Source: Candidatus Levyibacteriota bacterium (GTDB lineage Bacteria; Patescibacteriota; Microgenomatia; Levybacterales; UBA12049). From it: a stretch of 52,511 nucleotides of DNA. Numbering within the stretch: the stretch's first letter is position 1; the number at the start of each line of letters is the position of its first letter. Made by a program: the position numbers and the translations under genes. The notes beneath the pieces were generated by a model, which saw only the letters and a list, made by a program, of their open reading frames with translations, did not search any database and was not told the origin of the DNA. Positions 1 to 52,511 of this stretch are shown here, piece after piece. The stretch lies in the NCBI GenBank assembly GCA_016199085.1, contig JACQHJ010000008.1:1-52511 (forward strand). Reading direction: 5' to 3'.

Positions 1-1581
1 ATGTATAAGTTAGCGCTAGTTATAGGAATTTACTCATATCTTATTTTCTCACTTGGGGTAGCGGGACTTCTTTATAAGAATATTATTGCAATTTTGACCG
101 TTTTTTATTTTGTTTTTTTTGCAGTATTTTTTTTCAAAATTAAAAAGGTTTCCTTCCCCTTGGTAAACTTAGAAAAGCTAAGCAATTTTTCAAAAATATT
201 ACTTACACTTATTTTTATTCAAGTCGCGGTAAATTTTGTTGGAGTTGTTGGTCCGGAGATTTCCTTTGACGCTCTATGGTATCATCTAACACTCCCCAAG
301 CTTTATCTTGATAACCACGTTTTGTTTCATATCCCCGGAAATCTTCTGTATTACTCAGATATGCCAAAACTTATGGAAATGCTTTACGTAGGAACATTTT
401 CTTTCGGGGATGAAATCTTAGCCAAGTCTGTACATTTTGTTTTTGGAATCCTAACTCTATTTGCTATTTTCAAACTGTCAAGAAAATTCTTATCCGTTGA
501 ATATTCCCTCTTGTCGTGTCTTATATTTTACTCAAGCCTTGTGGTCTCTTGGATATCAATTGCTGCATACGTGGATTTGGCAAGCGCGTTTTTTGAGACA
601 GTGGCAATGCTTACGTTTCTTTCGTTTATTGAGACAAAAGACAAGAAACTTTTTTTTAGCTCCTCGGTTATGTTGGGCTTGGCGATTACGACAAAACTGA
701 TTTCACTTTTGTCTCTTTCAATCTACATAGTGTTAATTTGGTATGTGCTTAGAAAACGTAAAGAAGACATTGGACAGGTTTTAAAAAATGTTTTTCTTTT
801 TATTTGCGTATCAGTTCTTATAGCAGCACCTTGGTTTATATTTTCTTATTTAAATACGGGTAATCCTGTTTATCCGTTTTTTTCTATAGATCTAGGTCAA
901 AAACTGGATTTAAATATTTTTAATTACTTAAAGCAGTTTATTTTTGCACCTGATCCCATAAACATTTTCTACTTAATAAGTCTTCCCTTAATAGCCATAG
1001 GTTTTAAAAAAGCTGATAGGAAAACCACCCCCTTATATATTTATCTGGCTGTATCTTTGGTAATCTGGTTTCTTACGTATTCTATCGGAGGAAGCAGGTT
1101 TTTTGTTGCCTATCTTGGAGTTTTTTCAATTCTTTCAGCTAAATCTATTGAGAGGATTAAAGACAAATATCTAAAACTCTACTTGTTATCTATCGTTATC
1201 TTTATTTCAATAATTTCGATAGGGTATAGGGGACTGGCAAATTCTAAATACCTGCCGGTAGTTTTGAAAAGCCAGTCTAGAGAGGAGTTTCTAACTAAAA
1301 ACTTAAACTTTAATTTTGGAGATTTTTATGACAGTGATAATTACTTCAAAGAAAACATCAAGACAACAGACAAAGTTTTGCTATACGGATTTCATAATCT
1401 TTACTATGTTGAGTTTCCCTTTATTGACTCGTCATTTGTAAAAAAAGGGAATAAATTTAATTATGTGGCTACTCAAAACACGCAAATTCCTCAAAGGTTT
1501 TCCAACTGGAAACTAATCCATTATAATAAGACGACAAACGTTAAGCTTTATACTTTAGACAAAAAGATATGGGAATATTAA
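1..1581 (+). CDS. Polytopic membrane GT-C fold glycosyltransferase (family 39/ArnT-like)
   Basis: 526 aa with many TM segments; early loop 'FDALWYHL' and later 'GNPVYPF' motifs typical of these membrane glycosyltransferases. Confidence 0.65.
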   Translation: MYKLALVIGIYSYLIFSLGVAGLLYKNIIAILTVFYFVFFAVFFFKIKKVSFPLVNLEKLSNFSKILLTLIFIQVAVNFVGVVGPEISFDALWYHLTLPKLYLDNHVLFHIPGNLLYYSDMPKLMEMLYVGTFSFGDEILAKSVHFVFGILTLFAIFKLSRKFLSVEYSLLSCLIFYSSLVVSWISIAAYVDLASAFFETVAMLTFLSFIETKDKKLFFSSSVMLGLAITTKLISLLSLSIYIVLIWYVLRKRKEDIGQVLKNVFLFICVSVLIAAPWFIFSYLNTGNPVYPFFSIDLGQKLDLNIFNYLKQFIFAPDPINIFYLISLPLIAIGFKKADRKTTPLYIYLAVSLVIWFLTYSIGGSRFFVAYLGVFSILSAKSIERIKDKYLKLYLLSIVIFISIISIGYRGLANSKYLPVVLKSQSREEFLTKNLNFNFGDFYDSDNYFKENIKTTDKVLLYGFHNLYYVEFPFIDSSFVKKGNKFNYVATQNTQIPQRFSNWKLIHYNKTTNVKLYTLDKKIWEY

Positions 1582-2771
1582 ATTATTTGATCATTTTCCT
1601 CTTACTTATCTTTCCTATTGCAGAACTTGGAAAAATTCAATTAGGAGCTGTTTCATTTAGTCTAAACGACATAGCGTTTCTTACGGTTGCAACGGTCTGG
1701 GTGATTGTTGATTATAAAAAGATTAATAGAATAAAATTCAATCTTCTTAAGCCTATACTTTTATTTTCCGCAGTTGGTTTGTTTCCTCTTTTAATAAACT
1801 CCTTAAGTCTTACGCCCAATTCATTTTTTGTTTCACTTCTCTATTTAGTCAGATGGGTTTTGTATTCGTCAATTTATTTTGTTTTGATGACAAGGGATAA
1901 AAAATTTCTTGAACAGTTTAAATATCTGTTAGTTATCCCTATATCTCTATTTCTACTTATCGGTTTTGTCCAATTCTTTTATTACCCAAGTCTTGCCAAT
2001 CTTTTTTATCTTGGCTGGGACGAGCATTTGTACCGACTTTTTTCAAGTTTTCTTGATCCAAACTTTGCCGGAACATTTTTTGTAATTACTTTTCTATATC
2101 TTTCTTATTTATCCTGGGAAACATACAAAAAGAAAAAAACAAATAAAACAATTTTGCTTTCAATCATTTCGCTTATAAATTTAATAACGATTTATCTTAC
2201 ATACTCAAGAAGTGCTTTGATAATGCTTTTGGTAAGTACGACGACATTTTTGGTTTTAACAAAGAAATTAAAACTCGTTGGGTTTGTACTGGCAGCTCTT
2301 ATTCTTTTTATTTTTATCTCACCAAAATCTTTCCAGACAGAGGGCACCAATCTTTTAAGAATTGCCTCAGGACAGGCAAGAATAGAATCCGCAAATGATG
2401 CGCTTAAGATTATTTCGCAAAATCCGGTCTTTGGAGTAGGTTTCAACGCTTACAGATATGCCCAGTACAAATACACAAATCTTACTGATGCAAAATGGGA
2501 AACGACTCATTCGGGAGCGGGAACTGACAACAGCTTCTTATTTGTCCTTGCTACTACAGGAGTCGTTGGATTTGTGATCTACATATACCTTCTTTATAGA
2601 ATATTTATATTGGGCAGGGACAAGTCGAAAAATCCGGTATCGATTGTGCTTATATCAGTTCTAGCCGGTCTTTTGGTAAACAGTTTTTTCATAAACAGCC
2701 TTTTCTATGTCTATATTCTGGAGTGGATTTGGATTTTAGCTGCTCTAACCGAAGCTACTGAGAATAATTAA
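1569..2771 (+). CDS. O-antigen ligase/polymerase family membrane protein
   Basis: Multi-TM; 'RLFSSFLDPNFAG', 'LTYSRSA', 'NPVFGVGFN', 'DNSFL...TTGVVG' match the Wzy_C/WaaL pattern. Confidence 0.75.
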   Translation: MGILNYLIIFLLLIFPIAELGKIQLGAVSFSLNDIAFLTVATVWVIVDYKKINRIKFNLLKPILLFSAVGLFPLLINSLSLTPNSFFVSLLYLVRWVLYSSIYFVLMTRDKKFLEQFKYLLVIPISLFLLIGFVQFFYYPSLANLFYLGWDEHLYRLFSSFLDPNFAGTFFVITFLYLSYLSWETYKKKKTNKTILLSIISLINLITIYLTYSRSALIMLLVSTTTFLVLTKKLKLVGFVLAALILFIFISPKSFQTEGTNLLRIASGQARIESANDALKIISQNPVFGVGFNAYRYAQYKYTNLTDAKWETTHSGAGTDNSFLFVLATTGVVGFVIYIYLLYRIFILGRDKSKNPVSIVLISVLAGLLVNSFFINSLFYVYILEWIWILAALTEATENN

Positions 2772-3468
2772 CCTTCAGGGTTTTTTCCGTTCTGTTTCCT
2801 GCTGAATCCTCAGCTACAATTTTGATTTCATTATCTCCGTCATGAAGAGGCAGGACATATGAGAAATTATTGTCATCGTTTATCACGGCAAAGAATCCGT
2901 TGACCGTAACGGTTGCTCCGCCGTCAGTTTGTCCTTTAACCTCGACAGATTTATCCTCTTTTTTAAATGATGCGCCGTCGCTTGGGTTTGATATATCAAG
3001 TTTTGGAGCAGTCTTTTTGTACAAGACCGTATATTGGTTTGAAAGATCGCTCTTTTTATCCCTGACTACAGCTCTTGTTGAAATTACGTTATCTCCAAGA
3101 CGCAGGTCCTGCTCAAACCTGAAGCTTCCGTCTTCTTCGGTGTCTGTCTCATCGACTTTTCGGCTGTTTATAAATAGTTCAATTTTAGTATCCTTTTGGG
3201 AAAGACCCGTAATAATCATCGAAGCGCTGTTGGTAGCGGGTACTAGGGGGTTTAAGACCGGAGCCGCAACAAAGTTTATCGCATTTTGATTTCCGTTTAA
3301 GCCTGCATCTCCGCCTTTTCCGGAAAGAAACAAGCTGAAACTGATCAAAGTGGAAATGCCGAATTTAAAAAGAATAAAAAGAACAATGATAATTCCAATG
3401 ATGCTTAAAATCATTGTCTTTCTTGTCTTTTTCTGTAGCGTCTGATTTAGTCTTGATCGTCTTCTCAT
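2755..3468 (-). CDS. Membrane-anchored protein with two Ig-like beta-sandwich domains
   Basis: Basic N-terminus, one TM helix, then beta-rich repeats 'LRLGDNVI' and 'LHDGDNEIKIVAEDSAGN'. Confidence 0.6.
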   Translation of the reverse strand: MRRRSRLNQTLQKKTRKTMILSIIGIIIVLFILFKFGISTLISFSLFLSGKGGDAGLNGNQNAINFVAAPVLNPLVPATNSASMIITGLSQKDTKIELFINSRKVDETDTEEDGSFRFEQDLRLGDNVISTRAVVRDKKSDLSNQYTVLYKKTAPKLDISNPSDGASFKKEDKSVEVKGQTDGGATVTVNGFFAVINDDNNFSYVLPLHDGDNEIKIVAEDSAGNRTEKTLKVNYSQ

Positions 3469-3471
3469 CTC

Positions 3472-4026
3472 TTATTTAACATTTTTATACATATATATAT
3501 GATCAACGTATCCATTTTTTAATTTTACCCCTTTTGGTAATCTTCCTTCTTCAATAAAACCAAATTCTCTGTATAAATTATATGCTAAGCTGTTATTTGA
3601 AAATACACCAAGCAAAAGTATCTCAAGTTCTTCTAGGTTAACGATAGCTTCATTTATTACATTTTTCAAAAGTAGTCTGCCTATGCCTTCGCCTCTAAAG
3701 TTTTTTGCAATTGAAATACCCATAAGTCCGACATGTTTTTGAGTCCTTTGACCTAGATACACATTGGAAATTCCAATTAGGCTTCTGCCAGAAAAGACTA
3801 AGAGATGAACGCCTTTTTTGTCTTTTATCTTTTGCAGGAAACCTTTAAGATGTTTAATCTCTTCTTCTAGGGTAACTTGCTCACCTTGAAAGGTGATGAA
3901 AGTTTTCTCTTTGGACAATGTGTTTATATAATCCATCATTTGCTTAGCATCCTTTTTGTTTGGATACCTAATTATAATTTCAGTTCCTTTTTTAGATTTA
4001 CCTTGAAAAATAATTTTATCTTTCAT
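3472..4026 (-). CDS. GNAT family N-acetyltransferase
   Basis: Acetyl-CoA motif 'FRGEGIGRLLL' and 'N..AYNLY..FGF.EEG'. Confidence 0.85.
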   Translation of the reverse strand: MKDKIIFQGKSKKGTEIIIRYPNKKDAKQMMDYINTLSKEKTFITFQGEQVTLEEEIKHLKGFLQKIKDKKGVHLLVFSGRSLIGISNVYLGQRTQKHVGLMGISIAKNFRGEGIGRLLLKNVINEAIVNLEELEILLLGVFSNNSLAYNLYREFGFIEEGRLPKGVKLKNGYVDHIYMYKNVK

Positions 4027-4030
4027 AATG

Positions 4031-4102
4031 AGCCGAAGGTGAGATTCGGACTCACGACTTGCTCTTTACGAAAGAGCTACTCTACCACTGAGTTACTTCG
4101 GC
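4031..4102 (-). tRNA. tRNA-Thr(CGT)
   Basis: Cloverleaf on the minus strand: acceptor GCCGAAG/CTTCGGC, anticodon arm GCTCT-TTCGTAA-AGAGC, T-loop TCCGAAT; CCA not encoded. Confidence 0.9.
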
Positions 4103-4152
4103 AGTATGCTTATTTTATGAAATAAAAGATAAAAGAGCAAGAAAGAGAGGGA

Positions 4153-4568
4153 TTACTTACTGACTATTCTTTTGTGTTTTGTGGCAACCTTAAGTTCTAG
4201 AAGTGCTTTCCTAAGTTCTGCATTGGCAATTCTGAAGTCCTGGCCGGTTGCTTTGTCTTTCATTGCTTTCTGCGCTCTCTCTTGGGCTTCCTTTGCCCTA
4301 CCTACTTCTATGTCTTCGGCTCTGACTGCATAATCCGCCAAAATGCTGACTTTGTCTTTTGAAACTTCCAAAAACCCTCCGAAAACTGCAAACCCTTGGG
4401 ATCTGTTGCCCTTTTTGGTGATCATCTCTCCTGCAACAACCTTCGTTACCAGATTAACGTGTCCCGGAAGAATCGTTATCTCACCGTTAGCCGTTGGAAG
4501 AGTAATTTGATCCACCTCTTCGTCCATTACAGTAGCTGTTGGGGTGATTAGTTTTAATTGTAGTGACA

Positions 4569-4569
<1 letters not shown>
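4153..4569 (-). CDS. atpC: ATP synthase F1 epsilon subunit
   Basis: 'LPTANGEITILPGH', 'GGFLEV'; last gene of the atp operon. Confidence 0.95.
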
Positions 4570-6807
<2,238 letters not shown>

Positions 6808-6810
6808 AAT

Positions 6811-8334
6811 TTAAACTTTAAACATTTTCTTAAATTCTAAAATGCTTTTATCAATTTTTTTAAGTAGGTCTTCGCTTGGTTTTTGGCCGTTATCTAAAGT
6901 ATCGATAATATTTTGATATTTTCTCTTCATAAACTCATGGTACTGATTCTCAAAACGTAAAATTGCCTCAAGTGGGGTATCATCAAGACTTCCGCTGGTT
7001 GCAAGATAGATACTTAAGTATTCCAGTCCTTCGGAAAGAGGTTGGTATTGCGGTTGTTTTAGGATTTCGATTGTTCTTTTGCCTCTTTCAAGCTGCTTTG
7101 AGGTTTCTTCGTCAAGTTCTGAGCCAAACTGGGCAAAAGCAGCCAAGTTGTTGTATTGGGCGATCTCAAGTCTCATCTTGCTCGCGACTGATTTCATTGA
7201 AGAAGTCTGGGCTGCTCCACCGACTCTTGAAACAGAATTGCCAGGATCAATAGCTGGCCTAATTCCGCTATAGAAAAGATCTGTCTGGAAGAAAATCTGC
7301 CCGTCGGTTATGGATATGACATTGGTTGGGATATAGGCCGAGAGGTCGTTTGCCTGAGTTTCAATAATGGGAAGAGCTGTAATTGAGCCGTTTCCGTTTT
7401 GCTTATTCATCTTAACCGCTCTTTCCAAAAGTCTACTATGAAGATAGAAGATGTCGCCGGGATATGCCTCGCGTCCCGCAGGTCTTCTTAAGACCAAGCT
7501 GATCTGCCTGTATGCCCAGGCGTGTTTTGTTAAGTCGTCATAGACTACCAAAACGTCGTTTCCTTTTTCCATGAAATATTCGGCAATAGCTACTCCTGCA
7601 TATGGAGCAAGATAGAGAAGGGAAGCAGCATCAGATGCGCTTGCGACAACTATAGTTGTATAGTCTATTGCTCCTGTTTCTTTGAGTTTTTCAACAACCT
7701 GGGCGATTGTACTTTGTTTTTGACCGATGGCTACGTAGACGCAGTAAACGGGTTTTTGTCCTTTTTTGTGAGTCCCCTTTTGGTTTATGATTGCATCGAT
7801 TGCAACTGCGGTTTTTCCCGTACCCCTGTCTCCGATAATTAATTCTCTTTGTCCTCTTCCGATTGGGATCATTGCATCAATTGGCTTAATGCCCGTTTTT
7901 AAAGGAGTATTAACAGGTTCTCTTTCAACAACTCCTGCCGCAATTTTTTCCAAAGGCATGTCTTTTCCTTTTTTAATTTTCACTTTTCCGTCTTTTGTTT
8001 CACCTAAGGGATTTACGACTCTTCCTAAAATATCTTCAGAGACGTTGATTGATAATAGCTTTCCTGTCTTTTTAATTTCGTCGCCTTCTTCTATGTGATC
8101 CGACTTTTCCAAAGCAATGATAGAGACGCTGTCTTCGTCAAGGTTTAGAACTGTGCCAAGGGTTTTATCAGAAAACTCAACTAGTTCTCCCATTTGGGCA
8201 AGGGAGAGCCCGGTTGCAACAATAACACCGTCGGTGTTTTTAACAACACGTCCGACGTTTTTGACCTCTAATCTTTGGTCAAAAGATTCAAGCTTTTTCT
8301 CAAGACTTTTAATTATTTCATCAGGATTTTTCAT
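6811..8334 (-). CDS. atpA: ATP synthase F1 alpha subunit
   Basis: 'GRGQRELIIGDRGTGKT', 'GREAYPGD'. Confidence 0.98.
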   Translation of the reverse strand: MKNPDEIIKSLEKKLESFDQRLEVKNVGRVVKNTDGVIVATGLSLAQMGELVEFSDKTLGTVLNLDEDSVSIIALEKSDHIEEGDEIKKTGKLLSINVSEDILGRVVNPLGETKDGKVKIKKGKDMPLEKIAAGVVEREPVNTPLKTGIKPIDAMIPIGRGQRELIIGDRGTGKTAVAIDAIINQKGTHKKGQKPVYCVYVAIGQKQSTIAQVVEKLKETGAIDYTTIVVASASDAASLLYLAPYAGVAIAEYFMEKGNDVLVVYDDLTKHAWAYRQISLVLRRPAGREAYPGDIFYLHSRLLERAVKMNKQNGNGSITALPIIETQANDLSAYIPTNVISITDGQIFFQTDLFYSGIRPAIDPGNSVSRVGGAAQTSSMKSVASKMRLEIAQYNNLAAFAQFGSELDEETSKQLERGKRTIEILKQPQYQPLSEGLEYLSIYLATSGSLDDTPLEAILRFENQYHEFMKRKYQNIIDTLDNGQKPSEDLLKKIDKSILEFKKMFKV

Positions 8335-8341
8335 AACTAAT

Positions 8342-8689
8342 TTATTCGCTTATATGCTTTATTAGGTTTTCTAATTTGTTTTTAAGATTTAATTCATAGA
8401 TATTGTCAAAATCTGCGATTTTAATTCCTGCCAAAAGAGATTTATCGTATTCTACGTAAACTTTCTTGGGAAAGAAAATTTTTTCAAAATGTTTTTTTAA
8501 ATCCTTTGTTTTATCTGTTGTGACACTAACCAAAACAGTGTTTTGCATTTCGAATAACTTCAACGCTTTAATATACTCCCTAAGCTCGCTTTTCTTAAGA
8601 TATTTTACGATCTTTGCGACTTTATCTTCGTCTAAATTTCCTTTTGTATAACTTGCCAAAACAAGCTTTCTTAATAACTTTTTATCCAT
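8342..8689 (-). CDS. atpH: ATP synthase delta subunit, short form
   Basis: Lies between atpF and atpA; C-terminal 'DKSLLAGIKI...YELNLKNKLENL' is OSCP/delta-like; only 115 aa. Confidence 0.8.
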   Translation of the reverse strand: MDKKLLRKLVLASYTKGNLDEDKVAKIVKYLKKSELREYIKALKLFEMQNTVLVSVTTDKTKDLKKHFEKIFFPKKVYVEYDKSLLAGIKIADFDNIYELNLKNKLENLIKHISE

Positions 8690-8690
8690 T

Positions 8691-9194
8691 TTAGTTTACT
8701 TTCTTTATTTGTTTAACTGCCTTTTGGACAATTTCTTTCTGCTCAGATTCCGTTAACATTCCCTGCAAGGATTTGGTAAGCATGTCTGCTGCCAATACGC
8801 TTACTTTCTCCATTAAGGCTTTTTCCATTTGTCTTGTATCCTGGTCCAACTGTGTTCTCATCTGAGTTAACATTTTTTCAGCCTGGACTTTTGCCTCTTC
8901 CTGGATATTTGAAGCAATTTGCCTTGACTCCTCTTTTGTTTCTTCAATAATTTTCTTTGCCTCGTCCTGGGCTTTGGTTAAGATTTTCTTTTCATCTACT
9001 AAAGTTTTTTCCATTAGTTCTTGAGCCTCCTGTGCCTGTTTTAAGCCAAGAGTGATTTTATCCTCTCTTTTTTTCACCATATCCATAACAGGCTTATATA
9101 AAAAGCGTTTTAATAAATAGAATATGATTAAGAAATTTAGAATTTGAGCCCCTAGCATAATTGGATCAAATCCTAGAGATTTTAAAAATTCCAT
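8691..9194 (-). CDS. atpF: ATP synthase F0 subunit b
   Basis: N-terminal TM 'QILNFLIIFYLLKRFLYKP' followed by a coiled coil. Confidence 0.93.
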   Translation of the reverse strand: MEFLKSLGFDPIMLGAQILNFLIIFYLLKRFLYKPVMDMVKKREDKITLGLKQAQEAQELMEKTLVDEKKILTKAQDEAKKIIEETKEESRQIASNIQEEAKVQAEKMLTQMRTQLDQDTRQMEKALMEKVSVLAADMLTKSLQGMLTESEQKEIVQKAVKQIKKVN

Positions 9195-9200
9195 ATGTTT

Positions 9201-9407
9201 TTATCCTATGAAAGCAAAAATTAAGGAATAGATGGCAATAGCTTCTGCGAATGCCATTCCTAAAAGCATTGCTGGAAGAATTTTTCCCGACGCTTCAGGG
9301 TTTCTTCCAATTGCTTCCATTGCTTTTGCACCGATAAGGCCGATAGCAAGAGCTGCCATTTGTCCTCCGATTGCTATGATTAAACCTCCGGAAATACTAA
9401 ATTCCAC
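9201..9407 (-). CDS. atpE: ATP synthase F0 subunit c
   Basis: Two TM helices with loop 'GRNPEA' and essential Glu in 'AFAEAIAIY'; GTG start after SD AAGGAGGTG. Confidence 0.95.
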   Translation of the reverse strand: MEFSISGGLIIAIGGQMAALAIGLIGAKAMEAIGRNPEASGKILPAMLLGMAFAEAIAIYSLIFAFIG

Positions 9408-10144
9408 TAGTGACTCACCTCCTTTGCGTGTGTTTTATGCGACGTCATCAAAATTGCCATAAATGCCATTGTCAGCATTGCAAAAACCAATGCCTGAACA
9501 AGTCCTACGACTACTTCAAGCATCAAAAAGGGGAGTGGAAATAAAATTGCAACCATTGAAGAAACTGTTCCCAAAACTATCTCTCCTGCAAAAATATTAC
9601 CAAAAAGCCTAAAAGATAAAGATATCATTTTCGTGATTTCTGAAATGATTTCAAGAAACCCTATAAAAAGGTTAATCGGATTTAAGGAAAAGTACCTGGA
9701 AAGATAATCGAAAATTCCGATGGTTCTGATTGAAAGAATATGTGTTGCTACAACTGACACAAGGGCAAGTCCGAGCGTTGCGTTAAAGTCACTTGTTGCA
9801 GGTCTAAGTAGGGGAATGAGGCCGTGCTCTTCCCTAATTCCTATTGCTGAGATCCCAGGAATAAGCCCTGTCCAGTTTGCTATAAGGATGAATATAAAAA
9901 AAGTCATAAAAAAGGGAAAGATTTTGGCTGCGTTTGTCCCTGCAACAGATTCAGTTATATTATAAAACTCTGAAATTATAGACTCTGTTACGGTTTGGAG
10001 CTTTCCCGGGATAAGACTGAGTTTTTTTCTGACTGAAAAAATAAGCCCCACTATAATTGCGTCTACTAGAAAAGTATCCAAAAATGAATTTGTAATGGCA
10101 AAATTGCCAATATAAACAATAGGTTCTGCTGCAAAAGAAACCAT
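9407..10144 (-). CDS. atpB: ATP synthase F0 subunit a
   Basis: 'SLSFRLFGNIFAGE', 'VQALVFAML'. Confidence 0.96.
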   Translation of the reverse strand: MVSFAAEPIVYIGNFAITNSFLDTFLVDAIIVGLIFSVRKKLSLIPGKLQTVTESIISEFYNITESVAGTNAAKIFPFFMTFFIFILIANWTGLIPGISAIGIREEHGLIPLLRPATSDFNATLGLALVSVVATHILSIRTIGIFDYLSRYFSLNPINLFIGFLEIISEITKMISLSFRLFGNIFAGEIVLGTVSSMVAILFPLPFLMLEVVVGLVQALVFAMLTMAFMAILMTSHKTHAKEVSH

Positions 10145-10177
10145 GTTTCTAATTTTACAGGGAAAATTAGCTTTACG

Positions 10178-13100
10178 TCAAGAAGAAAAAGATGTAAAAG
10201 CCTGTATTTTATCTGCAATTATAACGGGTTTGTCGTTTTTAGTATCAATTTTTCCTGTAATCAGGACTACGTTTTCTTTGGCCAGAATACTTTTATACAT
10301 GTCAAAGACTTTGGGAAAAATAACACACTCGATTAAGTTTCCGTTTTCATTACCGATCGTTATAAAAGCCATCTCTTTGCCTGATTTTTTGGTAAAGATT
10401 CTTCTAATTGTTTCAATTATTCCGCCAATTACAACTGTTTCGCTCGTTTTTTCTTCTTCAAGCGTTGCAATCTCGTGGGTGATTTGGGCCTTTATGGAAA
10501 TTAAATTGTCCATCTGTGGGTGGGCTGTTAAATAAAAGCCTAAAAATTCTTTTTCAAATGCAAGTTTTTCGTTTTGGGAAAATTCTTCGATCTCAACGGA
10601 TGTTATAGAAGAAAATGAAACACTAGCGTCATCATCGTCTCCAAAAAGGCTTCCCTGTCCGCTACTTCCTTCTTTTTTCTTTTTAGATGCCTTATCTACG
10701 ATTTCAGGATAATCCATTAAAAGCTTGGCTCTTTTGCCAAACCTGTCCATTGCCCCGGCTTTTATCAGGCTTTCAACGGTTTTTTTATTGATCGTAGAAA
10801 GATCAATTCTTTGACAAAAGTCCTCAAAACTCTTAAAATCACCCTTATTTCTGTTTTCTAAAGTGTTTCTAATAGCTGCATCTCCGACATTTTTAATGGC
10901 TGAAAGTCCAAAACGGATTTTTGTATTTTCTTCAATGGAGAATTCAGAATCTGATTTATTAATATCGGGCGGAAGAACTTCCACATTTAATCTCTTGCAT
11001 TCCGCAACAGCCATTGATATTTTCTCATTTTTTACAGGTCCTGTTGTTCCTCTGGATTCAGCTGTCAGAAGGGCCGTCATAAACTCGACAGGGAAATTTG
11101 CTTTAAGGTACGCAGTCCTGAAGGCAATTGTCGCGTAACAGGCTGCATGTGCCTTTCCGAATCCATAGCCTGCAAAAGGCTCGAATAAAATCCAAAGATT
11201 TTCAGCTTTTTCTTTAGTCATTCCGTTTGCAACACATCCGTTTACGAAATTATCATGTTCTTTTTTCATTTCTGAAGGAATCTTTTTGCCTACAGCTTTT
11301 CGAAGCTTGTCAGCTGTTAGCCAGGAGTATCCTGCAACCTTGATGGCTGTTAAAAGCATATCGTCCTGGAAGGTAATAATTCCGTATGATTCTTTTAAAA
11401 CATCTTCAAGTCTTTCGTCAGGGTATTTGATAAGCTTTGGGTTGTTCTTTCTTTTAATAAACTCAGGGATATTGGCCATTGGGCCGGGTCTGTATAAAGC
11501 AACCATTGCCTGAAGATCAAAAATAGTTGTAGGCTTTAGCTCTTTGATGTATCTTCTCATTCCGGGAGATTCCAGCTGGAATATTCCGGTTGTCTCGCCG
11601 GAGGCTAAAAGCTTATATGTTTTTTCATCTTCAAAAGTTATCTTTGAAAAATCAATTGTCTTTCCCTCATTTATCTGAATAAATCTTAAAGCTTCCTGGA
11701 TGATGGTTAAATTCCTAAGTCCTAAAAAGTCAATTTTCAAAAGACCAACGCCTGAAAAATCTGCTCCTATTGAGTACATGTCATACTGGGTGATTATTTT
11801 TTCTCCGTTTGTTTCCCTCTGAAGCGGAGTATATTCTGTAATATCTTTATCAGCTATGACCACGCCTGCTGCGTGAACAGATGCGTGTCTTGCTACACCT
11901 TCAAGTTTCCTGGCAAGGTTTAGAATTCTTTTAGTGTCATCTTCCATCGTGTAGGCAATTTTAAGCTCTGGACTTTGTTCTAAGGCTTTATCAATAGTCA
12001 TTGCGTGTCCTTGCCAGCCCGGGGGAATCATCTTGGAAATTCGGTCAGGAATCGCATAAGGATAGCCCAATACTCTTCCTACGTCTCGCACAGATCCCCT
12101 TGCTTCCATTGTTCCGAAGGTGATAATTTGGGCAACCTTATCATGTCCATATTTTTGTCTTACATACTCGATTACTTCATCCCTTCTATTGTCTGCAAAA
12201 TCAAGGTCAATATCGGGAGGGGATGGGCGCATGGGGTTTAAAAATCTTTCAAAAGGAAGTTTGAAAAAGAGGGGATCGATGTCAGAAATAGAAAGAGCAT
12301 ATGAAACGATTGAACCGGCATTTGATCCTCTTCCCGGTCCTACTGTAATGCCTTGGGATTTAGCCCAGTTTACAAAGTCGGCTACAATTAAAATATAAGT
12401 TTCGTAGCCTTTGCCTAGAATTACAGATAGTTCATAGTCTGTTCTTTCCTTAATCTCTTTAGTGATTTCTTTGTACCTTTTCTTAAGTCCAACTTTTACT
12501 TTTTCTTTCATAACATCAGCCGGGGTTTTCCCTTTGGGGACTTCAAAGATAGGCATTATCCATTTGTCCAATGGAATTTCAACGTTGCAATCTCTAGCAA
12601 TTTTTATCGTGTTTTCAATTGCCTCAGGAGTCTGGACAAAAAGACCTGTCATTTCCTCTGGGGATTTAATGTAGAAATCAGGGGAGTCAATCATGGATAA
12701 TTTTCTATCCTTGTCTGCCATGAATGTTTGCGTTTGGATACAAAGTAAAGCTTCCTGGGCTTCGGCATCATCATGTTTTACATAATGATTGTCGTTGGTT
12801 GCAACCAAGGGAAGACCTAATTTTTGAGACATTTCAATAAGTTTTGGGTTGACAATATCTTGATCAGGGACATGGGCGTGTTTTTGAATTTCCAGATAAA
12901 AGTTGTCTTTTCCGAAGATTTCTAAAAGCTTCAAAGCTCTTTCTTCGGCCTGCTTTTCCTGGTTTCTTAAAAGAGGCTCTGTTACAAATCCGTTAACACA
13001 GGCCGTAAGGCAGATTAATCCTTCATGGTACTTTTCTAAAACTTCAAGGTCAGCTCTTGGTTTATAATAATATCCTTCAAGACCGGCAACAGAAATTACC

Positions 13101-13411
13101 TTCATCAAGTTTTTATAACCCTGATAGTCTTTGGCAAGAAGAATAAGGTGGTTTGAGTCTGAATCAACTCCGGCTTCCTTATCGTGTCTTGATCTTTTGG
13201 CGATATATATTTCAGCACCGATTATCGGCTTTATCTCTTGGGCAACACATTCCTTATAAAACTTAATAACTCCATACATGTTGCCATGGTCTGTAATGGC
13301 AATTGCCTTCATCCCAAGCTCTTTGACACGGGTAACCATGTCTTTTGCTTTTGAAAGACCGTCTAGGAGTGAAAACTCGCTGTGGTTATGAAGGTGTACA
13401 AAGTCAGCCAT
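10178..13411 (-). CDS. dnaE: DNA polymerase III alpha subunit
   Basis: PHP domain 'FVHLHNHSEFSLLDG', 'GPGRGS', 'PDIDLDF', C-terminal OB fold. Confidence 0.97.
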   Translation of the reverse strand: MADFVHLHNHSEFSLLDGLSKAKDMVTRVKELGMKAIAITDHGNMYGVIKFYKECVAQEIKPIIGAEIYIAKRSRHDKEAGVDSDSNHLILLAKDYQGYKNLMKVISVAGLEGYYYKPRADLEVLEKYHEGLICLTACVNGFVTEPLLRNQEKQAEERALKLLEIFGKDNFYLEIQKHAHVPDQDIVNPKLIEMSQKLGLPLVATNDNHYVKHDDAEAQEALLCIQTQTFMADKDRKLSMIDSPDFYIKSPEEMTGLFVQTPEAIENTIKIARDCNVEIPLDKWIMPIFEVPKGKTPADVMKEKVKVGLKKRYKEITKEIKERTDYELSVILGKGYETYILIVADFVNWAKSQGITVGPGRGSNAGSIVSYALSISDIDPLFFKLPFERFLNPMRPSPPDIDLDFADNRRDEVIEYVRQKYGHDKVAQIITFGTMEARGSVRDVGRVLGYPYAIPDRISKMIPPGWQGHAMTIDKALEQSPELKIAYTMEDDTKRILNLARKLEGVARHASVHAAGVVIADKDITEYTPLQRETNGEKIITQYDMYSIGADFSGVGLLKIDFLGLRNLTIIQEALRFIQINEGKTIDFSKITFEDEKTYKLLASGETTGIFQLESPGMRRYIKELKPTTIFDLQAMVALYRPGPMANIPEFIKRKNNPKLIKYPDERLEDVLKESYGIITFQDDMLLTAIKVAGYSWLTADKLRKAVGKKIPSEMKKEHDNFVNGCVANGMTKEKAENLWILFEPFAGYGFGKAHAACYATIAFRTAYLKANFPVEFMTALLTAESRGTTGPVKNEKISMAVAECKRLNVEVLPPDINKSDSEFSIEENTKIRFGLSAIKNVGDAAIRNTLENRNKGDFKSFEDFCQRIDLSTINKKTVESLIKAGAMDRFGKRAKLLMDYPEIVDKASKKKKEGSSGQGSLFGDDDDASVSFSSITSVEIEEFSQNEKLAFEKEFLGFYLTAHPQMDNLISIKAQITHEIATLEEEKTSETVVIGGIIETIRRIFTKKSGKEMAFITIGNENGNLIECVIFPKVFDMYKSILAKENVVLITGKIDTKNDKPVIIADKIQAFTSFSS

Positions 13412-13413
13412 AT

Positions 13414-14199
13414 TTAAGGATTGTTTTTCTCAAAAATTGAAAGAGAATTCGTGTCTCCTGCAAGTTTGCTTTGTTTTTTAGCTTCATACATTGCATGATC
13501 AGCATCATCAAAAGACTGAGACGGGTTATCTAAGTCAACTGCGCTTGCTCCCATTGATATCGTAAGGCTTATCCCTTTTCCTTGCAAAACCTGTTGGGAG
13601 GGAAGCATGGCTAAGGAAAGATTAATTCTATTAAAAAGCTTTTCGATAGTTTCTTTATCTGCTCCCGAAAGTAATATTACAAATTCGTCACCACCGTATC
13701 TAGCGGCTTGTCCGTTTGTTTCTTCGTCTGACTCTTCAATTCTTGCCGCCGTATCTGTAGGTCTGATTTTGCTTCCCAACATGCCGCCAAATTCCGCAAG
13801 TAAACGATTTGCCCCTTCATGTCCAAGTGCCGTATTAATATCTTTAAACTTATTTAAATCTACAAAAAGAAGCACAAGTCCCTCTCCTGTTTTTTTTGCA
13901 CTTGCAACTTCGTGCTCGTAGATTTGTTTAAACGTTGCTAGGTTATTAAGTCTGGTAAGACTATCAATTTTTGCATCTTCAATGATTGAATCAACCTCTG
14001 TTCTTAAACTGTCTGCCGCTATAAATGCCGCATTCCTTTTTATTTTTCTTTCTTTAGGATCTGTAACATCAAAAAGCGCTCTTCTTACGTGAGGCAGGAC
14101 TCTTTCGTACCTTTTCCTAAGCTCTCCAAAAGGCGTCTTTCCGCCTTCTGATTGGCTTGGATTTGGTTTTGATACTGTCTCTGTTATTTCTTCGGTCAT
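13414..14199 (-). CDS. GGDEF domain protein (putative diguanylate cyclase)
   Basis: 'DSLTRLNN', 'DLNKFKDINTALGH..AN..L', 'RYGGDEF', 'ADHAMYEAK'. Confidence 0.88.
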   Translation of the reverse strand: MTEEITETVSKPNPSQSEGGKTPFGELRKRYERVLPHVRRALFDVTDPKERKIKRNAAFIAADSLRTEVDSIIEDAKIDSLTRLNNLATFKQIYEHEVASAKKTGEGLVLLFVDLNKFKDINTALGHEGANRLLAEFGGMLGSKIRPTDTAARIEESDEETNGQAARYGGDEFVILLSGADKETIEKLFNRINLSLAMLPSQQVLQGKGISLTISMGASAVDLDNPSQSFDDADHAMYEAKKQSKLAGDTNSLSIFEKNNP

Positions 14200-15509
14200 T
14201 TTAATTCCTCCACAATGAGATTTCTTAAATGGTTAACGTCAATCTTCTTTCTTAATACATACATAACCTGTCCTATGGCAAACTGTAGTACGCTTTCATT
14301 TCCCAAAGCATAGTCTGCCCTTATTTTGGGATTTTTGGCTAAAACTTCTTTAATGATTTTTATTAAGTCTTCTCTTGAAACATCTTCGATTTTACTTGAA
14401 GATAATATTTCTGCAATTAATTTCGCAGGAAACACATTATTAATATTAACTTTTTTGTTAATAATATGATTTGCTATTTGTTTTGGAGTGACAGCCTTGT
14501 CTAGTTTAACTGCTTCTTCAAAATAATCTGCCAAATCTATCTCTCTGGTTAGAATTTCCGCATTGTAGTCAGAAAGACGATATTGTTTTATAAATCTATT
14601 TAGTTTTTCATCCGGAAGCTCTGGTAGGCTCTCGTTTAGTTTTGCCAGCTCTTTTTCGTTCCATTTGATTGGAGGAATATCGGGTTCCGGAAAATATCTG
14701 TAGTCGTTTGCTTCTTCTTTTACTCGCTGGGTTACGGTTTTTTGTTTTGTCTCGTCCCAGCCTCTTGTTTCCTGAACGGGAGTTTCGCCTCTTTCTAGAA
14801 TCTCAAGCTGTCTTTTAATCTCAAAGTTAATAGCTTTCTCTACAAAACTAAAGGAATTGATGTTTTTAACTTCAACTTTGTATTTAGGTAGACTTTTAGA
14901 GTTTTCATCTAAAGAAATAGAGATGTTTGGCTCAAGACGCATCTGACCTTTCTCCATGTCTGCATCAGAGACTCCCAGGTATCTGACAATTTGCTGAAGT
15001 TTTTGAAGATAGGCTTTTACGTTCTTTGCATTATCAAAGTCAGGCTCTGTGACTATCTCAACCAAGGGAACTCCGCTTCGGTTAAAGTCGATTAAGGATA
15101 CTTTTTCTCCATCTACGGTTTCGTGTAGTAATTTTCCCGTATCTTCTTCCATGTGGACTCTGGTTATTCCGATTTTTGCTCCATTTACCGCAATTTCTCC
15201 TTTGAGGCAGAAAGGTTCATCGTACTGGGATATTTGATATCCCTTGGGGAGATCAGGGTAGAAGTAGTTTTTTCTATCAAACTTGGAAAAAGAGGGAATC
15301 GAACAGTTTAATGCCATTCCTATTTGCGTACACCACTGTATTGCCTTTCTATTTGCAACAGGAAGAGCTCCGGGAAGTCCTAGGCAGACTGGGCAGGTAT
15401 GAGTATTTGGTTCCTGTCCGAAATATTGGGCGCTACAATTACAAAACATCTTTCTTCTTGTTTTTAGTTCCACGTGTACCTCAAGGCCGATAATTACCCT
15501 ATGTTTCAT
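14196..15509 (-). CDS. gatB: Asp/Glu-tRNA amidotransferase subunit B
   Basis: 'IGLEVHVEL', 'RKNYFYPDLPKGYQISQ', 'DYRYFPEPD'; probable start ATG at 15509. Confidence 0.97.
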   Translation of the reverse strand: MKHRVIIGLEVHVELKTRRKMFCNCSAQYFGQEPNTHTCPVCLGLPGALPVANRKAIQWCTQIGMALNCSIPSFSKFDRKNYFYPDLPKGYQISQYDEPFCLKGEIAVNGAKIGITRVHMEEDTGKLLHETVDGEKVSLIDFNRSGVPLVEIVTEPDFDNAKNVKAYLQKLQQIVRYLGVSDADMEKGQMRLEPNISISLDENSKSLPKYKVEVKNINSFSFVEKAINFEIKRQLEILERGETPVQETRGWDETKQKTVTQRVKEEANDYRYFPEPDIPPIKWNEKELAKLNESLPELPDEKLNRFIKQYRLSDYNAEILTREIDLADYFEEAVKLDKAVTPKQIANHIINKKVNINNVFPAKLIAEILSSSKIEDVSREDLIKIIKEVLAKNPKIRADYALGNESVLQFAIGQVMYVLRKKIDVNHLRNLIVEELK

Positions 15510-16914
15510 AAGGATTCCTTTCAAACCATTTGTGCTCCTGTTCATATCTGTGTCCTAGATTAAATAGCAATTCTTCTTTAAAATGCGGACCGATTATCTG
15601 CATTCCGACGGGGAATCCGTCGACAAAGCCTGTTGGAATGGAAAGTCCCGGATGTCCTGTGATGTTGGCTGTAACCGTAAAAACATCTGATAAATACATT
15701 GACAGTGGATCGTTTGCTTTCTCCCCTATTTTCCATGGCAAAGTGGGGGAGACGGGTGCAATTATTGCGTCTACTTTTTTGAAAGCTTCTTCAAAATCTT
15801 TTATTAGAAGAGTTCTAACTTTTAAGGCCTTTTTGTAATATGCATCGTAATATCCAACACTAAGCGTAAAAGTTCCAAGCATGATTCTTCTTTTTGCTTC
15901 TTCTCCGAAAGTCTTCCTTTTGTTTCCATACCTTATCCCGTCGTATCTTGCCAGATTTGAGGATACTTCTGCTGGCTGGATAATGTAATAGGTAGCGATT
16001 GCATATTCAGTATGGGGAAGGCTTATTTGCTCAATTTTACAACCATTTTCCTCATAAAACTTGATTGCTTTTTCAATATTTTCCCGTACTTTTGGATCCA
16101 TTCCGGCAATGAAATACTCCTTTGGAATTCCAATTCTTATCCCTTTAATGTCTTTATCCAATTTTTTTGTGTAGTCAGGCACTTCAACGGTTGGAGTAGT
16201 TCCGTCAAGCGGGTCGTTTCCTGCGGTTACGTTTAAAAACAGGGCACTGTCTTCAACGTTTTTTGTAAAATGACCGATTGAGTCAAGAGATGAAGCCATG
16301 GCAACTATTCCGTATCTTGATACCCTTCCATAGGTTGGCTTTAGTCCTACAGTATTTGTAAAGCTGGCCGGAAGTCTGATGGAGCCTCCTGTATCTGTTC
16401 CAGTTGCTGCAATTGCCATTTGTGCAGAAACGCTGACTGCTGAACCGCTTGATGAGCCTCCTGGAACAAAATCAGTATTCCATGGGTTTTTAGTTGGTCC
16501 AAAATCTGAATTTTCGCCGCTTGAACCATGTGCCCAGGCATCTAAGTTCGTTTTTCCAATAATAACTGCTCCTGCTTCTTTAAGTCTTGCCACAACAGTT
16601 GCGTCAAAAGGCGGAATATATCCTTTTAAGACGTTTGATCCTGCTGTTGTTTGTATTCCCTTAGTTGAGTAGATGTCTTTTAGGGCAATGGGAATACCAA
16701 GAAGCGGTAGATCCTGACCTTCACTTAGCAATTTATCAGCGTGCTTTGCCTGTTCCAAAGCTTCAGATTTACAAACAGTAATAAAAGCATTTAGCTCACT
16801 GTTTTTCCTCTCAATTTGCTCAAGGTATGCATTTAGAAGTTCAACTGCACTGAAATCTTTTTTTAAAAGACCTTCCCTTGCTTTTTTAATTGTTAAGTTG
16901 TTATGGCTGGTCAT
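15499..16914 (-). CDS. gatA: Asp/Glu-tRNA amidotransferase subunit A
   Basis: Amidase signature 'PGGSSSGSA', 'GTDTGGSIRLPA', 'SSNLARYDG'. Confidence 0.97.
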   Translation of the reverse strand: MTSHNNLTIKKAREGLLKKDFSAVELLNAYLEQIERKNSELNAFITVCKSEALEQAKHADKLLSEGQDLPLLGIPIALKDIYSTKGIQTTAGSNVLKGYIPPFDATVVARLKEAGAVIIGKTNLDAWAHGSSGENSDFGPTKNPWNTDFVPGGSSSGSAVSVSAQMAIAATGTDTGGSIRLPASFTNTVGLKPTYGRVSRYGIVAMASSLDSIGHFTKNVEDSALFLNVTAGNDPLDGTTPTVEVPDYTKKLDKDIKGIRIGIPKEYFIAGMDPKVRENIEKAIKFYEENGCKIEQISLPHTEYAIATYYIIQPAEVSSNLARYDGIRYGNKRKTFGEEAKRRIMLGTFTLSVGYYDAYYKKALKVRTLLIKDFEEAFKKVDAIIAPVSPTLPWKIGEKANDPLSMYLSDVFTVTANITGHPGLSIPTGFVDGFPVGMQIIGPHFKEELLFNLGHRYEQEHKWFERNPYET

Positions 16915-17188
16915 TTAATATTCCTTTCACCTTAAAGAGGCCATTGTGTTTGTTTTGGGAGTTAGATAAGGCATCATCTTGAGACAAAGAAGGAAAAGTT
17001 TGGTCATCAGAGGTAACATTTTCAAGACCCGTTACCTGGCTTGTTTCTGGGACGTTTTTGGTATCTACTTTTTGAAGCTTATCGATATAAGAAAGAATCG
17101 AGGATAATTGTTCTTCGTATTTTGCTATTTCTTCTTTAGACAGTGTTAGATTTGCCAATTTTGCAATGTGTAAAACATCGACTTTCAT
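16901..17188 (-). CDS. gatC: Asp/Glu-tRNA amidotransferase subunit C
   Basis: 'HIAKLANL', 95 aa, directly upstream of gatA. Confidence 0.92.
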   Translation of the reverse strand: MKVDVLHIAKLANLTLSKEEIAKYEEQLSSILSYIDKLQKVDTKNVPETSQVTGLENVTSDDQTFPSLSQDDALSNSQNKHNGLFKVKGILNDQP

Positions 17189-17196
17189 TTAGAATA

Positions 17197-17946
17197 TTAT
17201 ATTTCAATTCCTAGGCGTTTGGCAATTGCCAGTCTTGCATTTTCCTCGATTGCATCATCAAGTTTTTCAAGTGAAATCTTTTCTTTGTATTTTATTTCCA
17301 AAGCTTTTTGAATCAGATAATCGGCAAATACTGGGTTTTTGGGTAAAATTGGTCCGTGTAAATATGTCCCAAAGCTGTTTTTATAGATTGCCCCCTCAAG
17401 TCCATCCTCTGCGTTATTGCCAAATCCTTTAACAACTTTTCCAAACGGCATAAGGTTTTTACCAAGAAAGGTTCTTCCTCCGTGGTTTTCAAAGCCGATA
17501 AGCGTATAGTCCAATTCCCCAAATTTAAATGCAGCATTTCCGATAAGCCTTTTTGTATCCTCTCCCGGATTTTGGGTATAAAGATTAAATATCGAAAGGC
17601 CTTTTATTTTTTGTCCGTTTGCTTCCTTGTAGAAATTTCCCAAGAATTGATATGCGCCGCAGATGTATAAACCGGGTATTCCTTTTTCAATAATTGACTG
17701 GAGTTTATCTTTGTTTTTGGTTAAATCTTTGGCTACGGCTTGTTGCTGTTTATCCTGGGCTCCTCCCATCAAAATTAGATCACAAGAAATTAGATCTTTG
17801 AGGTCAAACCCAAGATTTAAGTATTTAACCTTTGTATCAATATTTCTCCATTTGCAGCGTTTTTGTAGGACAAAGACGTTACCTCTGTCTCCGTAAATGT
17901 TCATAAGCTCTGGATATAGCCAGCCGATTGTTAAACTCTTTTTCAT
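17197..17946 (-). CDS. gatD: Lipid II isoglutaminyl synthase glutaminase subunit (GatD/CobQ-like)
   Basis: 'LYPELMNIYGDRGN', 'ICGAYQFLG', 'GFENHGGRT', 'YLHGPILPKNP'; paired with murT. Confidence 0.9.
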   Translation of the reverse strand: MKKSLTIGWLYPELMNIYGDRGNVFVLQKRCKWRNIDTKVKYLNLGFDLKDLISCDLILMGGAQDKQQQAVAKDLTKNKDKLQSIIEKGIPGLYICGAYQFLGNFYKEANGQKIKGLSIFNLYTQNPGEDTKRLIGNAAFKFGELDYTLIGFENHGGRTFLGKNLMPFGKVVKGFGNNAEDGLEGAIYKNSFGTYLHGPILPKNPVFADYLIQKALEIKYKEKISLEKLDDAIEENARLAIAKRLGIEI

Positions 17947-19226
17947 AGTATTTTTTTACCAGTTAAAATCTCTCTTGTCTCAAGCATTGCTGAATAGTTG
18001 GGTAATACATATAGCTTTTCATTCTTGTCCAGATTTTCAATCATTTTGTCTATCGCGTTTCTTACGTTGTCTGTTATGTGAGCATAAACCTCGGCATATT
18101 TAAGTCTTAAAGCCATGTCATAAGCTCTTTGTCCCGAAACCATAATATTCATGTTTTTAGTTAAAATGTTTTCAAAATCAATGTCCCAAATCCAGGAAAC
18201 ATCTAAGCCGTCCGGGATCTGATCGTTTAGAACAATAAGTATGTTTTTCCCTCCTAACTTTCTAACAGTTGAAAGCGACTCGTTAAAGCTGATGGGGTTT
18301 TTGGAAAGGAATATCTGTATGTCTTTTTCCATAAAACTGACTGTTTCCTGTCTTCCGAAGGCGGGCTTAAACTCTCTTAGGGCATTCTTTATGGTTTTAT
18401 CGTTCACTTTAATCTGTTTTGCAAAAAGTACTGCTGCCAAGATATCGTACAGAGAATACGTTCCTTCAAGCGGAGGATAGAAATCTAGTTTAGAAAGATT
18501 TGGCTTTGGTCTTTTTAATCCGCATTTATCGCATTGCCATTTACCAAGATGCGAGAAGTAAAAACATTCAAAGGATAGTTTATTCTGGCATTTTGGGCAA
18601 AGGATTGAGTCTGCGCCGTGCTGTAAGGAAGAACTTGAAAGACTTTTGTCTTCCAGCCCGAAAAACAAAACATTCTTTTTAAGACTTTGGGCAAGATAGG
18701 CAACCTGAGGATCGTCGGCATTTAAAATAAGAGTTGTGTTGTCAAGTTTTTCAAGTGCCTTTTTCCAGTTGGAAGAGATTGTATCTATTTCACCGTATCT
18801 ATCAAGCTGGTCCCTAAAAAGGTTTAAAACTATGACGAAATCCGGTTTTATGCTGTCCACAAACAAAGGGAAAGCGTTTTCATCTACTTCAAAAAGTGCA
18901 AAGTCTTTTTTTAATTTCCCGTCCCATTTGCTTGAAATGATGATTGACGAAGCCATTCCGTTTAGGAGGTTGGCTCCGGACATGTTGTAGACGCTTTTTA
19001 GATTGTCTTTTTTTAAGATGGTTCTAATAAGTTTTGAGGTGGTTGTCTTTCCGTTTGTTCCGATAATTAAAACCGTTTTTACCTTAGATTTCCTAAGAGT
19101 TTGTCCGATAAAGTCCTTGTTTAAAGACAAAGCTATATGCCCTGGCCATGTTGATCCATTTCCAAGGTTAAGTAGCCTGACAAGACTGGAAAATATTTTC
19201 CCAAATATTATTATCAAGAAATTCAT
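17943..19226 (-). CDS. murT: Lipid II isoglutaminyl synthase MurT subunit (Mur ligase + DUF1727)
   Basis: 'GTNGKTTT', 'NLFRDQLDRYGE', Cys4 zinc finger CPKC..CDKC, 'DVSWIWD'. Confidence 0.9.
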   Translation of the reverse strand: MNFLIIIFGKIFSSLVRLLNLGNGSTWPGHIALSLNKDFIGQTLRKSKVKTVLIIGTNGKTTTSKLIRTILKKDNLKSVYNMSGANLLNGMASSIIISSKWDGKLKKDFALFEVDENAFPLFVDSIKPDFVIVLNLFRDQLDRYGEIDTISSNWKKALEKLDNTTLILNADDPQVAYLAQSLKKNVLFFGLEDKSLSSSSLQHGADSILCPKCQNKLSFECFYFSHLGKWQCDKCGLKRPKPNLSKLDFYPPLEGTYSLYDILAAVLFAKQIKVNDKTIKNALREFKPAFGRQETVSFMEKDIQIFLSKNPISFNESLSTVRKLGGKNILIVLNDQIPDGLDVSWIWDIDFENILTKNMNIMVSGQRAYDMALRLKYAEVYAHITDNVRNAIDKMIENLDKNEKLYVLPNYSAMLETREILTGKKIL

Positions 19227-20110
19227 TACATTGTACGAAGTATCTTAATTCTGTCTTCAAGCGGGGGGTGCGTGTTAAAAAGGCCTGTAAAAAAGTTTTT
19301 AACCTTTTTATTATCAAACGGGTTCTCTATGAATAAATGTGCGGTTGCATTGCTTGCAACTCTGGGTGGAGTTTTGTCTTTTGCCAGCTTTTCCAAGGCC
19401 GATGCAAGGCCTTCAGGGTATCTTGTAAGTAAAACTCCAGATGCGTCTGCCAGATATTCTCTTTTTCTTGAAACAGCAAGCTGGATAAGCGTTGCGGCAA
19501 TCGGCGAAAGGATAGCAAAAACAATAGCCAAAATCATAAAAATTGCATTTGCCTTGTCATTATCCCTGTCCGAGTAAAAGTTGATTCTAATAAATAAATC
19601 AGACATTATGGCAATAAAGCCAACGAGGATTGCAACGATTCCCATAAGCCGAATATCAAAATTTCTGATATGTGAAAGTTCATGGCCGATTACTCCCTCA
19701 AGCTCTGCGTCATTCATCATCTCCAAAAGTCCCGTTGTTGCACAAACCACTGCGTGTTTTGGATCTCTGCCTGTTGCAAAAGCATTTGGTGAGGGGTCAT
19801 CCATAATGTAGACTTTAGGCATAGGAATGCCTGCTCCTATACAGAGGTTTTCAACCGTTTTGTAGTATTTTGGATAGTCCTCTTTTTTTATTTGCTTTGC
19901 ACCTGTCGTTGCCAAAACCAGCTTATCTGAATAATAATAGCTTCCTATACTTGTTATACCCGCAATGACCAAAGCAAAGCCCGCAAGGCCTAATCCGTAA
20001 CCTAAGGCTTTTGAAAACACGTAAACCATAGTCGTAATAATTACGACAAACAAAAACATGACTAACCATGTTTTATTCTTGTTTGAAGAAATCGCAGAAT
20101 AAATGTTCAT
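19226..20110 (-). CDS. htpX: HtpX-like M48 zinc metalloprotease
   Basis: 'PNAFATGR', 'HELSH', 'SRKREYLADA', 'THPPLEDRI'. Confidence 0.93.
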   Translation of the reverse strand: MNIYSAISSNKNKTWLVMFLFVVIITTMVYVFSKALGYGLGLAGFALVIAGITSIGSYYYSDKLVLATTGAKQIKKEDYPKYYKTVENLCIGAGIPMPKVYIMDDPSPNAFATGRDPKHAVVCATTGLLEMMNDAELEGVIGHELSHIRNFDIRLMGIVAILVGFIAIMSDLFIRINFYSDRDNDKANAIFMILAIVFAILSPIAATLIQLAVSRKREYLADASGVLLTRYPEGLASALEKLAKDKTPPRVASNATAHLFIENPFDNKKVKNFFTGLFNTHPPLEDRIKILRTM

Positions 20111-20111
20111 G

Positions 20112-20660
20112 CTAGAAACTTACCTTAACGGCTTTTCTCTCCTGTTCTGTTGCTGCAAAAAATTCTGCAGGCTTAAATCCTAAAAGACCCGCTATCAAAA
20201 CGTTTGGGAAGATAACTAGTTTTGTGTTGTAATCCAAGACATTTGAATTATAGAACTGTCTTGAATAGGCAATTTTATCTTCTGTATCGGAAATTTCTTC
20301 CTGAAGTTGCATAAAGTTCTCGCTGGCACGAAGTGCCGGATAGGCCTCTGCGACTGCAAAAATAGACTTAAAAGTCTCAGTCAACTGATTGTTAACTTTT
20401 GCCTTTTCTTCCAAGCTTTTTGCAGAAACGAGATTTGCTCTTTCTTTAGTTACTTCTTCAAAAAGCTGCTTTTCATGCTTTGCGTATCCTTTGACGGTCT
20501 CAATTAAATTTGGGATTAAATCTATCCTTCTTTTAAGCTGGACGTCAATTTGGGAAAGCGCTTCGTTTACTCTTAGTTTTGCAACAATAATGCTGTTATA
20601 CAAAAACCAGATGAAGGCAAGTACTGCTATGATTATGACTGCTATTACTACTAAATTCAT
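20112..20660 (-). CDS. lemA: LemA family protein
   Basis: 'IDVQLKRRIDLIPNL', 'VAEAYPALRA', 'RQFYN'; SD GGAGGTG upstream. Confidence 0.93.
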   Translation of the reverse strand: MNLVVIAVIIIAVLAFIWFLYNSIIVAKLRVNEALSQIDVQLKRRIDLIPNLIETVKGYAKHEKQLFEEVTKERANLVSAKSLEEKAKVNNQLTETFKSIFAVAEAYPALRASENFMQLQEEISDTEDKIAYSRQFYNSNVLDYNTKLVIFPNVLIAGLLGFKPAEFFAATEQERKAVKVSF

Positions 20661-20674
20661 TTATTATTCACCTC

Positions 20675-22450
20675 CTATACATTTACATTAAACCAATCTT
20701 TAACTTCATTATACGTCATTGTATTAATTATGTCACTTGCCGTTGCCCATCCTCGTCTTGCCATGAACACGCCGTACTTTTGTAATTCCATTTGCGAGAC
20801 TGCGTGGCTGTCGCTGCCTATGACAAGTTTTACCTTCTTTTCTACGGCTTGTTTAATAAGAGAGTCAGGAAGATCAAGTCTTTGCGGCCAGCTGTTTATC
20901 TCAAGGGCTTTATCGTTTTTCTTACAAAAATCAAAGACTTTGTCAAAGTCCAAATCATATCCGTATCTGTTGTTTAAGAGTCTGCCTGTTGGATGTGCAA
21001 GTATCTTTGCTTTTTTATGGGACAAGCCTTTCAAGACCCGCTCGGTCATCTTTACCCGGTCCATGTTAAATACGCTGTGGATTGAAACGATTGCTCCGTC
21101 CAGAAGGTCAAGCGAATTATCATCAATTGCCAAATCGCCGTTGGGCAATATGTCAACTTCGAGTAGTTTAAATATTCGAACATTGTTTATATTCTCTTTA
21201 AGTTGTTCAATTTTTTCATCTCTTTTTTTGAGCAGTTCGTAGATTTCCTTTAACGAATGTTTTGAAGTGCTTGGATTGTGCTCTGAAAATCCGAGATATT
21301 CATAATTTAGCTGCCTTGCTTTTTCTAACATGTCTTCCATTGAGTCTTTTCCCAGGTCATGGCTTGGCTCAATTGGAAAACTTGAATGGATATGAAAATC
21401 TCCCTTAATGTCTTTTATGTCGATAATCTTTGGCAGTTTATTTCTAACTGCAGCTTCAATTTCCCCAAGATCTTCTCTTAACTCTGGTTCTATCCAGGGG
21501 AGTCCTAAAGCCTTGTAGAAGTCTTCCTCAGAGGAGTATGTTTGAAGTTTTTTGTTTTTTGATCTTAGGTCTTTTATTCCGTATTCAGATAGAGAAAGAC
21601 CTTTCTTAAGAGAATATTCTCTTAGGTGTACATTATGATTTTTACTTCCGGTGAAGTGTTGTAAGAGCGATCCGAATGCTTTGGAGGATTGAATTAAAAG
21701 ATCTATTTGTTTTCCGCCAGATATAAGTATTGAAGAAGAGACATCTCCTTTTTCTATGACTCTGTCTTTATACGGATAGTTTGTAAAATACTCGATTACT
21801 TTTTTGGGATCTTTGGTGGCTACGGCAAAATCAATGTCTCCAATGGTCGGCGATCTTCTTCGCAGGCTGCCTAATGCCTCAACTCTTTCAACTAAAGGGT
21901 TTTTCGCCAGATAATCTATTACCTTTTGGGCAATTTCAAAAGCATAGGGAAGAACCATCCTTGTTGTTTTCCCTTTGCCTTCCCTAAATTCTGCAATCGC
22001 TCTTAAAATGTCTTCCTGGGATTTCTCACCGAAACCCTCCAGACTTGCGATTTTTCCTTTCTTTGCAACTTTTTCAAGTTCGTCGATAACGGTTTTTGGA
22101 TTATTGAGCTTAAAAAAAGTTACAAGCTTAAATGCTTTCTTTGGGCCAAAGGAGGGGATATCTGTTAAGACAAAGATTGACTTGGGGATTCCTTTAAAGA
22201 CCCATTCAAAATGTTTGACCCTTTTTTTCTTAAAAAGCTCTATTAAATGTCCTTGAATTGTGGGACCTATTCCTGGAAGGCTTTCTAATTTTCCTTCCTT
22301 GTAGTATTCTGAGAGTTCGCCGTTAAGTCCTGCAATAGTTTCAGAGGCTTTTAAATAAGCAATTATCTGAAACCTAAACTTCTTTTCGTTCTTTATTGTA
22401 TAGGCTGTTGCTACGTTTTTGAGAAGGCTGGCAATTTCAAGGTTTGACAT
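20675..22450 (-). CDS. polX: DNA polymerase X with C-terminal PHP domain
   Basis: 'GSLRR..TIGDID', 'HFTGSKNHN', PHP motifs 'DFHIHS', 'AHPTGR', 'SDSH'; probable start ATG at 22450. Confidence 0.93.
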   Translation of the reverse strand: MSNLEIASLLKNVATAYTIKNEKKFRFQIIAYLKASETIAGLNGELSEYYKEGKLESLPGIGPTIQGHLIELFKKKRVKHFEWVFKGIPKSIFVLTDIPSFGPKKAFKLVTFFKLNNPKTVIDELEKVAKKGKIASLEGFGEKSQEDILRAIAEFREGKGKTTRMVLPYAFEIAQKVIDYLAKNPLVERVEALGSLRRRSPTIGDIDFAVATKDPKKVIEYFTNYPYKDRVIEKGDVSSSILISGGKQIDLLIQSSKAFGSLLQHFTGSKNHNVHLREYSLKKGLSLSEYGIKDLRSKNKKLQTYSSEEDFYKALGLPWIEPELREDLGEIEAAVRNKLPKIIDIKDIKGDFHIHSSFPIEPSHDLGKDSMEDMLEKARQLNYEYLGFSEHNPSTSKHSLKEIYELLKKRDEKIEQLKENINNVRIFKLLEVDILPNGDLAIDDNSLDLLDGAIVSIHSVFNMDRVKMTERVLKGLSHKKAKILAHPTGRLLNNRYGYDLDFDKVFDFCKKNDKALEINSWPQRLDLPDSLIKQAVEKKVKLVIGSDSHAVSQMELQKYGVFMARRGWATASDIINTMTYNEVKDWFNVNV

Positions 22451-22512
22451 GCTACAAAATGATACCAAAGCATTGATTACATTTCAAATTTTTGTTAATA
22501 TACGGTAAGTTT

Positions 22513-22586
22513 GGGGTGGTAGCTCAGCTGGTTAGAGCGCCTCCCTGTCACGGAGGAGGTCGCGGGTTCGAGTCCCGTCCATCCCG
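22513..22586 (+). tRNA. tRNA-Asp(GTC)
   Basis: Acceptor GGGGTGG/CCATCCC, anticodon arm CCTCC-CTGTCAC-GGAGG, T-loop TTCGAGT. Confidence 0.97.
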
Positions 22587-22632
22587 CCTCGCCCAAACTA
22601 CAATTATTCTTCTGTCCTGAAAGGAGGCGAAA

Positions 22633-23220
22633 ATGGCAAGAACAAAAAAACAAATTCAGACAAGACAAAACGGACTTTTATCCCAGATTAAATGGGGAGA
22701 GTCTTATACGAGTCTTTTCCTTGGAGCAGTCGTAGTGGTTGTAGCGTTAGTTTTGGTTTTTTCTTTCCTTCGGGGAAGAAATGATCAGACCCAACAAACA
22801 ACCTCAACATCGGTAACTGCTGAAGAGCAAGTGGTAAACGGAAAAATTGTTCCAAAAGTATATACAGTTAAAGAAGGAGAAGATCTTTGGCACATTGCCC
22901 AAGGATTATACGGGTCCGGATATAACTGGGTAGATCTGGCCCAGGAAAATAAATTAACTGATCCAAATTATATCTCTGTCGGAGCAAAACTTACCGTCCC
23001 AAACGTAAAACCAAAAGAATTAACAACTGACGAGGTCGTAGCAACACAGCCTGCTTCAATAAAAGCTACCTCATATACAGTAGTTACGGGAGATTATCTT
23101 TGGGACATAGCGGTTAGGGCGTACGGAGACGGATTTAAGTGGGTTGAGATTTCAAAAGCAAATAGTCTTACAAACCCAGACTTAATCTATCCGGGAGACG
23201 TTTTAAAACTACCTAGATAA
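22633..23220 (+). CDS. Membrane-anchored protein with two LysM domains
   Basis: TM helix, then 'YTVKEGEDLWHIA' and 'YTVVTGDYLWDIA...NPDLIYPGDVL'; SD AAGGAGG. Confidence 0.9.
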   Translation: MARTKKQIQTRQNGLLSQIKWGESYTSLFLGAVVVVVALVLVFSFLRGRNDQTQQTTSTSVTAEEQVVNGKIVPKVYTVKEGEDLWHIAQGLYGSGYNWVDLAQENKLTDPNYISVGAKLTVPNVKPKELTTDEVVATQPASIKATSYTVVTGDYLWDIAVRAYGDGFKWVEISKANSLTNPDLIYPGDVLKLPR

Positions 23221-23517
23221 AACTACCTTACTTCGACGTTTTCGAGGAGTGTGGTAGATGTCTACAATTGGGGGAATTTGTTTAATATCCCTTACTGTTG
23301 CTGAGTCTAATAAGTACCTAACTTTACCTCTCATTAAGACACAGTTTTGTCTTCTTTCTTGTTGATTTGAATCGTATGATCTTAACACAACAGAAATAAG
23401 CTCATACTTTTCGTCTCGAGTAAAACCAGGGACAAGGGCGGCTATTTCACTAATTCTACATGCAACATCTTCAAACAAAATACCGACATTATATCTTTCG
23501 CTTCTTGTACTCATCAT
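23209..23517 (-). CDS. Hypothetical protein (orphan)
   Basis: 102-aa ORF filling an intergenic gap; TTGATT-N16-TATAAT just upstream. Confidence 0.55.
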   Translation of the reverse strand: MMSTRSERYNVGILFEDVACRISEIAALVPGFTRDEKYELISVVLRSYDSNQQERRQNCVLMRGKVRYLLDSATVRDIKQIPPIVDIYHTPRKRRSKVVLSR

Positions 23518-23591
23518 TTGGATTATACTCCAAGTCTTCCTTTAATCAAGGATTTGCACAAAAATAAAATTAAACTATAATTAGCTTTGAC

Positions 23592-23662
23592 GCGGGATTA
23601 GTACAGTGGTAGTATGCTACCTTCCCAAGGTAGAGATGCGAGTTCGATTCTCGTATCCCGCT
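23592..23662 (+). tRNA. tRNA-Gly(CCC)
   Basis: Acceptor GCGGGAT/ATCCCGC, anticodon arm CTACC-TTCCCAA-GGTAG, T-loop TTCGATT. Confidence 0.96.
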
Positions 23663-23749
23663 CACTCTATACAATGAAAGAATTAAAAACTGCTGTGTAA
23701 AACAGACATTACCAGTTGACTGCATTTGGGAATTTTGATATAGTAAATC

Positions 23750-25417
23750 GTGCCCAGTAGAAAATCTACAAAATATATATTTGTATCAGGTGGGGTAATA
23801 TCCGGAATCGGAAAAGGAACCACCGTTGCCTCTATCGCTCTTCTCTTAAAGTCTTCGGGATACAAAGTTTCACCTATAAAATTTGAGAATTATTTAAACA
23901 TAGATGCCGGTACTATCAATCCAATCGAGCACGGAGATCCGTTTCTTTGCGAAGACGGAACAGAAGGCGATATGGATATCGGAAGTTATGAAAAATACCT
24001 AAACGAGGATATGGGAAAGGATAATTTTGTAACAATGGGGCAAATTTATAAAACCGTAATAGACAGGGAAAGACGTTTTGAATATAACGGTGAAGATGTA
24101 GAAGCAATCCCGTATATAACTGATGAGATTATTGCAAGAATTGAGAATCTTGCAAAAAAAGATAATAGCGACATAGTAATAATTGAATTGGGCGGGACGG
24201 CAGGGGAATATCAAAACCTTTTTTATTACGAGGCATCGAGAATGATTTCTTTAAAAAAACCCGGGGATGTCCTACATATTCATGTAAGTTACGTTCCTAC
24301 ACCAAGTCATCTTGGAGAACCTAAAACAAAACCTACACAGCTATCTGTCAGGACGTTAAACTCAATGGGAATTCAACCTGATTTTGTAATTACAAGAAGT
24401 GAGAAGTTTTTAGATCAAAGAAGAAGAGACAGAGTAGCTCTTTTTGGCAATATACACCCAGACGATGTCATATCAAGCCCTGATGTAGACAGTGTATATG
24501 AAATTCCTGTGGTATTAGAAAAACAGGGAATGGATGCAAAGATATTAAAAAAATTAAATCTTAAAAACGCAAAACCCAACTTAACTGAATGGAAAAAATT
24601 TATCAACAGTACTAAAAGACATACTAAAATCATAAGAATTGCAATTGTTGGTAAATATTTCGGAACAGGGGAGTATCAATTAAAAGATTCATACGCAGCT
24701 CTTTTCGATGCTATAGACCATGCCAGTTGGAAATTGGGAGTTAAAACAGAAACTGTTTGGGTAGATGCGGAAAGAGTTGAAAAGTTAGGTACAGAAAAAG
24801 TCTTTTCCGATGTTGGGAAAATTGACGGCATAATTGTTCCAATAGGTTGGGGAGAGCGGGGAGCAGAAGGAATGATCCAGGCAGCCTCTTTTGCAAGAAT
24901 TAACAAAGTCCCCTACCTTGGTCTTTGTTACGGAATGCAGCTGGCTACAATTGCTTTTGCAAGAGATGTTCTTAATTTTAAAGATGCAAACACAGAGGAA
25001 AATAAAAAGACTAAACATCCCGTGATTCATTTTATTTCTGAACAAAAAGATTTAGTAAGAAAAAAAGAATTTGGCGGAACAATGAGACTAGGCGGATGGG
25101 ACGCAATAATTAAAAAAAACACACGTACCTACCAAATCTATGATAAACACAAAGGGTTTAAGGATAAGAAAAAAGATTTAACCAGTGAAAGACACAGGCA
25201 TAGATATGAATTTAACAATAAGTATGCTTTAGAATTTGAAAGAAACGGACTAATAATATCTGCAAGATCTGTTAAAGAAAATCTTGTCGAGATTGTTGAG
25301 CTTTCCCAAAAAGACCACCCTTTCTATCTTGGTACACAAGGACACCCCGAATATAAAAGCAGACCTCTTAGTCCTCATCCAATCTTTCTGGAGTTTATAA
25401 CCGCTTGCAGCAAATAA
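23750..25417 (+). CDS. pyrG: CTP synthase
   Basis: 'GGVISGIGKG', 'KTKPTQ', 'GLCYGMQ', 'ERHRHRYE', 'QGHPEY'; GTG start after TTGACT-N17-TATAGT. Confidence 0.97.
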   Translation: MPSRKSTKYIFVSGGVISGIGKGTTVASIALLLKSSGYKVSPIKFENYLNIDAGTINPIEHGDPFLCEDGTEGDMDIGSYEKYLNEDMGKDNFVTMGQIYKTVIDRERRFEYNGEDVEAIPYITDEIIARIENLAKKDNSDIVIIELGGTAGEYQNLFYYEASRMISLKKPGDVLHIHVSYVPTPSHLGEPKTKPTQLSVRTLNSMGIQPDFVITRSEKFLDQRRRDRVALFGNIHPDDVISSPDVDSVYEIPVVLEKQGMDAKILKKLNLKNAKPNLTEWKKFINSTKRHTKIIRIAIVGKYFGTGEYQLKDSYAALFDAIDHASWKLGVKTETVWVDAERVEKLGTEKVFSDVGKIDGIIVPIGWGERGAEGMIQAASFARINKVPYLGLCYGMQLATIAFARDVLNFKDANTEENKKTKHPVIHFISEQKDLVRKKEFGGTMRLGGWDAIIKKNTRTYQIYDKHKGFKDKKKDLTSERHRHRYEFNNKYALEFERNGLIISARSVKENLVEIVELSQKDHPFYLGTQGHPEYKSRPLSPHPIFLEFITACSK

Positions 25418-25456
25418 ATATTGAGAAAATGCCCTATTTAAGATATAATCATACAC

Positions 25457-25744
25457 ATGATTTCACAAATTGATTTCGTTGTCGGAGATACAGTTAGAGT
25501 TTTCCAAAAAGTAACAGAAGGAGAAAAAACAAGAACTCAGGTTTTTGAAGGTGTTGTTTTAGGCATTAAGGGAAGAGGAGAAAACAAAACGTTCACAGTT
25601 AGAAAGCTTGTTGGAGATATAGCTGTTGAAAGAATTTTTCCGATGCTTTCTCCAAATATTGAAAAAGTAGTTGTAAAAGCTCACTCAAAGAAAAAAATCA
25701 GACGTGCGAAACTATATTACCTTCGAAACAGCACCCCAAGATAA
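25457..25744 (+). CDS. rplS: 50S ribosomal protein L19
   Basis: 'GDTVRV', 'QVFEGVV', 'TFTVRK', 'RRAKLYYLR'. Confidence 0.96.
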
Positions 25745-25811
25745 GAATTTTATAAACTTTTCCTCAAGACCTTGACACATTTTCCAATAAGTGTATTATT
25801 AAATTAAATCC

Positions 25812-25829
25812 GTTTGTATTTTTTTCGTA
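25812..25829 (+). promoter_or_regulatory. Candidate LexA operator upstream of DUF763 gene
   Basis: GTTTGTATTTTTTTCGTA (TTTGT-N6-TTCGT direct repeat), 15/18 identical to the site in the lexA promoter; lies downstream of TTGACA-N16-TATTAT. Confidence 0.4.
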
Positions 25830-25838
25830 ATTTAAATT

Positions 25839-26990
25839 ATGATTAAACGAGGCTTAGCTACTTTTACTCTTGATACCGGCAAATGCCCTCCCTGGCTTTT
25901 TGAAAGAATGGTAAGGCTTGGAAGGTCAATGACTGAGGTTTTGATCGATGAATACGGTCCTGATGAATACATCAAAAGAATTGCAGATCCGATTTGGTTT
26001 CAGTCTTTGGGAACGGTTCTAGCTTTTGACTGGAATGCCTCGGGGCTTACTACAATTTTAACCGCAGCACTTAAGGAAGCTATTAAAGATCAGGAGAAAG
26101 ACCTTGGTATTTTTATTGCAGGAGGAAAGGGAGCAACAAGCCGCAAAACGCCTGACCAGATAGAGACTTGGGGAAATAGGCTTAATTTTAACGATGAGAA
26201 GACGAAAAGTTTGGTCTATTCCTCTAAGATGAGTGCAAAAGTCGATAGTTCCTTGGTTCAGGATGGCTATACGTTATACCACCATGCATTTTTCTTTAGT
26301 AAAAGTGGCTCTTGGACTGTAGTCCAACAGGGAATGAATACACAAAATTCTACAGCAAGAAGATATCATTGGTATTCTGATAGTTTTGATAGTTTTGTAA
26401 ACGAACCCCACAGCGGAATTGCGAGTCAGCTTTTTAAGAAAAAGGCTTTAAATCTTGTTGCAAAGGCAAGTTTTAAAAACAGAAAAGTGTCATTAGAACT
26501 TGCCAATGCTAGCTATTTGACGCTTATGAAAGACATTCAGATTCTTCGAAAGCACGACTCAGAGCTTACAAAAATGATTGCTCTAAAAACAGGTGACGAA
26601 CAATTAACAATAGCAAGCATTGCTGGACTTGAGTTTAAGCACCACCCAGTTGAATACGAGGATTTTGGAAAAAGTAAGTATCTAGAAAAGATTCTTGCAA
26701 GAATCACAGAGTTAAGACCCCAAAATTATGAAAAGCTTTTGGAGATAAAAGGAGTGGGCGGAAAAACAATGAGAGCATTGTCTTTGGTTTCAGAAATAAT
26801 CTATGGTGCTGATCCTTCATATGAAGATCCGGCAAGGTATAGTTTTGCCCACGGAGGAAAAGACGCAACGCCATATCCGGTTGACAGAAAAACTTATGAT
26901 AAGACTATTCAGATACTACAAACCGCAGTAAGAAAAGCAAAAATAAGTCCTGTTGAGAAAGATAAAGCTTTAAGAAGAATTTCGAAATAA
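25839..26990 (+). CDS. DUF763 domain protein
   Basis: 'CPPWLFERM', 'DWNASGLTT', 'WTVVQQGMN', HhH-like 'LLEIKGVGGKT', 'SFAHGGKDATPYPVD'. Confidence 0.85.
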   Translation: MIKRGLATFTLDTGKCPPWLFERMVRLGRSMTEVLIDEYGPDEYIKRIADPIWFQSLGTVLAFDWNASGLTTILTAALKEAIKDQEKDLGIFIAGGKGATSRKTPDQIETWGNRLNFNDEKTKSLVYSSKMSAKVDSSLVQDGYTLYHHAFFFSKSGSWTVVQQGMNTQNSTARRYHWYSDSFDSFVNEPHSGIASQLFKKKALNLVAKASFKNRKVSLELANASYLTLMKDIQILRKHDSELTKMIALKTGDEQLTIASIAGLEFKHHPVEYEDFGKSKYLEKILARITELRPQNYEKLLEIKGVGGKTMRALSLVSEIIYGADPSYEDPARYSFAHGGKDATPYPVDRKTYDKTIQILQTAVRKAKISPVEKDKALRRISK

Positions 26991-26991
26991 A

Positions 26992-27336
26992 TTACGATTC
27001 CGTTATATGATCATGTAGGGGAATTATGGAGGTTCTATCGGTAAATGCTGTAACCGGTCCAGCCTGTAATGATCCTCTTTGTTCAACTGTTCCATGACCG
27101 CTAAGACCTACGCTTGGTTGGTCAATTTCGACTGCGGATGCTGGGTGGCCACCTATGACTGGTTCATCGGAAGGAGTTGGTTCTCTTCGTCCATAATCTA
27201 ATGCAGGATCCCAATGTTCAATAACCCTGTGGGGAAGTGGCCTACCTGCGGTAAAAAGCGATCTTACCAGTCTTTTTACACGAGCATCTGGTCCTCTTCT
27301 TACTCTTTCACCTGTTTTTGGTCCTCGTTCTGACAT
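26992..27336 (-). CDS. Hypothetical protein (orphan)
   Basis: 114-aa ORF filling a gap; consensus promoter TTGACT-N17-TATAAT upstream. Confidence 0.6.
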   Translation of the reverse strand: MSERGPKTGERVRRGPDARVKRLVRSLFTAGRPLPHRVIEHWDPALDYGRREPTPSDEPVIGGHPASAVEIDQPSVGLSGHGTVEQRGSLQAGPVTAFTDRTSIIPLHDHITES

Positions 27337-27382
27337 ATAAATAAGATTCTGATTATATATTTAATTCGACTATAAGTCAAAT

Positions 27383-29368
27383 TTAGCGGCGAAGCGTTCT
27401 TATCTGATCACGAAGAATTGTAGCCGTCTCAAAATCTAATTCTTTGGCAGCGTTTTGCATCTCTTTTCTTAATTTCTTAATCAGCTTTTCTTTTTCATCT
27501 GGTAGTAAAATCTCTTTTTTTTGAAGAGTTTGAAGATAATTTATTTCTTCTTCCTCCACTTGTTGTTCAACTAATTTTGCTCGTATTGCTTTTTGAATAG
27601 TTTGAGGAGTAATTTGATGTTTTTTATTGTATTCAAGCTGTTTTTTTCTTCTTCTTTCAACTTCTTCTATTGCTGCTTTCATAGATTTTGTAACAGTATC
27701 AGCATACATTATCACCCGGCTGTCAATGTTTCGGGCAGCTCTTCCCATGGTTTGGATAAGGGAAGTCCTGCTTCTTAAAAATCCTTCTTTATCTGCATCC
27801 AAAATAGCAACGAGCGCCACCTCTGGTAGATCAAGACCTTCCCTTAAAAGATTAATACCAACCAAAACGTCATATTCTCCCTCTCTTAGTCTGTCTAAAA
27901 CGTCTTGTCTGTCTAAAGTCTCAATATCTGAGTGAAGATAGGAAATCTTAATATCTCTTTCTTTTAGATATGAAGAAAGGTCTTCGGCCATCCTTTTGGT
28001 AAGCGTCGTAACCAATACTCTTTGTTTTTTGGCAACTGCCTTCTCAATCTCTTTTATTAAATCTTCAATCTGTCCTTTAGTCGGTCTGACGCTAACCTCG
28101 GGATCAACCAGCCCGGTTGGTCTAATAAGCTGTTCTGCAATGCCGTCGTATTGTGTTGCAAGAGAAAGTTCATATTCATCAGGCGTTGCGCTGACATAAA
28201 TAGCCTTATCTATCCTTGTCATAAACTCCTCAAATTTTAATGGTCTATTGTCCAGTGCAGAAGGAAGTCTGAATCCATAATCAATTAATGTCTGTTTTCT
28301 ACTTCTATCCCCGTTATACATTCCTCGAATTTGGGGAACAGTAATGTGTGACTCATCAATTATTGTTAAGTAGTCTTTTGAACACTGTGACATGTAGTTT
28401 AGAAGAGAAAAAGGAGGATCCCCGGGTTTTCTTCCGTCAAAATATCTTGAATAGTTTTCGATACCGTTGACATAGCCAAGCTCCGAGATCATATCCAAGT
28501 CAAAGCTTGTTCGCTGTTGCAGTCTTTGGGCTTCCAAAAGCTTTCCTTCTGCTTTTAGCTGACCAGCCCTTTGCTCCATATCTTTCCTTATTTGCGGAAA
28601 AACATCCTTATATGTAGAAGGGTCTGTCATATAGTGTTTTGCAGGATAAATGACAGTTGAATCAAGGATTTTTACAACGTTTCCGGTTATGGCGCTGAAT
28701 TCGTAAAGCTTGGTTAAAATTCCGTTTTGGACGACAAATCTAAGACCGTTATCTAAGTAAGCGGGAAAAAGATCTATATCTTCACCCCTAACCCTAAAAG
28801 TTCCCCTGGTAAAGCCATAGTCGTTTCTTTCGTATTGCAAATCAGAAAGTCTAGTCAGAATATCCCTTTGATTGATCTTTACTCCCGGTCTAATTTCCAT
28901 TACGAATTTTCCGTATTCGATGGGAGAGCCTAGGTTATAAATACAGGAGACAGATGCAATTACGATTACATCTTTTCGTGTAAGAAGATTTGTCGTAGCA
29001 GACAATCTTAGTTTATCAATCTCTTCATTTATCTCAACCTCTTTTTCAATATATGTATCAGACGAGGGAATATACGCTTCAGGCTGATAGAAATCGTAAT
29101 ATGAAACAAAATATGAAACTGCATTTTCAGGAAAGAAATCCCTAAACTCCTGGTAGAGCTGGCCGGCAAGAGTTTTATTGTGAGAAATGATAAGAGTAGG
29201 CTTTTGAATATTTTGGATGACGTTTGAAATGGAAAATGTTTTTCCAGATCCAGTTGTTCCAAGTAGTACTTGATGTTTTGAATTATTTACAAGACCTTTC
29301 GTCAGTTTCTCAATTGCTTGGGGCTGGTCGCCTGTAGGTTTAAAGTTAGATACTAATTTAAAGCTCAC
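27383..29368 (-). CDS. uvrB: Excinuclease ABC subunit B
   Basis: 'PTGDQPQAI', 'GTTGSGKT', 'YYDFYQPEAY', 'DESH', C-terminal UVR motif. Confidence 0.98.
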   Translation of the reverse strand: MSFKLVSNFKPTGDQPQAIEKLTKGLVNNSKHQVLLGTTGSGKTFSISNVIQNIQKPTLIISHNKTLAGQLYQEFRDFFPENAVSYFVSYYDFYQPEAYIPSSDTYIEKEVEINEEIDKLRLSATTNLLTRKDVIVIASVSCIYNLGSPIEYGKFVMEIRPGVKINQRDILTRLSDLQYERNDYGFTRGTFRVRGEDIDLFPAYLDNGLRFVVQNGILTKLYEFSAITGNVVKILDSTVIYPAKHYMTDPSTYKDVFPQIRKDMEQRAGQLKAEGKLLEAQRLQQRTSFDLDMISELGYVNGIENYSRYFDGRKPGDPPFSLLNYMSQCSKDYLTIIDESHITVPQIRGMYNGDRSRKQTLIDYGFRLPSALDNRPLKFEEFMTRIDKAIYVSATPDEYELSLATQYDGIAEQLIRPTGLVDPEVSVRPTKGQIEDLIKEIEKAVAKKQRVLVTTLTKRMAEDLSSYLKERDIKISYLHSDIETLDRQDVLDRLREGEYDVLVGINLLREGLDLPEVALVAILDADKEGFLRSRTSLIQTMGRAARNIDSRVIMYADTVTKSMKAAIEEVERRRKKQLEYNKKHQITPQTIQKAIRAKLVEQQVEEEEINYLQTLQKKEILLPDEKEKLIKKLRKEMQNAAKELDFETATILRDQIRTLRR

Positions 29369-29405
29369 AAACCCATTTTAACACAATAAGATACAGTAAG
29401 ACTAC

Positions 29406-29435
29406 TTGACAAAGTTTCATTTTTTTTCGTATAAA
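29406..29435 (+). promoter_or_regulatory. lexA sigma70 promoter with candidate LexA operator (29414-29431)
   Basis: TTGACA-N18-TATAAA; spacer holds GTTTCATTTTTTTTCGTA, similar to 25812-25829. Confidence 0.45.
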
Positions 29436-29467
29436 ATATACATAGACCCAAAAAGAGAGAAATAAAT

Positions 29468-30094
29468 ATGGCCGGAGTATTATATAGAAAAGAAAGAGAA
29501 GTCTTGGAATTTTTAGCCCAGTTTCAAAGACAATACGGGTATTCTCCAACGCTGTCTGAAATAGCACAAGGAACAGGACACAAAAGCAACTCCACTGTGC
29601 ATACTATTATCAAGTCTTTGGTCGATAAGGGTTATGTCCAAAAATCTGATGGAAACACCAGGCTTTTAAAAATTGTGGATGAAAAAGTGCAATTTTCCCT
29701 TCTTGGCAGCAAACCCGCAATAGAACTGCCGCTTTTGGGATACATAGCCGCAGGGCAACCCCTGGAACCATACAGTGACCCGAATGCATCTTTTTTTGTC
29801 TCCGCGTCCCTTTTGTCAGGAAAAAATACAGCCTATGTATTACAGGTAAAGGGCAGGTCAATGATTGAAGACGGAATATTAGACGGAGACTATGTGGTAA
29901 TAGAAAAAGTAACGGAAGCTGCAAACGGAGAAATAGTCGTAGCCATGGTTGATGATAATCTGGCAACTTTAAAAAAGTTCTATAAAGAAGACGGCAGAGT
30001 TATTTTAAAGCCTGCGAATTCGGAAATGGCACCTATTTATCCCACCAAACTTACCATACAGGGAAAAGTGGTGGGACTTGTCAGAAAGTTTTAA
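29468..30094 (+). CDS. lexA: LexA repressor
   Basis: wHTH 'GYSPTLSEIA', cleavage site 'IAAGQP', catalytic Ser 'GRSMI', Lys 'ATLKK'. Confidence 0.95.
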   Translation: MAGVLYRKEREVLEFLAQFQRQYGYSPTLSEIAQGTGHKSNSTVHTIIKSLVDKGYVQKSDGNTRLLKIVDEKVQFSLLGSKPAIELPLLGYIAAGQPLEPYSDPNASFFVSASLLSGKNTAYVLQVKGRSMIEDGILDGDYVVIEKVTEAANGEIVVAMVDDNLATLKKFYKEDGRVILKPANSEMAPIYPTKLTIQGKVVGLVRKF

Positions 30095-30098
30095 AAGT

Positions 30099-30722
30099 TT
30101 ATTTTCTAAACTTAATGATTTTTAACTTGTGGTTTATGTACCACAAAGCGCCGAGGATAAAGACTGCGGCAATCAAAATCTCAAACCTTCTGTAAATTGG
30201 CTCCAATGAATGCCACTCATTTCCAAAATAGACACCTACGTATGTAAGAAGGGCTGACCAGATAAAAGAACCGATAAATGTATAAAAAGAGAATTTCCAA
30301 ATATTCATTTCAGCAAGTCCGGCAGGGAGTGAAATAAACGTTCGCACAGCAGGCAGTACTCTTGAGAAAAATGCAACAAAGTCTCCGTACTTTTTAAGAA
30401 GATGTACTCCTTTTAGATAATCATGCTCTGTGACTAATAAGAATTTTCCGTATTTGTTGACCAATTTTAGTATCACGTGTTCTTCAAGATAAAAACCGAG
30501 GCCGTAGGCAATAAGAGAGCCTACGAGGTTTCCTACAGTTCCGGCAAGAACTACTAACCAAAAATTTAGTTTTCCCTGCTCAACCAGGAAACCTGCAAAA
30601 GGCATTGTTACTTCAGAGGGGATAGGAATTAAGGCGGACTCAAGCGTCATTAGAACAAACACGCCGAGATAGCCAGTAGATTCGATTAGTTGTATAATAA
30701 AGCCTGTTAAAAGTTCTAGCAT
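30099..30722 (-). CDS. dedA: DedA family membrane protein
   Basis: 'LESALIPIPSEVTMPFAGF', 'SRVLPAVRTFISLPAG'. Confidence 0.92.
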   Translation of the reverse strand: MLELLTGFIIQLIESTGYLGVFVLMTLESALIPIPSEVTMPFAGFLVEQGKLNFWLVVLAGTVGNLVGSLIAYGLGFYLEEHVILKLVNKYGKFLLVTEHDYLKGVHLLKKYGDFVAFFSRVLPAVRTFISLPAGLAEMNIWKFSFYTFIGSFIWSALLTYVGVYFGNEWHSLEPIYRRFEILIAAVFILGALWYINHKLKIIKFRK

Positions 30723-31418
30723 ATGGGCAATTTATACATTGTAGCAACACCTATAGGCAATTTACAAGACATAACACTAAGGGCACTAGAAACCCTGGAA
30801 GAGGTTGATTTTATTGCATCTGAGGATACAAGAAAAACAACAATTCTAATCAATAATTTCTTTAAAGGAAAAGAAAGGCTGATGCAGGACAAGCTTTTTT
30901 CATACTATGAACAGGTTGAAGTGCAAAAAATACCTCAGGTTGTAAACTTGCTTAAAAACGGGAAAAACGTAGCTTTGGTATCAGATGCGGGTACGCCCGC
31001 AGTTTCAGATCCCGGGTTTAAGTTAATCAGGGAATGCATAAAAGAGGGGATTAGCGTCATTTCGATTCCGGGTCCGAGTTCTATTTTACCCTCTCTTACG
31101 TCATCAGGACTTCCAACCGACAAGTTTTTGTTCTTAGGATTCTTACCTCAAAAACCAGGACACAGAGTTAAGCTTTTGGAAAATCTTAGAGAAAGCCTTA
31201 AATTTATAAATTCAACTGTAATTATCTTTGAATCGCCGTATAAGCTGGTAAAAAGCCTTTTGGATATAGAAAAGGTTTTCGGAGATATAGAAGTAGTAAT
31301 CGTAAGAGAAATTACAAAAATTCACGAAGAGATAAAAAAAGATAAAATATCTAACCTTTTAGATTTTTATAAAGGAAAAATAAAGGGAGAAATCGTAATT
31401 CTATTTAACCTAAAGTGA
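30723..31418 (+). CDS. rsmI: 16S rRNA (cytidine1402-2'-O)-methyltransferase
   Basis: 'LYIVATPIGNLQDITLRA', 'EDTR', 'SDAGTPAVSDPG', 'REITKIHEE'. Confidence 0.95.
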   Translation: MGNLYIVATPIGNLQDITLRALETLEEVDFIASEDTRKTTILINNFFKGKERLMQDKLFSYYEQVEVQKIPQVVNLLKNGKNVALVSDAGTPAVSDPGFKLIRECIKEGISVISIPGPSSILPSLTSSGLPTDKFLFLGFLPQKPGHRVKLLENLRESLKFINSTVIIFESPYKLVKSLLDIEKVFGDIEVVIVREITKIHEEIKKDKISNLLDFYKGKIKGEIVILFNLK

Positions 31419-32669
31419 TTTTAATTGGCTTTCGATTGATAAAAGCCTATTGTATTTAGCGACCCTTTCACCTCTGACTGGTGCTCCAAACTTTACGTAA
31501 TCGGCTGAAACAGCTACGGCAAAGTCCGCTATAAAATCGTCGTTTGTCTCTCCGCTTCTATGCGACACGACTACTTTAAGCCCTGCCTGTTTTGCCATTT
31601 CACAAACAGCCAAAGACTCAAGAATTGTACCAATCTGGTTAGGCTTAATAATTACTCCGCTTAAGGCACTTTTTGATATTGCTTCGGAGAGTCTGAAGGG
31701 ATTTGTTGCAACAAGATCGTCTCCAACTATTAGCGTCTGCTGACTCATGGTAGCATAAAGCTCTTTCCATCCTTCCCAGTCGTCCTCTGCAAGTCCGTCC
31801 TCAAGGTATAAAAGATGGAACTGTTCGTTGACCATCTTATAAAACATGATTAAATCCTTTGAAGTAAGGGTTGTTGATTTATCTCTAATCATATATTTAT
31901 TCTCGTTGTAAAAGTTATTCGCTGCGGCATCAAGACCTAAAAACATGTCAAAACCAACTCTCAAATTAGCCGCTTCCAGGGCCTGTTTTATTAAAAGTAA
32001 GGCATCCTGGTTTGAAGAAAGCTTGGGAGAAAAACCGCCCTCATAGCCGATTAAAGACGATAGATTATTGCTTTCGATTGCTTTTTTCAGCGCAAAATAA
32101 ACATTTGTCCCAAGCTGGAGGCTTTCCGAGTATTTCTTGCTTGTTGCGGGAATGATCAAAAATTCCTGGAAGTCGATACTGCCGCCTCCGTGTACTCCGC
32201 CGTTTATGATGTTAAAACAAGGTGTAGGAATTTTAAGTGGAGCATCGTCTTTTTTTACAAATTCGCGTAAATACAAAAATAATGGAAGTACAGCGCTTCT
32301 GGCCGAGGCTTTTGCAACTGCAATGGAAACGGATAAAATAGCGTTTGCACCGATTTTGCTTTTGTTGGGTGTTGCGTCTAATTCAATCATCTTTTTGTCA
32401 ACTTGTTGCTGATTTGAAGCTTCAAGCCCTGTTAAAAGGGGAGTAAGTACTTTATGAATGCTACCTATGGCATTTAAGACTCCGTTGCCGTTAAATCTTT
32501 TTGGATCGTTATCTTTTAAATCAACTGCTTCATATTTACCTACAGATGTACCGCTTGGAACAGAAGCAATACCGACGGCTCCGTCACTTAGTATAACCGT
32601 TGTTTCAATTGTGGGCTCGCCTTTGGCGTTTAATATTTCCCTTGCAGAGATTTGTTTTATTTTTGCCAT
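31410..32669 (-). CDS. eno: Enolase
   Basis: 'NIINGGVH', 'DFQEF', 'VGDDL', 'IKPNQIGT', 'SHRSGET', 'KYNRLL'. Confidence 0.95.
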   Translation of the reverse strand: MAKIKQISAREILNAKGEPTIETTVILSDGAVGIASVPSGTSVGKYEAVDLKDNDPKRFNGNGVLNAIGSIHKVLTPLLTGLEASNQQQVDKKMIELDATPNKSKIGANAILSVSIAVAKASARSAVLPLFLYLREFVKKDDAPLKIPTPCFNIINGGVHGGGSIDFQEFLIIPATSKKYSESLQLGTNVYFALKKAIESNNLSSLIGYEGGFSPKLSSNQDALLLIKQALEAANLRVGFDMFLGLDAAANNFYNENKYMIRDKSTTLTSKDLIMFYKMVNEQFHLLYLEDGLAEDDWEGWKELYATMSQQTLIVGDDLVATNPFRLSEAISKSALSGVIIKPNQIGTILESLAVCEMAKQAGLKVVVSHRSGETNDDFIADFAVAVSADYVKFGAPVRGERVAKYNRLLSIESQLKSL

Positions 32670-32674
32670 ATTTA

Positions 32675-34939
32675 CTATCTATTTAACAATTCTTTTTCAA
32701 AATGTGCAATAAGTTTTCTTGTATTTTCTATTGCATCAGGAGATACAGAAACGCTTGTAATACCAAGTCCTACGAGCCTTTTAACAAGTTCAGGATAGGT
32801 TGAAACAGCCTGTCCGCACATTGATGTAGTCACGTGGTGTTTGTTGGCTACCCTGATTGTCTCTTCAAATGCCCATAAAGCCGCAGGATTCATTTCATCG
32901 AATTCGTGGGCGACTTCAAAATTATCCCTGTCCGTTCCCAAAACAAGCATTGTCAAGTCGTTTGAGCCGATCGATACCCCGTCAATTCCAATTTCAATGA
33001 ATTTTTCAAGCTCAATGACGTTTGAAGGAATTTCTACCATCATCCAAAGCTTGAATGTCTCAGATCTGTGCAGGCCGAAATCGGTTATGATTTTTTTAAC
33101 CTTAACAAGTTCGTCAACTGTTCTTATAAAGGGGATCATTATCCAAAGGTTTTTGTATCCCATTTTATCCCTGACCATTCTTATAGCCTCTAGCTCGAGC
33201 CTGAACACTTCCGGATCGTGGATATATCTAAAAGCACCTCTGTAACCTAGCATCGGATTTGGTTCGTTTGGTTCATAGTCCTTTCCTCCCACAAGGTTTC
33301 TGTATTCATTGGTTTTAAAGTCAGATGCTCTATAGACAACCGGACGCGGTGAGAAAGCAGAACAGAATTTAGCAATGTCCGTTGCCAAATGCTCAATGAA
33401 CTCATGGCGCTTTCCGTCTTTTATCATTTTCTTTGGATGTGTCCCGATTCCTGCCATCATAAATTCGGCACGTAAGAGTCCTACGCCGTCGACGTTTCTG
33501 GCTGCATTTCTGTCGGCAAGTTCAGGTTCCGCCAGGTTTACATAGACTTTTGTTGCAGTTTTTAAGTCTTTTGTAACAATGGTTTGTTTTGCACCGGCAG
33601 TTGCATAACCGCCTTCATAAACCTCTCCTTTTGTACCGTCAACTGTTACGATATTTTCGTTTTTAAGTTTTTTTGTGGCATCCTGGGTTCCTACGACTGC
33701 TGGAATACCCAGTTCTCTTGATATGATCGCGGCATGCGAAGTCTTTCCTCCCAAATCGGTGATAACTGCAACTGCTTTTTTCATAGCGGGAACATAGTCC
33801 GGATTAGTCATCGGAGTAACTAGAACGTCACCAGGTATCACCTTATCAATTTCTTTTGCAGATAACACTATCTTTACCGGGCCGCTTGAAATACCCGGAC
33901 TTGCGGAATCTCCCTTTAAGATAAGCTTGGAAGCGGGGATATGTTCTACGGTTTTTTCCCGTTGCTTCTCGCTATGAGTTGTCGTCACAGCTCTAGTTTG
34001 CACTATATAGATGGTTTTTCTCTCAATTGCCCATTCAATGTCTTGGGGAAAATAATAATGTTTTTCAATAGCTTTGCCAGTCTTTGCCAGCTCAATTATC
34101 TGGCTGTCAGTTATTTTTTGTTTAGTAGAGTCTTTTTTGGAAAGCTTTATTTTTTTATTTGTAGCTCCTTTTTTTTCAAGAAGATGATCCTGGACGCCAA
34201 TTTTTTTATTTAATATCTTAAATTCCTTGCTATCCACCTCGTAATGGTCAGGGTTTACTTCTCCCTGGACAATCATTTCCCCAAGGCCCAAAATAGCCTC
34301 AATTACGACCTTTGATTTGTCATTTGTGACAGGATCAATCGTAAACATAACGCCAGACTTGTCTGATTCAACCATTTTTTGGACAACGAGAGCAATACCT
34401 GTTTTTATATGATCAAATTTCTGCTGGTGTCTGTAAAAAATGGCTCTTGATTCAAAAAGAGAAGTCCAGCCCTGTTTTATCTTTTCTATTAAAACTGCAT
34501 CACCAAGGACGTTTAAATATGTTTCCTGCTGTCCTGCAAATGAAGCGTTTGCCAAATCTTCTGCTGTTGCTGATGACCTGACTGCGACCAATGGTTCTTT
34601 AAAAGCAGTCCCTAGCTTTCTATATGCTTCAAGGATTTCCGCGATCAACTCTTTTGAAAGACTATGGGAAACAATCATTTTTTTAATATGCTCTGAAACC
34701 TGATTAAGTGATTTAGGATTGTCAAAATTAGCAGAGGAAATCAAGTGTTTAATTTTTATGGCCAGATTGTTTTCCCTTATAAAGTCATAGTATGCGTGGG
34801 AAGTTAAAACAAAGCCCGGTGGAACATTAAAGCCTGCTTTGGTTATTTCTCCAAGATTTGCGCCTTTTCCGCCTACGAGTGAAACATCTTCTTTATCAAT
34901 CTTGTCAAACCAGAGTATATGATGGGCAGAATCAGCCAT
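32675..34939 (-). CDS. ppsA: Phosphoenolpyruvate synthase
   Basis: 'VGGKGANLGE', 'AVRSSATAED', 'SHAAIISRE', 'NPMLGYRG', 'SIGSNDLT'. Confidence 0.95.
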   Translation of the reverse strand: MADSAHHILWFDKIDKEDVSLVGGKGANLGEITKAGFNVPPGFVLTSHAYYDFIRENNLAIKIKHLISSANFDNPKSLNQVSEHIKKMIVSHSLSKELIAEILEAYRKLGTAFKEPLVAVRSSATAEDLANASFAGQQETYLNVLGDAVLIEKIKQGWTSLFESRAIFYRHQQKFDHIKTGIALVVQKMVESDKSGVMFTIDPVTNDKSKVVIEAILGLGEMIVQGEVNPDHYEVDSKEFKILNKKIGVQDHLLEKKGATNKKIKLSKKDSTKQKITDSQIIELAKTGKAIEKHYYFPQDIEWAIERKTIYIVQTRAVTTTHSEKQREKTVEHIPASKLILKGDSASPGISSGPVKIVLSAKEIDKVIPGDVLVTPMTNPDYVPAMKKAVAVITDLGGKTSHAAIISRELGIPAVVGTQDATKKLKNENIVTVDGTKGEVYEGGYATAGAKQTIVTKDLKTATKVYVNLAEPELADRNAARNVDGVGLLRAEFMMAGIGTHPKKMIKDGKRHEFIEHLATDIAKFCSAFSPRPVVYRASDFKTNEYRNLVGGKDYEPNEPNPMLGYRGAFRYIHDPEVFRLELEAIRMVRDKMGYKNLWIMIPFIRTVDELVKVKKIITDFGLHRSETFKLWMMVEIPSNVIELEKFIEIGIDGVSIGSNDLTMLVLGTDRDNFEVAHEFDEMNPAALWAFEETIRVANKHHVTTSMCGQAVSTYPELVKRLVGLGITSVSVSPDAIENTRKLIAHFEKELLNR

Positions 34940-34990
34940 ATCTATACAATATTATGAGATTATTTTGCAAAATTTACAAGGGGATTTATC

Positions 34991-36034
34991 TTATTTTGCA
35001 AGCTTTTCTTTAAAATAGTCAACCCAGGGGATAAGGCTTGGGTCTTCGTTATATAAAATACCAAGATAAAAAGTTATATATCCTCCAAAAGACAAGGTGC
35101 TTAGCGACTGGGATAATTCCGTTGTGCCAAATGGAGTAAGATGCTCGCTTTCAATACCGTTTTGAGAAACAACGTCCTCGGTCAATGCTATTCTTTTTTT
35201 GTATTTTTCATTGTAAAACTGACTATCCAGAAATAATACTTTAATTTTTAAATCTTTGGGATACTTAAACCCCTCCATTAGATGATGATTAAGCTCAGGA
35301 ATGTCCTCAAAAGCTGCAAAAGTCTTTGAAGTCTCATTAAACTGATTTCTTAAAACGTGTGCATTTCCGTTTAGAAATCCGCAGGACATTATTAGAGGGA
35401 AGTATCCGACAAATTTTTGGGACAGTTCAACTGCCTTATTTTGAATATTTTGCCGGTTTTGTCTAAGTTCTGAAACGACCTTATTGATTTCACCATCAGT
35501 TACGGATAAGAGATTGAATTTTGTCAAAAGAGCAATTGTTCCAATTGCCATATAGCCAGTTCCGAGTCTTGGTTGTCCGGAAGGATTGTTTTTTGCAGCA
35601 AACTGTAAAAAGGGAAGACTGTTCTCTTTGAAAAATTCCGCAAGCTTTCCTCCGTTTGTGATACCCGTAACCGTTAAGCCTTTTTCTAAAGCTTGATTTG
35701 CGCAAGCCAGTGATTCTTCTGTCGATCCAGAATAACTTGAGAGAATAATAAGGCTTTTTTTGGTTGCAAATGCGGGAAGATCGTAGTCATTGTTAGAAAT
35801 TAAAGGAATCTTAAGACTGTTTTTAAAAAGAGACTGGATTATGTATCCGCTATATGCTGATCCTCCCATACCGCAAAGAATTATATTGTCAAAATCCTTG
35901 TAACTGGCTGGGAAACTTAGCGTTTTTGCATCCTTCCAGATTTGTTCAACCTGGTCAAAAAGCATACCAGTTGATCCAAAGACGTTTTTTGGGTCAAGAT
36001 CTTTAAACGCAGCTGGGTTATTTAAATCAATCAT
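34991..36034 (-). CDS. Bifunctional phosphoglucose/phosphomannose isomerase (SIS family)
   Basis: 'CGMGGSA', 'SSYSGSTEE', 'QFNETSK', 'PELNHH'. Confidence 0.88.
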   Translation of the reverse strand: MIDLNNPAAFKDLDPKNVFGSTGMLFDQVEQIWKDAKTLSFPASYKDFDNIILCGMGGSAYSGYIIQSLFKNSLKIPLISNNDYDLPAFATKKSLIILSSYSGSTEESLACANQALEKGLTVTGITNGGKLAEFFKENSLPFLQFAAKNNPSGQPRLGTGYMAIGTIALLTKFNLLSVTDGEINKVVSELRQNRQNIQNKAVELSQKFVGYFPLIMSCGFLNGNAHVLRNQFNETSKTFAAFEDIPELNHHLMEGFKYPKDLKIKVLFLDSQFYNEKYKKRIALTEDVVSQNGIESEHLTPFGTTELSQSLSTLSFGGYITFYLGILYNEDPSLIPWVDYFKEKLAK

Positions 36035-37410
36035 TTCGCAAGAATATTTATATAATCCTTAAGTTCATTAAATCTTCTTTGTGTAATATCTTTTTGCAGA
36101 GACTCGACGTTTAGCCTCAAAAGAGGCTCTGTATTTGAAGTTCTTGCGCTAAATCTCCAATCAGGATAGGTAACAGCTACTCCATCAAATTCAGAAACGT
36201 CTCCATCGCTATATTTTACTTTTAGTTGTTCAAGAATTTCTTTCGCATTCGAGACTTTGAAATTAAACTCTCCAGACTCATAGCTTCTTCTAAGCTCCTC
36301 TGTCAGTTCTGAAAGTTTTTTGTTTTCTCTTGTCATTACAGCCAAAACTGTTAAGATAACTGGAATTGGTGCTTCGCCATTTCCTGCTTCTTTGTAAAAG
36401 AAGTGGGACGATGATTCTCCTGCAAAAATGGCGCCTGTTTCGTGCATTTTTTCCGTGATAAATGCATGACCGACTTTAGTTATGTCATATTTACCACCGT
36501 TTTCTTCGATTATCTTAATTGGGTTTAAGATATATCTTATATCAAAAAGTATCATTGCTCCCGGGTTTTTCTTGAGTAATTCCCTTGCTACCAAAGAAGT
36601 GATGATTGACGGAGGGACAATTTCTCCATTTTCATCTATAAAGAAAAATCTATCACCGTCTCCGTCCGGAGCAAAACCAATATCTGCTTTTTCGTCGATT
36701 ACTTTTTTCTGAAGATCAACCAGGGTATCAAAATTCAAAGGATCAGGTTGATGAGAGGGGAATGTTCCGTCAAGATTAAAGTTCATGCGGATTAATTCAC
36801 CAGGAATATGCTTAAACAATTCATCTAAATATACTGCTCCCATAGAATTTGCCGCGTCGGCTACGATTTTGAATTTTTTAATCTTTGGATTTCCTGCAAT
36901 CCTGATAGAATTTTGCACTTCTTTCTCAACAATATCTTTTACATGAGTTATAGAACCTTCAGTTACTTTTATAGGAGGTGTCTGTCCTAAGCTAATAGTC
37001 TTGACATCTTCCATACCTGTACTCTTGCCGATTTTAATGAGTCCCTGTGGGGAATTTGCAACCATTTTTAGACCGTTCCATTCTTTAGGATTATGTGATG
37101 CACTTATCTGAATCCCCCCATCAGCACCCAGTTTAAACACTGCAAAATAAAAAGAGGGGGTTGATGCAAGTCCGATATCTATGACTTCTATACCACAATC
37201 AAGAAGCGCTTTTTGAGCAATTTCTGAAAGGGAGGGAGAGGAGATACGCATGTCTCTACTTAATACAACGCTGAATTTTTCTTTTCCAACCTTCTCTGAG
37301 AGCACTTTATAAATTGCTTGGACTATGCGGTAAATGCCTTCCTCATCTAATTGCGTTTTGTATATTCCCCTGATGTCGTAGGACTTAAAAATAGAAGGAT
37401 CAATTATCAT
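36031..37410 (-). CDS. Phosphomannomutase/phosphoglucomutase
   Basis: 'FKSYDIRG', 'SASHNP', 'DGDGDR', 'GESSSH', 'SNTEPLLRLNVE'. Confidence 0.93.
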   Translation of the reverse strand: MIIDPSIFKSYDIRGIYKTQLDEEGIYRIVQAIYKVLSEKVGKEKFSVVLSRDMRISSPSLSEIAQKALLDCGIEVIDIGLASTPSFYFAVFKLGADGGIQISASHNPKEWNGLKMVANSPQGLIKIGKSTGMEDVKTISLGQTPPIKVTEGSITHVKDIVEKEVQNSIRIAGNPKIKKFKIVADAANSMGAVYLDELFKHIPGELIRMNFNLDGTFPSHQPDPLNFDTLVDLQKKVIDEKADIGFAPDGDGDRFFFIDENGEIVPPSIITSLVARELLKKNPGAMILFDIRYILNPIKIIEENGGKYDITKVGHAFITEKMHETGAIFAGESSSHFFYKEAGNGEAPIPVILTVLAVMTRENKKLSELTEELRRSYESGEFNFKVSNAKEILEQLKVKYSDGDVSEFDGVAVTYPDWRFSARTSNTEPLLRLNVESLQKDITQRRFNELKDYINILAK

Positions 37411-37419
37411 TTGTCTATA

Positions 37420-38109
37420 TTATAAACCAATTAGAAAAATGTCAATGGCAGAGCTTAGGTTAAAACTTGATAAACCGTATTTTGTTTCATAATCAATTTT
37501 ATATAGTTTTTTATAAGCATGAATTAGTTTTTCTTTTCCAAAGTATTGAGCTTGTTTTTTAAGCTTTGAGATTTGCCAAGGTGCCAGTCTTTTTGCCTCG
37601 TCGATATTTTTAGAACCATCGCTACTAACTGCCAAAAGAAGCCTAAATTGTCTTATCATCATATAAAAGATAAGCTCTGTCTCCATCGTTTCGCTAAGAT
37701 CATGGAAAAGCTTAACAGAGGAGGGATTATTTGGTTTTATGTTATCCAAAAAAGTAAAAAGAACCTGGGGGTAGTTAAAAAGCTGCGCTGATGCGTTTTT
37801 GAAAGCTGCTATTTGGGTTTTTGTCAGTTCTTTGTCCTCCCAGAAAACTATCTCAAAGTCCTTATTCTTATTTAGATATTCAACGATTTGCTTAAACTCT
37901 ATTGAGTTTGATTTAATTTTGGAAATGTAGTTTTCTATAAAAATAAAACGTTTCTCACTAAAAAGAGAATTTCCCTCAAGTGCTTGGAATAGAGTATTGT
38001 AGTCGAGTTTTTCGCCTTCAAAGATATCGGGATTTTGAAACCTTTGCCTTTGTTCTATATAGAAATTTCTGGATTTTTCTATATCGTTTCCATGGATTAT
38101 CGTAATCAT
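37420..38109 (-). CDS. holA: DNA polymerase III delta subunit-like protein (reduced)
   Basis: 'IIHGND', 'SLFSEKR', 'IRQFRLLL', 'PWQISKLKKQA', 'IDYETKYG' follow the HolA pattern; short at 229 aa. Confidence 0.65.
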   Translation of the reverse strand: MITIIHGNDIEKSRNFYIEQRQRFQNPDIFEGEKLDYNTLFQALEGNSLFSEKRFIFIENYISKIKSNSIEFKQIVEYLNKNKDFEIVFWEDKELTKTQIAAFKNASAQLFNYPQVLFTFLDNIKPNNPSSVKLFHDLSETMETELIFYMMIRQFRLLLAVSSDGSKNIDEAKRLAPWQISKLKKQAQYFGKEKLIHAYKKLYKIDYETKYGLSSFNLSSAIDIFLIGL

Positions 38110-38495
38110 ACAGAGTTTTTATATATCTCAAAGAGTTTATTTGCAGTTTTACCAAGATGTCTAGATCTTGTGCGGTGGGGGACAAGCGCGCCTGAAAAAT
38201 TCTGGGGAATATGTAAAAGTTCATGAATTATGACTTTGGATTTCTCATCATCTGAAAGCCTGTCATAATATCTTGCCAAGACTTCGATAACATAATGTGG
38301 CTCAAGCTTTAAGGCTCTTTGGAAAATCTTTGGCATTGCCCAGATTCTGGCATACGCTCTAGACTTTGAACCTTCGGTTCTATAGCAGTGGATATTTTCA
38401 GGCTTGATATGAGGCAAATCAAGCGCTTTTAAAATCTTTACTATTTTTATTTTGACATCTTGGGCGTCTTCCCACTCAAGTTTTGTATTTCGCAT
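38106..38495 (-). CDS. Putative metallopeptidase (HExxH)
   Basis: 'AYARIW', 'YVIEV', 'IIHELLHIP..FSG.L..H'; probable start ATG at 38495. Confidence 0.75.
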   Translation of the reverse strand: MRNTKLEWEDAQDVKIKIVKILKALDLPHIKPENIHCYRTEGSKSRAYARIWAMPKIFQRALKLEPHYVIEVLARYYDRLSDDEKSKVIIHELLHIPQNFSGALVPHRTRSRHLGKTANKLFEIYKNSV

Positions 38496-38514
38496 ATTTA
38501 GAAATTGGATGGAT

Positions 38515-39036
38515 TTAGGTATGCTTGTCTGCAACGTAAGATGCAGCGTATGCGTCTGGCTTTGTCTTTGCTACGTATCCGTTTCCGGTTACCATTCCCA
38601 CTACCTCTTTAATCATATTCCTTGTGTCTCCGTGTTCTCCGACATCGACGTGGATCTCAAGATTATAGTTTGGTTCGTGTCCGTTTAGAGCTTTTTTGAA
38701 AAGGGGAACAAAGATTGAGGCAAAGGCGAGCGAAACCGTAGTTTCCGCATAGATTTTTTGCCTTAATGAATGGATATTTTTTTGCTCTTGTCTTCGCCAG
38801 AAGTATTTGCCTCCAAAACCTTTTCTGTGAATAAGTATTGCCGTAACAAGATTAATCGTGCTGCCTATTTTTTTGTCAACTGATTTTTTCTCATGAGAAT
38901 CCGTGCCAATTACAAGCGAGTACTGTGCATTTGGTCTTTCTTCTAAGAATTCCCTTATTCGTTCTATGGTTTCCGTGATGTTTAAGATTCCGTGCGTGTG
39001 GCTGTGGAAAATTTCATCAGTTAAGTCCTTATTCAT
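38515..39036 (-). CDS. RNase H-like YkuK/DUF458 family protein
   Basis: 'IGTDS', 'HRKGFGG', 'EIHVDVG..G.T', 'KPDAYAASYVADKHT'; start ATG at 39036 or TTG at 39048. Confidence 0.85.
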   Translation of the reverse strand: MNKDLTDEIFHSHTHGILNITETIERIREFLEERPNAQYSLVIGTDSHEKKSVDKKIGSTINLVTAILIHRKGFGGKYFWRRQEQKNIHSLRQKIYAETTVSLAFASIFVPLFKKALNGHEPNYNLEIHVDVGEHGDTRNMIKEVVGMVTGNGYVAKTKPDAYAASYVADKHT

Positions 39037-39069
39037 ACACTTTGACAATCTAAATTATACCATAGGAGC

Positions 39070-40212
39070 TCAAATGTGAAGAAGCCATCTCAAAAAGGTT
39101 GTGGTTTGGTCATTTATTTTATTGTAAATCGTTTTTGTAAACTCCTGGGTAAAGTAGCGGGTTTTTAGAACAGTGCTTTTGACAGCTGTCTGGATTGTTT
39201 TTGGCTCTATTTGTGGTGTTCCTTTAATTTTGGGAAGCTTTGCGTAAGCTTCGTAAACCGGCGTTCTTTTGTTATCCAAGATGAAGGAAAATTTGCGAAA
39301 AGGTTCACCTTCTGAATGAAGTAAAAAGGGAGTTACCGCGACAATATTTTTATCACTCCAGGCGTTTTCAAATGCTCTTTTATAATACTGGACCTGAGCC
39401 TCGTGGGAAGTAGACTCAGTTGTCCAACCTGTTTCTGTAATAAAGACAGGTAAGTTTTTATCTGTAAAATTAGCTATTAAATCTTTTTCAAATTCATAGG
39501 AATATATTCCGTTAACTCCTCTATACTCAGGAGTTGAAGAAAATCCCGGATTTGGATATGCGTGGACAGATAATCCATCAATTCTTTCAAAAATACCCGG
39601 TACTGCCTGGTTCATTTCGCGAAGATAATTGAACTGGCTTATGTATTTTTGATAAACATCTGGGGCTGCATTGTCTAATCCTCCTCCAATAATGAAAAAC
39701 CTTCCGTCTCTTTTTTTAAAGACATCAACGGCATAGTTTAAAATATCGGCATATTCTTGAGGGTTTGGTATTCCACCCCATTCATCACCCCTGTTTGGTT
39801 CATTTAAAACGATTATGTACCGGTTTTTCGTTGGCCAGTTAAGCGAACTTAGAAAGTTTGCAAAATCAATCATTGAGTACTTATTGGGTTTTTCCCATGA
39901 AGCTTTATTGAAATAATCTCCTTCCGTTGCAAGCCTGATTAAAGGAATTACTTTATAGTTTGCACTGTCATCTAAAAATTTCTGCCATTTCTCAATGTTT
40001 CTATCAGAAATCCTAATTGGAATTGTAACGTATCCCCATTCTCCTCCACTTGAATTAACAAGATGAGCTGCTTCTGATATCTCTTCGGGGAAAAGAATAT
40101 GGATGCCGTATTTATTGTTTGAAGTAGATAGGGGATCATAGATTGCATATGAGGATTTGGGGGAAAGAAGCATGACAGAGATTAAAAATAAAAAGAGAAG
40201 TAGATTTTTCAT
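39070..40212 (-). CDS. Secreted clan GH-A glycoside hydrolase-like protein
   Basis: Signal peptide; acid/base 'LNEPN', 'HAYP', nucleophile 'FITETGW'. Confidence 0.7.
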   Translation of the reverse strand: MKNLLLFLFLISVMLLSPKSSYAIYDPLSTSNNKYGIHILFPEEISEAAHLVNSSGGEWGYVTIPIRISDRNIEKWQKFLDDSANYKVIPLIRLATEGDYFNKASWEKPNKYSMIDFANFLSSLNWPTKNRYIIVLNEPNRGDEWGGIPNPQEYADILNYAVDVFKKRDGRFFIIGGGLDNAAPDVYQKYISQFNYLREMNQAVPGIFERIDGLSVHAYPNPGFSSTPEYRGVNGIYSYEFEKDLIANFTDKNLPVFITETGWTTESTSHEAQVQYYKRAFENAWSDKNIVAVTPFLLHSEGEPFRKFSFILDNKRTPVYEAYAKLPKIKGTPQIEPKTIQTAVKSTVLKTRYFTQEFTKTIYNKINDQTTTFLRWLLHI

Positions 40213-40251
40213 TGAGCTTTTATTTTACATCAATCAGAAATAAGTAGCTAC

Positions 40252-40938
40252 TTAAATAGAAGTCTGGGGTCTATTTTTAACAAGATATGCTAGTGCACCT
40301 GCACCTGCATATAAGCTTACTCGTTCTGCTTTGAAATCCGCATTATGAGTATTGTAGACTAATGGAATTGTTAAGTCAGTTGAGGGTGGATAAAGTTGAG
40401 GGACAAATACGCCGTATGCTCCTGGATCTCTTTCAAGACATGCGCAATTTCCGAAAGTTTGCACCCTAAACATTCCGTTTGTATTAGCTTGTGAACTAAA
40501 AACCATCGGACCTCTTGGTCTACCTGGCCTCAAAAGTCTGGGCAATTCCGCTGATGGATTAATTTTTTTATAAACTTTTCTCATTATGGTTTCAACTTGA
40601 GACATTGTTTCTGTAAATCTTGAAGGATCAGCAGTGAGCAATGCCAATTCTCTTCTAAAACTGGGTAATTGAACAAGTGATCGGGAAATTATCATATATA
40701 AAAATTTATCGCTATCTTTATCTACGGGACCTATATGATCAGCTAGTAATCTTATAATGCTTGATTGATCCTCAAAAGCCAATGGATCAAGTCTTTTCTC
40801 CTTATCTCCAGACCCAATCAGAAATTGCATTGATTTTGGGTCAAAATAAAAAGGGACACCATCCCAAATTGATATCCCGATCTCTTCGGTAGCGTCAGGC
40901 AAATGAGTGCTAGAATCTTCTTTTTTGTTGCGTGGCAT
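40252..40938 (-). CDS. Hypothetical protein (orphan)
   Basis: 228-aa ORF; TATAAT 10 nt upstream of ATG. Confidence 0.65.
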   Translation of the reverse strand: MPRNKKEDSSTHLPDATEEIGISIWDGVPFYFDPKSMQFLIGSGDKEKRLDPLAFEDQSSIIRLLADHIGPVDKDSDKFLYMIISRSLVQLPSFRRELALLTADPSRFTETMSQVETIMRKVYKKINPSAELPRLLRPGRPRGPMVFSSQANTNGMFRVQTFGNCACLERDPGAYGVFVPQLYPPSTDLTIPLVYNTHNADFKAERVSLYAGAGALAYLVKNRPQTSI

Positions 40939-40959
40939 ATTGACAGGGATTATAACATA

Positions 40960-41808
40960 TCAAAATCTAGCAATTATTCCAGTAGACAGCATTCTGTTTC
41001 TATCGTTTTCTTCCAATGCAAGCTCTCCACATTGGATCTGATCCTTTGGGAGTTTTAGATAATCTTCCATCATGTTTCTAAGCATTAAAGATGACGCAGA
41101 GATTGCATATGCATTTATTATTACAAAAAGGGGATTTTTGTTAAGCGCTGCTCTACAATTCTCAAGCAAAACTGAAAAAGACTTATTGAAATCCCAAATC
41201 TCTCCATTTGGTCCGTGGCCATAGACTGGTGGATCCATGATTATTGCGTCATACATGTTTCCCCGTCTTGCTTCTCTTGCCGTAAACTCAACTGCATCAT
41301 CTAAAATCCATCTGATCGGTTTATCGGCAAGACCGCTTAACTGCTGGTTTTCTCTTGCCCAGGAAATTGCAGGTTTTGAGCCGTCCAAATGGGTTACTTT
41401 TGCTCCGTTTGCCGAACAGATAAGCGAAGCAATGCCTGTATATCCAAAAAGGTTTAAAACGTTTATTTCTTTTTTTGTGTTTTTTAATTTTTCTTCAATA
41501 AAATCCCAGTTCAATACTTGCTCGGGGAATACTCCCGTGTGTTTGAAGTTTGTAAGCTTTGCATAAAACTTTACGTTTTTATATGAAAGTGGCCATTTAT
41601 CTGGGAGACTGTTTTTGTTCCATTTCTTTTCTTCATCGAGATAGGTTGCATCGGCTTTATCCCAATCAGCTTTTGGCAGATGAGGTTTCCAGATTGCCTG
41701 TGGGTCAGGCTTTGAGATAATGTATTTACCAAATCTTTCAAGCCTTTTGCCGTTTCCAGAGTCTAATAATTCGTAATCCTGCCAGCCTTTGGTAGAAAGA
41801 AGCTTCAT
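40960..41808 (-). CDS. Class I SAM-dependent methyltransferase (RlmI/RlmK-like)
   Basis: 'DYELLDSGNGKRLERFG', 'HTGVFPEQ', 'VLNLFGYTG', 'DPPVYG'; probable start ATG at 41808. Confidence 0.88.
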   Translation of the reverse strand: MKLLSTKGWQDYELLDSGNGKRLERFGKYIISKPDPQAIWKPHLPKADWDKADATYLDEEKKWNKNSLPDKWPLSYKNVKFYAKLTNFKHTGVFPEQVLNWDFIEEKLKNTKKEINVLNLFGYTGIASLICSANGAKVTHLDGSKPAISWARENQQLSGLADKPIRWILDDAVEFTAREARRGNMYDAIIMDPPVYGHGPNGEIWDFNKSFSVLLENCRAALNKNPLFVIINAYAISASSLMLRNMMEDYLKLPKDQIQCGELALEENDRNRMLSTGIIARF

Positions 41809-41844
41809 AGAGCTAATCTTACCATAAAATGTTAAAATAGGGCT

Positions 41845-42810
41845 ATGTTGGTGGATGAGGTACAAATTATAGTCAAAGCGGGAAATGGCGGAAACGGATC
41901 CTCTTCTTTTAAAAGAAATGCCCAAACAGCTAGAGGTGGTCCTGATGGTGGAAATGGAGGGAAAGGTGGCAGTGTCTATGTTGTCGGAGTAAATGATATT
42001 GATGCTTTACAGACATTTCGATATGCAAAAAAAGCAAACGCTGAAGACGGGATAAACGGAGGAAGACAAAAATTGTTCGGAAGAAACGGACAGGATTTAA
42101 TAATCAAAGTCCCTTTTGGAACATTTATTCATGATTTATCAAACAATACAACATTTGAAGTGATAGATGAACAATCAAAACACCTTATCGCAAGGGGCGG
42201 AAAAGGCGGTAGAGGAAATACAGAGTTTAAATCCGCTACAAACCAAGCCCCCAAGTTTGCCGAAAAAGGAGAAGCCGGTGAAGAAAAAAGAATTAATTTA
42301 GAACTTAAGCTTATCGCAGATGTTGGCCTTATAGGACTCCCAAATGCAGGCAAAAGCAGTCTTTTGGAGGTTTTGACTAATGCGCATCCAAAGATAGGGA
42401 ATTATCCGTTTACAACTCTTGAGCCAAACCTTGGAGTTATGGAAGGACTTATTATAGCCGACATTCCGGGACTGATAGAAGGAGCACACAGCGGAAAAGG
42501 GCTGGGGGATAAGTTTCTAAAACACATTGAAAGAACTAAAATTTTGGTTCACTGTATTGACGTTTCTTCAAATGATCCATATAAGGATTATGAAACCATA
42601 CGGTTGGAGTTAAAAAGCTTTACTGAAACCTTACTTTCCAAAAAAGAAATTATTTTAATCACAAAATCTGATTTAATAAGTACGGAAAATGTAAAAAAGT
42701 TCGTATCACTTTTTAAGAAAAAGGGCAAAGAAGTATTACCTGTATCGATTTATGATGATAATTCATTAAAATTACTTAAAGAAAAGATTAGAGAACTTAT
42801 TGATAAATGA
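41845..42810 (+). CDS. obg: GTPase Obg/CgtA
   Basis: Gly-rich Obg fold 'GGPDGGNGGKGG', 'GLPNAGKSS', 'YPFTTLEP', 'DIPGLIEGA'. Confidence 0.96.
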   Translation: MLVDEVQIIVKAGNGGNGSSSFKRNAQTARGGPDGGNGGKGGSVYVVGVNDIDALQTFRYAKKANAEDGINGGRQKLFGRNGQDLIIKVPFGTFIHDLSNNTTFEVIDEQSKHLIARGGKGGRGNTEFKSATNQAPKFAEKGEAGEEKRINLELKLIADVGLIGLPNAGKSSLLEVLTNAHPKIGNYPFTTLEPNLGVMEGLIIADIPGLIEGAHSGKGLGDKFLKHIERTKILVHCIDVSSNDPYKDYETIRLELKSFTETLLSKKEIILITKSDLISTENVKKFVSLFKKKGKEVLPVSIYDDNSLKLLKEKIRELIDK

Positions 42811-43967
42811 AGTATTTGCAAATCTTTGCAAACATCTGTCTAGTTTTAGCATTATATTATTTAATCTATTACGTTTATCTGGGTATTGTCTCTCCTATTC
42901 CTCAAGCGGGAGACAGTTTTGACTATCATATTCCAATTGCAAAATCTATTTTAGACGGAAGCTTTCTAAGCGGCCTTGGTTTTACCAAATATCAGCATTT
43001 CTATCCTGGCACGAGTGAAATTATTAATTCCTTATTTATTCTTTTAAACATTCCCTTAACCCTTTCAAACATAATACCTTCGGTTTTGCTTGGTATCTCA
43101 TGTTTTATCTTGGGAAGAGTATACAGATTGGATAAGTACTCAGCAATAATCTTTGCATCTTCAATTTTTACCTTAAATGCGATCCTTCGATGGATGAATG
43201 CAGTCAGTGTTGACGCTTGGATAGGAGTATATTTTGTTTTAGCTTTGATTCTTTTAAAAAATCCAAACAAAACCGTTTTGTATTTTTTAAAATTAGGTGT
43301 CGTGTTCGGACTCCTAATAGGAACAAAGTATTCTGCAGTTTTGCTTTCTTTAGTATTACTTGTTTTTTATTTCAAAGATTTAATTAAAGTTTTAAATTTA
43401 AGAAACCTCATCTCCTTTTTGATTCCTTTTAGCGCACTAGGCCTTTTTTGGTATTTTAGAAATTTCTTGATAATGGGAAACCCTTTTTATCCCGTACCAA
43501 TTCTTGGATTTCCCGGAAAAGACGTTTTTAACGGTACTACAATGTTAAAAGCTACAATTAATTATCCAATAGATATGTTTAATGCAGCTTTCTCTGAGTA
43601 TAAATTGTGGTTTTTAACTGTAATTGCTGCTCCAATACTTCTATATAAAAAGAGGGTAGAGGGGGAGATCGGAAAGCTTTTACTTTTGGGAATTGTAAGC
43701 TTTATAATTTTTCTTTTTTTTCCGACAGACAATCATACCTGGGTAATGGTTTCTAGTTTTAGATATTCTTACTTTGTCTTTGTTCCGTTAATCCTTGGTG
43801 TATTTTTATATTTCAATTCTCTTAGAAAAATGAAGTGGCTCTCTTATTTTGCTATTGCCAATATGCTTGGGGTGTCTGTAATAACATACCAGCCGAAGCT
43901 GATATTGATAGTTATACCACTTGCCTTAGCTCTTGCATGGATAAGTTCTTGGCGCACAGGAAGATGA
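42807..43967 (+). CDS. Polytopic membrane protein, GT-C glycosyltransferase-like
   Basis: 'DSFDYHIP', 'GTKY', 'WYFRN...GNPFYP' resemble the product of 1..1581. Confidence 0.6.
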   Translation: MKYLQIFANICLVLALYYLIYYVYLGIVSPIPQAGDSFDYHIPIAKSILDGSFLSGLGFTKYQHFYPGTSEIINSLFILLNIPLTLSNIIPSVLLGISCFILGRVYRLDKYSAIIFASSIFTLNAILRWMNAVSVDAWIGVYFVLALILLKNPNKTVLYFLKLGVVFGLLIGTKYSAVLLSLVLLVFYFKDLIKVLNLRNLISFLIPFSALGLFWYFRNFLIMGNPFYPVPILGFPGKDVFNGTTMLKATINYPIDMFNAAFSEYKLWFLTVIAAPILLYKKRVEGEIGKLLLLGIVSFIIFLFFPTDNHTWVMVSSFRYSYFVFVPLILGVFLYFNSLRKMKWLSYFAIANMLGVSVITYQPKLILIVIPLALALAWISSWRTGR

Positions 43968-45011
43968 AGATACCTCTGCAACTATTTTATAGTTATGGAC
44001 ATTAATTGCCAGTAGATACTCTGCTGTGCTTGGAGCAGCTGCCTCAAGTCTTGCAAGAAGAAGTTTTGCCTTCTCTAACTGCACGGGCGTATATGATCTG
44101 TAATCCGAAAAGGGAGTAAGTATGTCTGCGTATATTTCAGCTTTATCCTCATACATTTTAGTAGTACTATATTTGCTGACTACATACCTGTCATACCCTG
44201 GCATTATACTACCGTAAACAAAACCATCCGGATTTAAGTGTCTATATTCAGGATCTCTTTCATATACGAACATTCCGCAATATGACGTATCTACTCCGTG
44301 GCCAAGCTCATGGATTATGACATGAGGCTTACCATTATAAAATGTATGAAGGGGAAGTATCATGGTATCGGGTAAAGCCTCGTAAACACCGGCTGTTCTC
44401 ATTCCATTTGCAAATGGGCTCTCGTCGACAATCTTAACTTTTCTAATTTCTGAAGCCCTAACAATTTCTACGGGAACAAAGTTAAAAGTACTCATAAATA
44501 TTTCTGTTCCCGATTTCAATCTCTCAAAATCCAATGAGTCAAAATCAACAGCTTTATATGGAAGAAATACATCTTTTAATTCCATTCCTGAAGGAACTTC
44601 AACAGAGAAAGAAAAATTGCTGGTAAAAGCATTTAACAGATCCAAAACCTCTCTTGTTGTTGATGCTTGGTAAAGCTGATCAAGGTAAGGTTCAACTTCC
44701 ACTAAAGTTAACCCTAATTCTTTTGCCTTATTTTGAGCGAATTGTTTAAATATTCCATAGTCTGTGCTTGGCACTTGACCCTTCCTGTTGAAAGCAAAGT
44801 CAACAATCCTTGCGGCTTCTGAAGGCACAACAGGACATGCATCTTGCAGAAAATTTTGCGCAAGTCTGGGAAGAAGAAAAGGATCGTTTGCGGAATATTC
44901 ACCCACACCAGCTGTTGATGCAATAGAAAGAGCAACGGCAGCAGACACAAAAGGCCGCATATTTCTACGCCTTACAAAATGTGGACCATTATCACGCTCT
45001 CTGTTAAACAT
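43926..45011 (-). CDS. Putative exported zincin-like metallopeptidase (orphan)
   Basis: N-terminal basic then hydrophobic segment; 'IIHELGHGVD' and downstream 'YS....EDKAE'; own promoter TTGATA-N17-TATAAT. Confidence 0.6.
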   Translation of the reverse strand: MFNRERDNGPHFVRRRNMRPFVSAAVALSIASTAGVGEYSANDPFLLPRLAQNFLQDACPVVPSEAARIVDFAFNRKGQVPSTDYGIFKQFAQNKAKELGLTLVEVEPYLDQLYQASTTREVLDLLNAFTSNFSFSVEVPSGMELKDVFLPYKAVDFDSLDFERLKSGTEIFMSTFNFVPVEIVRASEIRKVKIVDESPFANGMRTAGVYEALPDTMILPLHTFYNGKPHVIIHELGHGVDTSYCGMFVYERDPEYRHLNPDGFVYGSIMPGYDRYVVSKYSTTKMYEDKAEIYADILTPFSDYRSYTPVQLEKAKLLLARLEAAAPSTAEYLLAINVHNYKIVAEVSSSSCAPRTYPCKS

Positions 45012-45073
45012 AAGCGATAATTATATCAGTCATGTCAGTAAATATCAAACTATAGGTTAGACAAGGAAACCGC

Positions 45074-45099
45074 AAAAAAACCCCTTGCGGGGCTTTTTC
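45074..45099 (-). terminator. Intrinsic terminator (possibly bidirectional)
   Basis: GAAAAAGCCCC-GCAA-GGGGTTTTTTT. Confidence 0.8.
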
Positions 45100-45150
45100 G
45101 GGGTAATCTATTGCTAGATCTCCTGCCTTTAATACTTTCGTATTAGAGGT
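45074..45150 (-). ncRNA. Candidate small structured RNA with three GNRA-capped hairpins
   Basis: Minus strand: CCTCTAATAC-GAAA-GTATTAAAGG, GATCTA-GCAA-TAGATT, GCCCC-GCAA-GGGGT plus U-tract; directly after a consensus promoter. Confidence 0.6.
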
Positions 45151-45157
45151 AAAAAGC

Positions 45158-45186
45158 ATTTTATACTCCTAATCATACTTTGTCAA
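45158..45186 (-). promoter_or_regulatory. Sigma70 promoter
   Basis: TTGACA (45186-45181), 17-nt spacer, TAAAAT (45163-45158). Confidence 0.75.
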
Positions 45187-45213
45187 TAGGCAAAATATAA
45201 AACACAAATTAAG

Positions 45214-45471
45214 TTACTGGCGTGCTTGAAGTTTTGATTTCACCTCTTGGTTAAATGAACTGTACCATCCTTCAAAGTCCGCTTGTTTTCTTTCAATGTT
45301 TGAGAATTTACTTTTATAGATAGATTGGTTTTTGGAAATAATTTGATTAAATTCATTAAAATTATTCTCGATGTTGCTTAGTTTTGTCGAAAGAACAACA
45401 AAAAGAATTGCTATTGCTGCAAATGAGAGTATTGAAATGTAAAACCCGATAATTCCTAACTTTGACTCCAT
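45214..45471 (-). CDS. Small single-TM coiled-coil hypothetical protein
   Basis: 85 aa, N-terminal TM helix, SD AGGAG. Confidence 0.6.
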   Translation of the reverse strand: MESKLGIIGFYISILSFAAIAILFVVLSTKLSNIENNFNEFNQIISKNQSIYKSKFSNIERKQADFEGWYSSFNQEVKSKLQARQ

Positions 45472-45482
45472 AATACTCCTTT

Positions 45483-45740
45483 CTAAGCAGTCCTCATTCT
45501 TGGTGAGGATACAATGAGAGGTCTAACAAGTGTTCCTCCGCCGATTGGAACTAACCTTCTTGGTATAGTCGTCGCTACGTATACCACAGGATTTCCTTCT
45601 TGGGGTGTCGATCTTTTGTGAACAACCGTTGCTTCTACTCTTGCTCTTTTTTCATTTGGTCCTTGAAAGTATATGACAACATCTGTTCCCAGGCTTACTG
45701 TTCTTACTTTTTTAAATTCTCCCTGTCTTCTTTCCGGCAT
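45483..45740 (-). CDS. Hypothetical protein (orphan)
   Basis: 85 aa; TTGACA-N17-TAATAT 8 nt before ATG. Confidence 0.55.
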   Translation of the reverse strand: MPERRQGEFKKVRTVSLGTDVVIYFQGPNEKRARVEATVVHKRSTPQEGNPVVYVATTIPRRLVPIGGGTLVRPLIVSSPRMRTA

Positions 45741-45781
45741 AGTCGAAGATATTATCAGACTAATAATAACTTGTCAATTGA

Positions 45782-46339
45782 TTAAGGTTTTATAAAGTTT
45801 GAAGCGGTTATTACAAGCAAAACTCCAATGGTATTAAATATAAATGAAATTATAATAAATTTATAAACCTTTACTTTTGATATTCCAAGCAAACTTACTC
45901 CGATTTCATCAGGCAGGGGAGAGGCAATAATAAAGGCACCAATCACAGGCAGAGTCCAGCTGAAGTATTTTGTGTGCAAAACGTGATTAATATGATTTCC
46001 CCCTAATCTTTCATAAATACCGTCAATTTCTTTTACCAAATCATCTTTTACAAATTTATATATCGTCAAGTCTCCAAGTACTGCTCCCAAACCAGCTAGT
46101 ATCCCTAGTTCTATGGGAGAAAGTGTTTCGGCAAGAATAAGTAAAATTACGGTCGCAGTTGCAACGGTAAATGAAGACGTAAAAAAAATTCCGGCAATAA
46201 AACCACCTATGTAACCTAATTCTCCAAAACGAAGTAGGAAAGTATGGAATTGTTCGGATCTTGAAAGAATCAGTGCAAAAACAATGGAAAGGAAAAGAAA
46301 AGTCAGGTTTCTATATTTCCAATGTTTTAATAAGTACAT
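45782..46339 (-). CDS. Membrane protein (distantly DedA/VTT-like)
   Basis: About five TM segments; 'GLGAVLGD', 'IIASPLPDEIG'. Confidence 0.65.
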   Translation of the reverse strand: MYLLKHWKYRNLTFLFLSIVFALILSRSEQFHTFLLRFGELGYIGGFIAGIFFTSSFTVATATVILLILAETLSPIELGILAGLGAVLGDLTIYKFVKDDLVKEIDGIYERLGGNHINHVLHTKYFSWTLPVIGAFIIASPLPDEIGVSLLGISKVKVYKFIIISFIFNTIGVLLVITASNFIKP

Positions 46340-46444
46340 GTATTTACTATAGCAAAATATTTGTAATATTTTAAATAAACTATATACTTAATGATCATTA
46401 ATCCTATAGTTGAATTCAGGACTTTTGCATGCTAATATGTAACG

Positions 46445-47077
46445 ATGTCTGAGCTGATTGGTAAAAATCCCAAGCTTCAACCAGAATATTGGGAAGGAAA
46501 AACAATCCATGATGGTGGAGAATTAACTGATTATCCTGAATATGGAAAAGGCGAAATTGCCTTTGCAAGAGAGTCAGTAAGGGCCGTATTGGGCAATCCG
46601 CCATTCGCAATTCCCCACGAACCGGTTGCAATCTTTGAACATGGCACAACTTTTGACTCCTCTGCTTATCAACCAGGTACAGTCGTAAATCTAACCGTAG
46701 AATCATTAATAGGTCCCTTAGGCAACAATTTAGCGTTGTTTATTAGAAAGTACTGGGCATCTGTAGTGAAATCTAAGGACAAGGCTCCAGGCCCAGAATC
46801 CCTTTTAATTGGATTCAACGAATGGGTTGAGCATGTTGGATATAGCAATCGAGAAGTTAGAAGAATGAATTATGGAATAAGTCCCGTCCCTTTCCCCGTA
46901 AGTTTTAGGATTGGGGAAATTTGGAGAGACCAAGTTTCAAGTGTTGGAAATATAGAAGAGCTAAGGAAAGCTACTAGACTTGAGGTAATTGCCGTAGGTC
47001 AACAAGTAAAAAGAGATGTTAGAGAAAGAAATCCTCTTAGGAGACTACGACTCGTTCCATCTAGGTTTTCGGCTTAA
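46445..47077 (+). CDS. Hypothetical protein (orphan)
   Basis: 210-aa ORF; extended -10 TGcTAATAT 6 nt before ATG. Confidence 0.65.
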   Translation: MSELIGKNPKLQPEYWEGKTIHDGGELTDYPEYGKGEIAFARESVRAVLGNPPFAIPHEPVAIFEHGTTFDSSAYQPGTVVNLTVESLIGPLGNNLALFIRKYWASVVKSKDKAPGPESLLIGFNEWVEHVGYSNREVRRMNYGISPVPFPVSFRIGEIWRDQVSSVGNIEELRKATRLEVIAVGQQVKRDVRERNPLRRLRLVPSRFSA

Positions 47078-47098
47078 TTGTCATTAGAGACAGTGGAA

Positions 47099-47587
47099 TT
47101 ATTCTCTTTCTACTCCTCTTCCGAAGTCCTGAGCAGTCTCGGTTCCCATTAGAGTTGGTATAACCATTCCGTTCTCAATAGTTACTAATCCTGCATCAAC
47201 CATCATATCAGCCCATGATTTAATAGGTAATAGCTCAAAAGCATCTTCCTCTGTCGCTTGAAATACTTCGTTTAGCTCTCCACAGAATGCTTCAGAAACT
47301 TCATGTGCAGCTAAATAACTGTCAGGATGTGCTTCGCTGTATAAGCTGGATGCAGAATCACGCAACATTCCTGCTGCAAGAGGATAAATATGGTCAAAAT
47401 CTCCCGCATCTACTGTTCCGGCCCATTCTTCGGATATTCTGTATCTTTGTTGAAATTCCTGTCGTAATCCAGTTTGTAGTGTGGTGTCAAAAAGAATTAA
47501 GGCTCCTGAATTACCAGACTGCTCTACTCTTGTACGAACTTGTCCTAAAAATTGAGGCAATGGTATTTCTCTGTTTTGAAGTGTCAT
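47099..47587 (-). CDS. Hypothetical acidic protein (orphan)
   Basis: 162-aa ORF; TTGACA-N17-TATTTT upstream. Confidence 0.6.
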   Translation of the reverse strand: MTLQNREIPLPQFLGQVRTRVEQSGNSGALILFDTTLQTGLRQEFQQRYRISEEWAGTVDAGDFDHIYPLAAGMLRDSASSLYSEAHPDSYLAAHEVSEAFCGELNEVFQATEEDAFELLPIKSWADMMVDAGLVTIENGMVIPTLMGTETAQDFGRGVERE

Positions 47588-47673
47588 TCAAGTAACAAAA
47601 TAGCACCTAACAAATACTTTGTCAACGATAATCTGATTAGTCTGGTTCAGCAATCTAAGCATCACTTAAATTT

Positions 47674-47707
47674 GTACCGCCAAATGCTTAGGAATTGGAA
47701 CCAGATA
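47674..47707 (+). repeat. Cassette-boundary repeat R1
   Basis: GTACCGCCAAATGCTTAGGAATTGGAACCAGATA; TGTACCGCCAA (47673-47683) is identical to 51563-51573 at the tRNA-Glu 3' end. Confidence 0.8.
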
Positions 47708-47726
47708 TTGAATCTCTTAGCTTATT

Positions 47727-48179
47727 TTAAAAGTCGTCATTTTCCAGTTTCCATTCCTCAACTACATGAGAGTCTCTTGCGACAAAAGGAGATTGTGAAT
47801 GCATTCGGTAATAATGGCTTCTCTCGCTTGGTGTAAGAAGCTCACTTTTAATTGTGGCTCTAATATCTACTGTTAATCCACTTCTCCTGAATGCTGCTGT
47901 TACGCGTCTATATCTTCTGCTTCCCCAACCTGTTTGCCACTCTCCTCCATTAAATATTATATCTAAGTCTATATCCTCTCCATCTTCATATGTTCCTTTT
48001 GCATAACTTCCGCCTAGAGTAAACGCGTCTATAGATGGAATACTAGTAAGCAATGCAGCTAATATTGTAGGAACCGTTAGATAGATAGAGTGTCGACTTT
48101 TATTGTGATACCCTGCAATATATAAATGCGTTTGTTCTACGTCTGGAATTTTCCGTTTAGTTCTGTGTTCAGGCGACAT
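47727..48179 (-). CDS. Minimal nucleotidyltransferase-domain protein (Pol beta superfamily)
   Basis: 'LGGSYAKG.....DIDLD' GS...DxD motif and later 'VDI'. Confidence 0.7.
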   Translation of the reverse strand: MSPEHRTKRKIPDVEQTHLYIAGYHNKSRHSIYLTVPTILAALLTSIPSIDAFTLGGSYAKGTYEDGEDIDLDIIFNGGEWQTGWGSRRYRRVTAAFRRSGLTVDIRATIKSELLTPSERSHYYRMHSQSPFVARDSHVVEEWKLENDDF

Positions 48180-48228
48180 GGAGCATATTTTAACTCAAGA
48201 AAACTTTAATTTCAAACTATAGGGCTGA

Positions 48229-48263
48229 GCACCCCAAATGTTTCAGAATTGGAACGAGATACG
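48229..48263 (+). repeat. Cassette-boundary repeat R2
   Basis: GCACCCCAAATGTTTCAGAATTGGAACGAGATACG; 32/35 identical to R4. Confidence 0.9.
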
Positions 48264-48314
48264 AGTTTCGCTGGAGAAATGGAAAGAACTTTAAATCCCA
48301 ATCCGCAGCAACTT

Positions 48315-48343
48315 TTGACTTTAACTAAATTAGATATTAGAAT
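48315..48343 (+). promoter_or_regulatory. Sigma70 promoter for the first PurM-like gene, in the repeat tail
   Basis: TTGACT-N17-TAGAAT, 13 nt before ATG 48357. Confidence 0.6.
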
Positions 48344-48356
48344 CATTTATATCTTC

Positions 48357-49367
48357 ATGTCTATCACTTACCAAAAATCGGGAGTAAATTATAACCTCAT
48401 GGATCAGTTTAAAAACGCCTGTATAAAAGCTGGAAATAATTCTCCTCAATTAATAGAAATTCATGATTATTATCTAATTGATGTTCTTGAAGGACTGGGT
48501 AGTTTAGGCAAATTAGCTGATGATATTTATAAGCTAACTGGCAAGGACTACTATTATGAGGTGGGTTGGGGAAATGCAGCAACCGTAATAAACGATCTAA
48601 TATCCATAGGAGCTACTCCTTTAACATTAAAGCTATTCGTTGCAGCAGGAAATGAAAAATGGTTTGGAGATAAAAAGAGATGGAAGAATTTAGTTAAAGG
48701 CTTTAAGGATGCCGCAAACTACTCAAAAGCATTATGGAATGGCGGCGAAACCCAAACATTAGTAAAAGTTGTCTCTCCAGATTCTATCGTCTTAGCAGGG
48801 TCAGCTACTGGTATTGTAAAACCAAAGAGTTGGTTAATAGACGAAAACAATATTAGGGAAAACGACGATATCATATTTTTCAAAAGCTCTGGCATTCACA
48901 CAAACGGCGTCACCTTGATAAGAAAGCTATTTCAAAACAACGGAAAAACCCTAATAAAAGTAATTGAGCAGAAGACTATAATTTATAGCCCAATAATACT
49001 TAAGATTTTAAAAAATAATATAAAAATTCATTTCGCAACCCACATTACAGGTCATGGGTGGCGTAAGATTATGCGGCCTAAAAAGAATTTTGTTTACAGA
49101 ATAGATGAGATACCAACTCCTCCAGAAATTTTTAAAATTATTCAAACCAAAGCAAGTTTATCCGATTTACAAATGTATTCAGATTTTAATATGGGCGTAG
49201 GATATGCAATATTTGTTTCCCAAAAAGATACAAAGAAAGTATTAGAAATTGCAAGAAACTTGAAATTTAATGCATTTGCTGCTGGAAAAGTTGAATCAGG
49301 AGAAAGAAAAGTAATTATAGAACCATTGAATATTACCCTAGAAGGTAAATCTTTAAAAATAAGATAG
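48357..49367 (+). CDS. purM: PurM-like AIR synthase family protein, copy 1
   Basis: 'ITYQKSGVN', 'EGLGS', 'INDL...GA.P', 'GGET', 'SSGIHTNG', 'HITGHG', 'FNMGVG'; probable start 48357 rather than 48249. Confidence 0.8.
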   Translation: MSITYQKSGVNYNLMDQFKNACIKAGNNSPQLIEIHDYYLIDVLEGLGSLGKLADDIYKLTGKDYYYEVGWGNAATVINDLISIGATPLTLKLFVAAGNEKWFGDKKRWKNLVKGFKDAANYSKALWNGGETQTLVKVVSPDSIVLAGSATGIVKPKSWLIDENNIRENDDIIFFKSSGIHTNGVTLIRKLFQNNGKTLIKVIEQKTIIYSPIILKILKNNIKIHFATHITGHGWRKIMRPKKNFVYRIDEIPTPPEIFKIIQTKASLSDLQMYSDFNMGVGYAIFVSQKDTKKVLEIARNLKFNAFAAGKVESGERKVIIEPLNITLEGKSLKIR

Positions 49368-49377
49368 TTTTAAACGA

Positions 49378-49412
49378 GTACCCCAAATGTTTATGAATTG
49401 GAACCAAATACG
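49378..49412 (+). repeat. Cassette-boundary repeat R3
   Basis: GTACCCCAAATGTTTATGAATTGGAACCAAATACG; 31/35 identical to R4. Confidence 0.9.
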
Positions 49413-49511
49413 AAGCTCGCTTAAAGCATGGCATGCGTCATTAAACCCTAGCTTTAACTCGAGACGATCATATGCTATAAAGTAACTACCTTAAGCTAAT
49501 AGGACTAAGTC

Positions 49512-50627
49512 ATGACAAACGAAAACCGATCAATTACTTATGCATCTACAGGAGTTAATTACGATGCCATGGATCCTATTAAAAGATTTGCTCAAATGGC
49601 GGCAAGAACCACTTCAGGAAACTTACGAGATTTAGGTTTTCAAGAACTTGAAGCAAGTAGAGGAGAGTCAGCCCATGTTATTGATGTTGGTCCATTTTAT
49701 CTTGCAACAGTAATGGAGGGATTAGGAACGAAAAATCTTGTTGCTGACGCAGTAAGAAGCGATAAAGAGCCATCCTTTTATAACAAAATAGCACAGGATA
49801 CTGTAGCGATGATAGTTAATGATTTAGTTGTCGTTGGTGCTAGACCAATGGTAGTAAGTGCATACTGGACTGCGGGAAGCGGAGACTGGTTTGAAGATGA
49901 AACAAGATCCAGGGAATTAGCAGAAGGATGGGCTAATGCTTGCAATAAGGCTGAAGCAATCTATGGAGGGGGTGAAACACCCACCCTTAAAGACATTATT
50001 AACCCTGGGACAGTAGATTTAGCTGGATCTGCAGTAGGGATCATTCAACCTAAGAGTAGACTTACATTAGGAGATAGAATTGCAGAAGGCGATAGGATTA
50101 TTTTAGCTCCGAGCTCAGGGATTCATGCTAATGGACTTACCTTAGCAAGAAGAATTGCTTTAGAAATTGCTGATGGATATAACACCAGATTATCTGATGG
50201 TAGAACCTATGGAGAAACCCTACTACAACCAACTCCAATATACGCCAAATTAGTACGAGAGCTTTTTGATGCAGGAGTTGACATTCATTATATGGTTAAT
50301 GTGACTGGACATGGCTGGAGGAAATTAATGAGAGCTACAAAAGATTACAAATATGTCATTGATGCTATACCTCAAGTACAACCAGAGTTTGATTTTATTA
50401 AGGGACATTCAGGCAATACCCTAGAGGAAATGTATGGAAATTTTAATATGGGCGCAGGATTTGCCTTTTTTGTTCCCGAACATGCAATGGAAAGAACTTT
50501 AGCTATAGCAAAAACCAGAGCATGTATTAATTTATTAAATGCAGGGGTCATTGAACCTGGACCGAAAGAAGTTGTAATAAATCCTGTTGGAGTAAGTTTT
50601 AAAGGAGAATCATTAAGTGTAAGATAA
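49512..50627 (+). CDS. purM: PurM-like AIR synthase family protein, copy 2
   Basis: 'ITYASTGVN', 'EGLGTK', 'VAMIVNDL', 'GGET', 'SSGIHANG', 'NVTGHG', 'FNMGAG'. Confidence 0.85.
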   Translation: MTNENRSITYASTGVNYDAMDPIKRFAQMAARTTSGNLRDLGFQELEASRGESAHVIDVGPFYLATVMEGLGTKNLVADAVRSDKEPSFYNKIAQDTVAMIVNDLVVVGARPMVVSAYWTAGSGDWFEDETRSRELAEGWANACNKAEAIYGGGETPTLKDIINPGTVDLAGSAVGIIQPKSRLTLGDRIAEGDRIILAPSSGIHANGLTLARRIALEIADGYNTRLSDGRTYGETLLQPTPIYAKLVRELFDAGVDIHYMVNVTGHGWRKLMRATKDYKYVIDAIPQVQPEFDFIKGHSGNTLEEMYGNFNMGAGFAFFVPEHAMERTLAIAKTRACINLLNAGVIEPGPKEVVINPVGVSFKGESLSVR

Positions 50628-50657
50628 TCCTGTCATAACAATCTAATCTTCAATTTT

Positions 50658-50692
50658 GTACCCCAAATGTTTCAGAATTGGAATCAGATACG
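50658..50692 (+). repeat. Cassette-boundary repeat R4
   Basis: GTACCCCAAATGTTTCAGAATTGGAATCAGATACG. Confidence 0.9.
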
Positions 50693-50799
50693 TAAAAATT
50701 TGGAAAAGTGGAGAAGTATTCTTCAACTCGTGCCTAACATCTCTTAGACTTTAACTGCCAAAGTGGATTAAAAATTGTTAAAAGCCCAGGAAATATTAC

Positions 50800-51455
50800 T
50801 TATTCTATGTAGGAAAGCCTTTGTCTTCTTGTTACTCTATAAGCGGCAATGCTTTTCCATAAATCACTTATTTCATTATCTAAATTGTCAGCGGTCCTAA
50901 AAACATCACGAGTTCGCCATGCTTCACCAGGAATAGAATATTCTACAGCAGATAATCTTCTATCGTAAGCGAGAGGCTCCAATGTTCTAACTAATAATGT
51001 ATCTTTTTCAGCTTGATCCCTAGCTGGTTCTAAATCAATTATGTCATCAACGACACGCATAACTGTTTGACCAACTTGGCTTTCAGACATGCCTTTTCTC
51101 TCCAACCTCCCTTTAATATCTCTAACTTCATCAAGCACTCTTACTAATTTCGTCCTATCTTCGATACCAGTATAAGTAACGACAACACCAGTACGTAGCA
51201 TGCCCGAGGGTAAAGGCTCTCCAGTTTCTGGACGCACTTGCTGTTTTGCAACTGCGTAACTATATGTACCTAATCCCGCTTGGGTAAGACCGTCTGCTAC
51301 CGCTTGATAGAAGGATAAGTTACCTATGGGTATTAATTCATTTATTTGAACAAGGACAGGTCTTGGTCCTTCAAATGCGCTGGTTGTTCCTCCAGGTGTG
51401 GAGGAGTAGCTCCTGCTTTATGTCCAGTTTTTCGCCTTTCGCTTGGAGGTGTCAT
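50800..51455 (-). pseudogene. Orphan gene with an apparent single frameshift near 51390-51417
   Basis: ATG 51455 follows TAGAAT by 8 nt and reads MTPPSERRKTGHKAGATPP before stopping after 37 aa; the frame of ORF 50800..51237 is open from 51417. Confidence 0.55.
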
Positions 51456-51564
51456 GATTTGGGATTCTAACACACAGTAGGTTATTTTTCAACGAATAAA
51501 ACGCTACAATTTCTTTTTAAAGAATTGAAGGTTTAGATTGATATATAAGTCTAAACAAATAATG

Positions 51565-51638
51565 TACCGCCAAGGGGAGTCGAACCCCTGATTCTCTGGC
51601 TGAAAACCAGATGTCCTAGGCCACTAGACGATGGCGGC
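51565..51638 (-). tRNA. tRNA-Glu(TTC)
   Basis: Acceptor GCCGCCA/TGGCGGT, anticodon arm TCTGG-TTTTCAG-CCAGA, T-loop TTCGACT; TATAAT 8 nt upstream. Confidence 0.96.
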
Positions 51639-51676
51639 ATAAACTAATTATACCTAAATTGTGTTTTTAAGGCAAA

Positions 51677-52336
51677 CTATTTAAGTCTTTTTCTTAAGTT
51701 TTCCAATATGTCTTTAGCTGTATCCTGTCCGCCGAGTCCGAAAGCTATTCCTCCAGCCACTGCCACCATTGCAACAAGCCCTGTAAACAAGATTCTTATT
51801 AAATCGGTTGCTACTCCAAGCTGGCTTAAGACGGCAAGGATAACAAATACGTTTATTGCCCATCTGACAGCCGAAGCAACTGTTGTTGATGTTTGACTGT
51901 CAACTCCTTTGACAGATGCCAAAACTATGTCATGCGCAATTCTGGCAAAGACAAATCCAACTATTGCAATTACCGCTGCTACAAAGACATTGGGAAGATA
52001 GAATAACACTTCATTTAAAACAGTAATTATTCTAGGTAATCCCCAAACGTCTGCTGTTGGAACAAGGAAAACTAAGATAACAAACCATCTTGCAATCTCT
52101 GCAAGTATATTTGTCCATGTCAATTCATCCTTTAATTCCGGAACTCCGTATTTTTTAAGATATGTTTCCACTCTTAAAGCTTTGGAGCCGCTTATAACTA
52201 TTTGTTTTACCAAGGATCCTACTATGACACCGATTATCAAAATGATTGCTCCTGTTAAAAACCTTGGAATGAAGGAAACCGTTGCGTAGAAAGCATTATT
52301 AAAAGATGCAACTAAGGTTGTACCAATATCGGTCAT
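51677..52336 (-). CDS. TM-helix repeat membrane protein (CmpX/MscS N-terminal-like)
   Basis: Two 'F/YxPxxxxA.II..IG' repeats and C-terminal 'IAFGLGG'; SD AAGGAGGTG. Confidence 0.8.
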   Translation of the reverse strand: MTDIGTTLVASFNNAFYATVSFIPRFLTGAIILIIGVIVGSLVKQIVISGSKALRVETYLKKYGVPELKDELTWTNILAEIARWFVILVFLVPTADVWGLPRIITVLNEVLFYLPNVFVAAVIAIVGFVFARIAHDIVLASVKGVDSQTSTTVASAVRWAINVFVILAVLSQLGVATDLIRILFTGLVAMVAVAGGIAFGLGGQDTAKDILENLRKRLK

Positions 52337-52435
52337 TTAATTCACCTCCTTTCATCTTTTTGATTACACAAGTTATATATTTTTTTGTTTACGCTTGTCA
52401 AGAAGCATTACAAATTGGTATAATTTACTCTACGC

Positions 52436-52507
52436 GGGCCGTTAGCTCAGCGGTAGAGCAGGAGCCTTTTAAGCTCTTGGTCACAGGTTCGAATCCTGTA
52501 CGGCTCA
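52436..52507 (+). tRNA. tRNA-Lys(TTT)
   Basis: Acceptor GGGCCGT/ACGGCTC, anticodon arm GGAGC-CTTTTAA-GCTCT, T-loop TTCGAAT. Confidence 0.96.
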
Positions 52508-52511
52508 CAAA

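Follow-up and report, generated by a model that had tools for sequence, protein, structure and literature searches.

A one-gene array at a tRNA-Glu gene of a Levybacteria-type genome is probably a decayed stack of integrase-less elements separated by severed ends of a serine integrase gene

The array of one-gene units that adjoins tRNA-Glu(UUC) in the window (the whole 52,511-nt stretch of DNA that was analysed, from genome G000) is very probably a decayed stack, in which four small integrative elements without an integrase follow one another head to tail at the 3' end of this tRNA. In the repeat that separates the units, a crossover core of 7 bp precedes the final ~35 codons of an integrase gene of the large serine recombinase (LSR) type; the repeat is the displaced 3' tail of the integrase with its P' half-site, and not a dedicated cassette site. 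The sequence-only reading had proposed an integron-like system lacking attC and IntI. We abandon that proposal, since the repeat is the tail of an LSR gene and integrase-bearing parent elements occupy the same site: repeats that are severed integrase tails of stacked elements point to a decayed stack rather than to a new integron-like machine.

The variable island is the interval between a conserved left flank gene (45782-46339, minus strand, 185 aa), common to congeners G003 and G001, and tRNA-Glu(UUC) (51564-51638, minus strand), whose terminal bases, GTACCGC in antisense, form the integration core on the B' side. The right flank (51677-52508) is conserved and syntenic in relatives; it comprises a gene (51677-52336, minus strand) for a membrane protein that has an MscS-type helix, and tRNA-Lys(UUU) (52436-52508, plus strand). 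Within the variable interval, two genes (46445-47587) coding for proteins of 210 aa (plus strand) and 162 aa (minus strand) have no family match and no counterpart in the loci of the 20 relatives compared. No tail is recognisable at this pair, which may therefore be older island content.

Each of the four units holds exactly one gene, in mixed orientation. Unit 1 carries a small nucleotidyltransferase (47727-48179, minus strand; Pfam NTP_transf_2, E 1.8e-05), unit 2 a PurM-like protein, a (48357-49367, plus strand; AIRS/AIRS_C), which scores below the NCBIfam purM cut-off (149 versus 236 bits), and unit 3 a second PurM-like protein, b (49512-50627, plus strand), which is 35% identical to a. 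Homologues of b are present in 100 of the 201 genomes of the order; none was found in the four congeners. The stop codons of the two PurM-like genes precede the following core by 10 and 30 bp, and on this point, as on the single gene per unit, the earlier description was right. The cargo gene of unit 4 (50800-51457, minus strand) is not assigned to a family and is frameshifted, with an ORF at 50800-51237 (minus strand): one G is absent behind position 51402 that is present in the sister genome G004 and in metagenome contigs. The gene is intact in G004 (224 aa).

The four direct repeats lie on the same strand and begin at 47674 (R1), 48229 (R2), 49378 (R3) and 50658 (R4), where the sequence-only reading had placed them, and the motif CCAA-N11-TTGG that it reported is present in 4/4 copies. 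Its spacings of 1149 and 1280 for this repeat family (D1) also stand, and the first is 554 instead of 555, because R1 carries one base more than R2-R4. A 31-nt consensus finds three copies at up to 3 mismatches where 0.00 are expected (100 shuffles), and at up to 6 substitutions it matches exactly R1-R4, and nothing else, in the whole 939,047-bp assembly. R1 (47674-47836, plus strand), the most diverged copy, has the core GTACCGC and a degenerate integrase tail, with an open frame from an ATG at 47684 to a stop at 47836; its extra base puts it out of frame with the Val-Pro-Gln reading. The 11-bp match of R1 to the tRNA, noted earlier, is real: TGTACCGCCAA is found at R1 (47673-47683) and, in antisense, at the 3' end of tRNA-Glu (51563-51573). 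R2 (48229-48294, plus strand) has the core GCACCCC and the start of a tail (ATG 48238), the frame of which ends after 18 codons and resumes in another frame, that is, a frameshift. R3 (49378-49485, plus strand) and R4 (50658-50747, plus strand) share the core GTACCCC; the tail of R3 has 32 codons (ATG 49387, stop 49483-49485) and an altered C-terminus, and that of R4 has 26 codons (ATG 50667, stop 50745-50747), a version also found in G004. The extra base of R1 and the GCACC core of R2 count against our main explanation.

A remnant of an integrase 3' end (the P arm) lies at the right end of unit 3 (50639-50657, plus strand), where CAATCTAATC is identical to the integrase gene of metagenome contig L108 and reads in frame ..NLIFNF up to the core of R4. 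Beyond these 10 identical nucleotides to the left of R4, the array of the window was found to contain neither an integrase nor a detectable remnant of one, which counts against our main explanation. The cognate integrase is absent from the genome as well: its only LSR, located at a tRNA-Gln, shows no more than 27.5-29% identity to the integrase of L108, a further point against, and its two tyrosine recombinases (contigs C10 and C2) lie away from the locus. The same two tyrosine recombinases are found far from the arrays in the other array genomes (5/5). The earlier idea that the recombinase lies outside the array thus holds, none being encoded within the units.

The flank of L108 is 86.8% identical to the window, about as close as a congener. 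Its LSR (524 aa; Pfam Resolvase 3.1e-35, Recombinase 3.2e-17, Zn_ribbon_recom only 0.0099, under its cut-off) runs on into the antisense strand of tRNA-Glu at GTA CCG, and its tail is found at the opposite end of the element. In this same frame, the repeat reads GTA CCC CAA ATG TTT, giving a tail of the form Val-x-Gln-Met-Phe-x-Asn-Trp-Asn-Gln-Ile-Arg.. The four closest homologues of this integrase in the 201 genomes scanned (70, 53, 52 and 38% identity) all enter tRNA-Glu at the same Val codon, and a tail is found 5-8 kb upstream, on the same strand, in 3/3 elements fetched in full. Five full-length database LSRs likewise finish in residues coded by tRNA antisense, directly after ..NL-V or ..NL-A. 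The complete elements at tRNA-Glu in relatives are 4-8 kb long, in the order tail, cargo, integrase, tRNA; their cargo includes a short Argonaute (pAgo, Pfam Piwi) with SIR2 in one case and AbiTii in another.

The two halves are also found joined: in protein P0013 (166 aa), and likewise in contig L091, the integrase C-terminus and the tail motif are in one natural frame. On L091, a core with 5 tail bases is fused directly to the last ~110 integrase codons (with an internal stop), followed by core and tail. When a tail profile was compared with 1.84 billion representative proteins, only 17 matches were obtained, all of 31-166 aa, many of which extend upstream in frame with ..LVTQ or ..VPQ. The attP lies inside the reading frame of the LSR, and integration at the 3' end of the tRNA therefore partitions the gene. 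The sequence-only reading had advised a search for recombinase genes, of serine or tyrosine type, next to the same repeat; in L108 and in the complete elements of relatives the enzyme is an LSR.

The repeat, which matches only at this locus in the present genome, is found elsewhere only beside tRNAs, as expected from the earlier reading. Of 63 metagenome loci, 20 have a tRNA downstream of the tail, and in 20/20 the tRNA and the tail are convergent. Tail junction and tRNA junction have the 7-nt core in common, and this core covaries with the 3' end of the neighbouring tRNA, with classes specific to Glu(UUC), Glu(CUC), Lys(CUU) and Arg(UCU). Over 27 distinct pairs, core and adjoining tRNA 3' end agree at a mean of 5.93/7 positions, versus 5.16 +/- 0.16 in permutations; none of 5000 permutations reaches the observed mean, a figure that overstates the support because related genomes are not independent.

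Units are gained and lost as wholes at the core. In G000 as in G004, unit 4 has a core at either end, with different neighbours on both sides (the left flank in G004 amounts to only 23 nt, at a contig end). Identity is ~96% across the unit, beginning at the left core, and homology stops at the right core or no more than ~15 nt from it, the flanks diverging slightly just ahead of this core; beyond it the window continues into the tRNA, and G004 into two further units and then tRNA-Glu. These differences end at the core, which agrees with the predicted tandem insertion at tRNA-Glu with breaks at GTACC. In congener G001 the conserved flank gene and tRNA-Glu are just 1.16 kb apart, and no tail is present. 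An integrase-less unit whose cargo matches Pfam HbpS-like is common to two genera (81% identity), adjacent to the tRNA in one genome and second from it in the other. Nowhere did we find the same genes in fixed order without the repeats, breakpoints off the repeats, or repeats scattered without link to tRNAs, which the sequence-only reading had named as contrary evidence. The metagenome data (contigs only) contained no clean circle or empty-site junction, which counts against our main explanation.

We propose that the units derive from, or are satellites of, the 4-8 kb LSR elements of this Levybacteria-type CPR order. In these elements the attP lies ~35 codons ahead of the stop of the LSR's own frame, and recombination with the last ~7 bases of the tRNA (antisense GTACCCC, GTGACCC, GTGAGCC or GTAGCCC) splits the integrase gene. 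The integrase body stays beside the tRNA, reading on into its antisense strand, and the tail is left at the tRNA-distal end; each repeat of the window is a core with such a tail. We infer that the units of the window arose by internal deletion from full elements, and that they entered or left through LSR recombination supplied in trans; the differing neighbours of the same unit in different genomes are consistent with movement of integrase-less units. LSRs normally pair attP only with attB, so that stacking by an occupied site and the removal of inner units are not explained canonically, which also counts against our explanation.

A dedicated integron-like gene-capture platform, in which the ~35-bp repeat would be the cassette site of a system without an integrase of its own, seems improbable. 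It would suit units that hold a single gene with short flanks and arrays of 2-4 units that recur within the bacterial order, in genomes without the cognate integrase (tails are present in 48 of the 201 genomes scanned, integrases more than 50% identical to that of L108 in 3), as well as the short left-of-core remnant ..AATCTAATCGT that several integrase-less units with differing cargo have in common. However, the repeat is in frame, and naturally contiguous, with an LSR gene, the same site is occupied by integrase-bearing parents, cargo genes point in either direction, and stops or frameshifts interrupt several of the tails. Nor is there a conserved hairpin, whereas an attC site folds as an imperfect one through its R''-L''/L'-R' inverted repeats: RNAalifold on 25 units gave -1.17 (sense) and -2.32 (antisense) kcal/mol with only a 5-bp local stem, and the folding z-scores of eight copies range from -0.12 to +1.64. 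We give still less credit, indeed hardly any, to the idea that the repeat is where genes for 32-aa proteins begin, a family in its own right with its own promoter, spread by tandem duplication, for which the similarity to the tRNA end would be irrelevant. The dN/dS of tail codons 1-20 in 26 intact tails is 0.14, versus 0.71 and 2.71 in the shifted frames, which fits coding sequence and speaks for the integrase-tail reading as well; such a family would also explain the ATG of most copies and the stop conserved after ..NYH in many. Yet complete elements have tail copies without ATG (G068 reads ..PQII..), the frame extends upstream across the core into the integrase, the core changes in step with four different tRNAs, and the 3' block is conserved at the nucleotide level in two reading frames and beyond the stop. 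This conservation and the frequent ATG are not explained by a mere gene tail, and count against our main explanation.

That the units are relics only is, in our opinion, rather unlikely. Four complete elements would have integrated in turn and each lost its integrase by deletion, to become immobile scars, strain differences being due to old events and ordinary deletions. L091, with its core and 5 tail bases fused to a truncated integrase end, is an intermediate, the tails of R1 and R2 are broken, the cargo gene of unit 4 is a pseudogene and P arms are mostly unrecognisable. Against this stand the change of neighbours around the ~96%-identical unit 4, with homology bounded near the cores, and the different distances of the HbpS-like unit from the tRNA in two genera (81% identity); moreover, ordinary deletions should not stop at the core time after time. 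Only tentatively can it be suggested that integrase-less units are living satellites moved in trans by the parent LSR and that, in addition, loss of the tail is a built-in switch. The tailed enzyme produced from the circle would integrate, its ~35 last residues being severed on integration; the tail-less, tRNA-extended enzyme of the integrated copy would then act differently, or excision would need the tail peptide or a small protein of 59-69 aa encoded nearby. If the units are live satellites, the tRNA-Glu site would be in practice a cassette platform driven by a serine recombinase in tiny CPR genomes.

The genomes of CPR bacteria are very small, and few mobile elements have been recognised in them. 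The locus shows where their flexible genes are seated, and the probable route by which they arrive. Since full elements carry defence cargo (pAgo with SIR2, AbiTii), the tail-bearing tRNA sites are likely defence and accessory-gene hot spots. The 32-codon frames called genes in these genomes are integrase tails, which calls for caution in annotation. The family unites features that are usually described apart, namely a serine recombinase acting at the extreme 3' end of a tRNA, an in-frame attP, and decay or miniaturisation down to one gene; in the passages of a 2021 review that bear on it (PMC8371274), in-frame attP is exclusive to archaeal tyrosine integrases. Literature searches on serine integrases with tRNA targets or in-gene attP, at the level of listings and abstracts, gave no description of this family.

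The nearest precedent is the build-up of derivatives of integrative elements that lack an integrase, rather than the capture of cassettes by integrons. Among streptococcal ICEs, the cis-mobilisable elements (CIMEs) are a case of tandem accretion at tRNA genes. In integrons and integrase-less attC clusters, same-orientation sites separate mostly single genes, and some arrays have no integrase nearby. The present array resembles them in its one-gene units between same-orientation sites without a nearby integrase, but it has no attC hairpin, no adjoining IntI-type tyrosine recombinase, no attI and no Pc, its cargo is in either orientation and it is anchored on a tRNA. Phage-type large serine integrases such as those of phiC31, Bxb1 and A118 are built from Resolvase, Recombinase and zinc-ribbon domains in this order, and use short att sites with a small identity core. 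The parent-element LSR shares all of these; here, in contrast, the enzyme targets tRNA genes at their very 3' end, attP is inside the integrase frame, and the elements are 4-8 kb long, without capsid genes in the copies examined.

The tycheposons of Prochlorococcus, as outlined in excerpts of a preprint (bioRxiv 10.1101/2020.12.28.424599), are similar in that they insert at tRNAs, newcomers push older elements inward, a hypervariable island forms in a streamlined genome, and degenerate remnants and repeated att copies mark past events. Going by the gene labels in that source, their integrases are tyrosine recombinases; integrase attachment sites are typically ~40 nt and, in tycheposons, are partial tRNAs. 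Here the enzyme is an LSR, only ~7 nt are common with the tRNA, what is repeated is the tail of the integrase itself, and units go down to one gene. The 'suicidal' SSV-type integrases of archaeal viruses and plasmids also have an att inside the integrase gene, which is partitioned, and a tRNA target. They are described in the relevant part of the 2021 review (PMC8371274) as tyrosine recombinases found exclusively in Archaea, whereas the present enzyme is a bacterial serine recombinase that loses only its last ~35 codons, its catalytic, recombinase and zinc-ribbon parts remaining intact. Last, in the integration-dependent immunity of cluster N/P mycobacteriophages, attP, which overlaps a host tRNA, is located within a coding frame, and integration alters the C-terminus of the product. 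According to the sections of PMC5764923 consulted, the gene that is cut there codes for the repressor, from which a degradation tag is lost, and integration is carried out by an integrase of the tyrosine type; here the gene that is cut is that of the integrase itself.

The four direct copies of the repeat in the window, R1 to R4, start at 47674, 48229, 49378 and 50658, as located with a repeat finder and by reading of 47400-52511. Their consensus retrieves three copies at up to three mismatches and none in shuffled sequence; when the whole assembly (939 kb, 10 contigs) is scanned at up to six substitutions, it matches R1-R4 only. The tRNA search places tRNA-Glu(UUC) at 51564-51638 on the minus strand, and its antisense start, GTACCGCCAA, recurs at R1. 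Each unit, that is each segment from one repeat to the next or to the tRNA, carries one gene: a small nucleotidyltransferase in unit 1 (minus strand), PurM-like genes in units 2 and 3 (48357-49367 and 49512-50627, plus strand), whose products are 35% identical to each other and both fall under the purM family cut-off, and a gene of unknown family in unit 4 (minus strand). The sequence-only reading had described four repeats in the same orientation and one gene per unit on either strand, which the sequence and the gene calls show to be accurate. Of the four copies, R1 has diverged most and is also the most distant from the tRNA, which fits newer arrivals inserting beside the tRNA.

The association with tRNA genes extends to relatives. 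We call core the 7 nt shared with the tRNA 3' end, and tail what lies beyond it. Twenty loci from relatives were mapped beside the window. Copies convergent with tRNA-Glu, immediately beyond its 3' end, are found in the window and in nine of these loci (that of congener G003 matching weakly and in part); G178 makes a tenth locus, with copies 5' of the tRNA and sharing its strand. Intervening genes in the 20 loci are nearly all singletons, on either strand. A scan of metagenome contigs gives 63 further tail loci. A tRNA is found downstream of the tail in 20 of them, always convergent: Glu(UUC) in seven, Glu(CUC) in seven, Lys(CUU) in four and Arg(UCU) in two; the other 43, mostly contigs of 1-3 kb, have no tRNA within reach. 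The 7 bases that precede (C)AAATG follow the 3' end of the adjoining tRNA: GTGAGCC with Lys(CUU), GTAGCCC with a Glu(CUC), GTACCCC with Arg(UCU) and Glu, GTGACCC with other Glu genes. The match averages 5.93 out of 7 over 27 distinct pairs, versus 5.16 +/- 0.16 when the tRNAs are shuffled among loci (0 of 5000 shuffles reach 5.93), and there are 8 perfect matches versus 2.8 expected; since relatives are not independent, we take this statistic as qualitative support, and it is the four distinct core classes that carry the argument.

To the left of some cores, at 5-9 nt, we note a motif (C)AAACTATA(A/G)G (..AACTATA(A/G)G..), which occurs in the window at 48180-48228 and 45043-45060 and in the left core flanks of G004, G070, G048, G010, G003 and G001, all genomes of the same order. 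Since it adjoins the tRNA in congener G001 too, which has no tail, it may be a native B half-site (an arm of attB). One of the inner junctions of G004 has it as well, and it may instead be a -35/-10 region that divergent genes share. Another conserved stretch, a non-coding block of about 135 nt at 45067-45202, is 78-92% identical across several genera, versus 68-75% for the neighbouring genes. Its minus strand carries a promoter-like pair (TTGACA..TATAAA) and a terminator of the hairpin-plus-T-run type. Rfam has no match for the block, which, in the relatives where it is found, lies between the Obg-side flank and tRNA-Glu.

The tail has the features of a coding sequence. An ATG within the repeat opens a frame of 50, 18, 32 and 26 codons in R1, R2, R3 and R4, respectively. 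The repeat motif is found at up to two mismatches in 11 of 61 relatives (the reversed control pattern has no match) and in five public genome contigs, two of which are titled Levybacteria; in relatives it mostly opens a frame of 32-34 codons, MF.NWNQIR.SLEQW..., which ends in ..NYH or ..GY. A profile of the tail peptide matches 48 of the 201 genomes of the order, often with two to four copies per array, on the same strand and spaced by 0.8-1.7 kb. Over codons 1-20 of 26 intact tails, dN/dS is 0.14, versus 0.71 and 2.71 with the frame shifted either way; therefore the 5' two-thirds of the tail evolved as coding sequence. The final 22 nt or so (..ACTACCA.T.GG.A.T.GAA.C) are conserved as nucleotides in two reading frames, also past the stop: they read ..NYH-stop or, shifted by one base, ..TT.GY-stop (for example at 49460-49500 in the window). 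This 3' block resembles the 5' block of the tail (TT..GAATT.GAA.C), and its conservation suggests that it may be a DNA-level site besides being coding.

Several tails (L054 4689-4775, 5600-5677 and 7665-7715; L059 4302-4426; L060 5077-5133; L062 6407-6484; L072 3407-3475) have an insert of 26-44 nt at one identical place, between AATTG and GAACCAG, within the Trp codon. These inserts, which are palindromic in part and have GGAGG(A/G) at the 3' end, include a near-identical 32-nt version in two genomes; they may represent either a minute hairpin element that prefers this target or junctions of a second type.

The origin of the frame is indicated by loci that retain a large serine recombinase (LSR). 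Searches seeded with the recombinases of the window's genome, G000, over all fetched loci detect one in metagenome contig L108 (duplicate L118), and a fragment in L079. From tRNA-Glu to tRNA-Lys, the flank of L108 is 86.8% identical to the window, like that of congener G003, so that L108 is closely related to the window. Its order is: a peptidase S51 unit, core and tail, six small genes, a 524-aa integrase, tRNA-Glu. At GTA CCG CCA the integrase frame passes into the antisense of the tRNA, and the phase of these GTA CCx codons is that in which the repeat reads GTA CCC CAA ATG TTT. The uncut arrangement is found twice: in database protein P0013, an integrase C-terminal sequence (..FPKGII..SSFELIEAL..NLVTH) runs directly into MFQNWNQIQSSLEQW.., and in contig L091, ..TFKLIHALGDDNVDLVTQ then MFLNWNQIRKSLEQW..NYH are read in a single frame; both are natural sequences. 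The other database matches of the tail profile are 31-79 aa, none longer, many with in-frame ..LVTQ or ..VPQ upstream. In five full-length relatives of P0013 (298-520 aa), the C-terminus lies a few residues past ..NL-V or ..NL-A, and in four of them the final residues (..GLEP, ..GFEP.., ..EFES..) are those that the antisense of a tRNA T-arm encodes.

When scanned with the body of the L108 integrase, 123 of the 201 genomes of the order contain LSRs. Only three are more than 50% identical to it (G068 70%, G036 53%, G051 52%), the next being that of G047 (38%); all four read into tRNA-Glu at the same Val codon. The three elements fetched in full each have a tail 5-8 kb upstream of the integrase, on its strand. 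The full elements, of 6-8 kb, comprise an XRE-type HTH gene, a conserved gene of 59-69 aa beside the integrase, and cargo. That of G068 (L152, G068:C1:229500-238500) carries a Piwi-domain protein adjoining a SIR2-like protein, and that of G051 (L153, G051:C2:81500-90500) carries AbiTii, an HNH-like protein and a gp3-type packaging (small-terminase-like) protein; the cargo of these complete elements is defence-type, and the latter protein hints at a phage-satellite lifestyle. The tail of G068 has no ATG (..PQII..), as expected of a segment internal to a gene. Viral contigs yielded neither a relative of the L108 integrase nor the tail pattern. Genes for small GIY-YIG nucleases are found repeatedly next to tails, or immediately adjoining the target tRNA-Glu (L054 5186-5662 and 9431-9727; L058 4914-5303; L061 3163-3414; L072 5545-5817; L153 485-739).

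The continuity of the frame from integrase to tail, together with the link to tRNA genes, shows that each repeat is a crossover core followed by the P' side of an attP site, which also forms the last 35 or so codons of the integrase. The array from R1 to the tRNA is four elements stacked at one tRNA. Neither tblastn nor an HMM of the integrase C-terminus detects an integrase or a remnant of one in the window array; the sole trace is found left of R4, where 10 nt are identical to the integrase 3' end and ..NLIFNF is read in frame. Other readings of the repeat were considered. A structured RNA or riboswitch is rejected, since a search of 40000-52511 against Rfam at E up to 0.1 gives two tRNAs and no other RNA family, and the tail unit has no consensus secondary structure on either strand. 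So is a degenerate pseudo-tRNA: the repeat has only the core and an 8-mer in common with the tRNA. An independent small protein, akin to a RiPP precursor beside PurM-like enzymes, is rejected because the frame runs on into the integrase (L108, P0013, L091) and because PurM-like genes occur elsewhere without nearby tails (none at the loci of nine of the nearest homologues of the second PurM-like gene, 49512-50627). The latter gene has homologues in 100 of the 201 genomes of the order and none was found in the four congeners; in G000 it is an acquired gene. Two PurM-like genes are present in a CPR genome of 0.94 Mb, and homologues are single-copy in about half the order.

Comparison of genomes shows that units are gained and lost. 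Contig C56 of congener G004 is about 96% identical to 50658-51563 of the window. Left of the first core the two are unrelated (with only 23 nt on the G004 side before the contig ends), and in the last 15 nt or so before the right core they diverge slightly, with a short indel. Beyond the right core the window enters tRNA-Glu, while G004 has two extra units before its own tRNA-Glu, with which the contig ends; each has a 32-codon frame, accompanied by a gene of 208 aa in the first and of 314 aa (Pfam HbpS-like) in the second. The unit 4 cargo gene of the window has a 1-nt deletion relative to G004, and the extra G is present in metagenome contigs of a G004-like strain. The HbpS-like unit is also found in another genus (G064), at 81% identity and second from the tRNA, versus 69-75% for the flanking core DNA of the two genera. 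Congener G003 has a single degenerate copy with different genes, and in G001, which has no tail, 1.16 kb with two genes separate the conserved flank gene from tRNA-Glu. Gene order is therefore not fixed, breakpoints do not fall away from the repeats and the copies are not scattered without link to tRNAs, so that none of the outcomes that the sequence-only reading had named as speaking against it is seen.

Whether the integrase-less units move is a matter of inference. Mobility would explain that the same unit is found with different neighbours (unit 4 in the window and G004, the HbpS-like unit in G004 and G064) and that several units share a short remnant left of the core, ..AATCTAATCGT, with differing cargo. 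Against it, tails and cargo are broken, the P arms are unrecognisable, the cognate integrase is absent from G000, and large serine integrases normally recombine attP with attB only. L091 shows, for its part, that internal deletion of full elements occurs. The metagenome data, contigs of four runs from one study, gave no clean circle or empty-site junction, and parts without cover are uninformative. A joint 51555 -> 50657, which goes back 899, is present in all four runs; we rejected it as a circle, since it equals the G004-like arrangement. The joints 48285 -> 51563 and 50687 -> 51564 have unknown letters in between and come from single contigs each.

As to the enzyme, G000 encodes two tyrosine recombinases and one LSR, all on contigs other than the window. 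The two tyrosine recombinases recur in five other array genomes, at a large distance from the arrays; a Xer-type or other tyrosine recombinase is rejected as the actor, since the same two are distant from the arrays everywhere checked and nothing positive speaks for them. The LSR of G000 is rejected as the trans-acting enzyme on account of its low identity to the L108 integrase (27.5-29%) and its location at tRNA-Gln. This gene (about 82522-84081, plus strand, contig C1) overlaps tRNA-Gln(CUG) (84021-84092, minus strand) by about 60 nt, the convergent layout of the tail-bearing family, yet at that low identity; upstream of it, in a region that spans C1:77664-84092 together with the LSR and the tRNA, lie genes resembling island cargo, encoding proteins of 749 and 428 aa.

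Regarding known systems, an attC hairpin was looked for in the tail units, and an IntI-type recombinase beside the arrays of G000 and of five other genomes, and neither was found: the array is not an integron. The feature itself is real, and the interpretation of the sequence-only reading is partly supported: the tRNA-linked stacking of units and their gain and loss at the core stand, the integron-like system does not. Literature listings and abstracts, which cover few subscription journals, gave no account of serine integrases of this architecture or from these bacteria. What seems worth noting is that, in CPR bacteria, tRNA ends are targeted by a serine integrase whose attP is internal, and that one-gene units may be mobilised in trans. 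The closest frame is the accretion of integrative elements and of their integrase-less derivatives at tRNA genes. Tycheposons likewise accrete at tRNA genes (bioRxiv 10.1101/2020.12.28.424599). The split gene of the archaeal 'suicidal' tyrosine integrases, called exclusive to Archaea in a review, parallels that of the window family (PMC8371274). Last, in the integration-dependent immunity of mycobacteriophages, attP lies inside the repressor gene and overlaps a tRNA, which parallels the attP within a coding gene at a tRNA in the window family (PMC5764923).

Follow-up and report, generated by a model that had tools for sequence, protein, structure and literature searches.

The four direct repeats R1 to R4 in the window (the whole stretch of DNA analysed here, 52,511 nucleotides of a Candidatus Levyibacteriota genome) are, with good confidence, P' arms left by mobile elements that insert at tRNA-Glu by means of a large serine recombinase (LSR) whose gene spans its own attP, the tail of the gene being stranded on integration. 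Judged from the sequence, R1 to R4 appear to be stranded, partly decayed tails at the joints of single-gene cassettes that carry no LSR and are stacked at the tRNA-Glu gene.

A repeat search of the window placed the direct repeats at 47665, 48219, 49368 and 50648 as one family with four copies. The first-pass annotation had proposed that each repeat opens the same reading frame, and re-reading the DNA confirmed both the frame and its coordinates. The frame reads MFxNWNQIRxxLxxW in the family; R1 reads MLRNWNQILNLLAYF... from an ATG at 47684, R2 MFQNWNEIRVSLEKWKEL, R3 MFMNWNQIRSSLKAWHASLNP...AIK and R4 MFQNWNQIRKNLEKWRSILQLVPNIS, the last three each followed by a stop codon. A 32-nt consensus with at most 3 mismatches matched R2 to R4 and had 0 matches in 100 shuffles, while a degenerate 18-mer matched R1 to R4 exactly, against a shuffle mean of 0.57 that was counted with up to 2 mismatches. 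The family is far above chance, and within its own 939-kb genome it is confined to R1 to R4, the only other hit being one 2-mismatch match on contig C10.

Other details of the first-pass annotation also held on re-reading. The L-x-x-W pattern is encoded through differing leucine codons (CTG, CTT and TTG) with TGG for tryptophan, and V-P-Q-M (GTA CCC CAA ATG) precedes both R3 and R4, R2 having GCA CCC CAA ATG instead. Read antisense, the tRNA-Glu gives the open frame VPPRGVEPLILWLKTRCPRPLDDGG, preceded by a stop three codons upstream. A DNA profile of the whole module matched R2, R3 and R4 over the extents given in Table 1 and R1 only at 47677-47717; these extents show R1 to be a stump and R2 to be a module that is complete except for a stop shortening its ORF. 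The R1 ORF is family-like through codon 8 only and continues to 47836.

Table 1. Features of the putative cassette stack at tRNA-Glu, in window coordinates.
Feature	Position	Strand	Remarks
R1, tail-module stump	47675..47717	+	core GTACCGCCAA, identical to the tRNA-Glu 3' end
Cassette 1 cargo: nucleotidyltransferase-domain protein, 150 aa	47727..48179	-	PF01909, E 1.8e-5
Apparent relic of the last codons of an LSR gene (ILTQENFNFKL, then two stops)	48187..48219	+	immediately before R2
R2 tail module	48228..48349	+	DNA full length; a stop limits the ORF (48238-48294) to 18 codons
Cassette 2 cargo: PurM-like (AIRS/AIRS_C) protein	48357..49367	+	Pfam domains
R3 tail module	49376..49509	+	ORF 49387-49485, 32 codons; canonical ...NYH end absent
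Cassette 3 cargo: second PurM-like protein, divergent	49512..50627	+	repeat and domain searches
Apparent short LSR 3'-end relic (NNLIFNF)	50637..50657	+	precedes the R4 core
R4 tail module	50656..50776	+	ORF 50667-50747, 26 codons
Cassette 4 cargo: 145-aa protein	50800..51237	-	without Pfam family; 90% identity in G004, same genus
Cassette 4 right end: imperfect palindrome GTTTAGA..TCTAAAC	51531..51556	+	
tRNA-Glu(UUC), putative attB	51564..51638	-	3' end (GTACCGCCAA on the + strand) is the shared core

R1 and the tRNA-Glu have TGTACCGCCAA in common. The relic ahead of R2 is similar to ...ALNTQDFNLV of P0016, the fused protein described below, and ends related to the right end of cassette 4 occur in other genomes as TTAGATTG-N6-CAATCTAA, whose translation resembles the ...F.LI... 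end of LSRs. Rfam (E<=5, positions 46000-52511) matched two tRNAs only, so the module is not recognisable as a tRNA or known RNA. A role as RiPP precursor or leader peptide serving the PurM-like genes was considered as well and dropped, because the cargo beside modules is different in each genome and roughly half of it lies on the opposite strand.

A contig of G004, from the same genus, is 95% identical to window positions 50658-51555. Past that stretch it carries 1.9 kb with two further module-plus-gene units before the 3' part of tRNA-Glu is rejoined at window position 51563. The extra cassettes sit exactly at the 3' end of tRNA-Glu, and the insertion or deletion relative to the window genome (G000) falls exactly at the core. 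Integron cassettes and the tandem accretion of integrase-less elements (CIMEs) likewise give single-gene arrays with recombination sites at the borders and a fixed entry point. The sites here differ from those of integron cassettes in being LSR-type halves, and an integron attC array was dropped as a candidate: there was no IntI, no PF00589 match on the contig and no conserved R/L boxes by eye.

No cognate recombinase was found in the window or in its genome, which is 94% complete. The only PF00239 match in that genome, on contig C1, is 22-25% identical and lies at a tRNA-Gln. R1 to R4 are thus relics, and since their own genome has no LSR of the same family, the link between LSR and module rests on relatives. 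Most modules are orphans in this sense, as 38 of 51 module-bearing genomes had no LSR match at E<=1e-30 to P0022. Relatives with LSR genes spanning their own attachment site came from the same bacterial order (record titles: Levybacteria).

The first-pass annotation had suggested that attP lies inside the 3' end of a recombinase gene, so that integration exchanges its tail, and had proposed looking for the peptide at the C-terminus of recombinases. A profile search of 1.84 billion representatives yielded one natural fused ORF, P0016, a 166-aa fragment in which the LSR C-terminal region continues in frame into the peptide (...NFNLVTHMFQNWNQIQSSLEQW...YYH). Over the first ~130 residues, P0016 shares 55-69% identity with the ends of 503-520-aa proteins that have Resolvase and Recombinase domains, two of them also Zn_ribbon_recom. 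Searched with P0016, viral contigs gave 26 pattern matches and no relative. Metagenome contigs gave four loci, of which two were solo modules, one was an LSR at tRNA-Lys and one an LSR whose short tail is not tRNA-coded. In the P0016 model built from alignment A4, the tail is a predicted helix (132-153) of modest confidence, with 10-residue block means of 49, 71 and 62. That MAFFT alignment set the N-terminal part of the peptide against an internal LSR motif, VFEEWD, which we treated as a misalignment.

The integrated counterpart, a recombinase ORF running into antisense tRNA-Glu, had also been predicted, and it was found. Among nine close LSR loci, the ORF terminates within antisense tRNA in six, and LSR ORFs running into antisense tRNA are common in the order. 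The LSR L088, from G129, ends in ...TTLVPPRGVEPLIPWLKTRCPRPLDDGGIT, the predicted antisense-tRNA-Glu tail; its C-terminal end is also given as VPPRGVEPLIPWLKTRCPRPLDDGGIT, and the VPPRGVEPL tail is present. Counting against the scheme, two LSRs whose ORFs run into non-tRNA sequence have no long tail: L106, with no sign of circularity, has 11 residues after the Val, and in L079 the frame is shifted. L079 has a T-arm-like motif at attB-type spacing without a tRNA call.

Three intact elements of 5.9-7.8 kb (G129, G036 and G051) carry the LSR next to the tRNA and the module at the opposite, distal end. The cores at the two ends match and the attL and attR frames are mutually compatible, such that they would fuse upon excision. 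The order in G129 is module, Piwi-domain protein, SIR2-like protein, HTH protein, LSR, tRNA-Glu(UUC), MscS-like gene and tRNA-Lys; the element occupies the same chromosomal site as the window, and the layout of G036 and G051 is as in G129. The exchange of tails is thus supported by relatives (P0016, L088 and the three intact elements), the window itself having no LSR. In G155 and G159, a module and an LSR lie on a single contig and on the same strand. The Piwi-domain and SIR2-like genes form a pair in the related G129 element.

The module also has the geometry of an attachment site. Its first ~25 nt fit a conserved DNA half-site that includes a T-arm-like motif, TGGAAYC, and codons 1-7 match an LSR attP half-site. 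Fifteen loci were compared in which a tRNA on the opposite strand (Glu-UUC, Glu-CUC, Arg-UCU or Lys-CUU) lies downstream of the module. The 7-mer core of the module agreed with the tRNA 3' end at 7/7 positions in seven of these loci, 6/7 in four, 5/7 in three and 4/7 in one, and it varied with the tRNA, being for example GTGAGCC with tRNA-Lys. In 14 of the 15, T(C/G)GAAYC has its first base at nt 17 of the tRNA and at nt 22 of the module, a 5-bp shift that amounts to about a single observation, with the tRNA position set by tRNA structure and the module position by the search pattern. Measured from the core, the module's TGGAAYC thus lies 5 bp farther out than the tRNA's TCGAAYC. This is the attP-versus-attB geometry in those parts of PMC3783163 that describe the ZD motif as displaced 5 bp toward the centre in attB compared with attP. 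Of the features of an LSR P' arm, a core shared with attB and the 5-bp offset of the outer motif are present; a cognate LSR on the same element is absent in the window and its genome and present in G129, G036 and G051.

We then considered whether the peptide is conserved as protein, as the first-pass annotation had held in predicting substitutions biased by codon position. Such a bias was present over codons 8-21. Diversity at positions 1, 2 and 3 was 0.48, 0.30 and 0.55 (permutation p = 0.004) and pN/pS was 0.57 in frame and 0.97 and 1.47 off frame, for 26 intact copies out of 33 collected, the remaining 7 being truncated or early-diverging. Leucine uses all six codons, and serine and arginine both of their codon families. 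These values point to purifying selection on codons 8-21 at the protein level. They make it highly improbable that conservation is at the DNA level only, serving recombinase or regulator sites or a promoter, with the open frame incidental. Such a reading would fit codons 1-7, which are near-invariant at all three positions and mimic the tRNA T-arm; the module 3' end, where ACTACCAyTAGGAATTAGAAT is conserved in two frames (...NYH and ...TTTGY, each then a stop); and the persistence of DNA homology beyond premature stops, as in R2. It fits poorly with codons 8-21, where variability is lowest at position 2 and highest at position 3, pN/pS is below 1 in the ORF frame only, and Leu, Ser and Arg switch codon families.

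Selection on codons 8-21, together with a profile search in which 16 of 19 matches were ORFs of 31-79 aa, would also suit the alternative offered in the first-pass annotation, a free-standing family of cassette-borne microproteins unrelated to recombination. We consider this very improbable. In every case the frame runs uninterrupted from the core's Val codon, and longer ORF calls reach upstream through V-T/P-Q; the peptide is fused to an LSR in P0016; and the module always lies at an att core matching the nearby tRNA. The alternative is further weakened because the start codon is not universal: the G129 module has no ATG, and Met is missing there in 5 of the 17 short protein matches retrieved. 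Most copies do have an ATG, a count partly imposed by search patterns that include it (nearly all copies collected by DNA start with ATG), and there is no SD-like motif.

The preferred reading, a recombinase gene divided by its own attachment site, would work as follows. Mobile elements would insert at the 3' end of tRNA-Glu by LSR. In the excised circle, the LSR ORF would cross the 7-nt core (GTACCCC or GTGACCC, read Val-Pro/Thr) and the enzyme would end in ~30-35 conserved residues, Q-MFxNWNQIRxSLEQWKxIL.P...NYH. In the integrated state, the tRNA-adjacent LSR would run into antisense tRNA and gain an arbitrary tail, and the helix-coding piece would be stranded at the far end of the element. 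In the window no LSR is left, and four stranded tails, two of them shortened early, would mark the joints of the stacked cassettes. The entry of new units into an occupied site, and with it the formation of the stack, is not accounted for by canonical LSR rules.

To examine what the lost helix might do, we modelled the G129 tail with residues 150-488 of its own LSR. The complex-model score was 0.69, and the best of three controls reached 0.01. Of 157 solved complexes 116 passed the docking mark, as did 2 of 215 mismatched pairs; these counts apply here approximately, since the alignments used were our own. At least 61% of contacts agreed among runs, with partner pLDDT of at least 60. The predicted contacts fall at LSR residues 347-354, 419-453 and 472-477, which in the AF2 model belong to the base of the outgoing coiled-coil helix (H337-384) and to the helices after the coiled-coil; in that model pLDDT stays under 50 across the tRNA-coded tail (483-515). 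The tail helix is thus predicted to pack on the coiled-coil base and the helices that follow, a modelled result for partners that are halves of one polypeptide, a class prone to pass such a test. Since the helix is predicted to pack there, its loss on integration probably changes the stability, activity or direction of the enzyme. Published work places directionality factors near the coiled-coil base (sections of PMC11722253), and the directionality switch that the first-pass annotation had suggested is a candidate role whose support is this predicted docking.

The stranded tail might also be a working product, translated from its own ATG at attL and binding a tail-less or incoming LSR in trans as a directionality factor or decoy. 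We rate this as quite unlikely, though several observations are in keeping with it. The ATG is at the same position in 12 of the 17 short protein matches retrieved, which were found without a DNA pattern, the complex model passes although folded as two separate chains, and published directionality factors are small helical proteins with predicted binding near the coiled-coil base (PMC11722253, in the sections on these factors). The full ~32-codon ORF is kept in many orphan modules, and such intact ORFs could be a sign of use in their own right. Against it, the purine-rich ribosome site is absent upstream of the ATG (GTACCCCAA-ATG), the intact G129 module has ATT ATA in place of ATG TTT, and 7 of 33 collected copies are truncated or early-diverging. 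A broader possibility is a 'split integrase' with a detachable control helix, which in the circle would be covalently attached and set the coiled-coil for integration, would be lost after insertion, and could re-bind in trans as free peptide made from attL or from orphan modules such as R3 and R4. We think this unlikely; if it were true, old cassette joints would regulate incoming elements or serve them as decoys, and the stacks of these ultra-small bacteria would resemble an integron cassette system, with a serine recombinase as its driver.

The gene layout has published precedents in Dehalococcoides DsiB and phage Mx8 IntP. P0016 in its fused form and the LSRs that end in antisense tRNA are integrase genes spanning their own attP, of the type of these two. 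DsiB is a ~540-aa serine recombinase whose gene overlaps its own att site (McMurdie et al. 2011, PMC3146451, in the passages on this gene). The Dehalococcoides ssrA islands resemble the window as described in parts of the same report, being tandem stacks next to the gene of a small RNA, each joint bearing a short direct repeat. They differ in their target, ssrA (T-loop insertion, 20-bp repeat), and in a 6-gene integration module (PMC3146451, same parts), whereas most units here lack a recombinase altogether. The overlapping part of DsiB is divergent and its authors doubted functional coding (PMC3146451, where the overlap is discussed); the excised-state tail here, by contrast, appears conserved across LSRs that are 26-29% identical, with signs of purifying selection and predicted docking.

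In Mx8, attP lies within the integrase coding sequence (IntP/IntX) and integration gives a recombinant gene with a new 3' end, a change reported to alter integrase behaviour; unlike here, the enzyme is a tyrosine recombinase from a phage of a proteobacterium, with no cassette stacks in the portions of PMC6070905 that cover it. Mycobacteriophage integration-dependent immunity likewise has attP in an ORF, with a C-terminal difference of 20-35 residues between viral and prophage forms; among the attB sites, several overlap the 3' ends of tRNAs, and the swap senses integration state (PMC3694055 and PMC8092301, as far as their relevant passages go). There, as those passages have it, the split gene is a repressor, the integrases are tyrosine enzymes and the piece removed is an ssrA-like degradation tag; here it is the recombinase gene that is split, and the tails, ending in NYH or GY, have no ..AA tag. 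For SPbeta SprB-type directionality factors, sections of PMC11722253 describe a short helix near the coiled-coil base that decides direction. The ~20-residue helix here is SprB-like in its predicted contacts at the base of the outgoing coiled-coil helix and the post-return helices. SprB-type factors are separate genes acting in trans; the helix here would be covalent in one state and removed in the other. A literature search for an LSR with a swapped tail found none.

Taken alone, the window is a modest finding, its copies being relics and its layout having the precedents above. Large serine integrases are standard genome-engineering tools, and their choice of direction remains under active structural study. 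A natural, widespread family that loses on integration a conserved helix with a predicted place at the coiled-coil base could offer simple, testable control of activity or direction without a separate factor. For annotation, the proposed scheme accounts for repeated ~30-codon mini-ORFs and odd recombinase tails beside tRNA genes in Patescibacteria, in whose tiny genomes the modules mark the borders of accessory-gene stacks. Finally, DNA contigs from a groundwater study (four runs, one study) break at modules, and their joints are compatible with a co-occurring G004-like strain.

Re-reading of the window reproduced the four direct repeats, R1 to R4, and their reading frames exactly as the first-pass annotation had given them. 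These repeats lie beyond chance, because a 32-nt repeat consensus with three matches in the window had none in 100 shuffles and a degenerate 18-mer matched exactly at R1, R2, R3 and R4. Across the whole genome (939 kb, 10 contigs) we found only R1-R4 and one two-mismatch match on another contig. The repeats delimit single-gene units, each combining a module (the repeat DNA with its ORF, MFxNWNQIRxxLxxW) with a cargo gene, and TGTACCGCCAA is common to R1 and the tRNA-Glu 3′ end.

Features of the cassette region and of an intact element in the order relative G129
Feature	Coordinates	Strand or orientation	Remarks
Nucleotidyltransferase, cassette cargo	47727-48179	-	
PurM-like gene, cassette cargo	48357-49367	+	divergent in sequence from its PurM-like neighbour	
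PurM-like gene, cassette cargo	49512-50627	+	divergent in sequence from its PurM-like neighbour	
145-aa ORF without family, cassette cargo	50800-51237	-	
tRNA-Glu(UUC)	51564-51638	-	after last unit; next MscS-like gene, tRNA-Lys
G129 element (locus L110)	within G129:C1:229300-238600		module; Piwi-domain protein, 684 aa; SIR2-like protein, 397 aa; small ORFs including a 69-aa HTH_3 protein; 515-aa large serine recombinase (LSR) reading into tRNA

The PurM/AIR-synthase-like paralogues are adjacent cargo, with an 87-nt stretch 70% identical. From Obg and its neighbour to R1 (43926-47587) there is a run of ORFs without Pfam family (361, 85, 85, 185, 210/96 and 162 aa), and the left flank of R1 resembles an LSR 3′ end, with AATTTG ahead of the core, the 7-nt sequence that matches the tRNA 3′ end. 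The variable stack may reach further left of R1 with decayed joints. In a DNA run from a groundwater study (X1; window 49260-49443), summed contig word depth was 79.5 at the R3 module start versus ~8 alongside, flanked by loose ends left and right. The opening ~33 nt of the module therefore recur in that community in many sequence contexts besides this one.

A 2.9-kb contig of the same-genus genome G004 was 95% identical to window 50658-51555, spanning R4 and its cargo. Beyond the equivalent of 51555 it carried two more units, each opened by the same module, before returning to window sequence at 51563, in the 3′ portion of tRNA-Glu; the core next to the tRNA is therefore the exact point of unit gain or loss. 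From this layout we infer that the repeats are insertion boundaries. Within the fourth cassette, the 95% identity to G004 (L047) was interrupted by a 7-nt mismatch run in a ~15-nt stretch (50688-50702) inside the tail ORF (IRKNLEKW versus IRASIEKW), a pattern suggestive of gene conversion among modules.

Scanning a single genome of each species placed the module in 28 stretches, mostly from Candidatus Levybacteria/Levyibacteriota or Patescibacteria. By profile search, 51 of the order's 245 genomes had it, with 70 occurrences, 17 of them containing stop codons within the match. At 15 loci including the window, an opposite-strand tRNA (Glu-UUC, Glu-CUC, Arg-UCU or Lys-CUU) lay downstream of the module at a distance of 0.2-2.3 kb, its 3′ end pointing back to it; core and tRNA end agreed at 7/7 positions in seven of these loci, 6/7 in four, 5/7 in three and 4/7 in one. 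No tRNA was found within the flanks of the remaining fetched loci.

Intact elements were present in order relatives. G129 carried a 6.7-kb element at the window's chromosomal site (tRNA-Glu, MscS-like gene, tRNA-Lys), with a module reading VPQIIENWNQIRSSLEQWQTIIRPSLTPAFVY and lacking the ATG; judged by its gene content, it resembles a small defence island of the Argonaute type, mobilised by the recombinase. Elements of the same build stood at tRNA-Glu(CUC) in G036 (7.8 kb) and G051 (~5.9 kb), each flanked on either side by GTGACCC as core; excision would join ...TTLV to TQMF.NWNQ... in frame. In G036, one GIY-YIG nuclease ORF abuts the attL core.

The first-pass annotation had proposed that the repeat peptide is a recombinase C-terminus split off at attP. 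A profile built from 13 peptides and searched against 1.84 billion representative proteins returned 19 matches, 16 of them ORFs of 31-79 aa, several reaching upstream through V-T/P-Q; two giant repeat proteins were judged spurious. The remaining match, the 166-aa P0016, is an LSR C-terminus that runs into the peptide, ending ...SSSFELIEALNTQDFNLVTHMFQNWNQIQSSLEQWNNLLHPTNASNLYSYYH. Over residues 1 to ~130 it shares 55-69% identity with the C-terminal portions of five proteins; Resolvase and Recombinase domains are present in four of them (503-520 aa), and Zn_ribbon_recom as well in two of these four. Past a common ...NFNLV, most of these homologues have antisense-tRNA-type sequence (e.g. GFEPST, REFESR, GLEP). 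The tail predicted from the window's tRNA-Glu was found as the ...TTLVPPRGVEPLIPWLKTRCPRPLDDGGIT end of the G129 LSR L088, and recombinase ORFs running into antisense tRNA, also anticipated, made up six of the nine best LSR loci (one contig stops at the core; two end in other sequence). From these sequences we infer that a recombinase gene ends in the codons for this peptide, and the earlier proposal is supported.

LSR matches to one of these recombinases (E≤1e-30) occurred in 52 of the 245 genomes, overlapping the module list in 13 genomes only; 38 of the 51 module-bearing genomes, including the window's, had no LSR match at this strict threshold, a count limited by incomplete genomes. At L116 (G067:C1:439000-442500) the module has no stop and runs on in a longer open frame, listed at 297 aa. 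Small GIY-YIG nuclease ORFs adjoin modules in two genomes (L041, 4486-4962 and 8731-9027; L042, 6014-6403).

Selection on the peptide was assessed over codons 8-21, beyond the search pattern, in 26 intact copies out of 33. The expected codon-position bias was present: diversity at positions 1/2/3 was 0.48/0.30/0.55 (permutation p = 0.004), and uncorrected pN/pS, from pairs that share phylogeny, was 0.57 in frame versus 0.97 and 1.47 off frame. All six codons are used for Leu-12, and Ser and Arg alternate codon families. Codons 1-7 were nearly invariant at all three positions, most being fixed by the search patterns; they include TGGAAYC, similar to the antisense T-arm TCGAAYC of tRNA. This motif lies 5 bp further from the core in the module (nt 22 versus nt 17 in tRNA, 14 of 15 loci), the geometry reported for serine-integrase attP/attB half-sites (PMC3783163). 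The module 3′ end, ACTACCAyTAGGAATTAGAAT, is kept as DNA in two frames (...NYH* and ...TTTGY*) just after the peptide stop, at window 49487-49509 and 50750-50776 and in L040, L041, L044 and L047. It is similar to the tRNA-Gln D-arm read in antisense (CTACCATTAG) and includes a -10-like TAGAAT.

We know of no solved structure of the LSR region after the coiled coil. The AF2 model of the G129 LSR (mean pLDDT 81.3) had coiled-coil helices at 337-384 and 390-415, then helices at 421-454, a hairpin and a helix at 473-482, and the tRNA-coded tail (483-515) fell below pLDDT 50. Supplied as a separate chain with LSR 150-488, the excised-state tail scored 0.69 against 0.01 for the best of three controls, the chains being halves of one polypeptide, a class prone to pass the complex test. 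Of 157 solved complexes 116 attain the docking mark, against 2 of 215 mismatched pairs, counts that apply here only approximately because the model was run on our own alignments; contact agreement between runs was at least 61% and partner pLDDT at least 60. Predicted contacts were with LSR 347-354, 419-453 and 472-477, burying the tail's invariant Trp and Leu. It is plausible that the tail swap would alter direction, activity or stability, because published directionality factors are located near the coiled-coil base, where a single helix is described as essential (PMC11722253).

An integrase gene split by its own att site is already a published layout. In the account of the tandem Dehalococcoides ssrA islands, the gene of the serine recombinase DsiB and its att site overlap, and the authors suggest that this gene is perhaps complete only in the circle (PMC3146451). 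Phage Mx8 is reviewed as having attP within int, which gains a new 3′ end upon integration (PMC6070905). Integration-dependent immunity in mycobacteriophages is described as splitting a gene likewise (PMC3694055, PMC8092301); there the split gene is the repressor, whereas in the window's relatives it is the LSR.

The window copies R1-R4 are relics without a recombinase. No integrase was found on the window contig, and the genome as a whole had two PF00589 matches (C10, C2) and one PF00239 match (C1). An LSR-end relic, ILTQENFNFKL followed by stops, lies directly ahead of R2, and another, NNLIFNF, ahead of R4. Outside the window, contig C1 encodes a 540-aa LSR (L008, 1423-3045) of a family other than the module-linked LSRs. 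Its last ~20 codons run through an antisense tRNA-Gln(CTG), and the region immediately ahead of its start repeats codons 491-523 in inverted orientation at 97% identity.
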